A stretch of 64,000 bases of DNA from Escherichia coli. Its GTDB lineage: Bacteria > Pseudomonadota > Gammaproteobacteria > Enterobacterales > Enterobacteriaceae. The notes under the pieces are model-generated. The model saw only the letters and a program-made list of their open reading frames with translations, searched no databases and was not told the origin of the DNA. Positions 1-64,000 of this stretch are shown piece by piece; within the stretch, counting starts at the first letter, position 1; the number at the start of each line of letters is the position of its first letter. Made by a program: the position numbers and the translations under genes. The stretch lies in assembly GCF_050320075.1 (NCBI RefSeq), contig NZ_CP190022.1, one strand, 5' to 3'.

Positions 1-380
1 GCCGTGCCCTTCACCAGGATGAAACCGATCCGGAACTGATGTTTCAGGATTATGAGGGATTCCCGGGGAATATGGCCTCTGAATGTCATATCAACTGGGC
101 CTGGGTTGAAGGCTTCCGCCGGGCACGGGATGAAGGCTGCGAAGAGGCTTATCGTCTCTGGGTGGATGATACCGGTGAGACGGATTTTGACAGCTTCCGC
201 GATGCCTGGTGGGGCGAGGCTGACAGTGAGGAGGCTTTTGCGGTTGAGTTCGTCAGTGATACCGGCCTGCTGGCTGACGTGCCGGAGACGGTGGCGCTCT
301 ATTTTGACTATGAGGCGTATGCGCGGGATTTATTCCTGGACTCCTTCACCTTTATTGACGGTCATGTGTTCCGTCGGTGA
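1..380 (+). CDS. ardA: Antirestriction protein ArdA, C-terminal part (5-prime end lies outside the window)
   Basis: Reading frame is open from position 3; acidic C-terminus ...ELMFQDYEGFP...YFDYEAYARDLFLDSFTFIDGHVFRR resembles ArdA family proteins as I recall them; position ~5 kb from oriT fits an IncI leading region. Confidence 0.7.
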   Translation, partial: RALHQDETDPELMFQDYEGFPGNMASECHINWAWVEGFRRARDEGCEEAYRLWVDDTGETDFDSFRDAWWGEADSEEAFAVEFVSDTGLLADVPETVALYFDYEAYARDLFLDSFTFIDGHVFRR

Positions 381-734
381 TTTACTCCCCCGCTCCGGCG
401 GGGGTATGGCCTGCCGGGCCGCCGGAAAACCCTGGCAGGCTTACGCCTGCCTGAAATACAGGAGGGCCGCGCCTGCGGCGCTGCCCTTCCTGCCCGTCAT
501 GGTGTGAGGCATTTTTCTGTTTTGTCGTTTCTGTTGTTCTGATGCCCGGAGGCGGGGACACCCTTCGGCTCCCGGCTGCCTGGCGGCATCCGGTCGTCGG
601 CCCGACTCCGACAGGCAGCTGCTGGCGCACCCGCCAGTCTCCGCCGAACCCGCTGGCGCGGTTTCGGGCTGCCGCTACGGTCCGATGTCTGAAAAACCAG
701 GCCTGCAGCGACCGTTCCGGTCGCGCCGCCCCTG

Positions 735-1085
735 TCGCGCCGGAAACGGCGCTCCCTGCACACCTGACGGTGTGTAAGGCCACTGCGCCTGATGGCGCAG
801 TTGTCTGCCCTTCCGCCGCCACCCCTGCGGCCTGTTTCCCGCTGTGGACTTTCCGGGGGCTGAAGCGGCCACAACACGTCTCAGCCGTCCAGGGGAAGAT
901 GTACCAGCCACAAAACTTTTTGCCGCAGGCGTCAAAAACTTTTGCGTCTGCCCCCGGACAACTGCCCCGTGCCGTGGCAGTCGCTGCCCCATCGGAAAGG
1001 TCCACTGCGGGGAGAAACCCCGAAGAAGTGGACGGCAGAAGGGGCTTTCGCCCCTCCGGGGAATAACCGGTCGGCCCGGCGACCT
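735..1085. promoter_or_regulatory. Frpo/ssi-like leading-region repeat, copy 1 (putative single-strand promoter)
   Basis: About 350 bp, roughly 85 percent identical to 3632-3990; GC-rich, many short inverted repeats (e.g. acacctgacggtgtg, ctgcgcctgatggcgcag); ends just before the start codon at 1110. Confidence 0.5.
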
Positions 1086-1109
1086 GATTCAGCAGAAGGA
1101 GACGTTTTC

Positions 1110-1544
1110 ATGACAGTCAGCAGCACGATTTCCGTTTTTTGCCGAGACGGGGTGTTCCGTACCGTTTACTGCCACCTGCACGGTGAGCCGACCTGGAACG
1201 GTCGCATCCTGCATACCCACTATGCCACCGGTCAGCTGGCCGAAGCCCTGGTTGAACACGGAGATATCCGTTGCCTCGGTCCCCGTTGCGACAAACCCGC
1301 CGGGCATACGCTTCAGAACCCGGTGGACGGTGTGACGGCTTATTACGGACGTGACAGTGGTTTCCGGATGGACAGTGAAGCGCGTGAGTACCGCTCTTTC
1401 AGGGAGGCTATTGCCACTGAAAGCACAGAAGAGGTGCGCTTCCATTATGTGTTCATCGACGGCTACTGGAAGGTGATGTACCGCACGCCGGAAGGCTGGA
1501 AGATGAAAGCGCTCGCGCTGGCACTGCGTCGCTGTCCGGAATGA
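1110..1544 (+). CDS. Hypothetical leading-region protein, 144 aa, Cys/His-rich
   Basis: ATG at 1110 preceded by aggagacg RBS; ORF track frame 942-1544 trimmed to the RBS-supported start; directly downstream of Frpo-like repeat 1. Confidence 0.55.
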   Translation: MTVSSTISVFCRDGVFRTVYCHLHGEPTWNGRILHTHYATGQLAEALVEHGDIRCLGPRCDKPAGHTLQNPVDGVTAYYGRDSGFRMDSEAREYRSFREAIATESTEEVRFHYVFIDGYWKVMYRTPEGWKMKALALALRRCPE

Positions 1545-1636
1545 AAAAAAGCAGGGCGATAAACCCTGCCTTTCTCCGCCGGCGCTTCCCCGTACGGAAG
1601 TCCGGCATCTCATTCACTAACTATGGAGATTATGCT

Positions 1637-1903
1637 ATGAGGCCATCAATTATCTTCGCAACCGCCGAGTATGTAAAGCGTCTGCGTGAAGAGTGCCGGC
1701 GGGAGAACAAACCCCTGCACCGCCATACCCGCTTCAGACGCCAGGAACTGGCACCGGATGAGATTAACCCGGACGTCCTGGCGATGGGCGGTCATATCGC
1801 CAGACGCTGCAGTGAGCGGAAGCGGGTGCGTATCCCCGCCATGAAAGTCAGCGAATGGGGCCACCTGCTCCGCGCGCTTGAAATTGAGCGGGTCTGCCAC
1901 TGA
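1637..1903 (+). CDS. Hypothetical basic protein, 88 aa
   Basis: Internal ATG of ORF 1541-1903 with ggag 8 nt upstream; Arg-rich. Confidence 0.4.
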   Translation: MRPSIIFATAEYVKRLREECRRENKPLHRHTRFRRQELAPDEINPDVLAMGGHIARRCSERKRVRIPAMKVSEWGHLLRALEIERVCH

Positions 1904-1967
1904 TTAACCCTTGCCGTCTGCCTGTGCAGGCGGCAGGATACGTTCAGACATCTCACCAGGAGGAACC

Positions 1968-2906
1968 GTGAGTAAGAAGAAAACCACCACGACGCCCACG
2001 CCGCATGATGCCGCGTTCCGGTCGTTCCTGGCGAACCCCGACGTCGCCAGAGATTTTCTGGAACTGCATCTTCCGGCGGAGTACCGGCAGTTGTGCGACC
2101 TGTCCACGCTGAAGCTGGAACCCGCCACCTTTGTTGAGCCGGACCTGCATCAGTACGCCAGCGATATCCTCTGGAGTGTGAAAACCACCGGGGGTGAAGA
2201 CGGCTATATTTATACGCTCATCGAGCACCAGAGCACCGAAAATCTGTACATGCCTTTCCGCATGTTACGTTACAGTGTGGCGGCGATGCAGAGACATCTG
2301 GAGCAGCACAAAACATTGCCACTGGTGATTCCGGTGCTGTTCTATCATGGTGAGCGCAGCCCGTACCCGTACAGCATGAACTGGCTGGACTGTTTTGAGG
2401 ATCCGGCGCTTGCGGCTAAAATATACACAAAGCCGTTTCCGCTGGTTGATATCACTGTCGTTGATGACAATGAAATCATGAACCATCGCCGGATGGCCGC
2501 ACTGACGCTGCTGATGAAGCATATCCGCCATCGTGACATGATGGAGCTGCTGGACAAACTCCCGCAGGTCATGGTGGAAATTTCAGACGAGCAGGTGCGT
2601 GTTCTGATTCATTACATCGTTAACGCAGGGGACTCTGTATCACCGGAATTTATGCGGGCGCTGGCTGAGCGTCTGCCGCAGCATGAGGATAAACTGATGA
2701 CTATTGCCGAACGTCTTGAGCAGCAAGGAATACAGAAAGGAATACAGCAGGGAATACAGCAGGGAATACAGCAGGGAATACAGAAAGGCCGCATGGAGGA
2801 GAAGCAGGATATTGCGCGTCAGCTTCAGAAAACGGGAATGCCATCTGCACAAATCTGTCAGATCACCGGACTTTCCGAAGCTGAACTGAAGAACATCACT
2901 CACTGA
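1968..2906 (+). CDS. Rpn-family recombination-promoting nuclease (YhgA-like, PD-(D/E)XK) with C-terminal GIQQ repeats
   Basis: GTG at 1968 after aggagg RBS; N-terminal PHDAAF(R)SFL...DFLE...HLP and central IEHQS motifs typical of the YhgA/Rpn family; C-terminal QGIQKGIQQGIQQGIQQGIQKG repeat. Confidence 0.7.
   Translation: MSKKKTTTTPTPHDAAFRSFLANPDVARDFLELHLPAEYRQLCDLSTLKLEPATFVEPDLHQYASDILWSVKTTGGEDGYIYTLIEHQSTENLYMPFRMLRYSVAAMQRHLEQHKTLPLVIPVLFYHGERSPYPYSMNWLDCFEDPALAAKIYTKPFPLVDITVVDDNEIMNHRRMAALTLLMKHIRHRDMMELLDKLPQVMVEISDEQVRVLIHYIVNAGDSVSPEFMRALAERLPQHEDKLMTIAERLEQQGIQKGIQQGIQQGIQQGIQKGRMEEKQDIARQLQKTGMPSAQICQITGLSEAELKNITH
2727..2786 (+). repeat. Five tandem 12-bp units (ggaatacagcag / ggaatacagaaa) inside the Rpn gene
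   Basis: Directly visible tandem repeat; encodes (GIQQ/GIQK)x5. Confidence 0.85.
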
Positions 2907-2920
2907 TGAGAACCACAAAG

Positions 2921-2944
2921 CCCGGCAAAATGCCGGGTTTTTTT
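2921..2944 (+). terminator. Rho-independent terminator after the Rpn gene
   Basis: cccggcaaaatgccggg hairpin followed by ttttttt. Confidence 0.6.
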
Positions 2945-2968
2945 GTCAGCAGGAGCAGAGCAAACAGC

Positions 2969-3151
2969 ATGACGATTGCAGAACGTCTTATACAGAAAGG
3001 TTTCGACGAAGGTTTTAAGAAAGGTGCGCTTGAAGTGGCGCGGGAAATAGCCTGCCGGCTTCGGGATATAGGCTGGTCGCCGGAACGGATTCAGGAGGTC
3101 ACGGGACTTTCCGGTGAAGAACTGAAAAAACTGTTTCCTGATGAGCTGTAG
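2969..3151 (+). CDS. Small protein (60 aa) resembling the Rpn C-terminal domain (YpaA-like)
   Basis: ATG at 2969 after aggag; MTIAERLIQKG...EVTGLSGEELKKL parallels the C-terminus of the upstream Rpn protein (MTIAERLEQQG...QITGLSEAELKNI); the longer track ORF from 2906 reads through the terminator and is rejected. Confidence 0.5.
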   Translation: MTIAERLIQKGFDEGFKKGALEVAREIACRLRDIGWSPERIQEVTGLSGEELKKLFPDEL

Positions 3152-3181
3152 CCTGGCATTCTGCCAGGCTGTGAATCACGC

Positions 3182-3433
3182 TCACACATCCTCTGCCGTT
3201 TCCCCCAGTTCATTTTCCAGTCGCCTGATGATATCTGCCTTACGCATCCCCTGCATGTGAGGCAGCAGGTCACGGACTGAAAGAGCCTGGGTGGTCCTCC
3301 AGACGGTGACGTCCACCTGTTCCGCATTTTCCCAGGCGTGCCATGTTCTCTGCGTCACGCCAAATTCTCTGGCCGCTTTTTCGCGTGACCAGAGCATGCT
3401 TTTTCGCCAGATTCGCAGTTCCCAGCCGGTCAT
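3182..3433 (-). CDS. Helix-turn-helix DNA-binding protein (83 aa)
   Basis: EKAAREFGVTQRTWHAWE looks like a helix-turn-helix segment; aaaggtg RBS before the ATG at 3433. Confidence 0.55.
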   Translation of the reverse strand: MTGWELRIWRKSMLWSREKAAREFGVTQRTWHAWENAEQVDVTVWRTTQALSVRDLLPHMQGMRKADIIRRLENELGETAEDV

Positions 3434-3450
3434 AAAACACCTTTGAAAAA

Positions 3451-3532
3451 GTGAAAAAACTTCACTTTATTTTATCATCATAATCATCAAATCAGCGCGA
3501 TAAATAAGTGTGAAAAAGTGAAGAAATTTCAC
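3451..3532. promoter_or_regulatory. Two GTGAA-N5-TTCAC palindromes in the AT-rich promoter region of the HTH gene (putative operators)
   Basis: gtgaaaaaacttcac at 3451-3465 and gtgaagaaatttcac at 3518-3532, both with aaag/cttt flanks. Confidence 0.4.
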
Positions 3533-3631
3533 TTTTTTTTGATTGTGGGTGTCGTGCTGTTTTCTCTGTTTTCACCTGTGCGGGAGTGGTGTGCCAGTGA
3601 CCACCACATGCCATTGTTGTGCCGTCGTTTT

Positions 3632-3990
3632 TCTTCAGTCGCGCCGGATGCGGCGCTCCCTGCACACCTGACGGTGTGTAAGGCCACTGCGCCTGATGGC
3701 GCAGCTGTCTCTGCCTGTCTGCCGCCGCACTGCGGCCCGTTTTCCGCAGACGGACTTTCCGGGGGTACATACACGACCACATCCCGTTTCAGTCGTCCAG
3801 GGGAGAGATGTACCAGCCACAAAACTTTTTGCCGCAGGCGTCAAAAACTTTTGCGTCTGCCCCCGGACAACTGCCCCGTGACGTGGTGAGCGTCCCCCGT
3901 CGGAAAGGTCCACTGCGGGGAAATCCCCGAAGACCCGGACGGCAGAAGGAGCTTCGCTCCTCCGGGAAATGACCTGGCTGACCCGGCAGT
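3632..3990. promoter_or_regulatory. Frpo/ssi-like leading-region repeat, copy 2
   Basis: Imperfect direct repeat of 735-1085, ending just before the start at 4011. Confidence 0.5.
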
Positions 3991-4010
3991 CGTGACGATG
4001 AGGAGACAAT

Positions 4011-4862
4011 GTGATGAATCAGACTTTACCCACTGCTGACCTGAATACTGCCGGCACGACAGATGTTATTCCGTCTGTGGCTATCGACCGCATCATCGCG
4101 CAGCGTAACGAAGGTATTGCACTGTTCATGCAGGCGATGGAATGCCTGGCGACAGCGCGCAGGATTCTGCTCGATGCTTCCGGTGACATTTTTCTCTACG
4201 GGTTTGAAGACTGCGTGACTGATTCCGTTCGTCGCATGGATAAACCGGAAGAAGCGAAAAGGAATATCACCCGTCTTGCCGACCGGAAAATCTGGGACCG
4301 CCTGATGACAGATACGGGCATGTACACCTTCATGAGTTCATGCCAGCGTGATGAGTGGAACAGCCAGCTGATGAGCGACACCTGTCCTGAAATCATCCTG
4401 GACAATGTACTGGCAACATTCCGCCATCTGAATGCCAGCAAAATGCAGACATTTGAACAGGGACTGATTGATGTCTACCGGAAATTGTCATGGGATTACA
4501 GAACCAATAATCCCTGCCGTCTGGGCAAGAGAATCATTATTGAAAACCTGCTGTACCGCTGGAGTAACGGGCGTGTGACGCTGGACTGCAGCGGGCGGGA
4601 GGCACTGGATGACCTGGTACGTCCGTTTTATCTGCTGGATGGGCGCAACATTCCTGACTTCCGGAGCAGCATCGGGGCGCAGTATGGTGAATTTCTCGGG
4701 AACGGCGACAATGTCGGTAAGCTGTTAGAAGGGGAATATTTTACGGTGCGTGGCTACCAGAAAGGGACCGTACACATTGTCTTTAAGCGTTCTGACCTTG
4801 TTGAAAAACTGAATGATATTATTGCACGGCATTATCCTGGTGCATTGCCGCCACGAGTCTGA
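4011..4862 (+). CDS. Hypothetical leading-region protein, 283 aa (family not recognised with confidence)
   Basis: aggag RBS at 4001-4005, GTG 4011 / ATG 4014; preceded by Frpo-like repeat 2; followed by a hairpin with a T-run at 4875-4903. Confidence 0.55.
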   Translation: MMNQTLPTADLNTAGTTDVIPSVAIDRIIAQRNEGIALFMQAMECLATARRILLDASGDIFLYGFEDCVTDSVRRMDKPEEAKRNITRLADRKIWDRLMTDTGMYTFMSSCQRDEWNSQLMSDTCPEIILDNVLATFRHLNASKMQTFEQGLIDVYRKLSWDYRTNNPCRLGKRIIIENLLYRWSNGRVTLDCSGREALDDLVRPFYLLDGRNIPDFRSSIGAQYGEFLGNGDNVGKLLEGEYFTVRGYQKGTVHIVFKRSDLVEKLNDIIARHYPGALPPRV

Positions 4863-4947
4863 TTAAAAAGAAAAGCCCTGGTATTTATGCCGGGGCTTTT
4901 TTTTCTGTAATCATCATAATCTCAGAACATGATGTGACATTGTCACA

Positions 4948-5283
4948 TCAATTGTTGTTCATATCGATGCCATCTTTTCTGCCTGAATCTGTCTTTTTAG
5001 GTGCTGTTTTAGAGGAAGAACGGCGGGATGGTTTTTTCGATTCTGCTTCCCGAATAATGTCACGAAGTGCCTTCTCTCCTACTTCATACCCTGCATTTTT
5101 GAGCGTGTCACGAACATCTGCCAGTGTATAACCCTTTGTCCTTACCAGGACAATGATGTCATCACGAATGGCATCAAGAAAATCACGCAATGTTTTCCGT
5201 TGAGCGGTGAGGTCCGGCAATTCCGATAAGGCAGATTTTGCCAGCTGGATGTCATCATCTGAGTAAAATTTTTTAGAAGCCAT
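4948..5283 (-). CDS. Hypothetical protein (111 aa) with Lys/Ser/Pro-rich C-terminal tail, divergent from nikA
   Basis: ATG at 5283 with ggagag RBS; tail SKKPSRRSSSKTAPKKTDSGRK suggests nucleic-acid binding. Confidence 0.45.
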   Translation of the reverse strand: MASKKFYSDDDIQLAKSALSELPDLTAQRKTLRDFLDAIRDDIIVLVRTKGYTLADVRDTLKNAGYEVGEKALRDIIREAESKKPSRRSSSKTAPKKTDSGRKDGIDMNNN

Positions 5284-5329
5284 TAGCACTTTCTCTCCGT
5301 TTCATGTTGAAGTCTGATTTTATCATCAA

Positions 5330-5515
5330 AAACTGACTCCTGGCAGGGCTGCGCCCTGCCTCTGCCGTCTGCATAAGACTATGATGCACAAAAATAACAG
5401 GCTATAATGGCCTGAAAAACGGGACAGGATGTGGGAATGTCGGACCGCGCACGCGCACTCAGACATTCCCCACCTGGTCAGGGCTTTGCCCCGACACCCC
5501 GGTAAGGAGCAGACC
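5330..5515. other. Origin of transfer (oriT) region, approximate
   Basis: Immediately upstream of nikA; inverted repeats ggcagggc-tgc-gccctgcc (5343-5361) and gggaatgtc...gacattccc (about 5433-5471); nick site not identified. Confidence 0.45.
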
Positions 5516-5848
5516 ATGAGTGAGAAGAAAACCCGAACGGGCAGTGAGAACAGGAAGAGAATTGTAAAATTCACGGCGAGATTCACGGAGGATGAGGCTG
5601 AAATCGTAAGAGAAAAAGCGGAGTCAAGTGGACAGACGGTTTCAACATTTATACGAAGCTCTTCACTGGATAAGGTGGTTAACTGCCGTACTGACGACCG
5701 TATGATTGATGAGATTATGCGTCTTGGCCGCCTTCAGAAGCATCTGTTTGTGGAGGGAAAACGCACTGGTGATAAGGAGTATGCAGAGGTTCTTGTTGCC
5801 ATTACTGAATATGTCAATGCTCTGCGAAGAGACTTAATGGGACGCTGA
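5516..5848 (+). CDS. nikA: NikA relaxosome accessory protein (ribbon-helix-helix)
   Basis: aaggag RBS; MSEKKTRTGSENRKRIVKFTARFTEDEAEIVREKAE matches my memory of R64 NikA; about 110 aa; directly followed by the relaxase. Confidence 0.85.
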   Translation: MSEKKTRTGSENRKRIVKFTARFTEDEAEIVREKAESSGQTVSTFIRSSSLDKVVNCRTDDRMIDEIMRLGRLQKHLFVEGKRTGDKEYAEVLVAITEYVNALRRDLMGR

Positions 5849-5859
5849 GATAACTGCTG

Positions 5860-8580
5860 ATGAATGCCATTATTCCGCACAAAAGACGTGACGGCAGGTC
5901 TTCCTTTGAAGACCTGATTGCGTACACGTCTGTGCGGGATGATGTGCAGGAAAATGAGCTCACAGAAGACAGCGAAATCAAGAGTGATGTCCCTCACCGC
6001 AACCGTTTCAGACGGCTTGTTGATTATGCAACACGCCTGCGTAACGAAAAATTTGTCTCCCTGATTGATGTGATGAAAGACGGCAGTCAGTGGGTAAATT
6101 TCTATGGCGTAACCTGTTTCCATAACTGCAATTCACTGGAAACAGCTGCTGAAGAGATGCAGTACAAGGCGGACAAAGCTGTTTTTTCCCGTAATGATAC
6201 AGACCCCGTTTTCCACTACATTCTTTCCTGGCCTGCGCATGAAAGCCCGCGTCCTGAGCAGCTTTTTGACTGTGTGCGTCACACACTGAAATCTCTTGAA
6301 CTCTCAAAACATCAGTACGTGGCTGCCGTTCATACGGACACGGATAATCTGCATGTGCATGTTGCCGTGAATCGTGTACATCCTGAAACTGGTTATATTA
6401 ACTGGCTTTCCTGGAGCCAGGAAAAACTCAGTCGTGCATGCCGTGAACTTGAACTTAAGCACGGATTTGCGCCGGATAATGGCTGCTTTGTGCATGCACC
6501 CGGCAACCGTATTGTGCGCAAAACAGCGCTGGTACGTGAGCGCCGTAATGCCTGGCGACGCGGGAAAAAGCAGACGTTCAGGGAATATATTGCGCAGATG
6601 TCGATTGCCGGGCTGCGTGAAGAGCCCGCACAGGACTGGTTATCTTTGCATAAACGGCTGGCCAGTGATGGTCTGTATATCACGATGCAGGAAGGGGAAC
6701 TGGTGGTGAAGGATGGCTGGGACAGAGCGCGGGAAGGTGTTGCACTCAGTTCGTTCGGACCGTCATGGACAGCTGAAAAACTGGGGCGGAAACTGGGGGA
6801 ATATCAGCCTGTACCGACAGATATTTTCAGTCAGGTGGGGACACCCGGTCGTTATGATCCGGAAGCCATAAACGTGGATATCCGGCCGGAAAAAGTGGCA
6901 GAAACGGAGAGTCTGAAACAGTACGCCTGTCGTCACTTTGCTGAACGCTTACCGGAAATGGCGCGAAATGGTGAACTGAAAAGTTGCCTGGCTGTACACC
7001 GTACTCTGGCAGAGGCGGGATTATGGATGGGGATTCAGCACGGGCATCTGGTACTGCATGATGGATTTGATAAACAACAGACACCAGTACGTGCAGACAG
7101 TGTGTGGCCGTTAATGACGCTGGATTATATGCAGGATCTGGATGGTGGATGGCACTCTGTACCGAAGGATATTTTTACTCAGGTTATACCCGAAGAACGA
7201 TTCCGGGGACACAGTATTGGCACTCAGGCTGTCAGCGATTACGAATGGTATCGCATGAGGATGGGCACTGGTCCACAGGGTGCCATAAAGCGTGAACTGT
7301 TTTCCGATAAGGAAAGTCTGTGGGGATACGCTCTTATTCAGTGCAGGAGCCAGATTGAAGAGATGATAGCTGGCGGGGATTTCAGCTGGCAGGCATGTCA
7401 TGAGATGTTTGCGCGTAAAGGGCTTATGCTGCAGAAACAGCATCATGGTCTCGTGATTGTGGATGCGTTTAATCATGAACTGACACCGGTGAAGGCCAGC
7501 AGTATCCACCCGGATTTGACGTTATCCCGGGCCGAGCCTCAGGCCGGGCCATTTGAAATTGCGGCTGCAGATATTTTCGAACGGGTGAAGCCTGAATGTC
7601 GCTACAATCCGGAACTTGCTGCCAGTGATGAAGTGGAGCCCGGCTTCCGGCGCGATCCTGAGCTGCGTCGTGAGCGCCGTGAAGCCCGTGCAGCTGCGCG
7701 GGAAGATTTGCGTGCGCGTTATCTTGCATGGAAGGAACACTGGCGTAAACCCGATTTACGTTACGGCGAACGGTTGCGGGAAATTCATGCTGCCTGCCGT
7801 CGTCGCAAGGCTCATATCCGCGTGCAGTTCCGGGATCCACAATTGCGTAAACTGCATTACCATATTGCAGAAGTGCAACGTATGCAGGCGCTGATCAGAC
7901 TGAAGGAAAATGTCAGGGAAGAGCGACTGGCGCTGATGGCGGAGGGTAAGTGGTATCCGTTGTCCTACCGGCAGTGGGTGGAACAACAGGCGGCGCAAGG
8001 CGACAGAGCTGCAGTGTCACAGCTCCGAGGCTGGGATTATCGCGATCGTCGCTCGCGTAATAAGGATAAAAGACGCACAACTAATGCTGATCGTTGTGTC
8101 GTTCTCTGCGAACCCGGAGGAACGCCACTTTTTAATAATGTTGCAAAACTTGAAGCTCGTCTTCAGAAAAATGGAAGTGTTCATTTCAGGGATACGCGGA
8201 CAGGAAAAAATGTCTGTACGGATTACGGAGATCGGGTTGTGTTCTACCATCACACGGACCGAAATGAACTGGCAGAGAAGCTTGATTTAATTGCGCCAGT
8301 TCTGTTCAGCCGCAACGGAAAGCTTGGTTTTGAGCCGGAAGGTTCATACCAGCAGTTTAATGATGTGTTTGCAGAAATGGTGGCCTGGCACAATGCAGCG
8401 GGAATAACCGGAAACGGACACTTCACCATTACTCGTCCGGACGTGGATTTGCACCGTCAACGCAGTGAGCAGTATTACCGGGAATATATCAGACAGCAGA
8501 CCCGTTTATCGGAGAGCCATGATGATAATTATACGTTACGGCAGGAGAAAACATGGGAGCCACCATCACCTGGAATGTAA
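5860..8580 (+). CDS. nikB: NikB relaxase (MOBP family)
   Basis: 906 aa, start MNAIIPHKRRDG; relaxase His motif region HTDTDNLHVHVAVNRV; size and position as in R64. Confidence 0.85.
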   Translation: MNAIIPHKRRDGRSSFEDLIAYTSVRDDVQENELTEDSEIKSDVPHRNRFRRLVDYATRLRNEKFVSLIDVMKDGSQWVNFYGVTCFHNCNSLETAAEEMQYKADKAVFSRNDTDPVFHYILSWPAHESPRPEQLFDCVRHTLKSLELSKHQYVAAVHTDTDNLHVHVAVNRVHPETGYINWLSWSQEKLSRACRELELKHGFAPDNGCFVHAPGNRIVRKTALVRERRNAWRRGKKQTFREYIAQMSIAGLREEPAQDWLSLHKRLASDGLYITMQEGELVVKDGWDRAREGVALSSFGPSWTAEKLGRKLGEYQPVPTDIFSQVGTPGRYDPEAINVDIRPEKVAETESLKQYACRHFAERLPEMARNGELKSCLAVHRTLAEAGLWMGIQHGHLVLHDGFDKQQTPVRADSVWPLMTLDYMQDLDGGWHSVPKDIFTQVIPEERFRGHSIGTQAVSDYEWYRMRMGTGPQGAIKRELFSDKESLWGYALIQCRSQIEEMIAGGDFSWQACHEMFARKGLMLQKQHHGLVIVDAFNHELTPVKASSIHPDLTLSRAEPQAGPFEIAAADIFERVKPECRYNPELAASDEVEPGFRRDPELRRERREARAAAREDLRARYLAWKEHWRKPDLRYGERLREIHAACRRRKAHIRVQFRDPQLRKLHYHIAEVQRMQALIRLKENVREERLALMAEGKWYPLSYRQWVEQQAAQGDRAAVSQLRGWDYRDRRSRNKDKRRTTNADRCVVLCEPGGTPLFNNVAKLEARLQKNGSVHFRDTRTGKNVCTDYGDRVVFYHHTDRNELAEKLDLIAPVLFSRNGKLGFEPEGSYQQFNDVFAEMVAWHNAAGITGNGHFTITRPDVDLHRQRSEQYYREYIRQQTRLSESHDDNYTLRQEKTWEPPSPGM

Positions 8581-8799
8581 GCCCGGATAAGTGATGGTGC
8601 AAAGATTCAGCCCAAAAACGGCAGGAACCTTCGTCAATAAGGGCGGGAGTAGTCACTGAATTGAGTTTATACCCGGTTAACTCTGAATTAAGGGCCGTGT
8701 CTGCGGCCCTTATCCAGTGCGCCGTAAACCCCGGACTTAGTGAACAGGGTTTTACAGTCTGATTGACAGATATGGTCACCAGAAAATATTTGTATTCCT

Positions 8800-11100
8800 T
8801 CAGTATTTTTCGTCAGTTGTTGGTTGTGCTCCACATGATTTCTGGGGATGATCATTATTTATTGTCTGCGATTTATTATTTTCAGCGACCGGTAACAGTA
8901 TCTCCAGGGGGAGCAGGGTATTCAGAATCGCCTTCACTGAAGGTATATCTTCAGGACCGGAGTGTTCCTCTTCCGGACGATTCAGTGTGATATAACATAC
9001 CCGGCGTTCTTCCCTGGTTGTGTTATTGATAGTGTGCACAGCCTTTTTCCACAGTTCGTTTGCCCGGGATTCGATATCTGTATCATATTGCGGAAGCAGA
9101 TCCAGTGATGTCTGCGCTGTTGCCAACCGGCGCTGGAATGTATCAATGATACGGTAAGGCTCTGTACGGTTTTTACGACGTTTACGGGATGGTTTTGCTG
9201 TCAGTACACCAATAATGCTGCTGACATGCTCCGGTGTGGGAAAACGGCGCTGCACTGTCCTGGGGACAAGACGGCGGAGACGTTCCAGTCGGGGGGCTTC
9301 AACAGAGATATAACGGTTGATGACCACTGGATCACTGTCGCAACTTTTTTCGCTGTCCGGAATATACACAGAGGCTGACGGCACCACATCCCCCTGGAAA
9401 ACGGTAAAGAATTCACCGGCATTCAGTTTGATTAAATCCTGCACGTTGATTTTGCTTTCCATCTGGATTGTGATCTGGTTACCGTCCACCCAGGACTCTC
9501 CCATCACACCATCGTGGCGCTGCAGGCTGCCCATTCTGGCGCGGGCCTCTTCACCGGCGGCATTTTTCACCGTCCTTGCTGTTTTGTCGTCACTGACAAT
9601 GCGTCCGGCGAATTTGGTGCCGGCGTTCTGCATCAGCGTGGCGGTGTTGGTGGCAGAAGTCTGCCCTTCGATTCGCTCCTGATCCTGCGCCGTCATTATC
9701 AGGGAGAACTCCAGTGAACGTACCTGGGTGGCCTCCACTGCAATGCGGTCCGTGTAGTAGGCACCGACTTCGTCAAGGATACAGATATAGGGGAAGCGGC
9801 CTTTGTATTTTTTGACTTCCAGGGTCTGTGCATCTGTGCCTTCCAGGCGGTAGCCCAGGTCACGGGCGAGGATCATGCTCTGCTGGGTGATGAACATACG
9901 ACCGAGTGCCGACGTGGTATGGGCTGATGTGTCCAGTGCGGGGATCATCACAATCAGAATTCGGTCGCTGTGGATACTGTCGCGAATATCGATGTCGCCG
10001 GCATCTGCCGCAAAGACGTCCCCGAAGGTTTCGGCAAAGGTTGTGAACGTTTCCGAGAACTGACCGGAGAGATAAGCATGCTGTTTACGGGGCTCCTCAG
10101 TCCAGGCTGACGGCGTTCTCACCAGTGACATATCGAATCCCGGGACATCCTGCAGGTAGTTTCGCAGTGGTGCGATAGCTTCTTCCGGCCACTGGTCATC
10201 AAGGCCACGGCAATAGAGTTTTGCCATCCCTTCCAGCGTCATATGTTCCCGTAACATATGCAGGGACATGGTTTTACCTTCCCGGACGCACCAGAATTTT
10301 GTGCCAAAGACCAGGGCCTTGTTCATGGCTATCGCCCGTGACTGCCATTCTCCCCCCTGAACGTTCTGGGGCAGCATGGACTGCATGGTTTCGGCGGTGA
10401 AGGCTTCGGTGCTGAATGCGAACGGGTTCCAGGTGTTTGACTGTGGGCGGGATTTATCGCCACTCTGAATGACTTCACTGCGGGATTTTCCGCCGTTCAT
10501 GAAGTTGATGACCTCGATATCATCCTCCCGGCCAAAACGTCGGGAGAGATACCAGATTGTCCTCGTGGTATCGTTCTGTGCCTTTCCGTCAACAAAGGTA
10601 AAGCCTCTTCCCCAGCAGAGCGGGTTGAGCAGCCAGGCAAAGGTGGTTTCTGTTTTACCGCCACCGGTGGTGGAAAAAAATATGATATGCCGGGTGAGGT
10701 CATCCATGCTCAGCCAGAGCTCACGACCGATATCGTTGATACGGCGGTAACCGACATAAAAAATCCCCCGTGCGGGGGATGTTTCATCTGCTTCATACTG
10801 AAACAGGGTAGGCCAGAAGCTGAAGAGGCTTCGCCTGACCTTTCTGTCCTGGGAGGGGTCATCAAGGCTGAGCGTCATGGGCATACGCAGGGGGCATCGC
10901 CAGCGTTGCAGCGTGAATATCACGGAGGTGACCAGGGTGAACAGCAGACAGACAGGAAGGGCCAGTGGCCATATCAGGGCCGTAATGATACTGCCAGCCA
11001 GACACAGACCAATGATGTTCAGGTTGTGCAGTGCATTCCACAGCGGGTTTCCCCAGGCCGTGCGGTGTATGAGGTCAGGATTAACGTGATGCTGGCTCAT
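8800..11100 (-). CDS. trbC: TrbC, DotL/IcmO-like type IV coupling protein
   Basis: 766 aa; N-terminal TM helices; Walker A FSTTGGGKTE and Walker B ICILDEVG. Confidence 0.8.
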   Translation of the reverse strand: MSQHHVNPDLIHRTAWGNPLWNALHNLNIIGLCLAGSIITALIWPLALPVCLLFTLVTSVIFTLQRWRCPLRMPMTLSLDDPSQDRKVRRSLFSFWPTLFQYEADETSPARGIFYVGYRRINDIGRELWLSMDDLTRHIIFFSTTGGGKTETTFAWLLNPLCWGRGFTFVDGKAQNDTTRTIWYLSRRFGREDDIEVINFMNGGKSRSEVIQSGDKSRPQSNTWNPFAFSTEAFTAETMQSMLPQNVQGGEWQSRAIAMNKALVFGTKFWCVREGKTMSLHMLREHMTLEGMAKLYCRGLDDQWPEEAIAPLRNYLQDVPGFDMSLVRTPSAWTEEPRKQHAYLSGQFSETFTTFAETFGDVFAADAGDIDIRDSIHSDRILIVMIPALDTSAHTTSALGRMFITQQSMILARDLGYRLEGTDAQTLEVKKYKGRFPYICILDEVGAYYTDRIAVEATQVRSLEFSLIMTAQDQERIEGQTSATNTATLMQNAGTKFAGRIVSDDKTARTVKNAAGEEARARMGSLQRHDGVMGESWVDGNQITIQMESKINVQDLIKLNAGEFFTVFQGDVVPSASVYIPDSEKSCDSDPVVINRYISVEAPRLERLRRLVPRTVQRRFPTPEHVSSIIGVLTAKPSRKRRKNRTEPYRIIDTFQRRLATAQTSLDLLPQYDTDIESRANELWKKAVHTINNTTREERRVCYITLNRPEEEHSGPEDIPSVKAILNTLLPLEILLPVAENNKSQTINNDHPQKSCGAQPTTDEKY

Positions 11101-12205
11101 TGTGATTATCCTCGGTATCTGTGGCTTTCAGGAACAGGCTGACGGTAGTGGCGTCTTTCAGGATGCCGGACGGCAGGTGCCAGCCGGTATCGGATAACAC
11201 CCATGGGGTACCGCCAAAACCGAACTGGCGGAAAGCCTGGTTATTGACATCGATGGCAGCACGAGCAGCGGTCAGACACTTTTCATCCGGTGCAGCCGGT
11301 GCATCGACGGTGGGTGCCATACCACCGTCTGCGGAATACAGCTGATGCCATCCGGTCGCCCGTTTTTGTGCGTCCGGTTCACACAGCAGTGGCGCAGTCC
11401 GGTTTGTGCTGGCCTCTCCGCCGATTACGGAGACCGGATAAATCACCACGCTGAATTCCCGGGCCAGTTGCTTAAGCGCGGGCTCCAGAAGACGGCAGTT
11501 GATGCATGCGGGGTCAAGGAAGGCGTAGAGTGTGCGTTCATGACCAGTGGAGAGATTAATGGTGAACATACCCCGGTCCGCGTTGCGTTTAAGTACTGTG
11601 GACAGATTACGGCGGGCCTCAGCGGCCTGAACGTGTTGTTCTTCCGTCACTGCCGTCGGGGCGGGGGCAGAAGAAGGTTCCTGCTGTGTGGGAGCCGGGC
11701 GGGCCGGGATGCTGTTAACATGATGTTCCGTATGTGGGCGTGGTGTCTCTGTGTCGGTTACTGGTTCAGCTCTCCATTCCTGAGATGTAGGGTAAGCCAG
11801 CGTGGAAGGGGGCTCTGCCTTCATCCAGTGGTAACCTGCAACTGTCGCCGGCAGAGCAATTCCGGCGATAAAGCCACACATCAGTGTCCGCCAGAAGCCA
11901 TATTTCCGGGAGGGATGTTTTCCTTTTCCGGCATATTCGGCATCCAGGCAGGCATCAATCGCTGAGAGCATTCTGCCGATGTGATGTCCGGGACGTTCTG
12001 CATCAACGGTATCAACAAGCACCGTTTCGGTTATTTCGCGAAAAGGGGAACTGAAGGACAGGTGCATCAGCCTGTTATTACGGTTAATCAGTGCGCCCAG
12101 TTCTGTTACCGGCAGGATGGCAATCACCTCCCGATTACCGTCAGGGTACAGGGCGGTCAGGGACAGGTGTTTATTATTCAGGGTTGCAGTGTAGCGGATG
12201 GTCAT
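11081..12205 (-). CDS. trbB: TrbB, thioredoxin-fold protein with CxxC motif
   Basis: 374 aa; one TM segment; FLDPACINCRLLEP motif; sits between trbC and trbA. Confidence 0.6.
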   Translation of the reverse strand: MTIRYTATLNNKHLSLTALYPDGNREVIAILPVTELGALINRNNRLMHLSFSSPFREITETVLVDTVDAERPGHHIGRMLSAIDACLDAEYAGKGKHPSRKYGFWRTLMCGFIAGIALPATVAGYHWMKAEPPSTLAYPTSQEWRAEPVTDTETPRPHTEHHVNSIPARPAPTQQEPSSAPAPTAVTEEQHVQAAEARRNLSTVLKRNADRGMFTINLSTGHERTLYAFLDPACINCRLLEPALKQLAREFSVVIYPVSVIGGEASTNRTAPLLCEPDAQKRATGWHQLYSADGGMAPTVDAPAAPDEKCLTAARAAIDVNNQAFRQFGFGGTPWVLSDTGWHLPSGILKDATTVSLFLKATDTEDNHNEPASR

Positions 12206-13464
12206 TGTGCTTTTTCCTTGTCTGCGGGATGCCGGGTTTCGGTGGTTTCACCAGTGTCAGTGTCTTCGTCGTTATCATGGCGGCGGGGTATCACGTCATC
12301 CGTGAGTGACCAGCGGGTCCTGATCTGACGTTTACGATCGCGATCTGGCTGAGGTTCGTCCCATATCAGGCCCAGCCCCAGCATGTCCCGTCGAAGCCCT
12401 TCAATGGCCTCTTCCACACAGGGTTCCGGGCAGGGGAGGCCGAGACGGCTGGCTTCATTTTCTGCCCGGGCAACGGCCACCACGCCGGCCCCTTCGATGA
12501 AGCCTTTTGTGGTGTTTGCCCGGTGAAGGGCATAGAAGAGCGTCCGGTCAACGCCCTTGAGCCACAGCCAGTTCGGAGGCGTCAGGCGCAAATCATGTGC
12601 GTAAAGCCAGACCAGACCGCTGCGAACGTAACGGTGCTGCCTGAGCCACTTTTGTGCGCCTTCTGTTTTGATGACCCGGATAAAGGCGTTTCTGGCCAGT
12701 GAATACACCGGCGTGCTGAAACGCCCCTGGTCCCGTTTACTTTTGAGCCTGCAGGAGAGATTGAGGTTGTTCATCAGGGCTACCGCTGCTTTCCGGTCAC
12801 CGAGGAAGAACTGCAGGCCAAAGATGGCAAAGAGCGCTTTTTCATGTGGGGCCATGTCTTTCCAGCTGGTCAGTGGTTGCCCCAGTTGCGCCATGAAGCA
12901 CTGGCGTGTGGACGCAACATCGAGCTGCATGTTGCGGATAAGGTTGTTCTGCTCCACAAAGGCTTCGGGGGTTAGTGCGACACGGCGCTCGGGACGTTTT
13001 TGTCCGTGGAAGAGTCTGTTGTTGTCTCCATCAGCCAGAACGGGGGCGATCGCCGGTGACAGAGCTGAAAAAATATGGGGCAGTGTGTGGATATTCAGTG
13101 GCCTGCGGGTAAAACGGGGCTGGGCCGGATGGTGAAACCACATCCACAGAAAGCCGAATGTCATGGGAAGCAGAATCAACCAGAGGATCCCCACTGTCCG
13201 GGACATAACATCCAGCCACTGGCTGAAAGTGATGGTTGCCGCGTTGTTAGCAGTGATGGCCAGCAGGTTGTAACGGGGGGCGGCAAAGTTGTGAAAGGGC
13301 CCCCAGTCAATCATGCCCCACAGTGTGTGCAGGATCAGGCAGGAGGCGAAGACGATTTCAGGTAAAAAGCGCCAGATGATAATCGCAAAGAGCAGGCATA
13401 TGGCACCGACGATATACCATATAGCCATTGGATCTTCGGCGGCAGACGTCTGTTGGTAAGACAC
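12202..13464 (-). CDS. trbA: TrbA, DotM/IcmP-like inner membrane protein
   Basis: 420 aa; N-terminal TM helices; ATGA overlap with trbB; synteny with R64 trbABC. Confidence 0.65.
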   Translation of the reverse strand: MSYQQTSAAEDPMAIWYIVGAICLLFAIIIWRFLPEIVFASCLILHTLWGMIDWGPFHNFAAPRYNLLAITANNAATITFSQWLDVMSRTVGILWLILLPMTFGFLWMWFHHPAQPRFTRRPLNIHTLPHIFSALSPAIAPVLADGDNNRLFHGQKRPERRVALTPEAFVEQNNLIRNMQLDVASTRQCFMAQLGQPLTSWKDMAPHEKALFAIFGLQFFLGDRKAAVALMNNLNLSCRLKSKRDQGRFSTPVYSLARNAFIRVIKTEGAQKWLRQHRYVRSGLVWLYAHDLRLTPPNWLWLKGVDRTLFYALHRANTTKGFIEGAGVVAVARAENEASRLGLPCPEPCVEEAIEGLRRDMLGLGLIWDEPQPDRDRKRQIRTRWSLTDDVIPRRHDNDEDTDTGETTETRHPADKEKAQ

Positions 13465-13993
13465 GGGGATTCCTCCATAGATGAATGGATAAATTTCGGG
13501 ATTAAGTCGGGTGGCATGAATGCGAATCAGCGCCGGTAATAACCGGACAGGAATGAGTTCAACAGGACATTTTCACAGAGAAGAGCGTGGGAGACAGGTA
13601 CAAAAAAACCGACTGGTGAGGCCGGTTTTTTTGCGATTCCGGGGTGGAGTTGGTGGCTCTGACCGGAGGAAGTCTCTTTTCAACTAACGTTACCAGAATA
13701 GCGTTATATTCACCTGATCGCAATCTGTCAGTTACAATCTATTATTCTGGGAGTAGCGATATCGCCTGAAACAAGTATAATCAGTAAGTTAGCCTTGTCT
13801 GGAGACTTACCTTCGCATCAATCCATCGGGACTATGGATCTGTGCTATTCAAAGACCTGGCCGGACAAACAGGTGGTGCTGTGTCTGGTGCTCTGGCCGG
13901 AGGAAGTCTCTTTTCAGCTAACAATGAGAGAGCTGTTGTGACAGGCAATGTAAGAGTAAGCAGCAGTGATTTCCTCCATTGACGGAGAAACGG

Positions 13994-14089
13994 ATGATTA
14001 ACCTGTTAATCATCGTTCTCAGGGCAGTTGTTGCTGTGGTCAATGCAGTGATAGCAATCCTGGAACTGATCCGGGAGCTTATTGACTGA
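13994..14089 (+). CDS. Small hydrophobic peptide (31 aa), candidate type I toxin-like ORF
   Basis: ggag RBS 6 nt before ATG; MINLLIIVLRAVVAVVNAVIAILELIRELID; followed by hairpin at 14108-14136; below the 60-aa track cutoff. Confidence 0.3.
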   Translation: MINLLIIVLRAVVAVVNAVIAILELIRELID

Positions 14090-14107
14090 TAATCCCGGAA
14101 ACGTACT

Positions 14108-14136
14108 TAAGGGCAGCGGGTAACCGCCCTCTGCCC
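14108..14136 (+). terminator. Hairpin after the small ORF
   Basis: gggcagcgggtaaccgccctctgccc then ttta. Confidence 0.35.
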
Positions 14137-14151
14137 TTTAACAAAATATGC

Positions 14152-14328
14152 TCAGGTTAAAAATCGAAAACCTTCCTGCACTTCCTGCGCCTGTTCCCGT
14201 GAGTCAAACATGAGCCGGCTTTTCCCCGGAACTCCCCAGGAAATATATTCTACATCCACCCACCATTTTCCGTATTCTTCATACGGTCCGGATATCACTT
14301 TAGTGACAAATGCATCAACCAGGTTCAT
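14152..14328 (-). CDS. Small ORF (58 aa) downstream of nuc
   Basis: Hand translation: MNLVDAFVTKVISGPYEEYGKWWVDVEYISWGVPGKSRLMFDSREQAQEVQEGFRFLT; aaaggtg RBS-like sequence before ATG. Confidence 0.2.
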   Translation of the reverse strand: MNLVDAFVTKVISGPYEEYGKWWVDVEYISWGVPGKSRLMFDSREQAQEVQEGFRFLT

Positions 14329-14478
14329 TTTTACACCTTTCTGTTATTCTGCTTATTACGGCCAGCAAACAGCAAATATTAAAAATAACGCGGCGGTAAA
14401 AATGGCAATTTTTTCCCATACTGTATTTTTTCCATTTATTTGCTTTGAAATGTTTTTTTGCTTCATATCAGTAAATGA

Positions 14479-14946
14479 TTATTTTTTATTCTGTTTCCTC
14501 CAGGCCCATGGTGGCACCGGATTTTCATCTGCCCATAATCCCCGTTTAAGGGCACGGGCATCGCGCTGGAGAGCCGGGAGAGTATAGTCCTTGTTGTAGT
14601 CCGGGTATACCCAGGCCGCTCCCTTCCTGATTTGCTCACGATTCGCTTCAGTGCCGTCAGCGGTATAGACTCTGCCGAGAATACGGTTATATCTGTCGGT
14701 CTGTAAGTATTGTACGGTTACAGGCTTACCGGCCACCAGGTCTTTTAACTGAGAGGCAGACCAGCGTCCAAAGGGCTGTTTCTTTTCCGGTGCATCAATA
14801 TTTGCCAGGCGGACCCTGACAGTTTTTTTATCCTGTAATATTTCCAGTGTATCACCATCAAGAACGCGGATAACGTTTCCCTGAATCTGTGCAGCGCAGA
14901 GGGAACCTGAAAAAATAATAGCGAGAGAGAATATATATTTTATCAT
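14479..14946 (-). CDS. nuc: Secreted thermonuclease (staphylococcal nuclease family)
   Basis: Signal peptide MIKYIFSLAIIFSGSLCAAQ; motifs VLDGDTLE, RLANIDAPE, RYNRILGRVY. Confidence 0.8.
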   Translation of the reverse strand: MIKYIFSLAIIFSGSLCAAQIQGNVIRVLDGDTLEILQDKKTVRVRLANIDAPEKKQPFGRWSASQLKDLVAGKPVTVQYLQTDRYNRILGRVYTADGTEANREQIRKGAAWVYPDYNKDYTLPALQRDARALKRGLWADENPVPPWAWRKQNKK

Positions 14947-15109
14947 TTTATTACATCCTTTTTATTCATGAAAAACAGGCGGCGTTTATATTATGGAATA
15001 ATATCGTTAAGTTGAGTTTATGTTTCCGGTAATGTAATGCTTCACGCAGCGCATGAATTCCAGTAGGCTAATATTCATGATGATATAGTAACAGATATCC
15101 GGTGACAGT

Positions 15110-15733
15110 ATGCAGGAACATATTGATTATCAGATTGAGAAATATCAGTTCAGGGCCAGGAATGAGTCTCCGCGACTGATGCGCCAGTGGGCAGATGTCA
15201 TGCGTGAATGCCGTGATACCGGAGCAGGAGCCAGGGAGCGGCTGCGGATTGCCTTACTTAATGTTGATTATGTGACCAGTTTTGAGCTGCCGTTTCGTCT
15301 GCTGTTAACCCGGACACCGCAGATGATTGACAGCATGCGGCGGGAATGGCAGCTCAGCCAGAAAAAAGTCGTCTTCAATGAGCGGCAGCGGGGATGTGTA
15401 TACAGTCTGCAGAATGACTTATCCGGCGTGCCGGATAGCTTCAGTTACAGTCTTGCGACGCGAATACGGCGGATGGACTGCTATGGCATGACGACGCGTT
15501 GTTTTACTGATATCGCCGGGCAGGTTAAAGCCCCGACGGCACGGCTGAAACTAGCGCTGGAAAGCGGGTTGCTGGTAACGGCACTGGATGGCCTGTTCTG
15601 GCTGGGAACTCAGCGAATTGCAGCTGATGTGCAGAGACTGCGTCAGTCAGGTATGGTTATAGTCACCCGGGAAGTTGAGGTATCAGACTCCCTGACCGGA
15701 ACCACCAGACTGGTTTCTGCCTACACACTTTAA
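15110..15733 (+). CDS. Hypothetical protein (207 aa)
   Basis: Divergent from nuc across an AT-rich promoter region; no family recognised. Confidence 0.5.
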   Translation: MQEHIDYQIEKYQFRARNESPRLMRQWADVMRECRDTGAGARERLRIALLNVDYVTSFELPFRLLLTRTPQMIDSMRREWQLSQKKVVFNERQRGCVYSLQNDLSGVPDSFSYSLATRIRRMDCYGMTTRCFTDIAGQVKAPTARLKLALESGLLVTALDGLFWLGTQRIAADVQRLRQSGMVIVTREVEVSDSLTGTTRLVSAYTL

Positions 15734-15820
15734 AGCACAGGAGGAATCTTTGTTACCGTATTCGCACTGATTCTGAAATTTACCATTGTTTACCGGGACA
15801 GATTACAGACAGGATATTTT

Positions 15821-16276
15821 ATGCGAGATAAATCAGAAGTATTAACCGGAGCGCAGAAAAACAGATTTGGTCTGATTCTTTATATTATACTATTATCAGT
15901 TGTTTATATATTGATAACAAGACTTAATCTCACAACCACATATTATTCGCTGTATTCATCTCTGGATGAGAATTCACAGGTGACGGAGTATTTTATAATA
16001 TCCATAGCTACCTTTCTTTTTCTGGCGGCTTTATGTTTGTTCTTCATTTATTCTTTCTTTAAACGGAAAAGAGTTGTCGGGAAATTACTTCTGTGTATTT
16101 ATATTCTTTATATATCACACTATGCTATCACTTTTGTTTATTGTCTTTATGTTGTCGGTGCTGAGTGTATGGCAACCGGAAAGATTGAGCATATTTTGAT
16201 TGATATTATTATAGCCATGCTTTCTCTTTCGTATGTTTGCCTTTCCGGGAGGGCAAGACATATTTTTGTTAACTAA
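15821..16276 (+). CDS. Hypothetical polytopic membrane protein (151 aa), low GC
   Basis: Several hydrophobic helices; AT-rich codon usage unlike the backbone. Confidence 0.45.
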   Translation: MRDKSEVLTGAQKNRFGLILYIILLSVVYILITRLNLTTTYYSLYSSLDENSQVTEYFIISIATFLFLAALCLFFIYSFFKRKRVVGKLLLCIYILYISHYAITFVYCLYVVGAECMATGKIEHILIDIIIAMLSLSYVCLSGRARHIFVN

Positions 16277-16454
16277 ATGTATTCTGAGTGTTTTATGGTT
16301 ATGAGGCCTTCATCGGGTTATGCGAATAATCTGGTTCGGGGAGCAGTTGCTGTAAGCACAGAACCTGATAATATGTAAATCCTGCTGGACAGGGTAGGGT
16401 ATTTTTGTGAACTGTTTCATATAAATATCCATGCGTTGAAATGATCGTCTGTGT

Positions 16455-18011
16455 TTGTACAGGAAAATGACTGGCGTGTCTTGTATTAAAGAAAAATCAA
16501 AATATACTTTTGAGAGAGCAAAACAGTTTTATTTTATGTTGTGGTGTAAAGAGTCACTGATTTATCTGTTGTTTTCTGTGCTTGTTACATGGTGTTGCGG
16601 ATATACAGTGAAAAACACCCTGGGGAATGTGCTTATATTGTTCCTGATGTTGTTGTTGGGGCGGCAGAATGTTATTTCAGCAACGTGTGTCTGTATCTTT
16701 CTTTTGTTAAGTGCATTCTATGCTCCGGTTGGGATGATTTACGGAAAAATAAACAACAGTTTTATTGCGTCTGTAATGCAGACAAATCTAAATGAGGCAG
16801 GTGAATTTATCACAGGCATACCTGTTCTTTATTTTATTGTTTCACTGATTATTGCTGCTTTTACATTCTGGTTCTGGCGTAAGCGTGATAAAAGCCACCA
16901 GGGATTTATCTTTCTGTTGTTCTTTATCGTATTGTCAGTAAATGCATGGCCAAAACGTATGGTTACGAATGTAATGACAGGGATAGCTGAAACCAGAGAA
17001 GAAATGATGCGATATGAATCGCTGAAACACAATCAGAAAGATTCATGGGATATTGTGAATGTGGAGAAGAAATATAAAACCATAATTATCGTAATTGGTG
17101 AAAGTGTCAGACGGGATTATCTTTCTGTTTATGGGTATCCTTTGCCGACAACACCATGGTTGAATTCTGCTCCGGGTATATTTATTAATGGGTATTTCTC
17201 CGCAGCTCCGAATACGATAGGTTCACTCAGCAGAACACTGACTCTTGATTACACTGAAACAGGTAATCCGGGTAATAATATTGTTACGCTTGCCAGAAAA
17301 GCCGGATATGAGACGTGGTGGATATCAAATCAGGGCTCTTTAGGGCGACATGATACGCTGATTTCTGTCATCGCCGCCAATGCGGATAAGAAATATTTTC
17401 TTAAGGAAGGGAGCTCTTCTTCCCGTCGCATTGATGATGAAGATATGCTTCAGTATGTCAGGGAAGCTGTTAATTCGTCTTCTCCAAAAGTGATTTTCAT
17501 TCATATGCTGGGGTCCCATCCTAATCCCTGTGACAGACTTTTTAATGATGCACAGCCGTTCAGGGAATTATTCGGAAATAAAGTATCCTGTTATTTATCA
17601 ACATTGCTTAAGCTGGATCGGTTTCTTCAGGCAATTTATAACATGACGACAGAGCATGGCGATGATTTTGCCATGCTGTATTTTTCTGATCATGGGCAAT
17701 CCGTCACTTCAGACAGCACCCCTGTGCATCATGCGCCAGGTTTGCGTTCGGGATACGATGTACCTCTCATGATGATGGCCAGTGATATTACTGAGCACCA
17801 CCTCAATCATGTGCATATCAGTGCACGTCGTTTTCCCGAGATTTTTCAATGGATCACAGGGATACAAACCAAAAATCTGCCGTTAAGTTTTTCTTTGTTA
17901 CAGAATGATTTCGCTGAAAGTGTTTCTGTATTCAATGGTGAACGTGACGTTCCGGTAATGTCTTTGCCAGAAGAGCCGATACTGACCGGAAATGCTGAAT
18001 CAGAAAAATAA
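16455..18011 (+). CDS. Phosphoethanolamine-transferase-family (sulfatase-fold) inner membrane protein
   Basis: N-terminal TM helices, then IIIVIGESVRRDYLSVYGY, FIHMLGSHPNP and FSDHGQS motifs resembling EptA/LptA-type enzymes; low GC; exact start uncertain. Confidence 0.6.
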   Translation: MYRKMTGVSCIKEKSKYTFERAKQFYFMLWCKESLIYLLFSVLVTWCCGYTVKNTLGNVLILFLMLLLGRQNVISATCVCIFLLLSAFYAPVGMIYGKINNSFIASVMQTNLNEAGEFITGIPVLYFIVSLIIAAFTFWFWRKRDKSHQGFIFLLFFIVLSVNAWPKRMVTNVMTGIAETREEMMRYESLKHNQKDSWDIVNVEKKYKTIIIVIGESVRRDYLSVYGYPLPTTPWLNSAPGIFINGYFSAAPNTIGSLSRTLTLDYTETGNPGNNIVTLARKAGYETWWISNQGSLGRHDTLISVIAANADKKYFLKEGSSSSRRIDDEDMLQYVREAVNSSSPKVIFIHMLGSHPNPCDRLFNDAQPFRELFGNKVSCYLSTLLKLDRFLQAIYNMTTEHGDDFAMLYFSDHGQSVTSDSTPVHHAPGLRSGYDVPLMMMASDITEHHLNHVHISARRFPEIFQWITGIQTKNLPLSFSLLQNDFAESVSVFNGERDVPVMSLPEEPILTGNAESEK

Positions 18012-18103
18012 TAAAGATTATTTATGACCGAGCTCAATGCCTCATGTGTATGAGGCATTGAGCGTTTATTTCAGGCTGACACTGTTTTCAGCCCATACCT
18101 GGA

Positions 18104-18466
18104 TCAGTGAATATGCTGACCTGTTTTTTCGCGAATATCAGCCCCCTGTAATTGTATCAATATACCCTCTCCGTTGAGCATCAGGCTGTCCAGTGAATGG
18201 ATCCCACTCCTCCTCATCAGTTCGTAGCAGAGTGTACTCAGCATGGCAAGTGCAGCTTCTGATGATTTACAGTGTGTATTCAGGAGGGTAAAAAATTGTT
18301 CAAAAACATCCGGGTTTATACTGGTGCTTTGATATTCGTTACTCATAGTATTTCCTTCCAGGTCATTATTACTTCCAGATTTAACATGATGTCTGTAACC
18401 ATAAAATAATGAACGTGTTCCGGGAATCCTTGCCGTGTAGTTTCCCGTAAAAATACTGTTGTGCAT
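18104..18466 (-). CDS. Hypothetical protein (80-120 aa depending on start)
   Basis: ORF in the low-GC block; internal Met (MSNEYQST) may be the true start. Confidence 0.3.
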   Translation of the reverse strand: MHNSIFTGNYTARIPGTRSLFYGYRHHVKSGSNNDLEGNTMSNEYQSTSINPDVFEQFFTLLNTHCKSSEAALAMLSTLCYELMRRSGIHSLDSLMLNGEGILIQLQGADIREKTGQHIH

Positions 18467-18559
18467 TACATGTCATTAGGTGGAAACCGATTGTGGCAGA
18501 CTGAAAATCGATTAGAATAGCGGCGGGCGCTTGAGGCTGTATGCTGAAAGCGTTTTGTG

Positions 18560-18626
18560 GACGGCATGCAGCAGAAAGCCCCAGGCGATTTTTTTATCAA
18601 TCAACCCAGGGCCCACTGTAATGCCT
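18560..18626 (-). ncRNA. Putative Sok-like antisense RNA of the pnd locus (approximate)
   Basis: Perfect TATAAT on the minus strand (plus-strand coordinates 18633-18638) with upstream TTGCCT; would be antisense to the pndC start region; extent inferred. Confidence 0.25.
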
Positions 18627-18824
18627 CAACAACATTATAGTAGCCCGATGACGGCCGAAAGGCAATGGAGGGGCTGCGATGCCACAACGAACGTTTTTAA
18701 TAATGTTAATCGTCGTCTGTGTGACGATACTGTGTTTTGTCTGGATGGTGAGGGATTCGCTTTGCGGATTTCGTATCGAGCAGGGAAATACAGTGCTTGT
18801 GGCAACGTTAGCCTACGAAGTTAA
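18621..18824 (+). CDS. pndC: PndC (Mok-like frame overlapping pndA)
   Basis: Reading frame overlapping pndA in a different frame, as in hok/mok loci; start chosen at an internal Met. Confidence 0.35.
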   Translation: MPQQHYSSPMTAERQWRGCDATTNVFNNVNRRLCDDTVFCLDGEGFALRISYRAGKYSACGNVSLRS

Positions 18825-18831
18825 ACGTTAA
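18679..18831 (+). CDS. pndA: PndA, Hok-family type I toxin (50 aa)
   Basis: Hand translation MPQRTFLIMLIVVCVTILCFVWMVRDSLCGFRIEQGNTVLVATLAYEVKR; Hok signature SLC...R...G...V.A.LAYE; hairpin ggcggcaggaaatctgccgcc follows. Confidence 0.85.
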   Translation: MPQRTFLIMLIVVCVTILCFVWMVRDSLCGFRIEQGNTVLVATLAYEVKR

Positions 18832-19087
18832 CGGGCAACATGGCGGCAGGAAATCTGCCGCCGGATTGTTGCGAAAGCAAACCTCAATGCGCCCTTTTTT
18901 ACCTGGATTTCTGCAGCGCGTTTCAGCATAGCATGCAGTTCTGTGCTGATCCTTGCTTCCAGTCGGGCAGTTTGTGTTGCTGATGGCATGATTTGTACTT
19001 CCTGAATACACTGAACGTCAAATTGCCGTATTGTGCTAATTACAGTCTGATACAGGGACGGCAGACAGGCATTCTGCCTGAAAAGAA

Positions 19088-19112
19088 AAAGCCGGTTCAG
19101 AGAAAACCGGCT
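19088..19112 (-). terminator. Rho-independent terminator after excA
   Basis: On the minus strand: gccggttttctctgaaccggc followed by tttttctttt. Confidence 0.45.
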
Positions 19113-19144
19113 GACGGATTATCGTCTAACAGTTGGTCGCTACC

Positions 19145-19795
19145 TTAAAATACTTCTGCAACAGGAACACCGGCAACTTTTTCCCACTCTTTAACCCGAT
19201 ACCGAATCATCTGCGGGAAACGTTCCTTGTACTCATATCCACGTGCAGCCATGGTGTGCATGGTGTTGGCCAGCGTCCTTGATGAGATGCCGGAGATTTC
19301 CAGTGGGATCATCGGCAGACTCACATATGTAGTGTGGATTTCCAGCTTGCCGTCTTCAGCAACCGTGCGGGTAAAGTTGTGAATATCCAGACCAATCACA
19401 TCCATCACATTGTTTGGGTAAATGCGCACATACAGCATGGTGCCGTTTTTAATGTCGATCCCGAAATAACAACTCTTCGAGAATGACAGTTGCTCGTAAT
19501 CGCTGGTCGGCGCAAAGAGACAGCTTTCTTTTATCTGCTTAACAACCTGCTGGATTTTCTTTTTCTTCGCTCTGGTTCTCAGATATAGCCAGAGTGGGGG
19601 AATAAAAAGAAGAAAATAACATCCATATGCCAGAATAAAAAGGCTTGTTGAATTCGTTAGTTTATCATCTAATAAATATGATGTATAAGCTGTTGCGTAT
19701 AAAGCTAAGCACGGAATGCCTAATAAAAAATAAGCGTTGCGGGCCAAGTGGTAATATGCCCACCAGGAAGGATATCTGCTTTTTGTTTTGTTCAT
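19145..19795 (-). CDS. excA: ExcA entry-exclusion inner membrane protein
   Basis: 216 aa with TM helices, immediately downstream of traY as in R64. Confidence 0.6.
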   Translation of the reverse strand: MNKTKSRYPSWWAYYHLARNAYFLLGIPCLALYATAYTSYLLDDKLTNSTSLFILAYGCYFLLFIPPLWLYLRTRAKKKKIQQVVKQIKESCLFAPTSDYEQLSFSKSCYFGIDIKNGTMLYVRIYPNNVMDVIGLDIHNFTRTVAEDGKLEIHTTYVSLPMIPLEISGISSRTLANTMHTMAARGYEYKERFPQMIRYRVKEWEKVAGVPVAEVF

Positions 19796-19883
19796 AATAA
19801 ACCTCCATATTCACCTGAATATATTTTAAACTCTTCAGGTGAATATGGCAATGCTGTTTTATTGGTTTTTCTATGTTTTCATT

Positions 19884-22049
19884 TTATTGTTTTATTCCGT
19901 CTTTATCATCTCTATTAATATTTTTCAGTTTTTCTTCACGAACGCCAGGTGTTCTGCGCATATTGGTATTACCTCCGGCAATAATATCTTTGACTGAAGA
20001 AACCATATTCCCCAGCATATTAACACCGTCACGCCCGCCCAGAAAATTAATTACATGGTCAGGCAGATAAGCCTGAAGTGCAAAAATGGCCGCAACCAGC
20101 GTGGTACAGGCTCGGGCATAAATCATCAAAAATCCCGCCATGCTGAACACGCCCGTCACAGAATTTATCTGGACATTCATCAGCGCAGCAGCAAACAGCG
20201 CATTCAGGATTGTGCCGCCGGCCACGATGGCGACCGATGCAAAAAAGAATCCGAACACCATCAGCAGCGGTCTGATCATGCTGTCTATCAGGTAGATGTA
20301 ACCGTAAGCGGCCCGGCTTCCCCGGTCCTGACTTGTTCCCAGATGGGTGGCGGCCCACAGGGGGCCAGCAGCACATCCAATCAGTACGCTGAGTATCCAG
20401 TTGCCGATGCCGGTCATCCAGAAGATAAACGGAATAAACGGCAGGTAAATGGATAACGAAAAACCGGCACAGAACAGCAAAAACAGCAGGAAGTAGAGCG
20501 GTGGTGCGGATGCTTCCAGAAAAGCCTTTGCGGCGTCAGATAAGCCGCTGACGGCATTGACCAGTCGGCCAAAAACGGAGTTGCTGCCGGCAGTTGAAAG
20601 CACCCTGACGGTGGTATAACCCGCCCAGATGGTTTCGGTTGTGACCATGGTGTAATCACCAATGTTTTTCATTTTTATTAGCGGATTTAGTTGGTCCGAG
20701 GTGGTTCCAGTTCCTGAATGTATGGTTGCAATTTGATTGGTAAATAACGTCAGGTCATTCCCTAGGAGTTTTAACAGGGCTGATTGAGGATTCTGTGTAT
20801 TAGATGCCTGGTATTCACTGGCTGAGGTGGCTGTTCCCAGTGCAGGTGTATATGGTGAGTTTTGCAACTGTGCCTGGTAAGCCCCCTTGACTTCCTTCAG
20901 GAACTCCGTATCCCCGGCTTCGCCCAGTGACGAGACGCCACTCACAGTAGGAGCGCGGTTGGCCAGGTCTTCCAGTCGCTGGTTGGCGGTGGCAAAGGTC
21001 TGGTACCAGGCGCCCAGGGCAACCCAGCCGTAGGTGGTCAGGTAGGATTTCAGCTGCTCCCTGCGCTCAGTTTCTGCGTTATCTGCCGGCAACGCCTTCT
21101 GCACCGTTTCTTCATACCGGTTGGCAGCCTTCTGAATACGGCTTTCAATATCCGGCAGGTTGCCGTTACCCGTGTCGCGTCGGGTCCGGTACGCTGACAC
21201 AAATTCCTGCGCCGCGCTGTCCAGGTCACGGAGCATGGTATCCATGGCGGAGCGCTGTGCCGTCAGAACCCCCTGATATTCCGTTTCAATGAAGGGATTG
21301 AAAAAATGGGCCAGCGCGGACTGCTTGTTACTGCCGTTTCCTTTCACGGAGAGACTCACACTCCCGCAGGTGGCGCTGCCATTTGAGACGGTGACGGTAT
21401 ATCTGCCATTCTCTGTCCGTGAGGATTCGCTCATGGGCGGCGTTGATGAACGTGCGGTACGGTTAAAGTCATCGAGGCCCGTATTCATGGCGTGTTTGCA
21501 CAGTTCCATCTCCAGTATTCCCCGTGCTGCCGTGCGGGTGGAGACATGTACTGGCTGTACGGTCATTGAATAGCCTTCAGCGATGTTTTCTGCCGCTGTC
21601 TGAACCATGATATTGGCGGAACCGATGCCCATGATGGATGCGCCCCACAGCATGACCAGTTGTGCCAGACTCCAGCCGGAAGCGGTGGGCACAATCATCA
21701 TAAAACCGCTCACAATACTGAGCATTCCGACGACGTCCCGTCCGTTGTTAAAGACATTGCCCTGGTGTCCCGTGCGGACAGCATGACGGATACCAATAAA
21801 CAGAAACCAGACTATCCCCATCGTGGCGATAATTGCGTTAAACACCATGAACAGGTTGCCAATGATGGTGTTGCTGCTGGCTGTCAGGGGATTTGTGACC
21901 ACATCACCAAAAATGGTGACCAGTGCCTGGCGCGACAGGTCATCCGGATTGGTGGCGGCACTCACAATGTCCTGATAGGTGACGAAAGCCTGTGCAGGTA
22001 CGGCAGCCAGCGCCAGACCTGCACTCAGTGCTCTGGGTATGATTTTCAC
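19884..22049 (-). CDS. traY: TraY, DotA-like polytopic membrane protein
   Basis: 721 aa; signal peptide and many TM helices; last gene of the tra operon. Confidence 0.7.
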   Translation of the reverse strand: MKIIPRALSAGLALAAVPAQAFVTYQDIVSAATNPDDLSRQALVTIFGDVVTNPLTASSNTIIGNLFMVFNAIIATMGIVWFLFIGIRHAVRTGHQGNVFNNGRDVVGMLSIVSGFMMIVPTASGWSLAQLVMLWGASIMGIGSANIMVQTAAENIAEGYSMTVQPVHVSTRTAARGILEMELCKHAMNTGLDDFNRTARSSTPPMSESSRTENGRYTVTVSNGSATCGSVSLSVKGNGSNKQSALAHFFNPFIETEYQGVLTAQRSAMDTMLRDLDSAAQEFVSAYRTRRDTGNGNLPDIESRIQKAANRYEETVQKALPADNAETERREQLKSYLTTYGWVALGAWYQTFATANQRLEDLANRAPTVSGVSSLGEAGDTEFLKEVKGAYQAQLQNSPYTPALGTATSASEYQASNTQNPQSALLKLLGNDLTLFTNQIATIHSGTGTTSDQLNPLIKMKNIGDYTMVTTETIWAGYTTVRVLSTAGSNSVFGRLVNAVSGLSDAAKAFLEASAPPLYFLLFLLFCAGFSLSIYLPFIPFIFWMTGIGNWILSVLIGCAAGPLWAATHLGTSQDRGSRAAYGYIYLIDSMIRPLLMVFGFFFASVAIVAGGTILNALFAAALMNVQINSVTGVFSMAGFLMIYARACTTLVAAIFALQAYLPDHVINFLGGRDGVNMLGNMVSSVKDIIAGGNTNMRRTPGVREEKLKNINRDDKDGIKQ

Positions 22050-22121
22050 GATAACTCCGGAACCGAAGGGATGCAGGGCATCAGCCTCCGGAATGAGGAA
22101 AAGAAATTGCAGACCGGACGG

Positions 22122-22691
22122 TCAGTACTGCCGGTGGGTAATGGCCAGCCATGTGGCCTGTTTCCAGCCGTGCCGGGCCTGCAGGTAATCGGGGAAGGTG
22201 CCCTGTTCGTCCTCGCTGACCCGCCGTTCATTCAGTTGCCAGAGGCGGTATGACACAATCAGGGTTTTTGAGGCACACAGTGCTGCAATGGCACTCATCA
22301 GTAACAGGCAGGCCAGTATACGTATCAGGGTGATGGCCGGAAGCGCTGTGGCAGCAAGGGCCATGCCGCACAGCAGAAGTACCGGTATCATCATCAGCCA
22401 GAATCCTGTCCGCCAGAACATCCTGCGACGTCGCAGACGCCGATCCAGTTCGTTGACCGTAAGGCCGCTGGCCCTGACGGCTTCTTCCCAGGTCATACAG
22501 ACCGGAATCTCCGGTTGCCGGTCGGGCATGAGGCGCTTCAGGCGCGTTTTATGCTGGCCCAGCATATGGCGGCAGCTGCGCAGCATCCACCGGGTTTCGG
22601 CCAGTGGTGCGAACAGGTTTATCCCGATGTCACCGATGCGGCGGAGACGGGGGGCCGGTTTTTTTTTGTCGGTGCTGTTGTCGTCTTTCAT
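22122..22691 (-). CDS. traX: TraX membrane protein
   Basis: 189 aa with TM segments; ATGA overlap with traW. Confidence 0.5.
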   Translation of the reverse strand: MKDDNSTDKKKPAPRLRRIGDIGINLFAPLAETRWMLRSCRHMLGQHKTRLKRLMPDRQPEIPVCMTWEEAVRASGLTVNELDRRLRRRRMFWRTGFWLMMIPVLLLCGMALAATALPAITLIRILACLLLMSAIAALCASKTLIVSYRLWQLNERRVSEDEQGTFPDYLQARHGWKQATWLAITHRQY

Positions 22692-23893
22692 CTTACGCTC
22701 CCCTGGCTCATGGCCTGTGACAGTTCACCGAGACGCTGTCCGTAATACTGTCGTGCCGCCAGTGCCAGCTGCTGCCCGGCGATAACATTACCCTGGCGTA
22801 TCTGCTCTTTCAGGTCGTTCATCTGCCAGTTCAGCAGGGCGGTAGTGCGCAGCAGTTCACGGAGAAGGTTATCGCCTTCCATGCCCTGCAGATCCTGCTG
22901 CCAGTCGGTGTTTGCATAGCGTCTGCCGGCTTCAAAGGCCTCAAACTCCCGCTGGCTCATGTGACCACGGGTGCGGGCCTCTGATGATGCGGTCCGGTCA
23001 AAATATGCCGCAGCGGATGGTGACTGCAGGGCTTCAGTCAGTGCTCCACGGGTGGCCTCATTAGGGGTACTGTCAGCTATCAGTGACAGTTGCGGATGAG
23101 AGGCGGCATCGATGATGCCGTTGTATTCATTCTGCAGGCCCACATACGTGCGCCCGGTCTGTGTTCCCACTTCACCTTTCCCCGGGGCACGACCCGCTGA
23201 CGGTCTGGCGGTGTTTTTCATGTAAGCCGTGGCAGCATCAATCTGTTTCTGATCCCAGGTGAGGGCGGCAGGGGTATCAGCTGTGCCTGCACCCTGATAG
23301 AGCGATCGCACCTGGCTGTCTCCGCCCGGCAGCTCGCCCACGGCAGGGCAGACATCGGTTCCGCCAAAGCGGGCATATTCAGCTTCCGTGCAGTAACCGG
23401 CATGAATGCCTGCACTGTCATATGCCTCGCGGGTTGGTGAGTCTGCTGCCCGGGAGAGACGTTCACGGATGGGTTTACTGCTGACGCCTCCTCCCTGACT
23501 CAGACGTGCAGCCGCAGACGCTGCTGCACGGCGACTTTCAGCTGCAACTCCGGAGGCGGATTCACTGCAGATGGAGTCCGGCACGCTGAAGCTTTTCCTG
23601 GCCTCCTCAAGCCGGCGGGTTTCATTACTGAATATCATCTGCTGACGGGTGGCCTGCCCGTCCTGTGCGATGACAGAGGCCAGCTTCTCTGAACTCTGGT
23701 TGATGGCTGTGCCGGTGGCTGTCTGCATACGGACCATCTCTGCCATCACGCCCTGAATGGCGGCCAGCTCCGGCATGATTTGTGTGGTGACAGGCTGGCT
23801 GGCCACTACGGTCACAGAATAGGCATGGGTGGCAGGAATAACCGCACAGCCTATCAGGAGTGCAAGCAGTGTGGTTGCAGATTGTCTTTGCAT
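22688..23893 (-). CDS. traW: TraW lipoprotein
   Basis: Start moved to MQRQSATTLLALLIGCAV (ggag RBS, lipobox LIGC), giving 401 aa. Confidence 0.6.
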   Translation of the reverse strand: MQRQSATTLLALLIGCAVIPATHAYSVTVVASQPVTTQIMPELAAIQGVMAEMVRMQTATGTAINQSSEKLASVIAQDGQATRQQMIFSNETRRLEEARKSFSVPDSICSESASGVAAESRRAAASAAARLSQGGGVSSKPIRERLSRAADSPTREAYDSAGIHAGYCTEAEYARFGGTDVCPAVGELPGGDSQVRSLYQGAGTADTPAALTWDQKQIDAATAYMKNTARPSAGRAPGKGEVGTQTGRTYVGLQNEYNGIIDAASHPQLSLIADSTPNEATRGALTEALQSPSAAAYFDRTASSEARTRGHMSQREFEAFEAGRRYANTDWQQDLQGMEGDNLLRELLRTTALLNWQMNDLKEQIRQGNVIAGQQLALAARQYYGQRLGELSQAMSQGSVR

Positions 23894-24471
23894 TCTTTTT
23901 TCTCCGTTTTCGGGGGATACAGGATGTCTGGTACGCGATGACTGAGTGATTCCGGCAGCGGAGCCAGCGGGAAACACTGGAAGCGGCGCGTGATCCATCC
24001 CTGACGGTTACGGTTATCGATGAGCGTGAAGGTACGACGCTTCACGCGTTTCAGTGTCGGGGTGTCGCTTTCCATGACCGGCCAGTCTCCGGCTGTGAGT
24101 GCCGGTGTGCCGGGGACATCCGGCCACAGCCAGGTGTTGTCAGACATCAGCGCCGTGAGAGGCGAGGGCAGAAGCCAGTGAATGACATGCTGTATATCAA
24201 AAGGCGGTCGCTCCGGCACGTTAACCTGCCAGGTGGCCGTTGTTATCAGCGTGCCTGTCTCTCCGGGCAGGGCCAGGCGAATACCACTCATCTCCCCGTC
24301 AGCCCGTCTGTCACTGGCAAAAATGACCCGGGGATTGGGGGACGGTCGCAGTGTGAAGCAGGCGGACGGCAGGGTGAAGCTGAAACTGTCACCGTCCACG
24401 CGCAGCGTTTTCAGGAAGACCTGTCCCCGTGCAGGACGCCGGCAGCGGGGAGTGATGTGTATGCTGTACAT
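23854..24471 (-). CDS. traV: TraV
   Basis: 205 aa between traW and traU; named by synteny. Confidence 0.5.
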   Translation of the reverse strand: MYSIHITPRCRRPARGQVFLKTLRVDGDSFSFTLPSACFTLRPSPNPRVIFASDRRADGEMSGIRLALPGETGTLITTATWQVNVPERPPFDIQHVIHWLLPSPLTALMSDNTWLWPDVPGTPALTAGDWPVMESDTPTLKRVKRRTFTLIDNRNRQGWITRRFQCFPLAPLPESLSHRVPDILYPPKTEKKECKDNLQPHCLHS

Positions 24472-27400
24472 CAGAGGTGATATCCCTGCTTACGGATGAG
24501 TTCCGCAGCCAGATCATGGATGACGTTTTCACTGTCATGTGTACGGGCGCGGTGTTCTATCAGTGAGGTGGCTGAACCACGGGGAAAGTTTTCTGCCAGG
24601 ATCTGGCGTGCCCGCAGTGACCCGAGCTCCTGCGTCAGCGCACGTCTCAGGGCGCTGTCTTTGGGTGAGGAATTCAGAGCCCACAGCTCCAGTGGACCGA
24701 GAGTGAATTTCAGGATCCGGGCCAGCGTACCGTTTTTTACACGGAACACAGCCAGTACCGGGACACCGCTGCCATCCGGTGCAGCCCCTTCCGGCATTTT
24801 CAGAAAGCGCCGCAGGGTGACTTCAGGGACACCAAAATTATCCCGCAGAAACGGAATTTCGTCAGGGCGGTAACGCAGCAACCAGAGGGTGTTGGCGGAT
24901 TTGAGAACTGCCGGTGGATAGTCCTGCAGTAGCTGGGTGCTCAGCACTGTGCGTATCCCGAACTTACGCTGCTCCAGCTCCTGGGTGTCCAGGGCTTCCC
25001 AGATGAAGTTGATCCCTTTTGCATTGTGCAGTTCGTCATAGACTTTGGTCTTGACCTCCTGATCAAGCTGTTCAATGCGGCGGAAAATCACCTCATGGTA
25101 GCGTGGGTCGAGATTTTTCCGTATTTCCTCCTGATACTGCGGCAGGACAAAATCCCCGCCGGCGATTTGTCCTGCCAGCAGGTACATGATGCCGGTGCGC
25201 AGACGCCCGGCAGGTGTCTTGTCACCGGCCACATTGTTCAGATCAACGGCCACAACGCGGGTGTCGGGGCTGAGCATAAACCGGGTACAGCCGGACATCA
25301 TCGGGTAGTCACTGTGTCCCTGATCGAGGGCACGGCGGATGTAGTCCAGTAACAATTCTGCTGAGTTATCGCGCTGAACTGTGCCGAACACATCCCGGAT
25401 GGATGGCTGTCCCAGCAGGGCGGACATTTCAGCCAGCAGGGGCATGGCCTGGTAGTGTGCCCGCTGGGCTGCGGGGATATTGCCAGCCATATGCAGCATG
25501 TCCCTGATTTCAAACCAGGTGGCAGCATTCCACCATCCAGCGTCATGTTGTTCTGCGATGCCACTCTCTTCCAGGGCGAGATCCACAAGGGGCTCTGTTC
25601 CTGCACGGTACAGTCTGGGGTTGTTTTCGCCATACTCCCTGAAGGCCAGATCCACCAGGTTGCTTATGATTTGCCGGGTGTCACCGGGATTACAGGGCTG
25701 ACCGGTGCCGGTATCCACGCACAGTGCGCAGAGTACAGATACCATGAAGTTCTTTTCCGGGGTGGCGGGTTTTTTAGCACCGTACATCACATCAAACAGG
25801 TTACGGGTGTGTTCCGGATCATTGCTCAGAATGATCCCCACGGCTTCGTCCTTTCTCTGCTCCGGCAGGCTGTCACGGATAAGCTGTACCAGTCCCTGTG
25901 CACTGAATCCCTTGTCGATATAGGCAATGAAAGGCAGGTTCTTCTGGGCTGAGGCTATCTGGATCTCCGACAGTGCGTTGATGAGTACCGATTTGCCCAG
26001 ACCGGGTGCGCCGGGCGTCAGTTCCGTGTGCTTGTTCTGTTGTGACGATGCCAGTGCGACCTCCCATGCAGAGCCGTCCTCGGTGTGCATCATCAGATTT
26101 CCCTGTCCCCGCCAGACAGAGCCTGCCCTGTTCAGGGGAAACAGGGAAAGGGCGTGTGAAAGGGGCGGGTAAAGGGGGACTGGACCGGAACCGTGGGAGG
26201 CTGCCAGAACCGTGTTCACCCAGGCACGTCTCGGATCACCGAAGGTGGTGGTGGTGCCGCATACCCCCCAGCCTTCCAGCGCAGATTTCAGGAGAGCCTG
26301 GTTACGGGTACAGACTTCCCGGCTGTTTCCCCATGTGGTGGCAACAATGGTCATGATACAGACCGGATCATGTTTGTTGATGTCATTCAGCATCATCACC
26401 GAGTCATACATGGGCCGGAGAGGGGAAATAAAGCTGCTGTAGGTCAGCAGGGTTTTCTTGACCCCAAGCGCCTTCATGCCGCCGGGCATCAGATCCATCC
26501 GGATACGCCAGGGGATTGCGCGGGGCACATCCCTGACCAGCTGGTTGAATGTCCGCAGATTCTGGGGGGGCAGGGTAATGGCGACCATACCGTGCCAGAG
26601 GTCACCGGCCTTTATCAGGCTGCCGTGTGTTTCAGGCTGTGTGGTGAATAACTGCAGATTCAGCGACGGTGCGTGGAATACAGAGGTATCCTCGCCCTGT
26701 CGCCAGCCGGCAGGACGGGCATCTTCAGGCAGATGAGGCTGCCATACTGCAGGTGTGCTGTTGCGCTCCAGTTGACGGCGGATTTCCCGTCCCACTTCAT
26801 GAATATCTATCAGGCGAACCAGCAGACCATCAGAATCATGTGTCAGGGCCTGCTCCAGCGTGTCCAGAAAGGCGTCATGCCGTATTTTGAGTGCGGAAAG
26901 TGTCCAGCGCCATGGATCCTGCGCAAATCGGGCTGGCGGAGCGTGTTCAGCGAGTTTCCTGATACGGGTCTGGTGGTCCTTGCGATCGGTCCGGCTCAGC
27001 AGTTCTTCAGAGCTCCAGACGGTCAGCCAGCAGCGTTCCCGGACAAGCCAGGGGGTGAGCGTGGTGACTTTTTCATCCAGAACGTCCTGAAGCAGGATCC
27101 CCGTGCGTGCGATGGATTTTCGCTGGGGTAAGAGCATGGCTTCGATTTCATCCCTTCCACGCTCCGGATCGCGTTCGAAAACAAAACTGATTTTGTGACC
27201 GATGTTTTTCCAGGCAGTGTTCATTCGCTCTGCCAGCGCTGTAATCAGTGATTCCAGTGTGCCGGGGGCTGTCAGGTCCGGGTTTTCATCCATTTCTTTC
27301 AGGGCACCGCTGATTTCAAAGACGGAAAGGTAATACCCCTGTTTGGTGGTGGCAATGTAGGGGGCTTTCAGCCAGGGGCGGCGTTCGCGGTCCTGCTGGT

Positions 27401-27527
27401 CCAGACCGATGACGGTGTGCAGATCACAGTAATCGGGGAAGAATGCGGAAACGGAATACCGTGACAGGGTACTGATACAGTCTTCAATGGCAAAAATAAT
27501 GCGGTTGATATTCATGGCATGGAGCAC
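24471..27527 (-). CDS. traU: TraU, DotO/IcmB-like ATPase
   Basis: 1018 aa; Walker A LTPGAPGLGKSVLIN. Confidence 0.8.
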   Translation of the reverse strand: MLHAMNINRIIFAIEDCISTLSRYSVSAFFPDYCDLHTVIGLDQQDRERRPWLKAPYIATTKQGYYLSVFEISGALKEMDENPDLTAPGTLESLITALAERMNTAWKNIGHKISFVFERDPERGRDEIEAMLLPQRKSIARTGILLQDVLDEKVTTLTPWLVRERCWLTVWSSEELLSRTDRKDHQTRIRKLAEHAPPARFAQDPWRWTLSALKIRHDAFLDTLEQALTHDSDGLLVRLIDIHEVGREIRRQLERNSTPAVWQPHLPEDARPAGWRQGEDTSVFHAPSLNLQLFTTQPETHGSLIKAGDLWHGMVAITLPPQNLRTFNQLVRDVPRAIPWRIRMDLMPGGMKALGVKKTLLTYSSFISPLRPMYDSVMMLNDINKHDPVCIMTIVATTWGNSREVCTRNQALLKSALEGWGVCGTTTTFGDPRRAWVNTVLAASHGSGPVPLYPPLSHALSLFPLNRAGSVWRGQGNLMMHTEDGSAWEVALASSQQNKHTELTPGAPGLGKSVLINALSEIQIASAQKNLPFIAYIDKGFSAQGLVQLIRDSLPEQRKDEAVGIILSNDPEHTRNLFDVMYGAKKPATPEKNFMVSVLCALCVDTGTGQPCNPGDTRQIISNLVDLAFREYGENNPRLYRAGTEPLVDLALEESGIAEQHDAGWWNAATWFEIRDMLHMAGNIPAAQRAHYQAMPLLAEMSALLGQPSIRDVFGTVQRDNSAELLLDYIRRALDQGHSDYPMMSGCTRFMLSPDTRVVAVDLNNVAGDKTPAGRLRTGIMYLLAGQIAGGDFVLPQYQEEIRKNLDPRYHEVIFRRIEQLDQEVKTKVYDELHNAKGINFIWEALDTQELEQRKFGIRTVLSTQLLQDYPPAVLKSANTLWLLRYRPDEIPFLRDNFGVPEVTLRRFLKMPEGAAPDGSGVPVLAVFRVKNGTLARILKFTLGPLELWALNSSPKDSALRRALTQELGSLRARQILAENFPRGSATSLIEHRARTHDSENVIHDLAAELIRKQGYHL

Positions 27528-27690
27528 TCCGGTAAGGATGAATCATCACGGTCTGATATTTTTTGATGCCACAGCAGGGGATGTGGCATGAAAAAACAGC
27601 AGAGAAAATAAATAATCTGTTGAGGGGCAGGTGCGTATTTCTGTGTGATTACAGTAAATAATAAAAATGTAATAAGGTGGAAACACGCTG

Positions 27691-28074
27691 TCAGCGTAGT
27701 GAATTTACTGGCGGATAAGTGATTTTATTAATATGTACAACAATAGATTTTCTTCTTTTATTTTGTATAAATACCGGTGGGACATAAAAGAAACGGAGAC
27801 TGCAGAGACAGAGATGCAGTTGTTTTCCCCGTTTCCTTAATGAAAATTCAGTCAGGGGTGTGGCCGGATAATTATGCCGGGCGCTTAATTCCCTGTTGAA
27901 CTGAAGTATTCCGGCAATATTCAGCAGTATGCCGGCCAGCCTGCCGTCATCATCCCGAAGGAACCGACGGAGTAGCCGGTGCTCTTCTTTGGCGGTACTG
28001 TCAGCTTTTCCGGCCAGGTGTGCGAGGATGAGTGTTATAAGCGTCTCCGGGGATATGCGGTGAATTTTCATCAT
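27691..28074 (-). CDS. Hypothetical protein (127 aa) between traT and traU
   Basis: ATGA start/stop overlap with the upstream ORF and aggagaag RBS; C-terminal 40 codons run into an AT-rich stretch. Confidence 0.4.
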   Translation of the reverse strand: MMKIHRISPETLITLILAHLAGKADSTAKEEHRLLRRFLRDDDGRLAGILLNIAGILQFNRELSARHNYPATPLTEFSLRKRGKQLHLCLCSLRFFYVPPVFIQNKRRKSIVVHINKITYPPVNSLR

Positions 28075-28430
28075 TCTTCTCCTGATTTTGTCGGGGGTAC
28101 ACCCGGATAAATAAACTGCTGGCGGCGAATGAAAAAATCACAGAAGGGCATATCCGGTAATTCCGGGAGACCGGATACGGCAATATCCATCCATGAGAGA
28201 TAGTTATCGACACTCACTGTGACGGTGATGCTGTTATGGGTACGGGATCTTTCATGAATTTCTGCAGCCAGAAAGAGCAGCCAGCCGCCGTTAAATGCCG
28301 GGTGGCGGAGAATGAACCGGGCAATTTCTTTTTCATCTCCGTCAGGCGGAATATTGTCAGTCAGCGTCCGTATAATAAAACGCCGGAATGAATCTGCAGT
28401 GAACTGATATCCGGCAGAGTGTGTATCCAT
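28071..28430 (-). CDS. Hypothetical protein (119 aa) between traT and traU
   Basis: Translationally coupled to the next ORF; no family recognised. Confidence 0.45.
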   Translation of the reverse strand: MDTHSAGYQFTADSFRRFIIRTLTDNIPPDGDEKEIARFILRHPAFNGGWLLFLAAEIHERSRTHNSITVTVSVDNYLSWMDIAVSGLPELPDMPFCDFFIRRQQFIYPGVPPTKSGEE

Positions 28431-28497
28431 TTTTGTTCCTCTGTAAGTTGAATGTGTGCCGGCAGAATGTCATCGGTACCGGTGTGGGAGGGCTGCA

Positions 28498-29316
28498 TCA
28501 CCAGACGAACTCCCTGTCAGGAAACGAATCCGGCAGCAGAATGAGCGCCACCCCGTCCATTTTCTCCCTCAACGTTTTACGCTGTGCCGGCGGCCAGCGG
28601 CGCAGTGCATCAGCAAAATCCGCCGGACGCCAGGTGCGAAATTTCTCCTCAACGGCCAGGCGGTTCTGTACCAGGGCATTCAGTACGGCCCGTCCCTGTC
28701 TGACTCGCTTACGCTCATCGCTGAAAATTTCCTTCAGTGCCCGTGCATTGAGAGCAACTACCGAGGCCGGATGCAAATCAGGGAGCCAGACCATCACCCC
28801 CTGTGCGGCAGCGTAGCCGTTCAGGCAGTGCCAGGCGTGGCAGAAGACACAGAGATGAAAGGGCGGGCCTTCCGGCTGCAGCAGTTCACTTTCATTTTCG
28901 CTGAGTGCATCTGTTGTGACGATTTGTGACTTTTCCACATGACGCAGGGCCAGTCGCCTGGCCGACAGGCGGGCCTGTGCCAGGGACCGCTCCGCATCCT
29001 GCAGGGTTCGGGTGTGTTTCTTTTTTTCGTCAGCGTTTTCCGGTACCGGATGTTTTTTCAGGCGCATCACCCGGGTGAGGTTTTTTTCCAGCAGGACGAC
29101 CGTATCCCGGCAGGTGTCAGCCATCTGCTGTAATGGCCATGAATCCTCCAGAATGAAGCGGTGAGTGACGGTCCTGCGACAGCAGGGACAGCGTCCGGGT
29201 GTTGAGAGCACGGGTGGTGGCAGCAGGGATTCACCGCTGAATACCGTGTCCGGTTGCGGGAGCGGGAAAAGCCAGCGTTCCCGGGCCGGGGCGATGAGTG
29301 GCGGTGTTTTGTTCAT
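28498..29316 (-). CDS. traT: TraT, Cys-rich DotN/IcmJ-like protein
   Basis: 272 aa; Cys clusters PGRCPCCRR and HLCVFCHAWHC; position before traU matches icmJ-icmB order. Confidence 0.55.
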   Translation of the reverse strand: MNKTPPLIAPARERWLFPLPQPDTVFSGESLLPPPVLSTPGRCPCCRRTVTHRFILEDSWPLQQMADTCRDTVVLLEKNLTRVMRLKKHPVPENADEKKKHTRTLQDAERSLAQARLSARRLALRHVEKSQIVTTDALSENESELLQPEGPPFHLCVFCHAWHCLNGYAAAQGVMVWLPDLHPASVVALNARALKEIFSDERKRVRQGRAVLNALVQNRLAVEEKFRTWRPADFADALRRWPPAQRKTLREKMDGVALILLPDSFPDREFVW

Positions 29317-29482
29317 ACGTTTTTCTCTCTGTATACAGGGTGACGGCAGCCAGAATCAGTGCTGCGATGGCGGTGGAATAACATTCTGCAAACACAAACT
29401 CCTGATTATCCCGGTTGTCGCGGGCAATCACGTTGCCGTGCTCTGTTCTGAGCAGGGTGAAAGGGGGCAGCTCACAGGACAT
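29231..29482 (-). CDS. TraS-like small protein (83 aa)
   Basis: Internal Met MSCELPPF with gaagagga RBS; overlaps the traT start by about 85 nt. Confidence 0.3.
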   Translation of the reverse strand: MSCELPPFTLLRTEHGNVIARDNRDNQEFVFAECYSTAIAALILAAVTLYTERKTYEQNTATHRPGPGTLAFPAPATGHGIQR

Positions 29483-29538
29483 GGTCTGGTCCTCTTCATT
29501 GTGTGAAGACGGCACCGGGAAACCGGTGCCGTTGTGGA

Positions 29539-29937
29539 TTAACTGATGGAGACCGGAGAAAGACCGAGCGTTTTCTGTCCACTGCTCATCATTTCCGGTA
29601 CGACGGCAAGACAGGCACCGACCACAATGGACAGTATGCAGGCCACCCCTGCTCCGGGTTTTTTACCGATTTGTTTGAGGCCAAGCAGGCCGGCAATAAA
29701 GAGCACCAGACCAATAACCTGAGCGATGGTCACAAATGAACTGCTGGAGCCTTTTGCACCATCGCCAACGGTTTTGATCATATCGAATAGGGTGTTTGCC
29801 ATCGCTGTGTGGGGCAGCAGTATCACGGGAAGCAGAAGTAACAGGCGTATCAGCCGATCACGGCAGGCCACCAGGCATAACTGAACATAAATAAATGCAG
29901 CGCACAGACGCGCCGCCATGGCACGGAATCGTGACAT
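29539..29937 (-). CDS. traR: TraR, IcmD/DotP-like small membrane protein
   Basis: 132 aa, hydrophobic; named by synteny. Confidence 0.55.
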   Translation of the reverse strand: MSRFRAMAARLCAAFIYVQLCLVACRDRLIRLLLLLPVILLPHTAMANTLFDMIKTVGDGAKGSSSSFVTIAQVIGLVLFIAGLLGLKQIGKKPGAGVACILSIVVGACLAVVPEMMSSGQKTLGLSPVSIS

Positions 29938-29983
29938 ATAGTCTCCTTAACTAACAGACTGAATTACTGAAAATGAATGTGGA

Positions 29984-30514
29984 TCAGAAGGCGAGACCAA
30001 GACTCGCCAGAGAGGCATCGATGACGCGATCGATAAAAACCAGCAGAACGCCGGCAACAAACTTGACGTTTCCTTTGCTGATGGACTCACTGCTGCTCAG
30101 GGCGGTATGCCCGTCCAGCAGGGATTTACGCCAGATGGAAATGCCGTTCATGGCAAACCCCACTCCGGCCAGTTTTACCAGTGAGAGCATGGCATTGGCG
30201 GCACCGGCAGCGGCACCAAAGGTGGTTGGTTGTACATAAGCGATAGGGCCGAAGGAATCTGCCCTGAATCCCATCTGGGTACCCCCGGCATTGATGAAGG
30301 ATGGCAGGGCGACCAGCATGCCGCAGATGACGATACCGGCGATAAATTTTCCCGGTCCCATACTGTGACGCCCTTCAGCCCGGGCACGCATCAGATGACC
30401 AATCAGGCCGATAATCCCCAGCAGCTCTCCCCAGGTGAAGAGAAACTCCATGCCTGCACTGAATATACCGCTGGCAAAGTTCTCTATGGCTGTCAGGGCA
30501 TCAATGCTCATCAT
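29984..30514 (-). CDS. traQ: TraQ, IcmC/DotE-like membrane protein
   Basis: 176 aa, TM helices; matches the R64 TraQ size as I recall it. Confidence 0.6.
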   Translation of the reverse strand: MMSIDALTAIENFASGIFSAGMEFLFTWGELLGIIGLIGHLMRARAEGRHSMGPGKFIAGIVICGMLVALPSFINAGGTQMGFRADSFGPIAYVQPTTFGAAAGAANAMLSLVKLAGVGFAMNGISIWRKSLLDGHTALSSSESISKGNVKFVAGVLLVFIDRVIDASLASLGLAF

Positions 30515-31224
30515 CGTAATGTACCGGCAGAGGTGATGACTGAGCGGCTGGACGGTTCAATCCGGGTGATGGTGATATTCCCCAGCCTGTCACCTTCCCG
30601 TACTGCCCAGGCGCTACCCTGCCAGCGGATCCAGGCCATTCCTTTTTCCACCGACATGATTTGCATGCCCTGCAGGCGGGAAGGCGGGGTTTTCGTTGAC
30701 TGGCCGTTATTCCCGGTCGGGATTTGCAGTGGTCCCTGCATCTGCAGGGCATGCACCTGCTTACGGGTTTCATCAAGCAACTGACGGGTTTCCTGTGCCC
30801 AGGCCTCATCTTTCCGTATGGTGTCGCCAAGGGTTGTGATGCTCTCTTTCAGCATGGTCAGGGTACGTCGGATTTCCTCATCCCGCCTGTCCAGCTCTGC
30901 TTTCAGGTCACGGGCAAGCTGCTGCATGTCTGCCTGTGGGGTGACAGGAGGCGCGGACATGGTGTTTCCGCTCCCGGTCTCCGTTATGGGCATGGGCTCT
31001 GCCCAGCTTTCGGCTGCGGGCGGTGTGACATCGAAGCCTGCATCTGCAGGGGGCTCTGAGGGTGTCCGCAGAAACTTGTACCAGATGGCGGCCAGGATGA
31101 TGAGGGCACAGCCGGCCCAGACCGGCAGGCTGTATCCCATATACTGGCGTTTCAGGAAGGATTTGCCGGATGCCGGTGCCGGCGTTTCGCCAAAGCTGCC
31201 GGGATCTTCATGTTCGTTTTTCAT
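30511..31224 (-). CDS. traP: TraP, DotF/IcmG-like bitopic protein
   Basis: 237 aa; one TM helix and a coiled-coil-like region; ATGA overlap with traQ. Confidence 0.55.
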   Translation of the reverse strand: MKNEHEDPGSFGETPAPASGKSFLKRQYMGYSLPVWAGCALIILAAIWYKFLRTPSEPPADAGFDVTPPAAESWAEPMPITETGSGNTMSAPPVTPQADMQQLARDLKAELDRRDEEIRRTLTMLKESITTLGDTIRKDEAWAQETRQLLDETRKQVHALQMQGPLQIPTGNNGQSTKTPPSRLQGMQIMSVEKGMAWIRWQGSAWAVREGDRLGNITITRIEPSSRSVITSAGTLR

Positions 31225-32552
31225 GGATAACTTTCCTGTTGTATGCCGTAGCGTTGCCGCATTTCATTCTGTTTACGGAGGACAGCTGCCTGGATTCTGT
31301 CAGAGGCCTGGTGCTCGGCCTCCGCCTGGGTGAGCGGACGTCCTGAGGATGGTGGCACTGAAGGGATACTCCCGGAGGAGGTGGGACTGATATCGTTGCT
31401 CATGACCGGCTCAACAAACAGAATTGAGACGACCTCGCCCCGTGATACTGTCACCTGACGGTAAGGTTCGCTCTCCGCCTGGCGGGTCAGCAGCTCGCTG
31501 CCCCGTTCGGCCATGCCGCCTGCCATGACGCCGGCCAGCGCCCTGCCATCAGGCATTCCCACCCTGCCGGTAAGACTGCCGTAGTTTCCCTGAAGGATCT
31601 GTGTGTTGGCGTCTTTGTAAAGACTCCCTCCCTTTCCCGCACCGCCAAGTATGGACGGCAGAACAATGTGCTTAAACCAGCGGTGGTTCACGTCGCTGGC
31701 CACGGTTGACATTCCTGTTCGTTCATTCAGGGCATATGCATTGACCTTCAGAAACATGCCCCGCCACATCATCCGGTCAAAGTGGATATCCATTCCCTTG
31801 CCGGCGAGTCTGGCGTCCTGGCTGTAGAGAACGGCTCCGGCCCATGGCCCGGCAGGTACGGAGGCCACCACGCGGGAGACAGCATTGTCAGAGTCCACTT
31901 CCGTATCAATGAAGGCAGGTACGCGGGTCAGTGCCGGTATCAGCTGGATCCCCTGACGTGTAGCCGGTGTTGCCAGACTCGTCTCCTGCAGACGGGGATG
32001 CTGTGATGTAACGGTACCGGACGGTGACGCATGAGGGGCTGTCCCGGGCGCGCCGGTGGTGCTCCACATGGCAGCTGCCACTACCGGTGGCCGGGCATCC
32101 TGATGCTGTGTGTTGATACGGGCAAGCAGTTTCTGTAATGCCTCACGCCGTTTTTCCCGGGCCGTCTGATCTTCCTGAGGAGGGGATGCGTTTTGCCCGG
32201 AAGTGCCTGACTGATCATCGGGGGGATTATCCCTTTTCTGATCGTTTCCGGTATCGGTATCCAGTCCCCGGGGCAGACTGGCGATAAACGTCTCGTTATT
32301 ACGTAACGCTTCTGCAGCACCACGTTCATTGTCAGCCCGCAGTAAATCCCGGTAGTGCTGTGTCTCCATCACGGTCCGCCCGCTGCCTGTTGTCGTGCTG
32401 TTGATATTGACTGACGAGAGCGATGCGCTGTTTTCGGGGGAAAGCCAGGTGAGCAGCAGGTATCCGCCCCCGATGATAATCACGCCCCCGAGAACCAGCA
32501 GGGCTGACAGTTTTTTGCCGGACTTTGCGGCTGTGTCCTGTTCTGCGCTCAT
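31221..32552 (-). CDS. traO: TraO, DotG/IcmE-like (VirB10-like) protein
   Basis: 443 aa; N-terminal TM helix and Pro/Gln-rich linker. Confidence 0.6.
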   Translation of the reverse strand: MSAEQDTAAKSGKKLSALLVLGGVIIIGGGYLLLTWLSPENSASLSSVNINSTTTGSGRTVMETQHYRDLLRADNERGAAEALRNNETFIASLPRGLDTDTGNDQKRDNPPDDQSGTSGQNASPPQEDQTAREKRREALQKLLARINTQHQDARPPVVAAAMWSTTGAPGTAPHASPSGTVTSQHPRLQETSLATPATRQGIQLIPALTRVPAFIDTEVDSDNAVSRVVASVPAGPWAGAVLYSQDARLAGKGMDIHFDRMMWRGMFLKVNAYALNERTGMSTVASDVNHRWFKHIVLPSILGGAGKGGSLYKDANTQILQGNYGSLTGRVGMPDGRALAGVMAGGMAERGSELLTRQAESEPYRQVTVSRGEVVSILFVEPVMSNDISPTSSGSIPSVPPSSGRPLTQAEAEHQASDRIQAAVLRKQNEMRQRYGIQQESYP

Positions 32553-32555
32553 GAT

Positions 32556-33530
32556 TTACTCCAGTTCAGGGGTGACGTGAATGGACTGACCATTCACGGA
32601 GAAGGTGAGTAAGGGAGTCACCGGCAGTTTCCACAGACGCGTACCGTCAGCAGATGCCAGCGTCTGTTCAAATTCATCCCGCAGCATGGCCCGCGATCGC
32701 ACGAGCAGATCATCGCCGTGCTGCCAGATGGTGGTGTCCGGAACATTTCCGGAGAATTTCAGCCGACGCACGGTGGGATCATCGGGAGGAACACCGTCCA
32801 GAAAGGCCTGCAGGGTGGCATCATGCAGGGCAATCTTCTCTGATGGTACGGCTACCACAGGACTGGCAGGTCCCTGACGGGGAATGCGCAGATCCAGACG
32901 GCTGTCGATCTCCTGACTCAGGGTATTGGTGTCGGTTTCACCACTGGTGATATTCAGAATGACCGGTACAGACAGTCCTTTGAGGTAGACCGTTACATTC
33001 CCTGCAGCCCAGGCGCGCAGGGGGGTGACGGAGACCATATTGCCGTTGAACTGCACATCAAAGTGACCGGGTGCCGCGTTATAAGGCGGATCCGACTGAG
33101 GCCACGGGGAGCCGTTGATGTCCGTGAACGTTACCACGCTGACGTTATGCAGTGCGGTTCGGACAAGCGGCAGACTGGCCCCGGGTGACAGATTTACCGT
33201 GAGGGAGCTGATACGGGGCACCACACTGGTGACAGGTGCGCTGATGGCCCGTTCGTTATCGGCCATTCGTCCCCGCAGTTCCCGAATTTCACCTGCATTC
33301 AGGGGGGAATCCAGTGATGCGGCTTCCTGAACAAGAGGAGAGGCAGGTGGCGGCAGGGGGCCTGTGAGTTGTGTGGCTGGCGGGGGGCCGCCTGCGGGGG
33401 CGCTCCCGGGAGTCTGTCCTGTCTTTCCGCCAGCCTGTGGGGTTCGTGCGTTCTGCCAGCCCGGGTTATCTGCAGCCGTGACAGTGCCGCACACAATAAG
33501 CAGTGCGCCAAGAAGATGATGTATTTGCAT
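32556..33530 (-). CDS. traN: TraN, DotH/IcmK-like outer-membrane-associated protein
   Basis: Start moved to MQIHHLLGALLIVCGTVTAA signal peptide (324 aa). Confidence 0.6.
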   Translation of the reverse strand: MQIHHLLGALLIVCGTVTAADNPGWQNARTPQAGGKTGQTPGSAPAGGPPPATQLTGPLPPPASPLVQEAASLDSPLNAGEIRELRGRMADNERAISAPVTSVVPRISSLTVNLSPGASLPLVRTALHNVSVVTFTDINGSPWPQSDPPYNAAPGHFDVQFNGNMVSVTPLRAWAAGNVTVYLKGLSVPVILNITSGETDTNTLSQEIDSRLDLRIPRQGPASPVVAVPSEKIALHDATLQAFLDGVPPDDPTVRRLKFSGNVPDTTIWQHGDDLLVRSRAMLRDEFEQTLASADGTRLWKLPVTPLLTFSVNGQSIHVTPELE

Positions 33531-33540
33531 GATATGAGTC

Positions 33541-34236
33541 TCAGATTCCTGCTGCGGCGTTACGGGAAACCATCTGGCTGATTTCCATGCCGCCGGGTTT
33601 GATTCGTGGGTCCACGCGCCGGACAGTGATTTCAAAGGTGAAGGCCTGCTCGGGGCGGGTGCTGGTCTGACCGACCAGACGCATCCTGACCGGATACTGG
33701 AATTTCCAGAACCAGATGCCGTTTTCCATCTGCCCCTGATTCACCAGCGTGCCGGCCCCGATAGTGGTTGTGAGGTTAAATTTCTCCTTTTTAATGGTGT
33801 CCAGAATGTTGGAGGCCTGAAGAGCATTCACATAGCCGGCAAAACCGGCTTCGGAAAAGCGTGGAGCCAGTGTCGTGATTTGTTTCCTGTAGTGGACAAA
33901 ATCCAGATTAAAAGCTTCGCTCAGCGTCATGCTGCCAAACGTCATGACGTCGCTCTGACTCCAGGCTGGCTGACTGGTGGGGGCCAGGCGGACCAGCCGG
34001 CCATTGTCGGTGGCAAAGTATTCGCGCGTCACGTCGGTGGCATGCCAGTACTGTATGATATTGCCGGTCAGACTGATGACGAGAGCTGCGCTGCTACACA
34101 GCAAGGCCCTGACCAGTCCGGGAACCAGTGCGGCCCGTTGTTCTGACTGTGCGATGGTTCTGAGCACGGGGTTATAAATATCTCCGCTGTTATCCGCTTC
34201 CGGTGAGACAGGGGAGGTGGGTTGTGCTTCGCTCAT
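33541..34236 (-). CDS. traM: TraM, Dot/Icm core membrane component
   Basis: 231 aa with one TM helix; named by synteny. Confidence 0.55.
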   Translation of the reverse strand: MSEAQPTSPVSPEADNSGDIYNPVLRTIAQSEQRAALVPGLVRALLCSSAALVISLTGNIIQYWHATDVTREYFATDNGRLVRLAPTSQPAWSQSDVMTFGSMTLSEAFNLDFVHYRKQITTLAPRFSEAGFAGYVNALQASNILDTIKKEKFNLTTTIGAGTLVNQGQMENGIWFWKFQYPVRMRLVGQTSTRPEQAFTFEITVRRVDPRIKPGGMEISQMVSRNAAAGI

Positions 34237-34247
34237 GGTGCTCCTGT

Positions 34248-34598
34248 TCAGAGGTTATAGTCTTTCCAGGGGTCGATATTCCCCGGCAGATGTTCATTCA
34301 CCCGATCCACGACGGCATCACAGACCTGGTTTTCCAGGTCGCGGAGGAGTTTGTCCAGGCTGGGGAACTGCGGAAGAGTGATGCTGACGTCCTTGATGCG
34401 GGACAGGCAGGACTGCAGGGAAGAGGCGACGTCATTCTCCCGCTGTGACCATGCCTGGCTGGCTGTGCGCGCCCGCTCCCAGGCGGCTCTGCTGCCGGCT
34501 TCGGCAGCGGCCCCCGCCCGGCAGGTGGCGGCACCTGCCACCGGTGATGCCAGGGTGATGCCGGTCAGTATGACCAGCAGCGTTTTTTTCATGTTCAT
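34248..34598 (-). CDS. traL: TraL, secreted/periplasmic small protein
   Basis: Start moved to MNMKKTLLVILTGITLASPVAGAA signal peptide (116 aa); aggacgacc RBS right after the sog stop. Confidence 0.6.
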   Translation of the reverse strand: MNMKKTLLVILTGITLASPVAGAATCRAGAAAEAGSRAAWERARTASQAWSQRENDVASSLQSCLSRIKDVSITLPQFPSLDKLLRDLENQVCDAVVDRVNEHLPGNIDPWKDYNL

Positions 34599-34614
34599 GG
34601 TCGTCCTTACCGGC

Positions 34615-37600
34615 TCATCGGCCGGGGCTGTGAGATTGTGCCTGTTGCAGAGTTTTTTCCTGCCTGTCCTCCGCCTTTTGGCTGTCAGACCACTCTTTCC
34701 AGGTCTGCTCAAAACCCAGAGAGCGGAAAAGCTTGTCCGGCTGCTCTTCCGGTTTATGGATGGCGGCAAACAACGGCGTATCCTGTTGCTTCAGGTGAAA
34801 CTGCATCATTTGTGGGGCCGGACGCTGATGAGTATTCTCATCGTGGTTGACAGCTTCACCGTAGCCGGCAAACTGCAGACCGTTATCCGTCAGTGCATTG
34901 ATGACCAGCTGACGGTTGTTTGTTGTCGGGGTGGCCAGTGCCGGGTAGAGGGTGCCGTTCAGACGGACCACTCCCTGCAGATGCTCATCTGCGCTGTGGA
35001 CCAGCAGAAGATTCAACTGACGATTGTCCTTATCGGCGGAGGCGACGGCAGGAATCAGTTCATCGGGGGCTTTACCAGCGAGGGGGAGTCGCATTGATTG
35101 ATCCTGAGGTTCTGATGCCGGTTGTCTGTCCTCACCAATGTACAGATTATTGGGAGGATTTTTGGGGGAACGAACTTCCTGCATTATCTGTGGCCAGTGT
35201 TGCTGCATTTGTGACATTACCTGACTGAATGTTTTCATCGGAAATTCCAGGATATGCTGACCAGCATGAGGAAGGTCATTATCGACGGTAATGCCGTTAC
35301 TGACAGGAGTCATGGCCCAGATATTTCGCACCCATTCCGGTTTGCCCGGTGATGAAGGTAATCTCTCCCGGGCCTGCAATGTCAGCGTGACGGGGTCGCC
35401 TTTCTGGTGGTTTTTGACCAGTTCTTCCAGGCCTTTTCCCCAGTATTCCCGTTTGCCACTGCGGTTGGTGAGCTCCACAAAAAAGCAGCGCCCTTTTCCG
35501 GGCGCATACTCTTTTTCTCCGTAGTTTGTCAGGACGGCAGTCACACTTTCACCGGGGCTGAGCTTGCCGGGCGGCTCTTCCTCCGGTGTGTCGGGTTGCT
35601 GCGGCTGTGCACTGACAGGGGCTTTTTCTGGCGCTGACGACGGGGCGGCTGGTTGTTCCGGTCTGTCGGCCCGGGGGGCTTCAGCTTTTGCCGTGACCGG
35701 CGCTTCCGGATGCGGTGTTTCAGCCGTACTGCCTGCTGTTTGTTCAGCCTCTGCCTTCGGTGACACAGGGGGTTCCGGTTGTGCCATTGTTGTTTCTTCC
35801 GGTGACTGGCGGTTGAGTTCCGGCGTGGGTCTGTGGGTGACAATGGCATCATGCACCATCTCTTTTTCCTTGCGGAGTTTTTCCAGTGCTGCCCTCTGGG
35901 CCGGGAGTTTCATGCGAACCTTGATGTCGTATTCGACAATCAGCTGCATGGCTTTTTGTTTAAAGGCATCACTGCCGGTCAGCTCGATAACGCCGCCATA
36001 GAAGTTGGTGGCCACAGCAAGGGCAGCCAGAACCTTTTTGTCATCCGCGCTGGCACCATCCACCATTTCGAGACAATAGAGTCTGTCCAGGAAGGCTGGT
36101 TCGCCGTCAACACGGAAGAGCGCTGTCCTGTCGGGAAACTCTTCGTGCTCAAGATTTTTAATAATCTCGTCCAGGTTGTGCCGCTGCGGACTGTCGGGAC
36201 GGCGGGGCGCAAAGATAATCGTGTCCGGTTCCGCTGACGATGTGTCTTCCGGGCTGTTTTCCGGTGGTGATGGTGGTGCGACCTCCTCTGTTGCTGTTTC
36301 AGCCTCCGTGGGCTTTTTCTCCTGAATAACGGAAGGTTCTGAGGTACGTGATTTCCCACCGGTCAGAAAACGGCGCAGACGGCTGAAAAGCGATGGCGTT
36401 TCAGGGTGGGCTGCTTCATTCGCTGTGCTGGTCTCAGTGGCAGACACAGGACGCTCTTCCTGCAGTTTATCTTCAGCCGTCGGTTCAGCGGTGGCCTGCC
36501 GGACTGGCTGAGTTTCTGCAGGTTCAGAAGGTGAGGCTGTTTCTGCTGTGCCGGTGTTGTGAACAGCAACCGTGGCATCGGCATTGAGCTCCTCAGCGGG
36601 TGCGTTCCTGTTGTCATCGGTGATGTCAGAGGAGTTCTCTGCGCCGGTCTCAGCGGCAGACGCAACGCTCTTTTCCTGTGCTTTATCTTCTGCCGTCAGT
36701 TCAGTGGTCACCTGCTGAACTGGCCGCATCCCGGCCGGTTCAGAAACTGTGTTTGTCTCCGCGTTGTCGGTGTTGTGAACAGTGGGGGCCCCCGGAGTGT
36801 CAGCGTTGAGATCTTCCGCAAATGCGCTCCAGTCGTCAGCGGTGGCCATGGAGACCTGCACTTGTTCTTCAGACTGCGTTGTGGTGGAGTGCTGTATCCC
36901 GGCCGCGTCGGAGAGGGAGGTTTCCGGTGTGTCTTCACTCCGGGGATGTTCTTCTGCCTGCGTGCTCTGGTTGTCAGCGGTGGTGGCAGAGGCTTTTTCT
37001 TCACCGGTATCAGCGGTAGCCACAGAGGCATTTTCTTCCCTGGTATCGGCAGCGGAAACAACGTTCTCGTGTGGTTTATCTTCTGCGGTCGGTTCAGTGG
37101 TTGCCTGCTGCACGGACTGCATCCCGGCAGGTTCAGGAAGCGTTCCTGTTTCTGCTGTGTTGGTGTTGTGAGCGGTGTCTGTACCTGTGGCGTCTGTATT
37201 GAGGTCTTCCTGGTCGCCAGCGGTAGCCGCAGAGGTATTCTCTGTGCCGGTATCAGCGGCAGACGCAATATTCTCCAGTGGTTTATCCGGGGATAACGTC
37301 TCCGTAGTTACTGACTGCAGGGATGCATAGGCGGCATAGTCATCTTCATATGCCTGGTTTTCTGTCTCTTCAGTGTGGATGTCATAAGGCGTATCCGGTG
37401 TCGCCAGCACCGTTTCCGGGGCTGTGCTCTGTTTGTTTTCAGGGGACATTTGTGGCTTCTCATCTTTTACCGGTGTGAATATCAGGTTGCCGATCACGAC
37501 AGCTTCACGGTGGTCGGCAGTGTCACTGTTGGGTGTGGGGATACCGATATGTTTTAACTGTGCGTTCATGACATGCTGAAAGTCGTCCCGTCCCCGGCTG

Positions 37601-38676
37601 GCGTCCAGGTCATTGAAATCGGTCAGTCCCTGTGCTTTTTCCTCCTCCGTAAAGGCCGGAATAATGACTTCGCCATTCGTGACTTCTGCGGCTTTTGTTG
37701 CACTAAAAACCCCCTTGTTAATTTCCCGTTGATGATCGTTGTCGGCACAGAAGACAAAGGGGCTGTCAGTCCAGATTTGGCGGGCATTTTCTGCCACGGC
37801 AATCATATTGCCGGCATCAACTGTCATCAGAACCGGAAGGCCGGTGGCTTCGTGCAGGGAGGCGGCAGTAGCGTAACCTTCCGCAAATAACAGGGGACGG
37901 CCATTTTCCGGGGTTCCGAAGGTGAACCAGTTGCCGGTTTTCTCGGAGTCTTTCAGAATGCGGGCATCCTTCCCGCCGGTGACCGGAATACGCTGGTACG
38001 AACGTATTTCCCCCCGGCCGTTGCTGAAGGGAATAACCAGCTCATTTTTATTGTTCAGCCGCACGCCAGGCGCGGCCCGGATGCCCTTGCGCGTCAGGTA
38101 TTCATGTGCTGTTGCCTGTGGCAACCCGTTAATATAGGAGCGGGCATACCGGGCCTGTTTGTTGTACTGTTGCTGCAGTTTACGTGCGTTATCATCGCGC
38201 TGTTGCTGAGCGAATGCCCGCAGATGCAGTCTGGCCAGAGGATCGTGTTGTTCTCCGCCGGAAAATACCCAGTTTGTGGGACTGTCATCGGCGCTCCGGT
38301 AGTCGCGGTACCAGCCAGCGGGGCGCCCATCAAGATAGGCTTTGTATGCGCCACTTTTGGCCCCTTTTTTGTCATCCCGGGTGGCGACTCTGTGTATGGC
38401 GCCATCCATCTGTGGCAATCCCTGAATAACCAGCCCGGCGTTTTCCAGGACCTGAGCAAATTCGGTGACCGGATCGCCGGCATCCATCGACAGTTCCTGC
38501 GGCCGGGGTAACCAGCGCTCCAGCAGAGAAAGTTCGGTACCTGCCCGGGCATACCAGAGTTTTTTTTCTGGATCCCATGCGACAGCTTTGCGGCCATTTA
38601 ACGGGGGTACTGCATTTTTTACGGCTTCTGTCTCCTCAGGCGGGACAGCAAGCCAGGTACGATATCTGGACTTCAT
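34615..38676 (-). CDS. sogL: Sog DNA primase (SogL; SogS would arise from an internal in-frame start)
   Basis: 1353 aa; N-terminal DnaG-type TOPRIM motifs FAEGYATAASL and FCADNDHQ; long acidic repetitive middle region. Confidence 0.8.
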   Translation of the reverse strand: MKSRYRTWLAVPPEETEAVKNAVPPLNGRKAVAWDPEKKLWYARAGTELSLLERWLPRPQELSMDAGDPVTEFAQVLENAGLVIQGLPQMDGAIHRVATRDDKKGAKSGAYKAYLDGRPAGWYRDYRSADDSPTNWVFSGGEQHDPLARLHLRAFAQQQRDDNARKLQQQYNKQARYARSYINGLPQATAHEYLTRKGIRAAPGVRLNNKNELVIPFSNGRGEIRSYQRIPVTGGKDARILKDSEKTGNWFTFGTPENGRPLLFAEGYATAASLHEATGLPVLMTVDAGNMIAVAENARQIWTDSPFVFCADNDHQREINKGVFSATKAAEVTNGEVIIPAFTEEEKAQGLTDFNDLDASRGRDDFQHVMNAQLKHIGIPTPNSDTADHREAVVIGNLIFTPVKDEKPQMSPENKQSTAPETVLATPDTPYDIHTEETENQAYEDDYAAYASLQSVTTETLSPDKPLENIASAADTGTENTSAATAGDQEDLNTDATGTDTAHNTNTAETGTLPEPAGMQSVQQATTEPTAEDKPHENVVSAADTREENASVATADTGEEKASATTADNQSTQAEEHPRSEDTPETSLSDAAGIQHSTTTQSEEQVQVSMATADDWSAFAEDLNADTPGAPTVHNTDNAETNTVSEPAGMRPVQQVTTELTAEDKAQEKSVASAAETGAENSSDITDDNRNAPAEELNADATVAVHNTGTAETASPSEPAETQPVRQATAEPTAEDKLQEERPVSATETSTANEAAHPETPSLFSRLRRFLTGGKSRTSEPSVIQEKKPTEAETATEEVAPPSPPENSPEDTSSAEPDTIIFAPRRPDSPQRHNLDEIIKNLEHEEFPDRTALFRVDGEPAFLDRLYCLEMVDGASADDKKVLAALAVATNFYGGVIELTGSDAFKQKAMQLIVEYDIKVRMKLPAQRAALEKLRKEKEMVHDAIVTHRPTPELNRQSPEETTMAQPEPPVSPKAEAEQTAGSTAETPHPEAPVTAKAEAPRADRPEQPAAPSSAPEKAPVSAQPQQPDTPEEEPPGKLSPGESVTAVLTNYGEKEYAPGKGRCFFVELTNRSGKREYWGKGLEELVKNHQKGDPVTLTLQARERLPSSPGKPEWVRNIWAMTPVSNGITVDNDLPHAGQHILEFPMKTFSQVMSQMQQHWPQIMQEVRSPKNPPNNLYIGEDRQPASEPQDQSMRLPLAGKAPDELIPAVASADKDNRQLNLLLVHSADEHLQGVVRLNGTLYPALATPTTNNRQLVINALTDNGLQFAGYGEAVNHDENTHQRPAPQMMQFHLKQQDTPLFAAIHKPEEQPDKLFRSLGFEQTWKEWSDSQKAEDRQEKTLQQAQSHSPGR
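36400..37330. repeat. Three to four imperfect ~250-330 bp direct repeats inside sog
   Basis: Repeated DNA blocks (e.g. ...gcagacgcaacgctcttttcctgtgctttatcttctgccgtcagttcagtgg...) encoding ...EPAGM(Q/R)(S/P)VQQ(A/V)TTE(P/L)TAEDK... several times; coordinates approximate. Confidence 0.7.
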
Positions 38677-38739
38677 GTCGTTCTCCGGGGATTAAAGATG
38701 AGGGCGTTGTGATACGCCGGGATGATGGACAAAAGAGGG

Positions 38740-39030
38740 CTATTCTGGTCCGTGCCATTCACGGGGTAATTCTGTGCGGTGTCGGTACCACCAGGGACGT
38801 CCTGATGCCTGCTTACCCTGAAGCAGGCTGTACAGACGTATACAGAGGGTGCGGACTGTCCAGCCGGAATATCCCAGGAGCATAAAAAACAGCAGAATGC
38901 CGCTGCACACCCAGAATGTCGTTTTTGACGGATACGGAAACAACAGCAGGTAAATCATGGTAAACGGCAGGGGGACACCATAAATGTTGAGCGGTGGAGT
39001 TACATCCCGCCAGAAGCCTTCGCGTTTCAT
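38740..39030 (-). CDS. traK: TraK, IcmT-like small membrane protein
   Basis: 96 aa, two hydrophobic segments; ATGA overlap with traJ. Confidence 0.55.
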   Translation of the reverse strand: MKREGFWRDVTPPLNIYGVPLPFTMIYLLLFPYPSKTTFWVCSGILLFFMLLGYSGWTVRTLCIRLYSLLQGKQASGRPWWYRHRTELPREWHGPE

Positions 39031-40175
39031 CGGGGGAACTCTCCGGCCGGGATGAAGAGCGCTGCTTCTGATTTCTCAATGCGGTCGTTCTGATACATGG
39101 TCAGAACCTGATCCCTTATCCGCCGTTTTTCCTGACGAATGATTTCGTCAATGTAATGTCCCCATGTTGCATGGGATTGTCCGGAGAGCGTATTGCGCAG
39201 TTCGTCAGTCATGACGATGTATTCCCGGACAGCCTGCCTGCCGCCGTCATTTGTTCTGACCAGTACCTGCACCAGAATGAACTGTACGAGGGAAAGCGTG
39301 GCTGCAGCCATCGAATCCCTGATTTCAGGAGGAAACAATCCCAGCAGGCGGGCAAAGGTTTCTCCGGGTGATTTTGTGTGCATGGTGCCGATACAAAAGT
39401 GTCCGGTATTACCCGCCTGGACTGCGGCATCTGCTGTTTCATAATCCCTGATTTCACCGATACCAATGATGTCCGGATTACGGCGAACGGCAGAGCGAAG
39501 TCCTGCAGCAAAACTTTCCACATCGCGCCCGATTTCGGCCTGATGGGGAGGCAGAAGGTCATTCTCTCCGCCCAGAATGTATTCCACCGGATCTTCATAG
39601 GTCACTATTTTGCGATCGTGGAAATTTTTCAGAATGTGGCGATACAGTGCCGCCGCCAGTGTGGATTTCCCGGAGCCGGTTTCTCCGCAGATGAATCCCA
39701 GGCCGGTTTTTCTGAGCATGGCATCCAGCAGATCCGGTTCAATATTCATAGTGAGGATGTCCGGAATATCTGACGGGATCACCCGCATGGTGACGGAAAT
39801 GGCTTTTTCTTCTGTTGCCGATGTTCCCTGTATCAGGTGGCAGCGCAGGCGAACACGCTGACCTCGTTGCAGGCCATAGCGACCGGAGGCATCTCCGCTG
39901 ACCTGAATGGTACGATCCACGGGATGACCTGACAGAACCCGGGGAAGAACCTCCCGCCCAAACAGCTCATCACTCAGTGCCATCATGATGGAGGACGGAA
40001 GGGGATTTACGGATGAGCGAACCCGCCGTCCAAAGCGACTGACGGATACCGGTGAACCGCCGGTCAGATCAATATCACTGACGCGGTGGCGGGCACACCA
40101 GGCAAAAAAATGGCGAAACTCTTCTGCCGTAAAACGGGAGAAGGGGAAGGTACCGAAGTCATCTGGTGATATCAT
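39027..40175 (-). CDS. traJ: TraJ, DotB-like secretion ATPase
   Basis: Start moved to MISPDDFG (aaggag RBS), 382 aa; Walker A GETGSGKST. Confidence 0.8.
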   Translation of the reverse strand: MISPDDFGTFPFSRFTAEEFRHFFAWCARHRVSDIDLTGGSPVSVSRFGRRVRSSVNPLPSSIMMALSDELFGREVLPRVLSGHPVDRTIQVSGDASGRYGLQRGQRVRLRCHLIQGTSATEEKAISVTMRVIPSDIPDILTMNIEPDLLDAMLRKTGLGFICGETGSGKSTLAAALYRHILKNFHDRKIVTYEDPVEYILGGENDLLPPHQAEIGRDVESFAAGLRSAVRRNPDIIGIGEIRDYETADAAVQAGNTGHFCIGTMHTKSPGETFARLLGLFPPEIRDSMAAATLSLVQFILVQVLVRTNDGGRQAVREYIVMTDELRNTLSGQSHATWGHYIDEIIRQEKRRIRDQVLTMYQNDRIEKSEAALFIPAGEFPR

Positions 40176-40995
40176 TTTTCTCTCCTTCGGTGCTGACAAG
40201 AGGGCGCCAGCGCGATTTCTGCAGCGTAAATTCAGCATGTGTTTTCAGGCGGCGGACGCGATCGCCAGTGATGAGTTTTTGCCCGTTGCCGGTAACCGTC
40301 TGCATCTGCTCTGTGACATCTGGACGTGTGATCATGCCCTGACGCCACAGAAGGGCGTAAAGCATCATGCCCCGGTAATCACGGGTCAGGCGCTTCTGAT
40401 TAGCTTCCAGTGTGAGATCTGCGTTGAGGCGCCCTTCCTGCCATCCCTGACGTAAGGCGTTTTCCCATAGTCTGCGTTGTGCCCGGTCTTCCGGCACAAC
40501 CCGGCCTTCAGTGCCTGGTGTGGCGGTGGTTGAGAGTCCTTTCAGCAGCCAGTCACGCCATCCAGGAGGATTACTGACAAAGCGTTCCGGGCGGAGGATA
40601 GTCCAGACACGGGAGGCTGTTCTTATCTGGTCCGGTCTGATGTGTGCAACATCCTGCGCTTCATCGATAACAGGAGGCAGCCAGCCTTCCTTGCTGATGA
40701 GAGGCCGGAAATCATACAGGGCATTCAGGGTACTTTCCCGGGCATTCAGTGCCTGAATCAGTTCCCATGAGCGCTGTGCTTTTCCACCACGGAATCCCAG
40801 CGTTCTGCCGGCATCCGTGAGCATCTGACGACGGGTATCTGAAATACCATCATCCTGGTTGCCGGAGGGCGTCAGCCATGCACGGATATCCGGGGGCGGT
40901 GCGTTTTCTGTCATGACGGCAGAAGAACGGTGATGCTGTCCGGCACAGCCTGTAAGCAGGAGAGCAGACAGCAGGAGACACAGGTGTGTTTTCAT
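40159..40995 (-). CDS. traI: TraI lipoprotein (DotC-like)
   Basis: 278 aa; lipobox LLTGC. Confidence 0.6.
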   Translation of the reverse strand: MKTHLCLLLSALLLTGCAGQHHRSSAVMTENAPPPDIRAWLTPSGNQDDGISDTRRQMLTDAGRTLGFRGGKAQRSWELIQALNARESTLNALYDFRPLISKEGWLPPVIDEAQDVAHIRPDQIRTASRVWTILRPERFVSNPPGWRDWLLKGLSTTATPGTEGRVVPEDRAQRRLWENALRQGWQEGRLNADLTLEANQKRLTRDYRGMMLYALLWRQGMITRPDVTEQMQTVTGNGQKLITGDRVRRLKTHAEFTLQKSRWRPLVSTEGEKNDITR

Positions 40996-41444
40996 TTTTT
41001 CTCCGGCGTCATAAAAGACAGATGTAAACGCCCGGCTGACTGCGAGAGTGTTGCCCGCCAGGCAGTCTGGGCTTCAGTGAGACGAAGGACATCAGCAAAG
41101 GTCATGTCGCGGACGTGCAGTGAGACGGGTAAGGGGAGACGGACGCCGCTGTAGCTGAACTGCTGGCCGCGCAGACGGGCCAGTTCGTTGAGCAATTCCA
41201 GGGCATCGCCTTCCCAGTCAAAGGAAACACGGTCGCTGTGAGCCTTCAGACTGCCGCCGGACTGACGCTCCGGAAGGGCTGCAGAGTAAATTCCCTGCCC
41301 CCATAGCTGATACTGCGCATGCCGGGCGACGGCGACATCAGAGGCAGCACCATACTTTCTGGTCGGAGCTGTATTATCCGGGGGGAGATGGCAGCCGTTC
41401 AGGCAGAGTACGGCGAGACATCCCGCAGGTATCATACGGTTCAT
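40992..41444 (-). CDS. traH: TraH lipoprotein (DotD-like)
   Basis: 150 aa; lipobox CLNGC; lipoprotein-lipoprotein-ATPase order mirrors dotD-dotC-dotB. Confidence 0.55.
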   Translation of the reverse strand: MNRMIPAGCLAVLCLNGCHLPPDNTAPTRKYGAASDVAVARHAQYQLWGQGIYSAALPERQSGGSLKAHSDRVSFDWEGDALELLNELARLRGQQFSYSGVRLPLPVSLHVRDMTFADVLRLTEAQTAWRATLSQSAGRLHLSFMTPEKK

Positions 41445-41492
41445 GGTGTATTTTTCCTGAGCAGTGAAAGAAGAAAGCGTTGTGGGGAGGAT

Positions 41493-41663
41493 TTACTGGT
41501 TCGTGTTTTTGCTGAATGGCTGGAACACCTCAGAGGGTGACAGTGCTACCCGGATACAAATATCGTTTGCTATCACGATATTACATTCGTTAGCTGTCGG
41601 ATCCCGGAACGGTTCCACCATAAAGGCTTTGTTTTCGATATGCGTTTTATTTTTGTTAAACAT
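41493..41663 (-). CDS. Small hypothetical protein (about 56 aa)
   Basis: Short ORF between the FadL-like gene and traH. Confidence 0.25.
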   Translation of the reverse strand: MFNKNKTHIENKAFMVEPFRDPTANECNIVIANDICIRVALSPSEVFQPFSKNTNQ

Positions 41664-41802
41664 GCATTTCCTCATGCGAAAATGATATGTCAGATAACAG
41701 CCAGATCAGAGGCAGCACTACAGGTCTGGCTGTGTCGTTTGATGGTCGGAAAACGCGAGGATGCAGGTCTGGATACCCCGGTCAGTACCGGGGCAGAGAT
41801 GA

Positions 41803-43005
41803 TCAGAATGTGAACTGCAGTTGTGCAACGGCACCGTAGTTGTTGTCTGTGCCTGCTATACCCGCCACATCAATATGGACGACATCAAATGGTGAGATAC
41901 CCAGCCCGGCGGTGAACGCACTGTCATCATTGCTGGCCAGATTCTGGCGGTAGCCTGCACGTAACTGTGCCCATTTCCAGGCATTAAATTCAGCACCAAT
42001 GGCAGCAAACTGACGTTTACTGTCTGATGTGAAGCCACTGGCCGGGGTCAGGTCAACATCCAGTGCTGTAGTGAACATGTCGTTGTGCCAGGAGACACCG
42101 GCAGTCACCTGCGGGCGGATCCTGAAAGTTTCAGTGACACCATGTACCTCTTTGGTCTCAATGCTGCGTGGGATCAGGTTCTGTGCGACCAGACCCAGCG
42201 TCCAGTTGTCATCCAGGTCCATGCTGGCACCGATATCAGCGTTAATACCGTTTTGGGTGTTGTGGTAACGGTTACCTTTGAATGCGCTGCTGTCATAGTT
42301 TTTGATCAGCGTATTGTAGTTAAACAGGTCAACACGCTGGAATTTTGGTGTGAAGCCCAGTGACCATTTTTGTCCGGCCGTTTCCAGTTCAGTGGCCAGC
42401 GCAACGCCCACATCGGTGATCAGTGCGGCACGGGCAAAAGCCTGTGAGGTCAGTCTGTTTTTATCCACATCCTGGCTGCCACTGTCTGCAATGCTTTCCA
42501 GATAGTTCAGGTCGGCATCGCTGACTTTACCGTCGACGCTGACAGTCCCGAACGTTTTCAGCATCAGTGCAGCAGCGAGGGTATCACCGGGAAGGGCCGC
42601 CACAGCAGATGTTCCCACCTGTGCGTCAGCATGCGTGTGACGGAAGTCCTGAAGTCGCGTCTTCAGACGTGCAGCAGTCTGCGACACGTTGCTCTGACTG
42701 TCGATGGCACGATCAAAGGCTTTCCAGTCATCGCTGATTTTGTCGGCGTTGTCGGCGATATTACCCGGATCGGACAGCTGCGCACCCACGGACGGAAGCA
42801 GAAGACTGAAGTCATCTTTTGCACCGGATTTTGTCAGCAGTGCCGGGTTTGCCAGTGGGGCCACACCATAGTGAGAGGAGGCTACCCCGGTTCCCCCCAT
42901 TGCATCATTGCGGGCTTCAAAATATGAAGTTGCGGCTGTTGAATTAAAGGAAAATAAAACAGCAGATGCGATGAGAGTTCGGGTAATGTGCATATTCATC
43001 ATCAT
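41803..43005 (-). CDS. FadL/OmpP1-family outer membrane beta-barrel protein
   Basis: Signal peptide MMMNMHITRTLIASAVLFSFNSTAA; N-terminal NPALL motif; C-terminal ...AVAQLQFTF ending in Phe. Confidence 0.55.
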   Translation of the reverse strand: MMMNMHITRTLIASAVLFSFNSTAATSYFEARNDAMGGTGVASSHYGVAPLANPALLTKSGAKDDFSLLLPSVGAQLSDPGNIADNADKISDDWKAFDRAIDSQSNVSQTAARLKTRLQDFRHTHADAQVGTSAVAALPGDTLAAALMLKTFGTVSVDGKVSDADLNYLESIADSGSQDVDKNRLTSQAFARAALITDVGVALATELETAGQKWSLGFTPKFQRVDLFNYNTLIKNYDSSAFKGNRYHNTQNGINADIGASMDLDDNWTLGLVAQNLIPRSIETKEVHGVTETFRIRPQVTAGVSWHNDMFTTALDVDLTPASGFTSDSKRQFAAIGAEFNAWKWAQLRAGYRQNLASNDDSAFTAGLGISPFDVVHIDVAGIAGTDNNYGAVAQLQFTF

Positions 43006-43094
43006 TTCAGTTTCCTGGTTTGAGGTGTTTTGGGTACAGCAACGGTATGACACGACTGTGCCATTAAAAATTTACTGGTTTTTTCTCTGCGTTA

Positions 43095-43916
43095 TTACCA
43101 GGGTAATAACGGTATACTGAATAACTCAGCAGGTAATATTTTTCCTGTCATCAGATATTCTGCCTGTGCCGGACGAAGCGTTACGGTCCGGACGGATGTC
43201 TTTGCATATAAATTGCGGGCAGTGTGAAACCAGTTTTCTTTTTCCTTATTCATTCTTACAGGTGATAAAGAAAGTACAGGATAAATGATGGCTTTATTAA
43301 TTTCTTTTTTCTTGCGGAACAGTACACCGCAATATTCCTGTGAATGAACACCGGCAAAAGGAAAACTGTGCCAGATAATAATATCCACATTATCGCTGGC
43401 TGAAATAAGCTGGCAGAACGCATCCTGTGTTGCTGGCCACTCACCGGCACGGCTTAAAGGATAACGTACCCTGCCGTTCAGCCATTCCGGGTTGAGATAA
43501 AACCAGTCAGCCAGAGCAGTCAGAATCTCTCCTGTCAGATAATCTGCGAGTTTGTCCGGGTCACGGAAAACGGCAGGACGGATATTCCAGGGAGCCAGTA
43601 ACGTTGTCATCGTTGTTACGCAGACATCATGTGCCTGCATGATGTGTTCTGTCCGGCAGATAAGACGGTGAACGATGTTTTCAGCCGGGAGAAACATTTC
43701 AGTTAATGCATCTTCGACCAGGATACGCGTCAGGTCGGATACAGAAAGGGAGAGTTGCTCGCTCATTATTCCGAGTGCTTCTCTGACGCCCTGCGGATAA
43801 CGGATCTGCAGGGGAGTGGACTGCAACTGGCGGTTATTGAGCAGAGCTTCGCTAATCCGGGCCCTGTCAATGGAGAGCATCATGCGGGCAGCAATGCCTG
43901 TGCTGTTTGGTTTCAT
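43095..43916 (-). CDS. Hypothetical protein (273 aa), tra region
   Basis: ORF in the traE-traG position; no family recognised. Confidence 0.45.
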   Translation of the reverse strand: MKPNSTGIAARMMLSIDRARISEALLNNRQLQSTPLQIRYPQGVREALGIMSEQLSLSVSDLTRILVEDALTEMFLPAENIVHRLICRTEHIMQAHDVCVTTMTTLLAPWNIRPAVFRDPDKLADYLTGEILTALADWFYLNPEWLNGRVRYPLSRAGEWPATQDAFCQLISASDNVDIIIWHSFPFAGVHSQEYCGVLFRKKKEINKAIIYPVLSLSPVRMNKEKENWFHTARNLYAKTSVRTVTLRPAQAEYLMTGKILPAELFSIPLLPW

Positions 43917-44166
43917 TTCACCTCCGTGCGGTTCATATGTTAAGTCTAAAGAGCGTGTTTACTGAACGGAAACGAGTTATTTCGATCGTTATGATCGAGT
44001 GTGTTTCAAGAGTGCTTTTAACTCTGTTTTAAGCGTGAATGAAAAGGATTCGGACAGGACGTGATTTAGCATGCCGCTGGTCTGGCATTATGCTGCAGAG
44101 CAGACGGAGTCAGGAGATTGAAGGGCGGTACAGTCTGCGAAGACTGGACACGGGGTGTGTCGGGAA

Positions 44167-44712
44167 TTAACGCACGTGAGGCGTAATGAGAACGACGCGT
44201 TTTTCGCTAGCTCCACCTCCGGCGAATCCATTCATGACAAGGGACTGTTCCGGTCTGAGAGAAATGCTCTGCTCAACAGTCTGGTTTCGTTTCTGGTCTG
44301 TGGTCGAGAGTCGCAGAGTGATATTGCCCCCCTTAATATCCGGCGATATCTGCATTCTGACATCGGGGGATACATCAGCAGTAAAGGCATCCGGACCTAC
44401 GGATGTTACCTGTGATTCAACACAGGACGTATTCTGCATCATCCCGTGGAGCGTTTCAGGTGTCAGCGTCAGGCTGTCATTAAAAAAAGCACTGTGTGAA
44501 ATGACCCCCTGAGCATCGGCAAACAGGTCCGGATGGCGCTCATTAAGAAGGCTTCCGTATTTTTCCGCCAGGCAGATTGGGTTGCTGGCCGTTGTGTCTG
44601 TTCGCACGGTATCGACCGTGAATGTCACCTGCGGGTGATGTTCCCTGTGGCCTGTGCAGCCGGACAGCAGTGCGGCGGCTATCGTCATCCAGAGTAGTGG
44701 TTGTTTTTTCAT
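44167..44712 (-). CDS. Lipoprotein (181 aa)
   Basis: MKKQPLLWMTIAAALLSGCTGH signal peptide with lipobox LSGC. Confidence 0.5.
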   Translation of the reverse strand: MKKQPLLWMTIAAALLSGCTGHREHHPQVTFTVDTVRTDTTASNPICLAEKYGSLLNERHPDLFADAQGVISHSAFFNDSLTLTPETLHGMMQNTSCVESQVTSVGPDAFTADVSPDVRMQISPDIKGGNITLRLSTTDQKRNQTVEQSISLRPEQSLVMNGFAGGGASEKRVVLITPHVR

Positions 44713-44830
44713 GCTGTTAATTTCCTCTCAGGGTAAAAAGAAAGACTCGCACCGTCATGTCAATGGTAAGCGTACAGCCTGAACCGTCTGGTCAGAATCT
44801 GACGAATTAGACATAGGGGCAAATCCATGT

Positions 44831-45142
44831 TTATTTTGCATCCATCATCTCGCCCATCAGCAGTCGGATACGCTGCCAGGTGTCATGATCCAGTACAGGT
44901 GATGGTATTACCATGCAAGCACTGTGCCCGGTAGCGGCGGCAGAAAGCATGGCTTTAACTTCGTAGGCATTGCCAGTAAGGATAACCCTCCCCGTCAACC
45001 CCAACACTGAGTTGGCGTGAATTGGTGGTGTGAATTCGATTTCGTTAATGTCCCGGCCAGTTAGGATGCGATTATTATCCGCATTGGCAGCACGGGAGGA
45101 TACGTGTTTCATAAAGAACCTCATTGCGTTAATTTTGAACAA
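44831..45142 (-). CDS. Hypothetical protein (about 100 aa) downstream of rci
   Basis: ORF only; start ambiguous. Confidence 0.3.
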   Translation of the reverse strand: MFKINAMRFFMKHVSSRAANADNNRILTGRDINEIEFTPPIHANSVLGLTGRVILTGNAYEVKAMLSAAATGHSACMVIPSPVLDHDTWQRIRLLMGEMMDAK

Positions 45143-45152
45143 AATTGTTTGC

Positions 45153-46322
45153 TCAGCAAGGGGATGTGAGAATAGTGGTTGATTTTGTCATAAGCTGGTC
45201 GTTTGTTAACGGACAAATCATTACCCGTTCATCAATGTTTGTAGGAAGTTCGCCAGGAGTTGGGACACGCTCTCCTCGCTGGGCGGCTTGTGCCAGTGTT
45301 CGTAGCAGCAACACGCTGGCATGAAATATGGCCTGTTCTTTTGTGGCTGCGCTTGTTTCCAGGTCGAAATCACTCAGAGTCACAACGACTTGCCCGTTTC
45401 TGTTCTCGACCGTTGCCGGGTAGGGAACAAAATAGGGAGCGATTTTGCTGGTTTGCTTGCGTCGGGCATCGAGTTTACTGACAAGTTGATAAGCCCGAAG
45501 GTGTGTGTATCGTTTCAACATGTTCAGGGAGCGATGGCCTGAAATAGCGGCAACTTCAATGACGTTCAATGTACCAAGTTCGAAAAATCGGCTGATAGCC
45601 TCATGACGGAGGTCATGAAAATGCAAGTTTTCTATATTCAGTTCCTGAAGTGCTGTTCGCCAGGCACTTTTGAATCCCGAAGATGTATAAGAAAAAATAT
45701 TACCGTTAAGCTGTATTGGCAGCATTTGCAGGTAACTACGGGCTTTCCTGGATAGCGGAACATCGCGTGGAGCACCATTTTTGGTTGTTGGAAGATGAGC
45801 TACCCCATGTTGCAGATCGACGTGTTCCCAACGCAATGACAAGATTTCACCTTGTCGCATTGCTGTTTCCAGCGCCAGATGAAAAATGACGTAAAGAGCC
45901 TGATTTTTTTCTTTGAAATACCGCGAAAGTCGGCGTTCTTCTCCTGAAGTCAGGCGACGATCGCGCCCGCTACTGATTTTGGGTTTTCTGACCAGTTCGA
46001 CAGGATTCATACGGCATGTTCCCCATTCCACACGGGCGATATTGAATAATGATGATAAAAGGGCAAGTTCAAGACGGACGGTATTTCCGGTGATTTGACG
46101 CCCTGTTCGTGGGTTAATTTGAGCTAAACGCTGATCCCGGTAACCGGCGATATCAATGGTAGTGATTTCATCCATATAGCGCTCGGCCATAGGGTGACGT
46201 TTAATCACATTGACGCGATAAAACTCCTGCAGATGACCTTTTTTATGGACGGAAACGGTTTTCAGGTATTTGTCCAGCGCCCGGTTGAGAGTCATTTTGC
46301 GAATTTTGATTTTTCGAAACAT
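45153..46322 (-). CDS. rci: Rci shufflon-specific tyrosine recombinase
   Basis: Start chosen at [12 protein letters not shown] (389 aa); integrase-family motifs including HDLRHE; adjacent to 19-bp sfx repeats. Confidence 0.8.
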
Positions 46323-46384
46323 ATCTGCCTTCCACGATAAAAACGGGGAAGGTAGGAATAGTGAAACGGAAATGCAATATCGCC

Positions 46385-48758
46385 GTGCCAATCCGGTATC
46401 TGGACAACGACAAAAATGAACTTCACTACCAGTACATACAATATCGGGAAAAATACCGTAATCTGAGCATTGGCGTACATGCGTACTGCTCGTGGACATA
46501 CCTTAATGGCTCGCCTTTTGGTGGTTTTCAGCAGATATACGCCGACCAAAACAAGGTTTGGTATGTGAATAATTATGCGTGGGGAAATTATGAGTCCGGT
46601 GGCACAATTACAGTGACATGCCTCAACCTTCCTGGTGCCGGAATCTAACCAAAAGGGCAACAGTAAGCATCGACGTGCTCTTCATCAACACCATCTCCGA
46701 TGCCGTACATTCTTGTACCTGTCATGACGTACCCGGCAGGGCACTGAATCGGCTTGTAATAAATAGAACCTCCACTTCTGCCACCGATAAAATGTGCGGA
46801 GGTCGCTTCATACCATTTACAGGCAGAATAGTTCACTTTATTGCCTCCAAGCCACAAACCGGATTGGCACTGGCCTCCGTGCCAATCCGGTTCGTGGACA
46901 AGTAGCCAAAAGAAAGAACGTTTCACGGTATACGGAATAAGTGGATGTGGGCATACACCGTCCTATGCGGTATGTCCTGATGGCAGTGATTTAGTTTCTG
47001 GTGGGTATCAGTTAACGGCTTGGTCCCAGGATAACCGGAACCCGTTTAACTCACCAGACTCAAGTTACCCAGACTGGAATAATAAACGTTGGGTTGTCGG
47101 AGGTACCGGAACTATCACGAGCTGTTTCCGCTCAGTAGCTGTATGTGCCAGATAATGTGCGACAGAGCTTTCAACGGAAACAGTGAACAGTGATGTAATA
47201 GCTGCTATACAATGTGCCATTGTACGCACTCCAATTCATCTCGCCGTTTACATCTGGATTATCTGTCGGCCAGACTCTTGTCATTGCAGTTTCCTTTCCG
47301 TCTATACGATATGTATTAACGCAAAGTTTGAATTTTCCCAGAGCCTTCGTTGTGGTTGGGTACAAGGTGAAGGATGTTACTGATGTCCACGGCGCAGCAG
47401 AACCGATTGATTTCCACGAACCGGATTGGCACTGGCCTCCGTGCCAATCCGGTTCGTGGAAAAATGCAGGAAAAGGCGATATTGAAATCGTCAAAGTAAC
47501 AGCATCAAAACTCCGCTGGCCTGGTGCTACTGCCACCTGCCCAATGGGTAAGAAGGTGATCGGGGGTGGTGCAGAATGCAGCTCTGGAATTGGCTTTATC
47601 TGGCTTGTCCGTTCAATACCTGTAAACAATAATGCCTGGTATGGCTATTGCGATACGACAGAACACATCATTGGAAAAATAACTGTACATGCCATTTGCC
47701 AATGACAAAGTGATTTACTGGCAAACCACAATGTAACTACATTTCCCCGTCAGGTCGTTCCTGTTTGTACCGCCGTGAAAATTGTATTCATCGTAGTAAC
47801 CACACTTCACAATCCTGTTCGAATCATATGTCGCAACAGAACCTGCGAAGTAATTTGGCTTCCAGCCATGCGGGTTTTCAGCATTGCTGACGCTCCAGGT
47901 ACACTGGCTGGCAGAAAAACCAGACGGCAAAGGTAGTCGTTCTCCATTTGCGATTTTTCCTGTCAGAACAGTGCTACCTGATACCCTAATCCACGAACCG
48001 GATTGGCACTGGCCTCCGTGCCAATCCGGTGTGTGGGTTGGCTTTGAATCGGACCCTGTGGGAAGCCCTATCCCGTGGCCATCTGCCACTCCTCCACAAG
48101 GCTATCTGTTGATGAACGGCCAGTCGTTTTCCTGTTCCCGGTATCCTCAGCTTGCCCGTGCTTATCCTGGCTGTAAATTGCCCGATCTGCGCGGTGTTTT
48201 TATCCGTGGCTGGGATAACGGGAAGGGACTTGCATGGTGATCCACAGACAACTCCTGGTTATCAGGCCGATCAATCAGGCGTCTATCACGAACGTGGCGG
48301 ATGGCTGAAAGGGCATCATAGTTATGCCATACTGGGCACAGGGGAGTACCACATGTGAAATGCGTCCCAAAAATATTGCATTCAACTACATTGTTAAAGC
48401 CAGCTAGGGACTCACATCTGATAGGCATACACAGATAACACCGTTACCACAGGCGTAAATTTTGTGTTGGTCTGGAGATGATTTGATATGACGCTCCCAC
48501 TGGCACGGCAAATGAAATAAATGCTGTCTTTCCGTAGGAGGGGTTATTGCTGGCATTCATACCAATGAAAGCGCCGTTCACATAGCCCTGAAGATTTGAT
48601 GTGTTGGCGCAATCACCGCCACCGGCACCATTTCCACCGGAAGCGTACACAAACAAAGCCTGCCGTTATTTCTCCCGTTAAATGTTCCCCGGTGAGAACC
48701 CAGATTGCTGTAACTTCCGTCAGGTGCACCAATCGTTCGCCACACACCGGATTGGCAC
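46385..48758. mobile_element. Shufflon: four invertible segments bounded by 19-bp sfx repeats, carrying alternative PilV C-terminal ends on both strands
   Basis: sfx copies gtgccaatccgg(t/g)(a/t/g)(t/c)(c/g)tgg at about 46385, 46879, 47441, 48018 and inverted copies at about 46851, 47414, 47991, 48740; track ORFs on both strands begin with the repeat-encoded HEPDWHWPPCQSG / PDWHGGQCQSG. Confidence 0.8.
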
Positions 48759-49741
48759 GAAAGTATTGCCCCTTTACTGTCGCGGCCTACAAGTCCGTCC
48801 GGTGAGCAGGAAGTACCTGCGGTGGCTGTTTTTTCCAGCTGTAAATACTCACCTGTGGAAAGACGACCGTCAGACCGGACAGTTCCACCACTGACTTTTC
48901 CTCCTTTGAGCTCTCCTTCGGTTGTGATCCCTTTGTTGTTAACAGCACGTATCCATTCGCTGTCCGTCATGGTGAAACCGCCTCCGTGCGTCGTGTTCAT
49001 CCACCCCTTGTTGTTTCTGGTGATAAACCAGCCGTCTTCGCTGGTTATATCGCCTTTCACCGTGGCTTTCTGACCATTGAGGTTACCGGCGTTATTGATG
49101 TCATTTCCGCCCATGTTGATAGCTGTGTGCATCTGGTTCAGCTCTGGTCTCTCCGGGACCTGGAAACGATACAACCTGTCGCTTTCCTGCAGATCATCAC
49201 CCGTCATGACGACGGCAATGTGACCTGCCGAACAGGTGAGTCCGTAATCCCCCGGTTTGTCTGTCCAGGCGCCGAATGCGCCGGTTGCTGTTCCGTTTTT
49301 ACCAATATAACCACCCAGCCCGGGAAGCTGTCCTGCCACACTGCGCAGACCATCTTCTTTGATATTCTGCCCCCCTGTTGAGCAGGTCAGGGCTTCAAGA
49401 CGTCCTGTAGTCTGGTTACGGCGGATACCCGTGATATAACTCTGCCCAAACGGAGAATGATTAAATCCCTGTTTCAGGTATCCCTTGCGAATCAAATCAT
49501 CGGCTGTAAAGTTTGCCGGAAGGCTGCCGTTGTGCAGAGTGGCATTGTTATCGGCAATGTAATTTCTGGCTGCGGTATTGTAGGCATCTGCATGAGAAGC
49601 AGCACTCTGGTAAAGCTGTTCATTCAGCCAGTTTTCTATTTCGGAATAAATCAGCGGCGTGGCGATACCAATCACTATCAGTCCCGCCAGTATTTCAAGC
49701 AGAATAAAACCTTTGTCGTCATCGTGTCTGAACTTTTTCAC
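48578..49741 (-). CDS. pilV: PilV thin-pilus tip adhesin (prepilin-like) in its current shufflon configuration
   Basis: Prepilin-type N-terminus KGFILLEILAGLIVIGIA; constant region ends at the sfx at 48740 and continues into the adjacent segment; GTGA overlap with pilU. Confidence 0.75.
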   Translation of the reverse strand: MKKFRHDDDKGFILLEILAGLIVIGIATPLIYSEIENWLNEQLYQSAASHADAYNTAARNYIADNNATLHNGSLPANFTADDLIRKGYLKQGFNHSPFGQSYITGIRRNQTTGRLEALTCSTGGQNIKEDGLRSVAGQLPGLGGYIGKNGTATGAFGAWTDKPGDYGLTCSAGHIAVVMTGDDLQESDRLYRFQVPERPELNQMHTAINMGGNDINNAGNLNGQKATVKGDITSEDGWFITRNNKGWMNTTHGGGFTMTDSEWIRAVNNKGITTEGELKGGKVSGGTVRSDGRLSTGEYLQLEKTATAGTSCSPDGLVGRDSKGAILSCQSGVWRTIGAPDGSYSNLGSHRGTFNGRNNGRLCLCTLPVEMVPVAVIAPTHQIFRAM

Positions 49742-50445
49742 GTGAATATCTCCGAAGTGCGGAAAACGGAATCAGGGAGGAGGGTTAGTGCATACAGTGA
49801 TGCGCAGAGAAACGGGGCGAACGGCAGTGCCTGCTGATGTCTGTGACGGCAGAAGAGGAGGATAAACAGAAATGCCCCGGAAGCTGCGGCGGTGATTAGC
49901 AGCGGCGTGTGTTGTGGCTGTGTCCACATTGCAATTCCTGCTATCAGGAATACATCACCAAGGCCGAGTGCTTCTGTTCCTTTTGCCGTTATGAAAAACT
50001 GCCGTAGCAGGTATGTCATGCCGAACCAGAGTGATGCGTTGAGGAGGCTGTATGTGAGCTCCTCCAGGCTGTACCTGAACGCTGCCCCCAGAACAATCAG
50101 TGAAAGCGTGAATATCCGGGGAAGCCGACAGACGGCGATGTCCGTCAGCGTCATTACAGTTAATAATCCCGTCAGAATGGAAAGGAATAACAGCCCCGTG
50201 GCTTCAACACCATATGCGCCGTTGAGGCTGACACTCACTATGGCCAGAAGGCAACACACGTACACCACCGGCCTGGGCGGCCGGGTGTCGTGTACTGCTG
50301 ACAGGTAGAGAGCGGCGGTGATGTATGCAAGATAAAGAATAACCGCCAGGATGATGATTATTATTGTCATGCTCAGTAATGCGCTCACCGTCACCTCGTA
50401 TTTATTAATATTGTCTGAAATACCGGTTGTGGATTTTTCGGGCAT
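49738..50445 (-). CDS. pilU: PilU prepilin peptidase
   Basis: Polytopic membrane protein with ALGLGDVFLIAGIAMW motif. Confidence 0.65.
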   Translation of the reverse strand: MPEKSTTGISDNINKYEVTVSALLSMTIIIIILAVILYLAYITAALYLSAVHDTRPPRPVVYVCCLLAIVSVSLNGAYGVEATGLLFLSILTGLLTVMTLTDIAVCRLPRIFTLSLIVLGAAFRYSLEELTYSLLNASLWFGMTYLLRQFFITAKGTEALGLGDVFLIAGIAMWTQPQHTPLLITAAASGAFLFILLFCRHRHQQALPFAPFLCASLYALTLLPDSVFRTSEIFT

Positions 50446-50881
50446 ATATCATGCGCCGGGCTGTGTTATTTTTGCTGAAACCGGCGTTATAGCTGCCCAG
50501 GCATTCCCAGTTAACGCCGCAGCGTTGAAAATGGCGGGCCAGTATCCAGGCACCGGTATGAATATTCAGGCAGGGCTTTTTAAGCAGTTCATCCTTGTTT
50601 TTAATGACGCCCAGTTTTTTCAGTTCAGGAATATGCACTGAATTAATCTGCATTATTCCGTAATCCGTACTGATGATTTTTCCGGATTTGTTTTTATTGT
50701 GATTTATCGCAGTGGCGACCAGGCCGCTTTCCTGCTGTGCAATGGTTTTCAGAAGCTCAGGGGCAATCAGGTAACGTTTTCCGGCCTGAATAAAACAGGA
50801 ATCGAGATGATTATTATTCATCACAGATGCGATTGATGTGTTACTGAATAAAAGCAGGACAGAGAGATATAACCATTTCAT
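50405..50881 (-). CDS. pilT: PilT lytic transglycosylase
   Basis: Signal peptide; SLT-domain motifs AQQESGL and DYGIMQIN. Confidence 0.65.
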   Translation of the reverse strand: MKWLYLSVLLLFSNTSIASVMNNNHLDSCFIQAGKRYLIAPELLKTIAQQESGLVATAINHNKNKSGKIISTDYGIMQINSVHIPELKKLGVIKNKDELLKKPCLNIHTGAWILARHFQRCGVNWECLGSYNAGFSKNNTARRMIYARKIHNRYFRQY

Positions 50882-50939
50882 TATGATAATCCCGGCAGTG
50901 ACAGCATCCTCTGGTATTTAAGGATGCTGTCCGGAAACA

Positions 50940-51476
50940 TTAGCTGTTTGTTTCAAGGGTGATGTTATTTTTGTCGTTACTACATACTGTTACGGGATCC
51001 ACAGTAGCCGGGGCGGTATTCATGATTTTGGTAAACATGGATGAACTGCGCAGGCTGTTAATGAGTTCCACGCAATTTTCTTTCGGTACATTATTGCTGG
51101 TAATCGTATAACCATACTTGTCTGCCGTTGCCTTAATGGTGACATCACCGCCCCAGGCATTTTTGGCCTTGTTACCACCGGCGATCATATCAGCCGGCAG
51201 GGAACCACTCTGCGTCAGCGTTTTGATATAATCACTGCTGGTATATTGTCCCTGGAACTTGTACTGCTTCATTTTGGTTGCAATGGTCTGCAGGTTTTTC
51301 ACTTCGCGCTGGTTATCACTGGATGACATGGTACTGGACATCTGACTCATTGCGAGAACAACCACAATACCGATAATAATCAGTGCGCCGGCAACTTCCA
51401 GTAAGGTTAAACCTTTATCCTCCTCTTTCTCTTTTTTTAAAGCAAAATAAGAATAAAGACATGATCTGAAGTTCAT
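50940..51476 (-). CDS. pilS: PilS type IVb prepilin
   Basis: Long leader, then GLTLLEVAGALIIIGIVVVLAM prepilin motif. Confidence 0.7.
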   Translation of the reverse strand: MNFRSCLYSYFALKKEKEEDKGLTLLEVAGALIIIGIVVVLAMSQMSSTMSSSDNQREVKNLQTIATKMKQYKFQGQYTSSDYIKTLTQSGSLPADMIAGGNKAKNAWGGDVTIKATADKYGYTITSNNVPKENCVELINSLRSSSMFTKIMNTAPATVDPVTVCSNDKNNITLETNS

Positions 51477-51525
51477 ATATCACTCCTGGTTTATGGGATG
51501 TTTCAGAAATATTCTGTATGCGGGA

Positions 51526-52626
51526 TTATTGTTTCAGCATGTCGCTGATACTGTAGATGGCAGATATCATGTTAAGAATAAAAAAGAAGACAAAAACTCC
51601 TGATATACCGGTAATAATTAATCCAATTCGTTTTACCCGTTTTTTTGCTTCCTCCAGCCACTGATCGGCATAGAGTGCCATGGTTGCCACACTGTCCTCC
51701 CTTTCGGAGTTCAGGAGCAGTTTATTGATGCATATTCTGGACGGAAAATCGTAACCGGAATTTCGCATTGCTGTGGCCAGATTCTGACCGGATAATACAT
51801 GTTTTCGTATTGCCTGAATTCTCTCCTTTAACCATTTATTCTTTTCTGCACCTTTTTCCATTCGGAGCAGCGCCTGCGAAAGAGGAATATTAATCTGCAG
51901 CATGGATGAAATACTGAACAGATAATTCACCCCGTGTAAGGTCTGATACAGTGACCAGGGGGGAGCCTTGTCCAGCATCCTCCGGCCGGGGCCGGTATAC
52001 CGGCTGAATGAAAAACGGATCAGAAGCGTCAGGGCGAAAATGGTCCCACAGAGCCAGAATCCGTACCCGATGAAAAATTCCGACATGCCGGCAAGCAATT
52101 TCATCTGGAATGACCATTTATCTTCTGAAGCAAACGCACTGACGATGGGGATGATACGGGTATGGGCGTTGTACATATTCACCACACAGAGCGAAAGCAG
52201 CAGAAGGGGGTAGAGGCAGACGGCAATGAGGCTGGATGTCATTTCCCGCCGGGCTTTAACGGTTCTGGCCACCTGGAAAAGGGCGTCGGCAATATTCCCG
52301 CGCTCTTCCCCGTTTCTGATTAACGTGGCTTCCTCCGGTGGCACCCAGGTGAACAGGGCACCGGATAACATGCCGCTGGCTTTGATGGACGCGATGCATT
52401 CTTTTGCCAGAAAATACATGCCGGATGTGCCTTTCTTTTCACCAAAATCGGTTTCGATCTCGCAGAGAAATTCGAGGGCACGCAGGGACGGCGTTCCGTC
52501 ACGTATCATGCCGCCCAGGGCTTCGTAGAACTCCACCCGGTTCAGGGCAAAGGTTTTTCTGGCCATCCAGATGGTCAGCGCTGTCAGCTCAATGTCGGTG
52601 CTGTTGAGTTTTTCCAGAAATTTCAT
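51526..52626 (-). CDS. pilR: PilR inner-membrane platform protein (GspF/PilC-like)
   Basis: Start moved to MKFLEKL, 1 nt after the pilQ stop (366 aa); polytopic. Confidence 0.65.
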   Translation of the reverse strand: MKFLEKLNSTDIELTALTIWMARKTFALNRVEFYEALGGMIRDGTPSLRALEFLCEIETDFGEKKGTSGMYFLAKECIASIKASGMLSGALFTWVPPEEATLIRNGEERGNIADALFQVARTVKARREMTSSLIAVCLYPLLLLSLCVVNMYNAHTRIIPIVSAFASEDKWSFQMKLLAGMSEFFIGYGFWLCGTIFALTLLIRFSFSRYTGPGRRMLDKAPPWSLYQTLHGVNYLFSISSMLQINIPLSQALLRMEKGAEKNKWLKERIQAIRKHVLSGQNLATAMRNSGYDFPSRICINKLLLNSEREDSVATMALYADQWLEEAKKRVKRIGLIITGISGVFVFFFILNMISAIYSISDMLKQ

Positions 52627-52627
52627 A

Positions 52628-54136
52628 TCAGTGCAGCAGCGTATAGCTGTCCTCATCGACGGGAGAGATGTAATGGGCCGCCAGCGGATCAACCTGTCCG
52701 CTGTTGATTTTTCCCAGCAGATGCTGATTACGGGTCATTCCGCCCAGTTCCCGGTGCCAGTAGGTTCTGGCCTCGATACGCCCCTTTTCCCGGTACAACT
52801 GGAAAAAACGCGCATCCGGGGAGATAACTTCTGCGATCACCGTTCGCCCCGTCACGCCACGCCAGCAGTGCGGGCAGCCGTCATGGTTTCGCAGATATAC
52901 CTGGTCCGGGTTACAGACGCTTTCCACCAGGCGCCGTTCATCATCCGTGCGCTCGGTAGCCACCTCATGCCAGGGGCGACGGCAGTGCGGACATATCAGC
53001 TGAACCAGACGCTGGCTCAGCAGGCCAATGAACAGTTGCGGGTCGGCAATCATCCTGGCCTGTACCCCCTCCATCTCAAGACGTTCGAGGATGTTAATCG
53101 GGTCGTTCGCATGAATGGTGGTCAGCATCAGATGGCCGGTCATGGCGGCTTTTATTGCCGTAATGGCGGAATCGTGGTCGCGGATTTCACCGTTCAGGAT
53201 CCCGTCGGGGTCAAGACGCAGTGCCGATTTGATGGAGTCCACCCAGCCCTGCGCGGTATCCATGACGGCGGTCTGAATGGCACCGGGTATACGGCCCTCT
53301 GGCGGGGATTCAATGGTGAACAGCCTGCGACGGGGCAGAAGAATACCGCCGGTATTGTTGAAGCCGTACTGTTCAAGGTACGCCGCAGAGGCGGTTCTCA
53401 GCGTGGTGGATTTTCCTGAGCCGGTGGGGCCTGAGAGCGTGATAATGCCTTCAGGGCGCTGCAGAATGCGGCGAAGAGTGCGCTCCTGGTCAGGGTGATA
53501 GCCCAGCATACTGAAGGTCGGGATTTGCTGACTGTCATCCTTGATCAGACGGAGCACAGCATAGAGGCCGCCCACACAGGGGTAGTGGGAGTAGCGTGCA
53601 CCAAACAGACCGGCCAGTTTCAGATACTGCTCTGAAAGACGTGCATCCTGAGGCACCCCGGGATCAAACTGTGTGCCCTTGATAACATCGGTCATGCCGG
53701 AATAGGTGGCCCCCAGTAATTCGAGGCCTTCTTCTTTCCGGAGGATATCGAGCACTTCCAGTTCGCCGTGAACCCGGGCTTCCACATAGGTGAAGTCCGT
53801 GTTGTCTCGTCCCGGGGTCATATGAAGGTCTGAGGCACCAAGAGAGGCAGAATGGCGGATATAGCCGAGCATTTTTTGCTGTACCGGGTTAATGACGCTT
53901 TCATCACCGGCGGTTGTGGTGTCCTGTCTGAGGCGGGCTATCACATCCAGGGTGGTGAATTCAAAGTCTCCCACACGCCCCTGATGACGTGCGCGCAGGC
54001 GGGTCAGATATTCCTGGACGGCACGCAGATGTTTTTTTCCCTCCACGACCCTGACCCGCAGATGACCGGTTTTATCTGTGTCGATAGCCACATAATCCAG
54101 AATGTCATCCGGTGGCAGGTCTGCAGGATCCAACAT
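52628..54136 (-). CDS. pilQ: PilQ pilus assembly ATPase (GspE/PilB family)
   Basis: aaggagg RBS; Walker A SGPTGSGKSTTL; Cys tetrad CPHC...CPHC. Confidence 0.85.
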   Translation of the reverse strand: MLDPADLPPDDILDYVAIDTDKTGHLRVRVVEGKKHLRAVQEYLTRLRARHQGRVGDFEFTTLDVIARLRQDTTTAGDESVINPVQQKMLGYIRHSASLGASDLHMTPGRDNTDFTYVEARVHGELEVLDILRKEEGLELLGATYSGMTDVIKGTQFDPGVPQDARLSEQYLKLAGLFGARYSHYPCVGGLYAVLRLIKDDSQQIPTFSMLGYHPDQERTLRRILQRPEGIITLSGPTGSGKSTTLRTASAAYLEQYGFNNTGGILLPRRRLFTIESPPEGRIPGAIQTAVMDTAQGWVDSIKSALRLDPDGILNGEIRDHDSAITAIKAAMTGHLMLTTIHANDPINILERLEMEGVQARMIADPQLFIGLLSQRLVQLICPHCRRPWHEVATERTDDERRLVESVCNPDQVYLRNHDGCPHCWRGVTGRTVIAEVISPDARFFQLYREKGRIEARTYWHRELGGMTRNQHLLGKINSGQVDPLAAHYISPVDEDSYTLLH

Positions 54137-54232
54137 AAGGCCTCCTTACGGGCAGCGGCGCCCGGAAAATATGTTTTCTGTTATTAAGCGAGGGAAATAA
54201 TCAGTTCTTCTGCGGAGAGAATCTGGACATTT

Positions 54233-54907
54233 TCAGCACAGGCTTAACAGTGTAAAAATGATTACGCCTCCAAAAGCGAATAACAGGGGAATGTTTTTCT
54301 CCGGCTGTGTTGATCTCAGCGTTAATACCGGTGTGGCGAGAGCGTAAAAAATAATACCTGCGGTATAAATAAAATAAGGTGTGATGCCGGACAGATTACA
54401 TACACTGGCGAATATCATAAGCATGACGGCAACTACCGATAAAATAATGGAAGTATTCTTCCATTCACCAGATGGTGTAAGTGAAATGATATCGCCATCC
54501 TGTTTATAGTTCGTGTTCAGCTTCAGGAAATGACGGATATCTTTCAGCGTGTTCAGTTTCTGCTGGATCTCTTCCACAAGTTCCTGTCTGTCGGTTTTTT
54601 CACGGAGCAGCTGGAATTTTGTCTCCCTCAGTACAGATATAATACGGTCCACCTGGCCGGGGGAGGGATAGTAATGATGTTCGAGCATCCACCGGATATC
54701 GGCGATTAACCGGTCAGTTACCGGTGTATTACCGTTGTTAATGAGAGGTGTTTCGTGCATCCACTGAAATATGCGGTAGATATGTTGCTTAACAAAAATA
54801 AAATCATCGGTGGTTTTATTCTCCAGCATGAGATATATCCCGTCGAGTGTTAATAATAAAACGTCCCGGGTGTGAGGTGATTTGTGATGTATTGTACGGA
54901 ATATCAT
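54233..54907 (-). CDS. Hypothetical membrane protein (224 aa) between pilP and pilQ
   Basis: Soluble N-terminal ~140 aa then three hydrophobic helices; lower GC than flanking pil genes. Confidence 0.45.
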   Translation of the reverse strand: MIFRTIHHKSPHTRDVLLLTLDGIYLMLENKTTDDFIFVKQHIYRIFQWMHETPLINNGNTPVTDRLIADIRWMLEHHYYPSPGQVDRIISVLRETKFQLLREKTDRQELVEEIQQKLNTLKDIRHFLKLNTNYKQDGDIISLTPSGEWKNTSIILSVVAVMLMIFASVCNLSGITPYFIYTAGIIFYALATPVLTLRSTQPEKNIPLLFAFGGVIIFTLLSLC

Positions 54908-54924
54908 TTCTGCACTGTAATCGT

Positions 54925-55479
54925 TTACGCAGGTGATATATCACACCAGAGTAAATACAGCGGAATGAAGCTGTAGAGTGACCAGAAAAGCCCGACGGGA
55001 TCTTTTGCCCACAGGCATAAGAATGTCAGTCCGGTGCACCATGCGCCGGCAAGTGCCGCGCATAATTCAGCGCCTCCGGAATTGCCGCTCTTCATCATAT
55101 AACAGAGCGCGATCAGCAGTGGGATAATGAAGACGAGCGGCAGGACAAAGGATTCGGCTGCGGATATCCATTCCCGGTAACGCCAGCGGTCGTTTAATCT
55201 GTCGGCATCATATTTCAGACAGTTGCTCAGGAACGCCAGATCGTTCATGAGGGGGGCGTCCTGGCCATACTGCGCCGCGAGGCGCATTCTGGCACCCCAC
55301 AACCGGGCACTCAGGGCACGGAGTTGTGCCGGGGTGACCTGTTTTCCCCGACAAAGTTGTACCTGTAATTGTGTTGCCTCGTGGACAATATCTGTGTGGT
55401 TCACCCCATATTCTGCAGCGGCTGTTTCCAGGTCACGGATGATCAGGCTGAGCCAGGATATCAGTTCACTGATGTTCAT
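54925..55479 (-). CDS. Hypothetical membrane protein (184 aa) between pilP and pilQ
   Basis: Soluble N-terminal ~100 aa then hydrophobic helices; same architecture as its neighbour. Confidence 0.45.
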   Translation of the reverse strand: MNISELISWLSLIIRDLETAAAEYGVNHTDIVHEATQLQVQLCRGKQVTPAQLRALSARLWGARMRLAAQYGQDAPLMNDLAFLSNCLKYDADRLNDRWRYREWISAAESFVLPLVFIIPLLIALCYMMKSGNSGGAELCAALAGAWCTGLTFLCLWAKDPVGLFWSLYSFIPLYLLWCDISPA

Positions 55480-55527
55480 TGTCGTTCATCCTTTTGTACG
55501 GACAGCCGCCTGTACTGGCGGCCGGTT

Positions 55528-55980
55528 TCATGGTCGCAGGGTTTTTCTGATGCCGGACTGCTCCAGTACCACACTGTCCGGTGTGATTTTCTCCACGAGA
55601 TAAGGGGTTCCGGGGATGTTCTGGCCCGTCTTCACATCGGTGATGTGTCCACCCGAAAGTTCTATCCGGGCGCTCAGCTGAGGCTGTACACCAAATATTT
55701 CTGTCAGACGGGGGGATGTCGCCGTCGACGGGGCAGTCGGGATGGCGGACGTGCTTTCCTGCGGACGACCGGGCTCTGCGGGAATACCCTGCTCCAGCAT
55801 GCGCAGTTCATGACGGATTTTCTCTCTCGCCAGCATGGCTTCATACAGGGCTGTTTCGTCCTGTATCCGCTCAATCTGCAGTTGCCGGGGACTCTGTTCC
55901 TCTGCGTTTCCGGTTGTGGCCATTGCCGTTGCCGGTAACAGCAGCGCTGAAACCAGAAGGGCTTTTGTTTTAGCGTGCAT
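55528..55980 (-). CDS. pilP: PilP periplasmic pilus biogenesis protein
   Basis: 150 aa with signal peptide MHAKTKALLVSALLLPATAMA. Confidence 0.55.
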   Translation of the reverse strand: MHAKTKALLVSALLLPATAMATTGNAEEQSPRQLQIERIQDETALYEAMLAREKIRHELRMLEQGIPAEPGRPQESTSAIPTAPSTATSPRLTEIFGVQPQLSARIELSGGHITDVKTGQNIPGTPYLVEKITPDSVVLEQSGIRKTLRP

Positions 55981-57265
55981 AATATTTACCTGTAAATTGA
56001 TAGTGGAAACGACCGTTCTCCAGTTGTCGTGTGACAGAGATAAAACGGACAGAAGGCGCCTTCAGACGTTCAACCAGCTGGTATGCCGGGAGTAGCGTCT
56101 GTATCTGAAGGTCATACTCTTTCCACGGAGGCTGGATAATATTTCCGTTTTCATCGGTGACGCTGTTACTGACCTCCTGCCAGTCCAGCGTCAGTGGCAT
56201 TGACTGAGCAAGCGTGGTCAGTTGTTCTTGCAGGACAGAGCTTTCCGGCAGAGCATCAACGTCGACGGGATGTTCAGGCAGGCGGAAGCTGACTGGCAGG
56301 CCAATGCCGCCGGTCTTTCCTTCCGGCATCACAATAAAGGGGCGGGTGCCCGTCATATCACTGATGCGCCGGATGAAGTCAGTCACTGTCGCGCCAGCTG
56401 TATTAGTGTACGAGGCGCGAAGATTGCCGTTGCCGCCGTCAGTTGAACATTCAGCCAGCGAATAACGCCATCCGGCGGCAGACAATGGCAGTGACGTCCA
56501 TATGTCAGCACATCCCTGGATAAAGGCGTCGGTTTCGGGGAGTCCGGGCCAGGGGGGACTGATTCGTTCCTCTGTGGCCTGTCGGGCAACCGCTGCCTGC
56601 GCGGCTTGTTCAGTCTTCCACCGTTCATAATACTGCCAGCCGTACCATGCAGCGCCGAGAAGGGCGATGATCAGCGAGACAGTGATGAACTGCGCTCCCC
56701 GGGATACCGGATTCAGGCGCGCGGCAGCCGGATGTTTACCAGAGCCGGTCAGGGTGGACAGCGGCAGGGCCTGATTCTGAGCGCCTGCTGAAAATGCCAC
56801 CGGTTCATAGCGTGTCCAGCCCTGCTCCGGTTCGGTGTTGATGGAAAGAAAGGTATCCCGGGCTTCACGGACCTCTTCCCCGCTTCCCACCAGGTCACTG
56901 ACGAGAACACCGTCGACAACGGAAACAAAGCTGTAGCGCGGTGTTTCTCCGGGTAACGTCAGTTCCGTGATGGCATAGCCGCCATGTTCAAGTAGTGGCA
57001 GGATCAGCAGGGCGAGGGAGAAGCACTGACGGGGTTTTCCGGGCAGTATGCGGCGACTGACAGTGGCCACCATGGTGTGGGTATCGGCATCTTCATTACT
57101 GAGATACTGACAGGCCAGGAAAAGGTCGGCTTTCTGTGCCCGGGCAAAGTCGCGGGCATGCCGGTACTGTGAGGGCAGTGTTTTCCATTCCAGACCGGCC
57201 AGAAACATATTCCGTCCTGCCGTCAGCGGAAATACCTGCCGCTCTGTCGGTGAAATATCCGTCAC
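55970..57265 (-). CDS. pilO: PilO pilus biogenesis protein
   Basis: 431 aa with central TM helix; synteny. Confidence 0.6.
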   Translation of the reverse strand: MTDISPTERQVFPLTAGRNMFLAGLEWKTLPSQYRHARDFARAQKADLFLACQYLSNEDADTHTMVATVSRRILPGKPRQCFSLALLILPLLEHGGYAITELTLPGETPRYSFVSVVDGVLVSDLVGSGEEVREARDTFLSINTEPEQGWTRYEPVAFSAGAQNQALPLSTLTGSGKHPAAARLNPVSRGAQFITVSLIIALLGAAWYGWQYYERWKTEQAAQAAVARQATEERISPPWPGLPETDAFIQGCADIWTSLPLSAAGWRYSLAECSTDGGNGNLRASYTNTAGATVTDFIRRISDMTGTRPFIVMPEGKTGGIGLPVSFRLPEHPVDVDALPESSVLQEQLTTLAQSMPLTLDWQEVSNSVTDENGNIIQPPWKEYDLQIQTLLPAYQLVERLKAPSVRFISVTRQLENGRFHYQFTGKYYAR

Positions 57266-57285
57266 GATCGTCCTCCTTGTGAAAA

Positions 57286-58905
57286 TCAGATGATATTGGG
57301 CGTGATCAGCACCACGAGAATGGTGTCGTGGTTTTCACTGTTGATCCCACCGCCAAGACCGAAGAATCCCGGCGTGCCTACACCCTGTTTTCCGCTGCGA
57401 CGTCCTGACTGCTGGAAGCCACTGATAATGACCGTCTGCCCGGATTTCAGATCCACGGTCTGATTGATGGTTTTCAGATCCACATTCGGCAGCTGGGCTT
57501 TACTTCCACCGCTTTCATAATTCTCAATAACCGGTTTGTCGGAGAGACTCATGGAATAGAGCAACTGCAGTGTCTGTGAGTCCGGGAGAATGAACGGCAG
57601 AAGGGTCATGTTAAAACCGGTGGTGATGGTGGCCGCATTCAGGGAGGTGGATGAGCCGACATTGGCAGTGGTATCCGTCGTCACACTCTCGATGTAACTC
57701 TGCTGATTGGCGATCTGCATTGGCACCGGCGTCAGGTTTTTGGTGACGGCAGAGTTCTGGGTCACCACACTGACATACCCCTGGGAAGACAATGCTTTCA
57801 GGAAGGCTTTTGAACCGGTGAGTTTACCGTCCACAATGGAAACACCACCTGTGATGGCATCACTGGCTGCTCTGGTGAATGTGCTGCCGAGACTCAGTCC
57901 CAGCGTTCTGTCGCTGAAGACTGCGTTCCAGTCGATACCGGCCTGCTCATTGCGGGTTTTCCGGATACTCAGAATTTCCACATTCAGCACCACCTGACGT
58001 TTCATCTCTTCATTGCGTTTTTCAATGAATGCCCGGACCGTTTCCAGAACCTGTGGATTATCTGTGACGGTGATAAAGCCCGTGGACATGAACATGCGTC
58101 CGATACCCGGGGTCAGCATTGATGTGACCGCATTTTTCACATCCTGATACAGCGCAGACTTCATATCCACGGTGGTGGTCTGGGTATTGCTGGCATCACC
58201 GGAAATGGCATCTGATGCACTGCCTCCTGATGAGCCGTTTGAGGACATGGTGCCGCTGACCACAGTGGCGTTATAGGTCACCTGACTGTCCATATAGGTG
58301 ATGGGGAAGGTCTGTGTCTCGAGATAATAGAAGATGATATGCGAGCCGTCATAGCGCCAGGATATACCGAGACGGGAGGAGACCGCATTCAGCAGGGTCG
58401 TCAGGCCGGAGGCATTCAGTTCAGACAGTGCTGCGGTATTTCCCGGCAGACGGGATGCTGGCGTGTCAGATGCGCCAATGGCGGCAAGGGGAACCATGCC
58501 GCTTGCATCCGGTGGGGGTAACGCGCCCTGGATTTGTTGTGTGCTGCCGGTTGTGGATGTATTCAGGAATGTCAGTACATCAGGTGTGATCCGTACAGGA
58601 ATATGGCAGCTTTCCGTGATCCGCTGAACCACCTGCTGAAGGGTGATGCTCTGACGGGTATGAATGACAATGGGACAACCGGGAACGGTTTTGCCGGTGT
58701 TTTTATCCATGACCGGACGGGGATTGATCCATTGTCGTGATGATTCCTTAACAACCGGCGTCCGGGTTCGCAGATCAGACATCATTTCCCGTGCCCGTTG
58801 TTGTTCCGCAACGGCTTCCTTTCTTGTGCTCTCAAGCTCTCTGTAACTGGCACAGCCCTGTAACAGAGCGGCGGCAATCATAATGGCAAGAATTTTTTTA
58901 TTCAT
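57286..58905 (-). CDS. pilN: PilN secretin-family outer membrane lipoprotein
   Basis: 539 aa; lipobox LLQGC; C-terminal secretin-like region. Confidence 0.75.
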   Translation of the reverse strand: MNKKILAIMIAAALLQGCASYRELESTRKEAVAEQQRAREMMSDLRTRTPVVKESSRQWINPRPVMDKNTGKTVPGCPIVIHTRQSITLQQVVQRITESCHIPVRITPDVLTFLNTSTTGSTQQIQGALPPPDASGMVPLAAIGASDTPASRLPGNTAALSELNASGLTTLLNAVSSRLGISWRYDGSHIIFYYLETQTFPITYMDSQVTYNATVVSGTMSSNGSSGGSASDAISGDASNTQTTTVDMKSALYQDVKNAVTSMLTPGIGRMFMSTGFITVTDNPQVLETVRAFIEKRNEEMKRQVVLNVEILSIRKTRNEQAGIDWNAVFSDRTLGLSLGSTFTRAASDAITGGVSIVDGKLTGSKAFLKALSSQGYVSVVTQNSAVTKNLTPVPMQIANQQSYIESVTTDTTANVGSSTSLNAATITTGFNMTLLPFILPDSQTLQLLYSMSLSDKPVIENYESGGSKAQLPNVDLKTINQTVDLKSGQTVIISGFQQSGRRSGKQGVGTPGFFGLGGGINSENHDTILVVLITPNII

Positions 58906-58935
58906 GGGAGATCCGTGATTTATTCAGATTCGTGA

Positions 58936-59373
58936 CTAATTCATCCAGAGGATGACGTGATCGGGGATCACTGACGGAAGTGTGATGGAAAGCGCTCTGC
59001 CGGCAGTGTCCAGCAGTCGGCCGTTTTCCACCCTGCCGAGCAGAGCAGAGTCATTACTCTGTTCCCTGAGCGCGGCCATCAGGCCCGGGGTTTCTGTGGC
59101 CCAGACAAAAACATGTTGCTGGCTGATGATATGACTGACGGTATCCGTCCCGGGAAGCCCGAGCTGAGCGGATGTCAGCCGACCGCCGGCAGTCCGTCGT
59201 TCCGGATGCAGGTACAGGTAATCATTGATGGCATTCATATAACGAATGAACGTTGCAGCCTGTTGTGAGGTTTCTGCTGCCTGATGACGGTGTTCGCTGC
59301 GGGAGAGCTGACTGGTGAACCAGAAATTGCCTGTGGTCGTGATGACCATGATGAACACGATGAACCAGCCCAT
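58936..59373 (-). CDS. pilM: PilM
   Basis: 145 aa with N-terminal TM helix; synteny. Confidence 0.55.
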   Translation of the reverse strand: MGWFIVFIMVITTTGNFWFTSQLSRSEHRHQAAETSQQAATFIRYMNAINDYLYLHPERRTAGGRLTSAQLGLPGTDTVSHIISQQHVFVWATETPGLMAALREQSNDSALLGRVENGRLLDTAGRALSITLPSVIPDHVILWMN

Positions 59374-59377
59374 AAGG

Positions 59378-60448
59378 TTATTCCTGCGGACGGTCTGTCA
59401 CCCGCAGCAGACATTGTGCTGTACTGGTCCGGGCATACAGCGGTTTTTCTGCCGGGGTGTAGAGTGCGAAGAGCTGCTCCAGCGCCTGGCGGAAACTGCC
59501 GGTGAAAACCAGAGGAGCATCGATGCTGTAGTTGACAGGTGTTTCCCAGCGCAGTGTCCATGTGCCGTGCGGGCATTTTTCGGATGATGTCCAGCGGGCC
59601 AGTCCGTCTTTCAGGGTGGTCCCCTTTTCCATTTTCCATTGCCGTGGCGGTATGACCTTCTGCGGTGGTGGCACTACCGGTTTCGTGGCCACCGGGGCTG
59701 GCGTGGTTGTTCTGCTCTCTGGTGTTCCGGATGCCCCGGTGGTGGTCTGAGCCCGGGATACGCTGACGGCAGGTGTCACTGGTGTCGGGCCTGCCGGCGT
59801 TGCGGTGCTGCCCCTGAACGGATTACGCGGTGTATCAGCAGCTTTCTGTGAACCCTGCGGTGCCGTGACGTCGACCGGCGGTGTTGCAGAGGTCGTGACA
59901 GTCAGTATTTTCCTGTTCCAGTCCATATGTCCGTAAAGCTGCTGGCCGGCCAGCAGCGCATTCAGTGCCCGGTGCCACTGGTCATTAACGGACCAGGAAG
60001 GGAGGCGTTTGTTCAGTGCCGGTGTGGCGGCATTCTGCTGGCGGAACTGCCAGCCGGTTGGCAGCAGCTGGCGTATCCAGTCACTGACGGTGCGCTGACG
60101 TGCTTCACGTAAATAAACGACGGATGAGGGACCGGGCTTACCGGTCATAACCAGTGCAGACAGCGGTGTGGCCTGAAGAAGCGGGCGGGGAGGCAGTGCG
60201 GTACTCTGGCTGCTGACAGTGGTTGAGGGTGTCGCCGTTGTTGTCGGACGGGGCGGTGTCACAGGGCGGGTCACCGGTGGCGGAAGCAGACGTTTTTGCG
60301 TATGGGTGATAATGGCAGCACTTTCGCGAATTTGTCCGTCGACGAACACCAGAGCCGGAGGCGTGGTGTCAGGAACAGGCGTGGCATTAAATGCCGTACA
60401 GCCGCTGAGTAATGACGGCAGAAGGAGTGTCAGTGATTTCTTTTGCAT
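59378..60448 (-). CDS. pilL: PilL lipoprotein
   Basis: 356 aa; lipobox LLSGC; Pro/Thr-rich linkers. Confidence 0.6.
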   Translation of the reverse strand: MQKKSLTLLLPSLLSGCTAFNATPVPDTTPPALVFVDGQIRESAAIITHTQKRLLPPPVTRPVTPPRPTTTATPSTTVSSQSTALPPRPLLQATPLSALVMTGKPGPSSVVYLREARQRTVSDWIRQLLPTGWQFRQQNAATPALNKRLPSWSVNDQWHRALNALLAGQQLYGHMDWNRKILTVTTSATPPVDVTAPQGSQKAADTPRNPFRGSTATPAGPTPVTPAVSVSRAQTTTGASGTPESRTTTPAPVATKPVVPPPQKVIPPRQWKMEKGTTLKDGLARWTSSEKCPHGTWTLRWETPVNYSIDAPLVFTGSFRQALEQLFALYTPAEKPLYARTSTAQCLLRVTDRPQE

Positions 60449-60510
60449 AGAATATAATCCGGTATATTACGGGTTACGGTATAAGACAGGTGGCGGGTAA
60501 CTGGCCTTAA

Positions 60511-60828
60511 GTGGAACTGCTCAGGAAAATGATGACAGATTCATTATTAGGGTGCTCAGTAGGATATGTGTTTTCGAAAATACTGAAGATATCCTTTCTG
60601 CGTTTTATTCAGTCTGAGGGGGGATGGGATATTATTACTTACTTTTTGTGGATGCTGGGAATGCTTATTGTCATGGCCGTGCTGTTTATCTGGATGTGCG
60701 CCGCTGTATGCTATGAGCTTCGGATGTATAAAATAAAAACAGGAAGGGAGAACGATATATTATTCTGGGTGTGGATTCTTCTTTTTGATGTCGCGGTTGT
60801 ATTTTCGCTGGGTAATGTTATCTGGTGA
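60511..60828 (+). CDS. Hypothetical small membrane protein (105 aa), low GC
   Basis: Two hydrophobic helices; stop codon directly abuts the stop of the convergent minus-strand ORF. Confidence 0.35.
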   Translation: MELLRKMMTDSLLGCSVGYVFSKILKISFLRFIQSEGGWDIITYFLWMLGMLIVMAVLFIWMCAAVCYELRMYKIKTGRENDILFWVWILLFDVAVVFSLGNVIW

Positions 60829-61260
60829 TTATGGGTTCAGTGACATATGGAAAAAGATAAGTGCGAACATTGATACTGAAGAATAATATATCCACGAATA
60901 GAAAAACATGAATTTCGGAGATGGTTTCTTCTGTCTCCTGTTTTTCAGGGGAGTCTGTGGGTCAAATGTTATCAGCGTCATTAAAGGATACCCTTTCATA
61001 AGAATAAAAATATAGACGCATAAATGAACGTAAAGAGGTAACCTGTCCTGCCAGAACAGAATCATCATGATGACGGCAAGATGAAATGTCGTTACATTGA
61101 TATAATAAAACCAGCTGTATTTACGCAGATACTGTTGGATATTCACGCTGTCAGCATGCGGTTCTGGTGAACAATTTATGCAAAAACAGAAGAAAGAAAT
61201 GATGATGAACACGGTCAGAGTGACCGGTAATACAGTCACAAGCAGAAAGAGTATGGACAT
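60829..61260 (-). CDS. Hypothetical polytopic membrane protein (143 aa), low GC
   Basis: Four hydrophobic segments; occupies the position upstream of pilL. Confidence 0.4.
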   Translation of the reverse strand: MSILFLLVTVLPVTLTVFIIISFFCFCINCSPEPHADSVNIQQYLRKYSWFYYINVTTFHLAVIMMILFWQDRLPLYVHLCVYIFILMKGYPLMTLITFDPQTPLKNRRQKKPSPKFMFFYSWIYYSSVSMFALIFFHMSLNP

Positions 61261-61332
61261 AAAAATATCTCCGTCAGGATAGTGTGATTATTCCTTTATG
61301 GTTCCATAACCCGGCGTAGCTCCGTCGACTGG

Positions 61333-61713
61333 TTATAATTTTATCCGGGACCTGGCTTTAAGGGGTAATGCCACCTCTTTCCATTCACTACAGCTTCCGG
61401 GAATACGTTCTGTGCGTCGTATTATTCGTGTGTTCTGGCATACAATAATCAGGGCATTGTCTGCCGTCTGAAAAGGCATAATCGCAATGTTAATATCTTC
61501 TGTTGCCGGGATACAGATGACTTTCTTTTCACATGTATTGGTGTATATGACAACTCTGAATTTTTCTGCGGACATTTTCAATCCTCTTTTAAACCAGAAT
61601 ATCCCGTGAGGGCATTCTTTGTGAAAAAGTTCTGTGGACTTCTCTATGACGGCAGGTAATGCATCCAGCAGGGCAAGACGGAAGCGGAGGCTGGTCTGCT
61701 CATCCGAAAGCAC
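61333..61713 (-). CDS. Hypothetical protein (126 aa)
   Basis: ORF between the regulator genes and the pil operon. Confidence 0.35.
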   Translation of the reverse strand: MLSDEQTSLRFRLALLDALPAVIEKSTELFHKECPHGIFWFKRGLKMSAEKFRVVIYTNTCEKKVICIPATEDINIAIMPFQTADNALIIVCQNTRIIRRTERIPGSCSEWKEVALPLKARSRIKL

Positions 61714-61851
61714 GTTAATGGCATCGTTCAGTGCGCGCTGTGCTTCTGCTTCTGCCAGACCTTTCTGACGGGTGGCCTCCGCCAGTTCAATAATTGCTGC
61801 TGCCTGGAGAAGTCAGCGGAGAGTGGCTGCTGTTGTGGCTGTCCCGGTATT

Positions 61852-62517
61852 TCAGTGTAACAGGTGATTGCTGTGATCTATGCCCCATTCGGCTTTCGGT
61901 AAACCTGAATGCCCCACATGAAGAATGCGTGACAGCATGTTTCTGCCGCTGCCGTTCAGGCTGCATTCGCGTCCGTGCGCGAGTATAAAACCTTCATCCC
62001 GGAATATCTCTTCCACTTCTGAAGATTCGAGGGATGCCGGATGAATTAATGAAAATGCCACCGGTCTGAGCATTCTGCCCGTGGTGGAAAAGGTGTCTCT
62101 GGTACTGTTCAGCTGCAGGATATGACGTTTACCTGTTTGCGCACGGGAAAGTGTCTCACTCAGCAGCTGGTCGTTCCATGCGCACGTGCCAATCTGCCAT
62201 CCCAGACTTCGGCACGCGGAAAGAGCCGAGCGGAAGCGGTACAGGTCGTATAATGCTGCGTTATTGCCACTTTCCAGCAGTGATTTCAGCGTATTTGCTA
62301 CCGGTATGTCCGTATTAGTGGCCAGCAGTTTTCGCAGAGTCGTAAACTCTTCTGCCATTCCTCTGAACTCGCGCATCTGACGGGCAGTGTCAAGCCAGTT
62401 CAGCAGGTAACGCCGGCGACGCCGTTCGTTGTTTATGTTGTCCGGGGCGGTGGAGAGTGCTTCGAGCATATTCTCCAGTAACAGAATGACAGGGTTTTCC
62501 TGGGATAGAATGGTCAT
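61852..62517 (-). CDS. Hypothetical protein (221 aa), possible transfer regulator (TraC position)
   Basis: ORF downstream of the NusG-like gene; named by position only. Confidence 0.45.
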   Translation of the reverse strand: MTILSQENPVILLLENMLEALSTAPDNINNERRRRRYLLNWLDTARQMREFRGMAEEFTTLRKLLATNTDIPVANTLKSLLESGNNAALYDLYRFRSALSACRSLGWQIGTCAWNDQLLSETLSRAQTGKRHILQLNSTRDTFSTTGRMLRPVAFSLIHPASLESSEVEEIFRDEGFILAHGRECSLNGSGRNMLSRILHVGHSGLPKAEWGIDHSNHLLH

Positions 62518-62657
62518 AAAGGCGTCCTGAAAAAATGCCCGACAGCCGCTCTCCGTACACCCTCAGGTGTCACCGGTGCCGGGCATTGTGGAAACAGAAG
62601 GGAAAAAAATCCCGGCCATAAAGGCCGGGAAAAGTCGTCAAATTAAGACAGCAATTT

Positions 62658-63299
62658 TCATGTCAACGCTCCGTCATCAGATACCAGGTGCAGGAGCAGG
62701 GCGATCCTCGACTCCGGCAGAGGCTGTGCATCAAGCCGGAGGAGGTACTGGTAACGCGCTTTTGTCAGCCAGAGGGTGGAGGCAGCATCCAGCTCCTCCC
62801 TGGCTGCCGGATTGAGCGCAGGATCCGGGTACACTTTCATTAAAGACTGAACGATATCCTCCCTGACGGTTTTGATTTCACCGGCCATTTTCACGAAGCC
62901 CAGAAAGGCACTGTGACGGCGCAGGTGAGTGAAAGCGTGGCGTTCGGGGTCTGCTTTCAGGAAGAAGTAACCGGGAAACACGGCGTGTATATGTCGACGG
63001 TAACCACAGACTTTATCCGTGCGGCGGACTTTTTTCAGTATCAGGGGTGTCCAGGGAAGGACGTGTTGTTCGGAAAGCCAGGAAAAGAGATGTTCGCGGT
63101 TTTTGCCGGCAGGGATGTACTGAGCCAGATACCAGTTGCGTTGATGTAATTCACTGATATTCAAAATCCGGAACGCTCCGCGAAAATCGATCCCCGCAGG
63201 GGGGCTTCGATGTTGTTGTGAACGGCGAATACATAAAGCATGTGTCGGAAACAGCGGCTGACCCACGTTCAGCCCGGCCTGCAGTTCTGACAGGCACAT
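62658..63299 (-). CDS. traB: NusG/RfaH-like transcription antiterminator (TraB-like)
   Basis: NWYLAQYIPAGKNREHLFSWL...HAVFPGYFFLKAD resembles the NusG N-terminal domain; true start probably internal. Confidence 0.55.
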   Translation of the reverse strand: MCLSELQAGLNVGQPLFPTHALCIRRSQQHRSPPAGIDFRGAFRILNISELHQRNWYLAQYIPAGKNREHLFSWLSEQHVLPWTPLILKKVRRTDKVCGYRRHIHAVFPGYFFLKADPERHAFTHLRRHSAFLGFVKMAGEIKTVREDIVQSLMKVYPDPALNPAAREELDAASTLWLTKARYQYLLRLDAQPLPESRIALLLHLVSDDGALT

Positions 63300-63846
63300 G
63301 ATTTACGCACTCTTGTAAGCCTTGTGGACGGTTTCGAGGCGGGCGAAAACCGACAACTCCTGCAAACAGGATTAATGGCTGGAAAATATATTACATAAGG
63401 ATGTATCTGTGGCAAGAGTTAATATAAGTAGTTGAATAGATCGTTATATTTGATAAATCAGCATATCATGCTGATTTGTGTGCAGTGTCTGGAGGATTAG
63501 ATCGTTTAAAAATTTTAGGCGATCTCTTCTACTAAAAATGATGAAAAATACAGCATAAAAGATCGTTTGTGAAATTGTTCATTTTTTGACACAGTTCAAA
63601 AAAACGACGCTTTTTCGGGGAGTTAAAGAGGGCCACTGTAACCCTGAGAAATCATGTCGGCTTTTCAAAGCGGTGGAAAAGGGGTATATTGCGGATCGTT
63701 ATGCAGTGGCTTTTGGGATCGTCAGGATCCGGGAAGTCAGAAAACGGCAGGATGCGCCATAAGGCATTCAGGACGTATGGCAGAAACGACGGCAGTTTGC
63801 CGGTGCCGGAAGGCTGAAAAAAGTTTCAGAAGGCCATAAAGGAAAA

Positions 63847-63897
63847 CCCCCACTATCTTTCGTCGAACTTTGGCGGGATCGTGAAAGATAGTGGGGG
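63847..63897. promoter_or_regulatory. Stem-loop with TTGGCG loop motif: candidate structure I / Inc RNA control element of an I-complex replicon
   Basis: Perfect 15-bp stem cccccactatctttc / gaaagatagtggggg around a 21-nt loop containing ttggcg. Confidence 0.5.
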
Positions 63898-64000
63898 CCT
63901 CACAGAATACGGGATAAGTATATATGAAACCGTGTCAGAGATTCAACCCTTTGCAGTGCATTAACGCACGGCAATTTGTTCCCGCCATAAGCGACAGCTT

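Follow-up and report, generated by a model that had tools for sequence, protein, structure and literature searches.

We observed that positions 18489-18900 of the window (the whole 64,000-nt stretch of DNA that was analysed) very probably hold an intact pnd (pndBCA) cassette, a type I toxin-antitoxin system of the hok/sok family as found on I-complex plasmids, and that the window very probably comes from an IncK2/Z-type conjugative plasmid. An earlier note on this DNA had named the locus as pnd (hok/mok-type), and this identity was borne out by the toxin profile, by the leader model and by the alignments with R64 and R1. These alignments, which the note had proposed as the check, ran end to end for R64 pnd and feature by feature for the R1-type hok/sok locus. 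The toxin, the frame, the leader and the fold, taken as an ensemble, are far beyond chance (RF01794 E 9.5e-28; fold z = -7.3). As judged from the letters of the sequence, every element is conserved and intact: the two frames, the two putative promoters, the elements that pair the mRNA ends, and the target and road-block hairpins. The span first given to the locus, 18531-18862, lies within the cassette but is too short. It leaves out the 3' fold-back element, with which the functional unit reaches ~18900; the real span opens with the putative mRNA promoter (18491) and closes with the fold-back element and its T-run (18882-18900). The pnd locus here is an ordinary copy of a well-studied killer-gene cassette, carried by I-complex resistance plasmids against cells that lose them, and is not new; work on pnd goes back to ~1990, and annotations of such plasmids routinely list the ORF as a Hok/Gef family protein. 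The reference sequences were NC_005014 for R64 and, for R1, the R1-identical hok/sok locus in pAPEC-O2-R. The allele comparison covered seven pnd alleles, three of them R64-type.

Table 1. Features of the pnd cassette, in positions of the window
Feature	Position	Strand	Details
Putative pnd mRNA promoter	18491..18518	+	TTGTGG 18491-18496, 16 nt spacer, TAGAAT 18513-18518
mRNA 5' end, tac-like element GGGCGCTTGAGG	18525..18536	+	7 nt downstream of TAGAAT; Rfam RF01794 position 1 at 18525
5' leader hairpin, 11-bp stem	18536..18572	+	18536-18546 with 18562-18572; part of Rfam model structure
Predicted PndB-like antisense RNA, ~55-58 nt	18573..18630	-	5' end 18630 or 18627, 3' end near 18573 after GGGGCUUUCU; inferred ends
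Antisense-target hairpin	18615..18641	+	9-bp stem with the pndC AUG; 9-nt loop 18624-18632 CCUCAACAA; YUNR motif CUCA 18625-18628
pndC (mok-like) frame, 67 codons	18621..18824	+	ATG 18621; overlaps pndA in another frame
Putative antisense promoter region	18634..18665	-	TATAAT 18639-18634, overlapping TACTAT 18642-18637; -35 TTGCCT 18665-18660
ucb-like upstream box	18643..18653	+	predicted pairing with 18826-18836
pndA toxin gene with Shine-Dalgarno	18667..18831	+	GGAGG 18667-18671; ORF 18679-18831, 50 aa
dcb-like downstream box	18826..18836	+	straddles the pndA stop codon; predicted pairing with 18643-18653
3' hairpin GGCGGCAG-GAAAT-CTGCCGCC, probable road-block	18842..18862	+	stem 18842-18849/18855-18862, 5-nt loop
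fbi-like fold-back element CCTCAATGCGCCC and T6 run	18882..18900	+	element 18882-18894, T-run 18895-18900

The plus-strand ORF 18679..18831 encodes the PndA protein MPQRTFLIMLIVVCVTILCFVWMVRDSLCGFRIEQGNTVLVATLAYEVKR, and this agrees with the 50-codon Hok-family toxin gene that had been described here. The earlier note had thought it unlikely that alignment would give no Hok-family match, and indeed PndA matched Pfam PF01848 HOK_GEF over residues 7-46 with 47.2 bits (cut-off 22; E 1.7e-12). The best NCBIfam models were HokA and Hok-family, both with scores under their strict cut-offs; an assignment of PndA as HokA was rejected, since the HokA equivalog score was 66.4 against a cut-off of 89. 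Identical DNA in pHB42-5 is publicly annotated as WP_021532728.1, 'Hok/Gef family protein'. PndA was identical to the PndA of R64 at 45 of the 50 residues. In the predicted fold, the pndA Shine-Dalgarno and start codon were paired with 18797-18814.

A Mok-like frame overlapping the toxin gene had also been reported, and the frame is present; the start that had been implied, the TTG at 18531, was wrong, and pndC starts at the ATG at 18621. The listed ORF in this frame does run from the TTG (18531..18824, 97 aa), and its conserved part begins only at the ATG. We rejected the 97-codon ORF as pndC, since its TTG, 6 nt from the mRNA start, is part of the element through which the 5' end pairs, and since a 1-nt indel 5' of the ATG breaks the extension in the R64-type alleles (29 open codons, against 35 here). 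The pndC ATG is placed 58 nt upstream of the pndA ATG, an offset that is identical for mok/hok in R1; the ATG, the open length of 67 codons and the 58-nt offset were constant in 7/7 alleles compared. No match to pndC was found in the Pfam and NCBIfam profile searches. Against R64, 14/67 residues of pndC differ, compared with 5/50 for PndA. The frame is kept in length and offset, yet it evolves faster than PndA.

The mRNA leader matched Rfam RF01794 over the full model (1-157) at 18525-18681, with 123.7 bits (gathering 59). The bona fide R1-type hok/sok leader scored 88.9 bits against the same model in the same (sense) orientation, and in that locus the model begins at the known hok mRNA 5' end. 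In the 5' leader hairpin, four pairs change on one side only among the alleles (GC/GU/AU) and none is broken. The stem of the target hairpin was invariant, while its loop came as CUCA, CUAG or UUCG, all of the Y-U-N-R form; the YUNR (U-turn) motif was reportedly defined by Franch et al. in 1999. The putative mRNA promoter matched the consensus at 8/12 positions. Its R64 equivalent reads TTGTTG-16-TAGAAT, and the homology with R64 starts at 18489. By analogy, a sub-consensus mRNA promoter fits the low toxin-mRNA transcription implied for hok/sok, in which a short-lived antisense RNA would need to be in excess.

For the opposite strand, the earlier note had claimed a strong antisense promoter with a perfect TATAAT at 18633-18638. 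The perfect minus-strand TATAAT is there, with coordinates that were off by one (18639..18634). The word strong was unsupported, as a consensus scan of both strands (9/12 threshold, 18400-19050) found no sigma-70 promoter for either the antisense RNA or the mRNA, and as the TATAAT has no good -35 at 16-19 nt, where the hexamers match TTGACA at 0-2/6 positions; its only good -35 lies at 20 nt. No TG extended -10 precedes it in the sequence. TATAAT occurs 15 times in the window against 14.5 expected, and the minus-strand copy alone is therefore not significant; what gives it weight is where it lies and its invariance in the seven pnd alleles, among which the entire antisense promoter region was invariant. 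In hok/sok, only the sok promoter is called strong (PMC1635323). The placement of the TATAAT for an antisense RNA over the pndC start, as had been proposed, holds on the sequence: a start 7 nt downstream (18627) would cover the pndC ATG (18621-18623).

The antisense RNA may, with an even chance in our estimate, come not from the perfect TATAAT (start near 18627) but from TTGCCT-17 nt-TACTAT (start near 18630), the arrangement homologous to R1; this would alter a detail of the mechanism only. The two -10 hexamers are shifted by 3 nt and overlap by 3 nt, so that the spacing to TTGCCT is 17 nt for TACTAT and 20 nt for TATAAT. The R1-type locus has TTGCGC-17 nt-TATCCT at matching positions relative to the mok ATG, and this similarity, together with the spacing, the poor hexamers 16-19 nt upstream of TATAAT and its missing TG, speaks for TACTAT. 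Yet TACTAT matches at 4/6 positions and TATAAT at 6/6, the scan called neither, each hexamer has a G as its start 7 nt downstream, and either RNA would span the pndC ATG. It may also be that both hexamers are in use, and there is a small possibility that the overlap could yield two antisense 5' ends (18630 and 18627) that differ in tail length and activity.

The predicted antisense RNA folded into a single-stranded 5' tail of 10-13 nt and one long stem-loop. Folding gave the same architecture for the corresponding segment of R64 and for the 64-nt Sok segment of R1, and the published Sok structure is an 11-nt tail with a stem-loop (PMC1635323). The Rfam 'sok' match was rejected as evidence for the antisense gene itself, since in this cassette as in R1 it is the toxin-sense strand that the model hits.

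Downstream of pndA, the hairpin that had been noted was confirmed at 18842-18862, with an 8-bp stem. Its 8/8 pairs were invariant across the alleles, and it aligned with the R1 hairpin GGCGGGC...GCCCGCC. The R1 hairpin halts 3' exonuclease trimming after the removal of 39 nt (PMC1635323), and from the hairpin here to the end of the T-run we counted 38 nt. By analogy, this hairpin probably determines where the processed, active mRNA stops on its 3' side. We rejected it as an intrinsic terminator, as the sequence that follows is GGAUUGUUG, with no U-run, and as the conserved fold-back element lies further 3'. No canonical intrinsic terminator was found after pndA in a scan of 18400-19050, and the sole terminator-like site of that scan lay inside pndA, at the chance rate. 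The full-length mRNA likely ends in the T-run at 18895-18900; this is suggested by the T-run itself and by the end of the homology, which for the R64, IncB/O and IncK2/Z copies stops a few bases past the fold-back element.

We also folded the mRNA. The 376-nt transcript was far more stable than its shuffles (the z of -7.3 given above), and in the minimum-energy fold 18525-18535 paired with 18883-18894 through 6 + 5 bp. This end pairing was kept in the seven alleles, save for one position that was unpaired in the three R64-type alleles. Among the helix pairs of the seven alleles there were 15 one-sided compatible changes and 0 double-sided changes, the alleles being too similar for covariation. 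Helix cells were paired in 96.4% of cases, against 34-47% when the partners were slid; the shuffle control was uninformative (500/500). When the mRNA was truncated from the 3' side (ends at 18880, 18866, 18862 and 18840), local re-pairing of its 5' end was predicted, in line with the Rfam structure. The pairing of 18643-18653 with 18826-18836 was present in the minimum-energy folds of both the full-length and the truncated RNA; by their position and by the R1 model, these boxes may be the counterparts of ucb and dcb of the hok mRNA. Neither the opening of this helix nor the release of the toxin ribosome-binding site was reproduced by minimum-energy folding of the truncated RNAs. As folding did not reproduce the activating rearrangement, we take this step wholly from the R1 and R483 literature.

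The mechanism that we propose follows that of hok/sok (PMC1635323; PMC4147584). The weak promoter at 18491-18518 would give a stable mRNA of ~373 nt (18525 to ~18897), the ends of which pair in the predicted fold (18525-18535 with 18883-18894) with the toxin ribosome-binding site buried; as in R1 and R483, this form would be inert. The 3' exonucleases would slowly remove ~38 nt until they meet the hairpin at 18842-18862, and the freed 5' end would then refold locally, as the folding predicts. After this refolding, the pndC start region would be presented by the hairpin at 18615-18641, and ribosomes on pndC (18621-18824) would permit translation of pndA (18679-18831), as in mok/hok. A constitutive promoter on the opposite strand (18634-18665) would make a short-lived antisense RNA of ~55-58 nt (18630/18627 to ~18573), with the architecture seen on folding. 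Its 5' tail would pair with the target loop and the pndC start, block translation and mark the duplex for RNase III. Upon plasmid loss the antisense RNA would decay first, the stored mRNA would be translated, and the 50-aa membrane toxin PndA would kill the cell (post-segregational killing).

When we compared the cassette with known systems, the closest were the pnd loci of the I-complex plasmids (R483 and R64, IncI1; R16, IncB; pCT, IncK), with the same cassette length and order of parts. For R483, pnd is described as antisense regulated and as mediating post-segregational killing (Nielsen et al. 1991, as reported in PMC4147584 and bioRxiv 10.1101/2025.08.07.668861). The cassette (412 nt) was ~90% identical end to end to R64 pnd (4810-5227 of the R64 stretch used). 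R64 pnd lies in the same broad area of the transfer region, from trbA to excA, but the insertion point differs. In R64 the order is trbA, pnd, a hypothetical gene and dqlB, while in the window dqlB comes first, followed further on by a phosphoethanolamine-transferase gene, a hypothetical gene, pnd and excA.

With R1 hok/sok the DNA similarity was too low for a blastn link across the whole length. The parts in common were, from the 5' side, the GGCGCTTGAGGCT element, the ATG of mok/pndC, the Shine-Dalgarno and ATG of the toxin, and then the 3' hairpin and the fold-back element with its U residues; the putative antisense promoter hexamers lie at matching positions, and the predicted antisense RNA has the Sok shape of a 5' tail and a single stem-loop. 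The 398-nt hok mRNA ends 2-3 nt past its fbi, as would be the case here in the T-run (lengths from PMC1635323). The differences were that the toxin has 50 aa here and 52 aa in R1, that the sok -10 in R1 is TATCCT whereas here it is TACTAT overlapped by TATAAT, and that in R1 the fold-back element is followed by a further terminator hairpin (441-nt transcript), which has no counterpart here. By description, srnB/srnC and flm of plasmid F and the chromosomal hokA-E loci of E. coli belong to the same Hok/Gef family and follow the same type I antisense logic (PMC4147584; bioRxiv 10.1101/2025.08.07.668861).

Copies of the cassette in IncK2/Z and IncB/O plasmids were 95.6-97.8% identical to this one, and the closest plasmid records were typed as IncK2/Z. 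At least 80% of the cassette was present in 1,839 plasmid records, nearly all of them conjugative Escherichia, Salmonella or Shigella plasmids. The genes flanking pnd in the window are trbA, excA and traY, and a PK-repZ replicon element lies in the same window. The cassette marks the window as part of a conjugative plasmid of the I-complex (IncK2/Z-type) that carries an intact addiction module.

We considered whether post-segregational killing may not be the main role for which the cassette is selected, and whether abortive infection against phage, or competition among related plasmids, for example, could take its place. In favour of such a role, R1 hok/sok is reported to exclude phage T4, three alleles of the antisense tail and target loop exist among the I-complex plasmids, and the exact 86-nt antisense region of the window was present in only 5 of 1,886 plasmid records. 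Nothing in the sequence separates the roles, though, as the molecular mechanism would be identical, and the loop differences, which may be neutral, amount to 2 nt right at the 5' terminus of the predicted antisense RNA. We consider such a role very unlikely.

The cassette could also be intact in sequence but silent or redundant here, a carried-along relic without a measurable part in maintenance. Inactivation of pndACB on the IncK plasmid pCT left stability unchanged, and the phenotypic contribution may therefore be redundant (PMC4083329); a 40-nt stretch of the primers for that knock-out is identical to window 18580-18619. Deletion of pnd alone was likewise without effect on the stability of pESBL (PMC7602700), chromosomal hok loci are reported to be unable to mediate post-segregational killing (bioRxiv 10.1101/2025.08.07.668861), and both promoters here are sub-consensus. 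Against this, all the elements are intact and conserved, and ~1,840 plasmids keep the cassette. On pESBL, an IncI plasmid that pnd helps to maintain, the effect of pnd emerged once par and transfer were also removed, which points to redundancy and not to inactivity (PMC7602700). Taken together, a silent relic seems unlikely, and we retain an intact pnd cassette that would act in post-segregational killing.

Finally, we examined the antisense tail and target loop among the I-complex plasmids. At least three alleles were seen, CUCAAC (the one found here), CUAGAC and UUCGAC, with YUNR kept in all of them; the loop allele of the window, CCUCAACAA, is rare. These 2-nt differences might slow cross-recognition, so that the PndB of one plasmid would poorly neutralise the pnd mRNA of another and pnd would act as a set of plasmid-specific addiction 'locks', a proposal that we consider unlikely. 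If it were true, curing vectors based on the pndB of IncI1 would be less effective on IncK2/Z plasmids like this one. Addiction modules aid the persistence of resistance plasmids without selection and are targets of curing by antitoxin RNA, and an IncI1 plasmid has been cured by neutralising pndBCA (PMC5330492). As regards such curing, 7 of ~58 positions in the antisense region are not the same here as in the IncI1 pndB; relative to R64, two of the 7 differences in the predicted 58-nt antisense segment fall in the 5' tail.

We observed that the locus is a textbook pnd cassette of the hok/sok type, and as such already known. The earlier note stood in its observation and its interpretation, but not in the pndC start, the extent of the locus or the choice of the sok-homologous -10. 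The 50-codon Hok-family toxin gene was confirmed, since the pndA product matched Pfam HOK_GEF with an E value of 1.7e-12 (47.2 bits; cut-off 22). Its top NCBIfam matches were HokA and Hok-family models, both under their strict cut-offs. The overlapping Mok-like frame was also present; however, the start coordinate given earlier, 18531, is that of a TTG, while conservation across the seven alleles compared began only at ATG 18621. From this ATG, pndC has 67 codons, and its offset to the toxin ATG is 58 nt, in 7 of 7 alleles. On its 5' side, a 1-nt indel in the R64-type alleles alters the extension of the frame. Compared with the R64 counterparts, PndA has 5 changed residues out of 50 and PndC 14 out of 67, a divergence that fits a frame in which translation itself matters rather than the protein made.

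The alignments that had been proposed, with R64 pnd and R1 hok/sok, were carried out. R64 pnd (NC_005014, L002:4810-5227) aligned with the cassette end to end. The homology starts at 18489, at the mRNA promoter's -35, and stops a few bases past the T-run, near 18900; what is conserved is therefore a compact unit, about 410 bp long, and the previously drawn limits of 18531-18862 have to be widened. The R1 hok/sok query sequence was matched at 100% identity by over 2,600 plasmid records, and the pAPEC-O2-R copy (L010) was used as the R1-type reference. Here the alignment was made element by element: the 5' GGCGCTTGAGGCT element, the mok/pndC ATG, the toxin Shine-Dalgarno sequence and ATG, the 3' hairpin, and a fold-back element followed by T residues were common to both.

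Positions of the features at and around the pnd locus
Feature	Position	Strand	Basis or remark
AgrB-type RNA	13600-13687	-	Rfam AgrB, 52.8 bits; gathering score 40
dqlB ORF, DinQ-like type I toxin	about 13995-14090	+	AgrB match ~300 bp upstream
Phosphoethanolamine-transferase-like ORF, 518 aa	16455-18011	+	resembles CptA/EptA
Putative mRNA promoter, TTGTGG-16 nt-TAGAAT	18491-18518	+	precedes 5' end at 18525
Overlapping open frame including pndC	TTG 18531 to 18824; conserved part from ATG 18621	+	7-allele comparison
Predicted antisense RNA	18630 or 18627 to ~18573	-	folding; R1/R64 equivalents
TATAAT, perfect	18639-18634	-	motif read from sequence
TACTAT (-10)	18642-18637	-	17 nt from TTGCCT
TTGCCT (-35)	18665-18660	-	17 nt from TACTAT, 20 nt from TATAAT
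pndA toxin ORF, 50 codons	18679..18831	+	ORF listing; Pfam HOK_GEF
Stump of DUF1778/TacA-like antitoxin gene, 53-codon ORF	18989..18828	-	TacA1/DUF1778 profile
3' hairpin GGCGGCAG-GAAAT-CTGCCGCC	18842-18862	+	folding
Rfam PK-repZ, pseudoknot of the repZ control region of I-complex replicons	63839-63988	+	167.3 bits

The predicted mRNA 5' end coincides with position 1 of the Rfam model RF01794, which in the R1-type locus is the known hok mRNA start. The match to this model (18525-18681, 123.7 bits, E 9.5e-28), along with the fold of the 376-nt RNA from 18525 to 18900 (7.3 standard deviations better than shuffles), places the ensemble of features far beyond chance. Minimum-energy folding paired 18525-18535, at the 5' end, with 18883-18894 and 18643-18653 with 18826-18836, and it buried the Shine-Dalgarno sequence and start codon of the toxin against 18797-18814. 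This is the closed, end-paired form known from hok mRNA (PMC1635323). When the 3' end was removed in silico, the 5' end re-paired locally, as in the Rfam structure, but the remaining helices stayed closed, and the activation step thus rests on the published R1 and R483 experiments.

A hairpin after pndA had been noted, and it was found again by folding. It might be taken for a terminator. However, the T-run ends 38 nt beyond it (18862 to 18900), and in R1 exonucleases trim 39 nt up to a road-block hairpin (PMC1635323); the hairpin is therefore best read as such a road-block. No canonical intrinsic terminator was found 3' of the transcript, from the T-run at 18895-18900 on to 19144. The sole candidate for termination is this T-run. 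It immediately follows the fold-back element, and that element pairs with the transcript's own 5' end, ~360 nt upstream.

The antisense promoter, called strong in the earlier note, had been ascribed to a perfect TATAAT at 18633-18638. The motif is perfect and on the minus strand, though one base away from those coordinates, and it is invariant across all alleles compared. TATAAT by itself is unremarkable, as 15 occurrences were observed in the window against 14.5 expected, and this one has neither a usable -35 at 16-19 nt nor a TG extension. The sok-homologous -10 is instead TACTAT: with TTGCCT it occupies the same positions relative to the mok ATG as the R1 sok promoter (TTGCGC-17 nt-TATCCT). 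Our promoter scan called no promoter at the locus, the antisense one included; the sok promoter is termed strong in the literature (PMC1635323). From either hexamer a G start is predicted 7 nt downstream, and both of the resulting RNAs span the pndC ATG. The predicted fold, a free 5' tail of 10-13 nt and one long stem-loop, is shared by the R64 and R1 equivalents and agrees with published Sok (64 nt, 11-nt tail; PMC1635323). RF01794 is named 'sok antitoxin', and its match could be taken as evidence for the antisense transcript. As it is on the same strand as the toxin gene and stops at the toxin's AUG, in the window as in the R1-type locus (L010:400-576, plus strand), it is in practice a model of the hok-type mRNA leader, which is what it supports.

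The neighbouring genes trbA, excA and traY, along with PK-repZ at the window's end, establish that the window is the transfer region of an I-complex plasmid, and the PK-repZ match confirms the plasmid type. Over the 431 bases around the locus, identity to pHB42-5 was 100%. In that conjugative IncK2/Z plasmid of E. coli, the identical ORF is annotated 'Hok/Gef family protein'; the window and pHB42-5 are nevertheless distinct plasmids. At least 80% of the cassette is present in 1,839 records of the plasmid collection. These form three identity groups, with about 96.6-97.8% for the fetched IncK2/Z copies, about 95.6% for the single IncB/O-type copy fetched, and about 89-90% for IncI1 and Igamma/K1 plasmids, R64 among them. 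In R64, pnd is flanked by trbA and, downstream, by a small hypothetical gene, while in the window an apparently related one lies on its other side (18104-18346, minus strand, upstream of pnd). Its product looks related to the R64 83-aa hypothetical protein (L002:5225-5476), the translations, read by eye, sharing ALAML...LM.RRGI. The cassette thus looks to be placed on opposite sides of this gene, at different trbA-excA points, in the two backbones.

Covariation adds nothing as support, since the seven alleles held no compensatory changes and 15 one-sided compatible ones. The target loop comes in three versions: the window has CCUCAACAA; the remaining IncK2/Z and IncB/O copies share CCUAGACAA with one of two Igamma/K1 copies; R64 and the second Igamma/K1 copy have CUUCGACAA. 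Y-U-N-R is retained at the same positions in all three. The exact 86-nt antisense region was found in only 5 of 1,886 records. Within the predicted antisense segment, 7 positions are changed relative to R64, and 2 of these fall in the tail; a possible effect of such differences on cross-neutralisation is the sole, mildly new angle. The R483 pnd mediates post-segregational killing (Nielsen et al. 1991, cited in bioRxiv 10.1101/2025.08.07.668861 and PMC4147584). Further, pnd contributes to pESBL maintenance (PMC7602700), an IncI1 plasmid was cured by supplying pndB (PMC5330492), and in the IncK plasmid pCT the contribution can be redundant (PMC4083329).

Immediately downstream of pnd, the stump matches the TacA1/DUF1778 antitoxin profile over its first ~30 residues, with an E value of 4e-4. 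pDETEC45 (L011) carries an intact GNAT-toxin/DUF1778 antitoxin pair between pnd and excA; by comparison, ~0.7 kb is gone from the window between two CCYGGATTT copies (junction 18902-18910), leaving the pnd 3' end unaffected. The stump is the remnant of a lost type II toxin-antitoxin pair. A dinQ/agrB-like pair 4.5 kb upstream is a second type I system. Its small RNA (13656-13675) and its toxin leader (13899-13918) share the 20-nt repeat CCGGAGGAAGTCTCTTTTCA. The phosphoethanolamine-transferase-like ORF, about 500 bp upstream of pnd, scores far under all MCR family cut-offs. It lies within a ~1.9-kb segment (16412-18335) that is absent at the corresponding place in pHB42-5, and in JML285_P3 a gene annotated 'phosphoethanolamine transferase' is found at the same place.

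Follow-up and report, generated by a model that had tools for sequence, protein, structure and literature searches.

Two paralogous small genes between traT and traU of an IncK2/Z plasmid behave as a variable cassette in I-type transfer operons

The interval between traT and traU of an IncK2/Z plasmid carries two small genes, ORF1 and ORF2, that are absent from the reference plasmid R64, and our comparisons show that the pair behaves as a lower-GC two-gene cassette in the variable traR–traU slot of the I-type (MPF_I, Dot/Icm-like) operon. Both ORFs are real genes under purifying selection and distant, ancient paralogs of one another, and the two proteins probably form, as judged from structure prediction, a pseudo-symmetric 1:1 heterodimer of orphan fold. 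The window analyzed, a 64,000-nt stretch of plasmid DNA, carries the transfer operon on its minus strand, to which all window coordinates below refer.

Across the traT–traU stretch, the window is 100% identical to pL889_NDM9, a conjugative IncK2/Z plasmid, and to about ten further plasmids. The genes follow the order traT, a 67-bp leader, ORF1, ORF2, 175 bp of non-coding DNA and traU. The cassette is anchored upstream, outside its own limits, by traT (28498-29316; 272 aa) and downstream by traU (24471-27515; 1014 aa), which encodes a VirB4/DotO-type ATPase. The 272-aa product is 60% identical to R64 TraT (266 aa) over 260 aa and is labelled ‘conjugal transfer protein TraT’ in the annotation of pL889_NDM9, and the window TraU matches its R64 counterpart at 78% identity over the full length, starting from MNINR. 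The traU start is most likely the R64-like ATG at 27515 (MNINR), which makes the gap before the gene 175 bp and not the 160 bp first reported. In R64 (NC_005014), the interval from traT to traU measures just 89 bp and contains a hairpin but no ORF. This ORF-free gap, together with the TraT and TraU matches, indicates that the gene names are correct and that ORF1 and ORF2 are extra, as the initial annotation had held with respect to both R64 and the icmJ–icmB order of Dot/Icm systems. That annotation had allowed for IncI1 reference plasmids carrying the same two ORFs under the names TraS and TraT, which would have shifted its assignments; the R64 interval is empty, R64 traS sits upstream of traT, and R64 traS and traT correspond to the 84-aa and 272-aa ORFs of the window. 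A search of the PLSDB plasmid collection found no ORF1 or ORF2 homologs on R64-type backbones. TraT itself had no match in Pfam, NCBIfam or the PDB sequences, and its putative DotN-like identity follows published comparisons of R64 with Dot/Icm. The traS-like small ORF (29231-29515; 84 aa in RefSeq for pL889_NDM9) overlaps the 5’-end of traT by about 85 nt, while a shorter traT (627 nt) without this overlap is annotated in L012, L013 and pMS7163B; with two start choices among plasmids, the annotation of the traT start is inconsistent.

ORF1 (28071-28430; 119 aa; RefSeq WP_053287752.1) and ORF2 (27691-28071; 126 aa; RefSeq WP_058100843.1) are both present in databases as hypothetical proteins. 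ORF1 is preceded by the traT–ORF1 leader (28431-28497; 67 bp), which belongs to the cassette and holds the ribosome-binding site GAGGAA at about 28436-28441. The coupling junction AGGAGAAGAATGATG (28069-28083) combines the ribosome-binding site of ORF2, the TGA of ORF1 (28071-28073) and an ORF2 start at either 28071 or 28074; it reads AGGAGAAGAATGATGAAA, and the ORF1 TGA overlaps both candidate ORF2 ATGs (as ATGA or TGATG). We confirmed the 119-aa ORF, the ATGA overlap and the ‘aggagaag’ site (28076-28083) that had been described from the sequence, and the combination of a stop/start overlap with a ribosome-binding site at the junction is an arrangement suited to translational coupling, as had been proposed. 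The 127-aa version of ORF2 (27691-28074) does exist as a reading frame from the first ATG, but RefSeq and all homologs begin at the second ATG (MKIHR..., 28071, 126 aa), which is also better spaced from the ribosome-binding site than the first (28074). The ORF1 stop and ORF2 start overlap in four of the six diverged lineages described below, and in the remaining two 22 and 58 nt intervene. The unrelated backbone L008 has a leader resembling that of the window (CACAyATTC...ACAGAGGAA) ahead of ORF1. Some variants have an ORF1 annotation that is longer by about 20 residues (L011 2172-2591; L013 2172-2597) and overlaps the traT stop. A 9-bp indel directly past that stop (alignment columns 104-112) may contribute to the longer calls, and the conserved start is the shorter one with the GAGGAA site.

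Three lines of evidence show that the ORFs are genuine genes: their substitution patterns, their annotation in hundreds of plasmids and their recurrence as a pair in diverged plasmids. Full-length copies of ORF2 were found in 228 PLSDB plasmids and of ORF1 in 174. Among variants at 93-99% DNA identity, dN/dS was 0.10-0.54 for ORF1 and mostly 0.3-0.5 for ORF2 where substitutions suffice for counting; ORF2 values reached 0.97 only in pairs with eight or fewer substitutions. Protein searches of 5.8 billion and 1.8 billion sequences recovered only a small family, in which the ORF1 homologs (27-65% identity) have the same operon context. Six diverged I-type transfer operons contain the two genes side by side and in constant order, and every diverged member with readable context lies inside an I-type tra operon, co-oriented and next to its partner. 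These include a Salmonella plasmid contig (L007; 46-48% identity to the window), a second E. coli backbone (L008/L009; 61-65%), an assembly whose traT–traU flank matches Pantoea/Erwinia plasmids (L015; about 30-33%) and metagenome or read-assembly contigs with the pair in the tra operon (L016-L018). The true end of ORF2 had been regarded as uncertain, its C-terminus being translated from AT-rich sequence. This doubt is largely resolved: in homologs at 28-60% identity the C-terminus is conserved to about residue 115 (FFxxP...N..K.I.....), where the linked structural model described below places a β-strand, and only the last ten or so residues vary. No relative turned up in a pattern scan across 100,044 species-representative genomes. 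A 356-aa repeat protein (P0058) recovered at E 2.5e-8 in the representative search was rejected as a low-complexity false positive, and two ORFs of 107 and 111 aa that precede the pair in L015 proved not to be additional paralogs. One 157-aa E. coli protein (P0015) is a natural fusion in which the first two-thirds of ORF1 continue in frame into the C-terminal half of ORF2, apparently generated by deletion between paralogous segments (SWMDIA / NIAGILQ).

The traT–traU interval is polymorphic among the plasmids compared. The window and about 174 PLSDB plasmids have the intact pair, and pTA142-2 has the pair with an opposite-strand 181-aa ORF in place of the spacer. The IncK2 lineage carries ISEcp1-blaCMY-2-blc-sugE in the 5’-end of ORF1, leaving codons for aa 32-119, an insertion that was reported as ‘between traT and traU’ (PMC5350095). 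A further state has an IS66-family insertion. About 218 IncB/O-type plasmids, for example pMB9108_2, retain a 294-bp scar that consists of ORF1 codons 5-43, an 18-bp piece and the traU leader, and in which the traT–ORF1 leader is deleted; one of the scar deletions is flanked by the 14-nt direct repeat TGGCGG(C/A)GAATGAA. About 54 plasmids combine an intact ORF2 with an ORF1 that has a truncation at aa 32 or a frameshift. On the L008-type backbone, 20 of 22 relatives are without the pair, and comparison of L008 with L019 shows that presence and absence are cleanly delimited, with the boundary lying past the traR hairpin and before the following start codon. The pair is often lost.

The composition and position of the pair also differ from those of its neighbors. 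GC3 is 0.47 in ORF1 and 0.44 in ORF2, compared to 0.62-0.66 in traO, traP, traQ, traT and traU and 0.55 in traR. Between the window and L008, identity is 65% for ORF1 and 61% for ORF2, compared to 55% for TraU and 38% for TraT; between the window and L007 it is 48% and 46% for the ORFs, compared to 75% for TraU and 58% for TraT. The pair follows traT in the window and L007 and precedes it in L008 and L015. The lower GC3, the clean intergenic boundaries and the backbone-discordant identities together show that the pair has moved between plasmid backbones.

The slot and its surroundings hold other genes in relatives. The 181-aa AT-rich ORF of pTA142-2 (WP_001369268.1; L003 1841-2386, opposite to tra) occurs in about 30 other plasmids and overlaps the last ORF2 codons; its sole match was a weak one (E 3e-4) to the phage family phrog_13493, of unknown function. 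The L007 slot additionally contains two AT-rich ORFs of no known family, one for a 142-aa hydrophobic protein (6889-7317) and one for a 196-aa protein (7452-8042), and the 196-aa protein has in common with a 173-aa ORF upstream of ORF1 in L018 (15-536) the motif WPD..IT.HDVLWFLPL.RL, as judged by eye. L020 has two unrelated reverse-strand ORFs at the place of the pair. A gene for a PLD-family (nuc-like) nuclease lies between traR and traT in L008 (6801-7337) and L019 (3069-3605); the PLD-family gene of R64 is flanked by traK and by the large LPD7-domain gene at the sog position. A Phd/YefM-PIN toxin-antitoxin pair occurs between traU and traW of L008 (11196-11881), the position of traV in R64, and traV is apparently missing from the L008 backbone.

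The region upstream of traU had been described as a 160-bp AT-rich stretch. A non-coding gap does exist, but it has the 175-bp length given above and a GC content of 0.41, and the AT-richness belongs mostly to the 3’-end of ORF2 and a short junction. The AT-rich tract (27653-27816) covers ORF2 codons 86-126 and 38 bp past the stop; the last 41 codons have a GC content of 0.34 (GC3 0.24) and the 38 bp a GC content of 0.29, compared to 0.45 in the traU-proximal 137 bp. The tract acts as a recombination junction where variants diverge, and pTA142-2 departs from the window sequence within the last eight ORF2 codons. The remaining 137 bp form a conserved traU leader (27516-27652), which is near-identical in the IncB/O-type plasmid pMB9108_2, where the ORFs are missing. 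It contains a long hairpin with arms of 22 nt each (27552-27573 and 27582-27603) and an 8-nt loop, the best inverted repeat of the region, and the spacer RNA folds more stably than shuffled sequences (z = -4.0). The hairpin is preceded by a T-run and followed by an A-run. Because no T-run follows the stem, the structure does not qualify as a canonical terminator; it may serve the processing or stability of the traU transcript. A comparable hairpin with another stem sequence directly follows the traT stop in R64 (L006 ~15465-15508), and the traU-leader hairpin is absent from L003 (pTA142-2) and L018. An Rfam search of the spacer returned only rliB, at 20 bits compared to a gathering score of 40 (E 0.19), and a terminator scan of the spacer gave nothing better than shuffled sequence. 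An internal promoter in the spacer is not supported by the sequence: the scan found four sigma-70-like matches compared to 1.7 ± 1.4 in shuffles, including a 9/12 match at 27666-27694, which falls in sequence missing from the IncB/O-type plasmids. A consensus scan of the 67-bp traT–ORF1 leader, of a kind that cannot exclude a promoter, found no promoter-like site.

The two proteins differ sharply in charge. ORF1 is acidic (pI 5.3) and predicted to be cytoplasmic, and ORF2 is strongly basic (pI 10.7, net +13); ORF1 is acidic in five of the six lineages and ORF2 carries a net charge of +7 to +13 in all six. No membrane segments were predicted in either protein, and neither had a significant match in Pfam, NCBIfam, PADLOC, PHROG or the PDB sequences. 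BLASTP of ORF1 against ORF2 returned nothing. Comparison of an ORF1 profile with an ORF2 profile (hhalign) gave 91% probability and E 1e-6 over 92 columns, with the common motif core F-[IL]-x-R ... G-x-L-L, so the paralogy is visible only by profile–profile comparison.

AlphaFold modeled ORF2 alone at a pLDDT of 64. We also modeled ORF1 and ORF2 joined by a 30-residue Gly-Ser linker, as ORF1-(GGGGS)6-ORF2, from nine paired sequences; all alignments were shallow (9-12 sequences). The linked AF2 model reached a pLDDT of 75.8 and a pTM of 0.76 despite 47 disordered residues, and ORF2 blocks rose to about 85 compared to 64 alone, a gain that may stem partly from three extra diverged sequences in the second alignment. 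Both halves of the linked model have the order β-α-α-α-β-β-β, consistent with the pseudo-symmetric heterodimer predicted above. Structure-based searches of the AFDB with the models gave no credible relative for either protein. Weak but repeated PD-(D/E)XK nuclease matches of the ORF2 monomer model (E 0.2-1.5, TM ~0.2) were dismissed for their poor scores and because they vanished with the better model, and weak STAS, RsbW and PSP1 matches were dismissed on the same grounds.

We tentatively propose, at somewhat under even confidence, that the pair encodes an accessory heterodimer that is co-expressed with the secretion system and acts at its cytoplasmic side. Since no promoter or terminator of its own was detected, the pair would be transcribed with the tra operon, and the two proteins would be made in step with the secretion machinery. 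They would then form a 1:1 pseudo-symmetric cytoplasmic heterodimer serving as a non-essential helper at the cytoplasmic side of the transfer apparatus, most likely in a form in which the acidic partner holds a basic cargo or nucleic-acid-binding subunit. Such a complex would be a functional analogue, not a homolog, of the small adaptor or chaperone pairs of type IV secretion. A more specific version is unlikely: that the pair represents a new orphan-fold family of paralogous heterodimers working at the cytoplasmic face of I-type conjugation machines, either as an adaptor on the coupling complex of TraT, TrbC and TrbA or as a chaperone with a basic protein that is injected into recipients.

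The closest parallel in the Dot/Icm systems is IcmS–IcmW of the Legionella type IVB coupling complex, whose proteins are likewise small, cytoplasmic and encoded among Dot/Icm-like genes and do not belong to the channel; ORF1 and ORF2 adjoin the putatively DotN-like traT, and a heterodimer is predicted for them. IcmS and IcmW are both acidic, unlike the strongly basic ORF2, and ORF1 and ORF2 are, unlike them, dispensable and patchy among conjugative plasmids. We detected no sequence or fold similarity of ORF1 or ORF2 to IcmS, IcmW or LvgA. The idea of a held cargo is modeled on VirE1–VirE2 of Agrobacterium, a small acidic chaperone with a basic, translocated DNA-binding substrate, whose adjacent genes are also co-expressed with a type IV secretion system and also pair an acidic with a basic partner. 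ORF1 and ORF2 differ in being equal-sized paralogs, and no homology to VirE1 or VirE2 was found. R64 traS and nuc are precedents for small or accessory genes within the tra operon, and both are non-essential for R64 transfer (PMC4288162; PMC6112013); unlike these, ORF1 and ORF2 are absent from R64, and they are not homologous to TraS or Nuc. The traR–traU stretch differs in IncM plasmids too, with orf38 in place of traST (PMC6112013).

Several observations weigh against the accessory-heterodimer proposal. Selfish or cargo genes would account equally well for the mobility, the low GC and the frequent loss, the intact ORF2 in the roughly 54 ORF1-broken plasmids is odd for an obligate heterodimer, and the slot also takes unrelated cargo (the PLD nuclease, the resistance transposon and IS66). 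The pair might accordingly be generic cargo, for example a donor-protective or anti-phage/anti-defence pair, in an insertion-tolerant, transcribed traR–traU slot, an explanation that we regard as possible but doubtful. It draws on the low GC3, the patchy distribution with repeated loss and the backbone-incongruent identities, and on the variety of other occupants in relatives: ISEcp1-blaCMY-2-blc-sugE, IS66, the opposite-strand 181-aa ORF, the 142-aa and 196-aa ORFs of L007, the two reverse-strand ORFs of L020 and the PLD nuclease. However, neither PADLOC defence models nor PHROG gave a match, none was found in phage genomes, and all of the approximately six diverged lineages were found in I-type tra operons, co-oriented, and never elsewhere. 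Such exclusive placement is not expected of free-roaming cargo.

A type II toxin-antitoxin module, with the antitoxin encoded by ORF1 and the toxin by ORF2 or vice versa, is distinctly improbable. The pair resembles such cassettes in its coupled layout of two small ORFs, the acidic first and the basic second, and in its cassette-like mobility, low GC and patchy distribution, and the Phd/PIN pair of L008 is a bona fide module within a tra operon. The two proteins are, however, paralogs of the same predicted fold, unlike the usual toxin-antitoxin construction, and they have neither a toxin or antitoxin family match in Pfam, NCBIfam or PADLOC nor a convincing promoter of their own. ORF2 is also tolerated without ORF1 in the approximately 54 plasmids noted above, including the successful IncK2-CMY-2 lineage, so that ORF1 cannot be an antitoxin needed to restrain an active ORF2 toxin; the reverse order is untouched by this argument.

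That the pair is an overlooked core component of I-type secretion, required here and functionally replaced in R64, is very improbable and largely refuted: its conserved place beside traT/traU in several diverged systems and the purifying selection on both genes would fit, but near-identical backbones conjugate without it, and 20 of 22 L008-type plasmids do not have it. A core MPF_I or type IVB component would be universal and required, and the pair is absent from R64, pMS7163B and L019-type plasmids and has ORF1 disrupted in IncK2-CMY-2. Plasmid pMS7163B, the I-complex plasmid used in a conjugation transposon-sequencing screen (PMC10286972), has only the 294-bp scar (traT 40581-41207, traU 41502-44546), and IncK2-CMY-2 plasmids, in which we found ORF1 broken, gave transconjugants (PMC5350095). 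The repeated loss or breakage of the pair in plasmids that still conjugate means that it is dispensable for conjugation, at least in standard matings.

In the literature searched, we found no published experiments on the pair itself, no account of the paralogy, predicted heterodimer or orphan fold, and none of the restriction to I-type tra operons, the cassette dynamics or the IncB/O-type deletion scar. The pair is unnamed and unstudied because it is missing from the textbook plasmid R64. The transfer genes of the I-complex have been interpreted almost entirely through R64, whose gene list falls short for much of the group: ORF2 is present in at least 228 sequenced plasmids, and a decayed remnant of the pair in about 218 more. 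The sole functional screen of a non-R64 I-complex plasmid found in the literature searched used a plasmid without the pair. The CMY-2, CTX-M and NDM resistance genes are disseminated on IncK2/Z, IncK1 and related I-complex plasmids. If the pair is merely cargo, the traR–traU interval would be a hot spot in which genes, including blaCMY-2, ride in an essential operon without breaking it. If it modulates transfer, for instance by affecting host range, the transfer of proteins or the cost to the donor, the pair would offer a new handle on plasmid spread. A role as coupling-complex adaptor or as chaperone with an injected protein, if true, would have been overlooked because the model plasmids R64 and pMS7163B lost the pair, and it would alter what these resistance plasmids transfer in nature or how well they do so.

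Follow-up and report, generated by a model that had tools for sequence, protein, structure and literature searches.

Gene content and plasmid setting

The window analysed here, a stretch of 64,000 nt from Escherichia coli (contig NZ_CP190022.1), carries the traR-traS-traT-traU part of an IncK2/Z (MPF_I, IncI-like) conjugation operon on its minus strand, and the coordinates of the features considered below are collected in Table 1. The 1.2-kb region under study was 100% identical to the IncK2/Z plasmid pXDL-2. Among plasmids in PLSDB, 444 relatives of this region were retrieved at an identity of at least 90%, 440 of which are typed as conjugative, and every relative looked at in detail was MPF_I. 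The preliminary description had named the two genes a traS-like ORF and a Cys-rich traT, names that are right in IncI nomenclature, with the pair lying between traR and traU; the interval it singled out, 28498-29515, is bounded by the traT stop and by the GTG with which the longest traS ORF begins. TraS and TraT of the F plasmid, associated with entry and surface exclusion, respectively, have only these names in common with the IncI-type proteins and show no homology to them, and neither TraS nor TraT of the window matched the enterobacterial TraT lipoprotein family in Pfam or NCBIfam.

The same traQ-traR-traS-traT-traU order is found in IncI1 plasmids (R64, ColIb-P9, and the IncI1/Igamma Plm, NC_019097). 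The likeness to IncI1 includes the proteins, with 66% identity in the TraS core, 60% identity in TraT and the same Cys clusters, as well as the junction, where the genes overlap in the +1 phase and the traT Shine-Dalgarno site lies within the 3' end of traS. In contrast, the IncI1 traS has 62 codons and a stop 17 nt into traT, compared to 83 codons and 86 nt in the window. Likewise, the TraT leader of the window is 6 codons longer than that of IncI1 and is devoid of the stop-carrying Ile-Lys codons, and two additional hypothetical genes are situated between traT and traU. These two small ORFs are unannotated and had no match in Pfam, NCBIfam or PHROG. A comparable pair (120 aa and 125 aa) was observed in one Salmonella-borne lineage (L015), and the pair was absent from IncI1 (L004, L018) and Pectobacterium (L016). 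In plasmid pTMSA992 (L009), an ISEcp1 transposase gene begins about 340 nt 3' of traT (1740 onward in that record, equivalent to about 28160 in the window) and occupies the place of the 119-aa ORF, so the traT/traU segment tolerates insertion. A promoter and terminator scan of 27500-30600 gave counts that did not exceed those of shuffled sequence, and an internal traT promoter is therefore without support.

Table 1. Features of the traR-traU segment, in window coordinates.
Feature	Position	Strand	Description	Basis or occurrence
TraR	29539-29937	minus	DUF6750, 132 aa	ORF list and sequence
Longest traS ORF	29231-29515	minus	94 aa from GTG	ORF list
traS Shine-Dalgarno site	29490-29495	minus	AGAGGA, 7 nt before ATG	sequence
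traS	29231-29482	minus	83 codons (MSCELPPF...GIQR) plus TGA stop at 29231-29233	internal ATG at 29482
TraS conserved core	29312-29482	minus	codons 1-57, four beta-strands and one helix	
traT Shine-Dalgarno-like site	29325-29330	minus	weak AGAGAG, inside the traS core	
traS/traT overlap	29231-29316	minus	86 nt	ORF coordinates
TraS tail	29234-29311	minus	codons 58-83, QNTATHRPGPGTLAFPAPATGHGIQR, inside traT	IncB/O/K/Z plasmids only
traS codon 58	29309-29311	minus	CAA	C at 29311 is T (TAA stop) in 3/444 plasmids
traT	28498-29316	minus	272 aa, starts MNKTPPL	ORF list, family alignment
TraT Cys cluster 1	29179-29190	minus	C43-P-C45-C46	family alignment
traT Met65 codon	29122-29124	minus	start of the 209-aa product in some RefSeq records; rejected as true start	
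TraT Cys/His cluster 2	28825-28851	minus	C156 xx C159 H160 xx H163 C164	family alignment
Small ORF	28071-28430	minus	119 aa, unannotated, between traT and traU	
Small ORF	27691-28074	minus	127 aa, unannotated, between traT and traU	
TraU	24471-27527	minus	1018 aa ORF	ORF list

Within the longest traS ORF, the 83-aa frame with a good ribosome-binding site that had been reported earlier was recovered, with its ATG at 29482 and AGAGGA at a distance of 7 nt. All TraS homologues of the set begin at the Met encoded at 29482, and most of the lineages compared have the Shine-Dalgarno site. TraS occupies the position of an IncI-type TraS, between traR (DUF6750) and traT in an MPF_I transfer operon. Its length does not follow the IncI type (59-64 aa, stop 14-17 nt into traT), with 83 aa and an overlap of 86 nt; outside the IncB/O/K/Z group, TraS measures 59-65 aa, and the 83-aa form was found in that group only.

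The spacer between the traR stop (29539-29541) and traS bears a perfect 10-bp GC-rich hairpin at 29509-29532 on the minus strand (ACGGCACCGG-TTTC-CCGGTGCCGT), with a folding energy of dG -20.2 kcal/mol (z = -5.7). The hairpin occurs as two alleles in IncB/O/K/Z plasmids, with TTTC and GAAA loops that are reverse complements of each other, the pattern expected from a hairpin flip, and the stem is one base pair shorter in the GAAA allele. Hairpins of the GGCACCGG type were also located in the traR-traS spacer of an IncI1/Igamma plasmid (L004), of L018 and of Pectobacterium. This element may contribute to mRNA stability or act as an attenuator.

TraT and Legionella DotN

TraT contains seven Cys residues, of which C43, C45, C46, C156 and C159 are invariant in a family alignment of 28 homologues sharing 44-93% identity. 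It is homologous to IncI-type TraT over its full length, including the GRCxCC and LCxFCHAWH motifs; when compared to the IncI1/Igamma TraT, identity was 60% over 260 aa (E 1e-121), with the alignment beginning at window residue 12. Searches of Pfam and NCBIfam and phmmer and profile searches of the PDB returned nothing for TraT, and similarity to DotN in particular was not detected at E up to 10 by phmmer or by the profile search against PDB sequences.

The AlphaFold2 model of TraT (pLDDT 84) was compared with the PDB by Foldseek. The top 8 matches were all Legionella DotN (5X42, 5X1H, 6SZ9 chain C), with probability 1.0, E-values of 5e-4 to 4e-3 and a TM-score of 0.50 normalised to DotN, over a partial alignment of approximately 130 of the 272 residues; no other protein gave a significant match. 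DotN of Legionella pneumophila (IcmJ; PDB 5X1H, 5X42, 6SZ9) is Cys-rich, like TraT. The fold match comes without detectable sequence similarity, and TraT carries a long helical hairpin spanning residues 60-123, a putative insertion relative to DotN. This hairpin is composed of two helices, H60-88 and H95-123, and corresponds to about 28948-29139 in the window. We take the gene order icmC-icmD-icmJ-icmB to parallel traQ-traR-(traS)-traT-traU, and we know of no traS-like gene upstream of icmJ in Legionella. In the IncL plasmid pOXA-48, Orf38, situated in the traST position, has been described as a structural homologue of DotN (PMC12365149; PMC6112013). The modelled DotN-like fold of TraT agrees with both the synteny and Orf38 of IncL pOXA-48. 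It adds fold-level support to the view of the IncI-type TraT as the plasmid counterpart of Legionella DotN/IcmJ, which belongs to the type IV coupling complex. By analogy, TraT is probably a coupling-complex subunit as well, and probably a cytoplasmic protein. It is not an outer-membrane lipoprotein and is unrelated to the TraT of the F plasmid.

The traS/traT overlap and the TraS tail

An overlap of about 85 nt in another frame had been noted previously; it amounts to 86 nt, and the traT frame is +1 relative to traS. The junction was compared with DNA from IncI1/Igamma, Salmonella-borne variants and Pectobacterium, five further lineages in which traS comprises 59-64 codons and the overlap phase is the same throughout. 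The overlap measures 14 nt in Pectobacterium and 17 nt in the remaining four. In four of the five lineages, traS ends on a TAA that lies within TraT codons 5-6 (ATT-AAA/G, Ile-Lys), as in the leader M-K-T-P-I-K-E-D-W-L. In contrast, the leader of the window TraT, M-N-K-T-P-P-L-I-A-P-A-R-E-R-W-L, is six codons longer and does not include the Ile-Lys pair. Since the pair and its embedded TAA are gone, the traS frame continues to the TGA at 29231-29233. The 83-codon traS ORF with the identical TGA end was present in 13 of the 14 IncB/O/K/Z plasmids sampled. When five neighbouring tra genes were read in the equivalent relative frame, runs of at least 26 sense codons opened at 30% of the start points, and a stop rate of 0.041 per codon gives P = 0.34 for an open run of 26 codons. 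The tail is thus no longer than expected by chance (P about 0.3).

The ancestral traS ended at the TAA in TraT codons 5-6, 14-17 nt past the traT ATG, a typical short coupling overlap. In IncB/O/K/Z, the N-terminal leader of TraT was then remodelled, gaining six codons and losing the Ile-Lys pair. Once the stop was lost, ribosomes on traS would translate 26 further codons up to the TGA at 29231-29233, leading to an 83-aa TraS with a putatively disordered and unconstrained tail rich in Pro, Gly, Ala and Thr and to the 86-nt overlap. The loss of an orthologous stop corresponds to category iii among the causes of overlaps in Palleja et al. 2008 (PMC2478687), and Fonseca et al. 2013 modelled stop loss as the commonest neutral route to overlaps. 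The traS/traT pair resembles this class in being co-directional, in overlapping by more than 60 nt and in having an upstream gene longer than its orthologues. Unlike most stop-loss overlaps, the traS extension is not a sequencing or annotation error and is fixed in the plasmid lineage (441 of 444 records).

Substitutions were tabulated for 14 aligned sequences, which represent closely related plasmids in two subclades, so that the sites are not fully independent. The traS-only core (166 nt) had 6 variable sites, 5 of them synonymous third-position changes. The overlap (86 nt) had 8 variable sites, 5 at position 3 of traT codons, and read in the traS frame, 7 were non-synonymous and 1 synonymous. 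The traT-only portion (733 nt) had 66 variable sites, 39 synonymous and 27 non-synonymous. Non-synonymous changes in the traS frame thus made up 7 of 8 sites in the tail compared to 1 of 6 in the core (Fisher p = 0.026, with small counts). The density of variable sites was 0.093 in the overlap and 0.090 in the traT-only portion, and this equality indicates that the second reading frame adds no constraint. Likewise, among eight 83-aa TraS sequences (the window and seven cluster representatives), the tail varied at 10 of its 26 residues and the core at 6 of its 57 (p = 0.006). AlphaFold2 gave the tail a pLDDT below 50 over residues 63-83, and it is predicted to be disordered. All of these lines agree, and the tail of TraS appears to be an unconstrained product of read-through whose sequence follows the traT frame. 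Within the overlap, only traT appears to be constrained, which the preliminary description had not anticipated.

A natural allele carries the stop within the tail. In this allele, codon 58 of traS is TAA. The substitution leaves Asn2 of traT unchanged (AAC to AAT) and results in a 57-aa TraS and an 8-nt overlap. Plasmid pYZLc23-1_NDM-13_96k, 99.8% identical to the window, carries this allele and was the sole exception to the 83-codon ORF among the 14 sampled plasmids. The allele was counted with an allele-specific 50-nt probe. Three of the 444 PLSDB relatives carry it, namely NZ_CP123269, NZ_CP032880 and NZ_CP095791, which are typed as conjugative and come from three different sources and hosts; among 5426 complete E. 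coli genomes, the probe detected it in 2. A stop can arise in the tail through only four single-base changes, and one of these, a transition, is the natural TAA allele.

The account as a whole, comprising stop loss in traS, a translated but neutral tail, a traT that starts at its own ATG and a DotN-like TraT, is in our judgement very probable. From the open frame and the Shine-Dalgarno site, we infer that traS and its tail are translated, and the tail would be neutral. The overlap is genuine as a pair of ORFs and presumably also in translation, and presumably does not represent dual-function coding. If so, the junction would constitute a clean and datable case of a long co-directional overlap that arose by stop-codon loss without selection.

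The alternative that survives best, although we consider it improbable, is functional dual coding, in which the tail has been co-opted as a peptide or as a device throttling traT initiation. Both subclades retain the extended ORF, as do 441 of the 444 PLSDB relatives overall, a retention that could be read as selective, and on general knowledge, a stop that lies 86 nt beyond the traT ATG in place of 14-17 nt must alter termination-reinitiation coupling. However, just four mutations can create a stop in the tail, so persistence in 441 of 444 plasmids requires no selection, and the natural truncation persists in three plasmids typed as conjugative in different hosts. The variation described above also argues against this alternative, with the tail altered at 7 of its 8 variable sites and varying at 10 of 26 residues, no further drop in site variability across the overlap, and predicted disorder. 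Purifying selection in both frames was not observed, the counts being small, and a long overlap is not conserved in the other lineages, all five of which overlap by only 14-17 nt.

A Shine-Dalgarno site inside the upstream gene together with a stop just past the downstream ATG is the geometry classically tied to translational coupling, the efficiency of which is known to depend on distance. In the other lineages, GGAG stands at the place of the AGAGAG of the window, at about -13 to -10 and within the traS 3' end; each lineage compared provides traT with an ATG and a Shine-Dalgarno-like site of its own. The AGAGAG lies in an A-rich stretch and is unpaired in the minimum-free-energy fold. RNA folding of 150 nt around the traT start revealed no significant structure (z -0.19 in the window and -0.89 in IncI1), which also speaks against a throttling device. 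An unmasking of a sequestered traT ribosome-binding site by traS translation was considered and dropped on account of these z-scores. As the traS stop is now 86 nt downstream, translation of traT presumably begins independently of traS, from the weak AGAGAG site, while ribosomes on traS would read through. A co-option of the tail in the IncB/O/K/Z group, either through ribosome-traffic occlusion replacing termination-reinitiation coupling or through a disordered tail contacting the coupling complex, receives slightly less credence from us than dual coding in general. Under the occlusion reading, the ratio of TraS to the DotN-like TraT would be lower in a lineage-specific manner.

Coding status of traS and the start of traT

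That traS is no gene but a chance ORF upstream of traT is very unlikely. This alternative could draw on the lack of a TraS family in Pfam, NCBIfam or PHROG, on a PDB fold search with the TraS model that gave no significant neighbour (best E about 1), and on the omission of traS from several annotations. In addition, transfer of R64 reportedly requires traT but not traS (PMC6112013). The core, however, is conserved across lineages. It showed 66% identity to the IncI1/Igamma TraS over aa 8-51 (E 8e-20), and the first approximately 55 residues were 53-65% identical to IncI1, Salmonella-borne variants and Pectobacterium, with 19 invariant columns in an alignment of 19 homologues. The core motif RTExGNVIA...QEFxFAEC matches that of the IncI1 TraS. 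The conservation of the traS core, like that of traT, across lineages is far beyond chance. The synonymous third-position changes at five of the six variable core sites, the Shine-Dalgarno site in most lineages and a confident AlphaFold2 core (pLDDT 84-93 over residues 1-50) point in the same direction. Moreover, TnSeq of pESBL scored both traS and traT as required, with the function of TraS noted as unknown (PMC4288162). In our own view, traS insertions may have polar effects on traT. Judged by these comparisons at the sequence level, traS is a real conserved gene for its first approximately 57 codons only. A hydrophobic stretch, STAIAALILAAVTLY, raised the idea of TraS as a tail-anchored membrane protein, which was rejected: at that place the IncI1 homologue carries charged residues (SDEIANIILEAVKRY), and the modelled helix is amphipathic and packs against a beta-sheet.

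Equally unlikely is the lack of any true overlap, with traT starting further downstream, either at Met65 with a 209-aa product or at a codon other than ATG. The preliminary description had offered a downstream non-ATG start and a genuine overlap as alternatives, and the alignment of the 28 homologues upholds the overlap and rules out the downstream start, by the refuting criterion which that description had itself set. Conservation of the TraT N-terminus begins within about 14 residues of the MNKTPPL Met, with no alternative start in between. Most long co-directional overlaps are indeed start-codon mispredictions (PMC2478687), the RefSeq records of pL2-87 and pTMSA992 give a 209-aa product starting 192 nt downstream, and residues 1-17 of the TraT model are of low confidence. 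Nevertheless, TraT homologues consist of a short variable leader followed by WL-x-PLP-x-PD-VV...GRC-x-CC, and residues 15-64 are conserved among the 28 homologues (44-60% identity). Within the overlap, P20 and D23 are invariant and L16 and V25 near-invariant; directly past it, G41, R42, C43, C45 and C46 are invariant, as are F54, S59 and L62. The position at 29316 is the first start codon of the traT ORF, and codons 2-15 contain no ATG, GTG or TTG between Met1 and the WLFPLPQPD motif. Since it is the sole start codon upstream of a motif conserved in 28 homologues, traT is placed at the MNKTPPL ATG, 29316. Other lineages all start TraT 8-14 residues before the WL motif, and the substitutions in the overlap fall mostly at third positions of traT codons. 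The 209-aa annotation is almost certainly wrong, as a start at Met65 would lose the first Cys cluster.

A programmed +1 frameshift fusing TraS to TraT, for which the +1 phase would be kept, deserves hardly any credence: the phase is shared by all seven lineages examined and two singleton database proteins (P0010, P0012) are TraS-TraT fusions, but common descent explains the shared phase, the fusions are singletons from metagenome/Logan assemblies with apparent 1-nt indels in homopolymer runs and most likely errors, no +1 shift signal was recognised by eye at the junction, and no lineage lacks an ATG and a Shine-Dalgarno-like site for traT. P0010 and P0012 (Logan/ENA) are in-frame fusions resembling frame shifts in the A-rich stretch at about 29305-29325 of the window, and probably reflect assembly or sequencing errors.

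The genes, their overlap and their names are already present in public annotation, and the finding is real but ordinary. RefSeq records of identical or near-identical plasmids contain the overlap as a TraS or hypothetical protein followed by a conjugal transfer protein TraT. Across records, traT appears either at its full 272 aa or as a 'hypothetical protein' of 209 aa beginning at Met65 (NC_025145, NZ_KR905387, 777-1403), and traS is annotated as 94 aa from the GTG (L001, 3086-3370), as 83 aa, as 57 aa, or not at all. The use of the present analysis lies in annotation repair for resistance plasmids: the start of traT is settled at the ATG at 29316 and that of traS at the ATG at 29482, with the last 26 codons of traS marked as lineage-specific read-through. 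The inconsistent annotation of traS and traT also involves the records L003 and L014.

Follow-up and report, generated by a model that had tools for sequence, protein, structure and literature searches.

The central part of sog, the plasmid primase gene in the window (the whole 64,000-nucleotide stretch of Escherichia coli DNA that was analysed), is a tandem array. Four full units of 171–222 bp and one truncated unit of 102 bp tile positions 36409–37323 head to tail, in frame and without gaps in the unit profile, and encode residues 452–756 of the protein. Reading the evidence jointly, we consider it probable that the array makes up most of a flexible acidic linker that was built by duplication, acts as a spacer and undergoes rare, near-neutral changes in length. 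Literature searches turned up no account of repeats in Sog. The central Sog region of one large plasmid clade is shown to be a modular array.

The sog gene and its repeat units

The window derives from an IncK2/Z (I-complex) plasmid of E. coli. Its 4062-bp sog gene is flanked by traK-like and traL-like genes in the annotation of an identical record, and the gene order is that of the I-type transfer operon of R64 and ColIb-P9 (traJ/traK to traL/traM). Hundreds of records from IncB/O/K/Z plasmids were 95–100% identical over the full 4062 bp. The plasmid-primase N-terminus (residues 3–422) was 74% identical to residues 5–424 of ColIb-P9 Sog, and the 536-residue C-terminal region (818–1353), which bears the LPD7 domain and is common to SogL and SogS, was 59% identical. 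The N-terminus contains EGYATA, which Strack et al. reportedly described in 1992 as a marker of I- and P-type plasmid primases. The operon position, the domain identities and this motif upheld the first-pass annotation of the gene as sog.

Bulk export into recipients is known for only a few conjugation proteins, of which Sog is one. Primase activity of ColIb-P9 Sog and its transfer into recipient cells are known (PMC8406263), and by homology both would be expected of the window Sog. R64 SogS comprises 844 of the 1255 residues of Sog (PMC6112013), so that its start is Met412, which aligned with Met410 of the window Sog. Translation from Met410 would likewise yield SogS. As this start lies 42 codons upstream of the array, the array would be central in SogL and would lie close to the N-terminus of SogS.

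In carrying LPD7, Sog resembles the polyvalent proteins of conjugative elements, for which the domain was defined by Iyer et al. 2017 (PMC5512222). Sog is named there as a primase that accompanies the DNA on transfer; the paper's passages on it are silent on repeats, and a term search of the text for linkers and low complexity returned no mention (PMC5512222).

Table 1. Location of features of the sog gene and its product in the window (residues numbered from the start of SogL)
Feature	Residues	Size	Window position	Strand	Basis or remark
sog CDS (SogL)		1353 aa	34615..38676	minus	ORF; 100% identity to annotated CDS of NZ_MG825371 (IncK2/Z)
DUF5710 domain	6–57		38506..38661	minus	Pfam PF18974, E = 1.2e-8, exceeds curated cut-off
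EGYATA primase motif	266–271		37864..37881	minus	motif location
Acidic interdomain linker, predicted disordered	383–813		36238..37530	minus	AlphaFold2 pLDDT <50; charge-hydropathy
Putative SogS in-frame start codon	Met410		37447..37449	minus	alignment to R64 Met412; context GAGAAGCCACAAATG
Conserved motif NQAYEDDYAAYASLQS at array head	441–456		37309..37356	minus	at least 98% conservation, 60 unique five-unit alleles
Unit u1	452–519	204 bp	37120..37323	minus	unit HMM, 88.5 bits
Unit u2	520–593	222 bp	36898..37119	minus	unit HMM, 86.9 bits
Two sub-repeat copies within u2, ADTREENASVAT / ADTGEEKASATT		36 bp (12 aa) each	36979..37050	minus	repeat search, 36-bp spacing
Unit u3, bears ATADDWSAFAEDLNAD	594–650	171 bp	36727..36897	minus	unit HMM, 61.9 bits
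ATADDWSAFAEDLNAD motif, inside u3	611–626		36799..36846	minus	conserved in five-unit alleles
Unit u4	651–722	216 bp	36511..36726	minus	unit HMM, 93.7 bits
Unit u5, truncated terminal	723–756	102 bp	36409..36510	minus	unit HMM, profile positions 1–33 only
LFSRLRRF segment, after array	763–770		36367..36390	minus	kept in all alleles
LPD7 domain	855–935		35872..36114	minus	Pfam PF18821, E = 2.7e-9, exceeds curated cut-off; pLDDT 82–92

The array was defined by BLAST self-matches together with a custom unit HMM. Comparison of the coding sequence with itself by BLASTN gave five in-frame off-diagonal matches over CDS nt 1390–2258 (window 36419–37287), which were 69–77% identical over HSPs of 191–267 bp with E-values down to 1.8e-26, and a separate repeat search returned the same families. 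The profile of the unit (~70 residues, ~200 bp) gave five hits that abut one another from residue 452 to residue 756. Alignment of one half of the array protein to the other gave z = 13.7. The units are 64–82% identical to one another, and the longest exact identity between them is 8–16 nt. Between units, E62 and T63 are invariant and the SEPA and EDLNAD blocks are conserved. The first-pass annotation had described three to four imperfect repeats of ~250–330 bp in this part of the gene; the array itself is real, but its units are shorter and more numerous than was claimed, and the claimed sizes match the lengths of the BLASTN HSPs. The description of the module as acidic and rich in Thr, Ala and Glu agreed with the composition of the array (T 16%, A 16%, E 12%, S 9%, D 7%).

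The repeats might be suspected to stem from faulty assembly, or to arise by chance from low complexity, given that the region is compositionally biased and that Tandem Repeats Finder, even at its lowest threshold, reported nothing over the array. The divergence between the units, together with their indels, put the array beyond the reach of that program. The top off-diagonal score was 109 bits, whereas 200 rounds of codon shuffling of the linker gave a mean of 9 and a maximum of 30 bits, and the identical 4062-bp gene is carried by hundreds of independently assembled complete plasmids. In addition, the identity between units is too low for collapse by an assembler. The shuffle control and the independent plasmids refute this reading, and the probability that we leave to it is vanishingly small.

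Sequence searches of Pfam, NCBIfam and PDB returned no annotation for the linker, and the array corresponds to no recognised domain in Pfam or NCBIfam. A search of 1.84 billion representative proteins with the unit profile gave 14 hits, mostly fragments, all of which aligned best to Sog. The repeat unit is private to this Sog clade (IncB/O/K/Z, I-complex), and the idea of a module common to other exported proteins was dropped as no unit was found outside Sog in that search. A MinC_C match on an alternative ORF over the array scored 19 bits, below the 33-bit cut-off, and was taken as chance.

The acidic linker and its IncI1 counterpart

The array lies in a region, placed between the N-terminal primase domain and the LPD7-bearing C-terminal domain, with the properties of an intrinsically disordered acidic linker. 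Residues 410–790 have a net charge of -54 and 11.8% bulky hydrophobic residues, which places them on the disordered side of the charge-hydropathy boundary. The array itself has a mean hydropathy of 0.400 (boundary 0.471), a net charge of -49 and only two aromatic residues among its 305. AlphaFold2, run on a shallow alignment of 11 closely related sequences, gave a pLDDT of ~30 across residues 383–813, whereas the neighbouring LPD7 domain was modelled with confidence in the same run (Table 1). These low values are supportive of disorder in the linker, not proof of it. A folded DNA-mimic anti-restriction protein of the ArdA or Ocr type was considered and rejected on the basis of the predicted disorder and the absence of a Pfam or NCBIfam domain and of a PDB relative.

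Short helices were predicted by AlphaFold2 only at conserved motifs. One was predicted at residues 440–453, in the region of NQAYEDDYAAYASLQS, and related YxxYxAY motifs were found in the linkers of R64, ColIb-P9 and the Salmonella lineage. Another was predicted at residues 617–619, within the ATADDWSAFAEDLNAD motif, which is similar to DKDWREFEAEL of R64 and is missing from several short natural alleles. The third, at residues 763–772, covers the LFSRLRRF segment, whose counterpart in R64 is FLDKARGFF.

Comparison with the Sog proteins of the IncI1 plasmids R64 and ColIb-P9 showed a shared framework around unlike linkers. The IncI1 proteins are likewise encoded between traK and traL, and they share the EGYATA primase domain, the LPD7 C-terminus and the internal SogS methionine. 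They also have a long acidic linker that is predicted to be disordered and is of about equal net charge (-56 in R64, ~-60 in the window). However, the IncI1 linker is 301 residues long and S/P/E-rich, whereas that of the window is 359 residues long, T/A/E-rich and made of 4.5 tandem units, to which the R64 and ColIb-P9 linkers gave no hits. A check of the R64 linker for older hidden repeats detected none (z = -0.1), and its colinear similarity to the array was marginal (z = 2.6; barely alignable). The order of the two conserved linker motifs is opposite in the IncI1 proteins and in the window, and the nuc gene that is immediately upstream of sog in IncI1 plasmids is absent there in the window. 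What is conserved in the linker is composition and charge rather than sequence, and the IncI1 counterpart retains charge, not sequence.

The window Sog had been noted as longer than ColIb-P9 Sog. It is, at 1353 against 1255 residues, but the linker accounts for only 58 of the 98 extra residues, and the remaining 40 are distributed over the post-array segment and the C-terminal domain. As a control, all sampled complete members of the IncI1 Sog cluster (10,386 sequences) were 1255 residues long. The reference proteins thus match the window Sog neither in length nor in repeat number, being repeat-free.

Natural alleles and constraint on the array

Among ~210 Sog variants the linker ranged from 156 to 469 residues and contained two to seven unit hits. 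Repeat-type natural alleles were 1150–1463 residues in total, and nearly all length differences between complete alleles fell in the linker. The non-linker part was 994 residues in nearly all complete repeat-type variants, and this part includes a second, non-repetitive P/A/E-rich stretch, which served as a control. The same array layout and 994-residue non-linker part were found in Sog of other IncB/O/K/Z plasmids, such as pO113, pDW54_2, pH2332-107 and the IncK2 blaCMY-2 plasmids, whose alleles differ in unit number and composition (e.g., 1338 residues in pO113 and pDW54_2, 1463 residues in pOV-CH82). The truncated unit u5 closes the array in every allele examined. Together, the natural alleles form a series with a threefold range in linker length and a roughly twofold range in net charge (-38 to -80). 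Some of the short alleles in this series are each known from just one contig assembled from short reads, and errors of assembly may be present among them.

We resolved at least 13 distinct unit-scale hybrid junctions, plus one gain of a 12-residue sub-repeat. In-register hybrid units were found in pTB-nb2, P0078, P0077, pOV-CH82/P0001, P0044, P0122, P0155, P0147, P0178, P0160, P0167, P0146 and P0200. In pTB-nb2, whose Sog is 1281 residues long, u4 is cleanly missing; the DNA junction lies at a common TCTGAACC and joins a window-like u3 to the u4 of another allele. The mosaic identity of this gene (96.6% upstream, 88% downstream) agrees with that junction. The sub-repeat gain is in pB17EC0268, in which a third 12-residue copy extends Sog to 1365 residues. 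Recombination between repeats had been suggested as a route to length variation, and the two- to seven-unit alleles and their in-register junctions bear this out, with the qualification that the events are rare.

Five-unit alleles predominate among the length classes, and in 45 of 60 evenly sampled PLSDB records the region had exactly the length of that in the window. The dominance of the five-unit class could reflect selection for a preferred length, contrary to neutrality, or simply shared ancestry. Since no exact match between units is longer than 16 nt and one length is common to about three quarters of plasmids, rearrangement of units is recurrent but rare. The array resembles the VNTR or contingency loci of surface proteins in its in-frame head-to-tail units, in its copy-number polymorphism among strains and in its in-register recombination. 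In contrast to those loci, the sog units are old and divergent, so that change is rare, and Sog is a cytoplasmic, exported DNA-processing protein and not a surface antigen. The near-identical units and frequent slippage of a hypermutable contingency locus were not seen here, and neither the length survey nor the unit identities gave any sign of phase-variable behaviour.

The dN/dS ratio was about 0.5 in the array (0.39–0.81), against 0.1–0.3 in the flanking domains (0.08–0.48), and the linker contains conserved islands at residues 441–456, 582–587 and 611–626. Constraint on the array is relaxed, yet not absent. Because dN/dS is below 1 and these islands are conserved, the array is not free to drift, and the word spacer may undersell the region. 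Orthologous units were 75–89% identical, compared with 64–87% for paralogous units. When concerted evolution was tested, units grouped mostly by position and not by allele, with no strong homogenisation.

Explanations for the array

The explanation that we favor is that the array would have originated by serial tandem duplication inside an ancestral acidic linker, a history that is read solely from the similarity of the units. It would now be chiefly a flexible polyanionic spacer, in which composition, charge and a few short motifs outweigh exact sequence or length. Changes in length would be rare and nearly neutral, the products of unequal crossing-over or of template switching where short homologies occur, in many cases with a different allele resident in the same cell.

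The acidic tails of single-strand-binding proteins act by mimic-type masking and are displaced on strand binding. By analogy, the polyanionic array could be an intramolecular nucleic-acid mimic that covers the DNA-binding C-terminal part of Sog while it is in the donor, or that holds the protein extended and soluble for secretion, with the arm displaced once Sog meets the transferred single strand. The linker carries ~1 net negative charge per six residues in a region of predicted disorder, net charge is kept between the unrelated linkers of the window and R64, and coating of the transferred strand by Sog has been proposed (PMC6112013). However, the support is purely analogical and natural alleles tolerate the twofold change in net charge, and we consider such a role unlikely. 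The first-pass annotation had suggested that the linker may tune transport or stability. In such adaptive tuning, selection on copy number would set the length or charge of the linker and thereby T4SS export, stability or host-specific activity of Sog. This would be consistent with the persistence in nature of alleles that span the whole range of length and charge, with a seven-unit allele that occurs in two or more lineages and in a 160-sequence cluster, and with the hundreds of Sog copies that are exported to recipients (PMC8406263). Against it, the short runs of exact identity make frequent switching impossible, a single length prevails, no association with host or source was found, and short alleles without the conserved DDWSAF motif are still present on large contigs. 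In addition, deletion of sog from R64 reduces transfer only ~tenfold (PMC6112013). We regard adaptive tuning as distinctly unlikely. A bolder combination of the two ideas seems to us quite improbable. In it, the array would be a tunable polyanionic module, with the number of units determining how charged and how far-reaching a disordered, nucleic-acid-mimicking arm is. This arm would govern the timing of Sog binding to the transferred single strand or the passage of Sog through the I-type secretion machine, and the two- to seven-unit alleles would be selected settings, not neutral accidents.

The conserved positions between units and across alleles, and the confinement of predicted short helices to conserved motifs, might instead point to a multiplied short linear motif (e.g., EDLNAD...AET..SEPA) through which Sog would bind more than one copy of a partner, for instance the coupling protein, a chaperone or a replication factor of the host. 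This is very doubtful, as IncI1 Sog does the same job entirely without these motifs, motif-bearing unit copies range from one to four, and there is no known partner. Long ORFs on the opposite strand and in other frames raised the question of whether the repeats act as DNA or RNA (binding sites, an internal promoter or an antisense gene) and not as protein. None of these ORFs matched a family above cut-off, however, whereas the sog frame is always preserved, all complete variant alleles examined being uninterrupted ORFs. At the amino-acid level the junctions keep the register of the units, the dN/dS ratio for the sog frame stays below 1, and there is no consistent depression of synonymous divergence across the array (0.03 in some pairs, 0.39 in others). 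A function at the DNA or RNA level is therefore extremely improbable.

The sog array is a fairly ordinary case of a repeat-built disordered linker, and it leaves the picture of how these plasmids work unchanged. The allelic series and the contrast with IncI1 Sog offer a ready experimental handle on what role the linker plays in priming, DNA coating and secretion. In I-complex plasmids, the array may make sog harder to assemble from short reads and its alleles harder to call, and sog length classes could be a simple typing marker.

The tandem repeat array and its setting in sog

The ORF that carries the repeats is, judged from its sequence, the Sog primase of an I-complex plasmid, based on its identity to ColIb-P9 Sog at both ends (74% over residues 3–422 and 59% over residues 818–1353, with no alignment of the centre), its gene position, the EGYATA motif and its Pfam domains. 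The ORF was a 100% match to a CDS annotated as "LPD7 domain-containing protein" in NZ_MG825371, an E. coli plasmid typed as IncK2/Z, MOBP and MPF_I. There the gene is flanked by a traJ/traK-like pair and traL/traM/traN homologues, and sog has the corresponding position in the IncI1 plasmids R64 and ColIb-P9. Directly upstream of sog in these IncI1 plasmids is nuc, a phospholipase-D-family nuclease gene. In the IncK2/Z plasmid sog comes directly after the traK-like gene (window 38677–38740 region), without nuc between them, and a thermonuclease-family gene is located elsewhere (records L001, 5647–6001, and L008, 13376–13927, compared). A 518-aa ORF at 16455–18011 (plus strand), a phosphoethanolamine transferase by annotation in the matching record, scored far under the cut-offs of the CptA, EptA and MCR-4 models (108 bits versus 404; 28 versus 1225), indicating a distant family member and no recognised mcr gene.

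Comparison of the sog CDS with itself by BLASTN identified five in-frame off-diagonal matches of 69–77% identity (E-values down to 1.8e-26), all within CDS nt 1390–2258 (window 36419–37287), and the families from a separate repeat-finding run on the window agreed with these. The top match scored 109 bits, versus a mean of 9 and a maximum of 30 in 200 codon shuffles of the linker, and the array halves aligned to each other as protein with z = 13.7 versus shuffles. The direct repeats reported by the first-pass annotation at 36400–37330 are therefore real and almost exactly placed (36409–37323), although its three to four units of 250–330 bp were somewhat off. Aligning the units, then scanning Sog with an HMM built from that alignment, delimited five abutting matches: u1 to u4, of 171–222 bp, and a truncated u5 of 102 bp. 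Tandem Repeats Finder reported nothing on the array, a consequence of the divergence and indel differences of the units. The module was also rightly described as acidic and Thr/Ala/Glu-rich (linker composition T16 A16 E12 S9 D7 %); the array has a net charge of −49 and 2 aromatic residues in 305 aa, on the disordered side by charge-hydropathy. Assembly artefact and chance similarity were rejected as sources of the repeats on the shuffle and multi-plasmid evidence. The tandem array is real and clade-specific, and codes for most of the Sog interdomain linker.

Features of sog and its product in the window
Feature	Residues (aa)	Window position	Strand	Size or basis
sog ORF		34615–38676	minus	4062 bp, 1353 aa
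DUF5710	6–57		minus	Pfam
EGYATA primase motif	266		minus	motif located in window protein
Met410, aligned to R64 Met412	410	37449–37447	minus	ATG
Predicted linker helix	440–453		minus	NQAYEDDYAAYASL; AlphaFold2
Motif shared with IncI1 Sog	441–456	37309–37356		YEDDYAAYASL; R64 YENYSAYQEL, aa about 632–645
u1	452–519	37323–37120	minus	204 bp; unit alignment and HMM
u2	520–593	37119–36898	minus	222 bp; unit alignment and HMM
12-aa sub-repeat inside u2		36979–37050	minus	36-bp repeat
u3	594–650	36897–36727	minus	171 bp; unit alignment and HMM
Motif shared with IncI1 Sog	611–626	36799–36846		ADDWSAFAEDL; R64 DKDWREFEAEL, aa about 520–533
Predicted linker helix	617–619		minus	within DDWSAF; AlphaFold2
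u4	651–722	36726–36511	minus	216 bp; unit alignment and HMM
u5 (truncated)	723–756	36510–36409	minus	102 bp; unit alignment and HMM
Predicted linker helix	763–772		minus	LFSRLRRFLT; AlphaFold2
LPD7	855–935		minus	Pfam
P/A/E-rich stretch	about 962–1040	about 35557–35793		non-repetitive

A search of the unit profile against 1.84 billion representative proteins returned 14 matches, all best-aligned to Sog and mostly fragments, and the linker had no match in Pfam, NCBIfam or PDB. A DNA-level function of the repeats was rejected on evidence that included opposite-strand and other-frame ORFs across the array matching no family above cut-off. No account of repeats or length classes in Sog turned up in the literature searches; the Sog family and coding repeats are both well known.

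The linker compared with IncI1 Sog

Sog of both R64 and ColIb-P9 is 1255 aa, so the window protein is longer, as the first-pass annotation had said of ColIb-P9 Sog, and 58 of its 98 extra residues are within the linker, the remainder being in the post-array segment and C-terminal domain. The references share neither its length nor its repeats: their sog genes had zero nucleotide self-matches by self-comparison, and the proteins had zero unit-HMM matches and no half-versus-half similarity (z = −0.1). Their centre is likewise acidic and of low complexity (S13 P13 E13 A10 %), and the window and R64 linkers were only marginally alignable (z = 2.6). Net charge between the same anchor motifs is about −60 over 359 aa in the window and −56 over 301 aa in R64, or −54 and −56 with slightly different boundaries. 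At 90% identity, 10,386 IncI1-type Sog sequences fall into one cluster, of which all sampled complete members were 1255 aa.

SogL is 1255 aa and SogS, produced via in-frame re-initiation, is 844 aa (PMC6112013), lengths that put the R64 SogS start at Met412. The aligned window residue is Met410; if SogS is made, the array would begin 42 residues into it.

AlphaFold2, run on Sog aa 330–960 with an 11-sequence alignment, gave a pLDDT of about 30 for aa 383–813, without secondary structure apart from short helices, and of 82–92 for the LPD7 domain (about aa 819–949), the internal control. The interdomain linker is predicted to be disordered. Its short helices, at three sites only, fall on islands conserved at least 98% in 60 unique five-unit alleles. 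Just two short linker motifs are shared with IncI1 Sog, both at short predicted helices in unstructured surroundings and in reversed order between the two lineages. This pattern hints at conserved binding motifs and at a past linker rearrangement or circular permutation.

Length classes and recombination junctions

The array was present in 444 PLSDB records; of 60 sampled at even spacing, 45 matched the window exactly in the length of this region, with +36, −216 and about +120 bp among the deviating examples. Fetched PLSDB variants, together with two protein searches, provided about 210 Sog sequences of more than 1000 aa. Nearly all of the complete repeat-type proteins had 994 aa outside the linker, and the linker itself ranged from 156 to 469 aa. 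Proteins with two unit-HMM matches were 1150–1156 aa, those with three 1222–1223, four 1233–1284, five (the majority) 1296–1355, six 1365 and 1405, and seven 1458 and 1463 aa. The seven-unit array is no one-off: five PLSDB records belonging to two lineages carry it, as does a 160-sequence protein cluster. A second low-complexity stretch, P/A/E-rich and in the C-terminal half, belongs, unlike the array, to the length-constant 994 aa. As the part with this stretch and the sampled complete IncI1 Sog proteins both keep their length, length polymorphism goes with the repeat architecture and not with disorder alone.

Among partial Sog proteins from short-read assemblies, many stop close to the u3/u4 boundary, at about residue 650 (clusters P0016 and P0001; e.g., 651-aa and 653-aa fragments on contigs some 2 kb long). 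Short-read contigs thus seem often to break within the array or close to it, perhaps where two alleles are present together. Truncation is not array-specific, as the IncI1 Sog cluster contains partial proteins too.

Unit composition of variant Sog alleles (plasmids or public protein variants)
Allele	Composition
pTB-nb2	u4 cleanly absent
P0078	u2 head + u4 tail
P0077	u1 head + u2 tail
P0155	u1 + u2-head/u5 hybrid
P0147, P0178	u1 head + u4 tail; pDW54_2-like background
P0167, P0146, P0200, P0160, P0122	further hybrid units
P0044	one additional unit of 74 aa versus P0065
pOV-CH82, P0001	u1 to u4 head of one allele type + u2 tail to u5 of another; +120 aa
pB17EC0268	third copy of 12-aa sub-repeat

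When variant alleles were aligned by unit, their junctions were in register. The pTB-nb2 junction lies within a shared TCTGAACC, with a different allele downstream; identity of 96.6% upstream and 88% downstream agrees with an allele switch, and pTB-nb2 looks like the product of unequal exchange between different alleles. The recombination route to length variation proposed from the sequence is borne out by these hybrids: recurrent in-register recombination has produced a natural series of two to seven units.

Rate of change and the role of the linker

The longest exact identity between window units is 8–16 nt. This is shorter than the identity usually regarded as necessary for efficient RecA-dependent exchange in E. 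coli, and it fits the single length seen in most plasmids. Units clustered mostly by position across alleles (orthologous identity 75–89%, paralogous 64–87%), indicating that the array existed before the main alleles diverged and that it is not strongly homogenised. The dN/dS was 0.39–0.81 in the array and 0.08–0.48 in the two domains; constraint on the array is relaxed, not absent.

We infer that serial duplication inside an ancestral acidic linker gave rise to the array, and that length change would be infrequent and near-neutral. The linker would serve chiefly as a polyanionic spacer, flexible and with a few short motifs set into it. Alternatively, it may tune Sog transport or stability, as the first-pass annotation proposed, it may act as an autoinhibitory nucleic-acid mimic, or the array may provide multivalent display of a binding motif.

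Synonymous divergence shifted abruptly along sog in several allele pairs, which identifies the alleles as mosaics (window 34615–38676 compared with records L014, L010 and L005). Between pOV-CH82 and the window it was 0.10 in the array, against 0.0035 for the primase domain and 0.049 for the C-terminal domain. These sequence comparisons indicate that I-complex plasmids often swap sog segments by homologous exchange.
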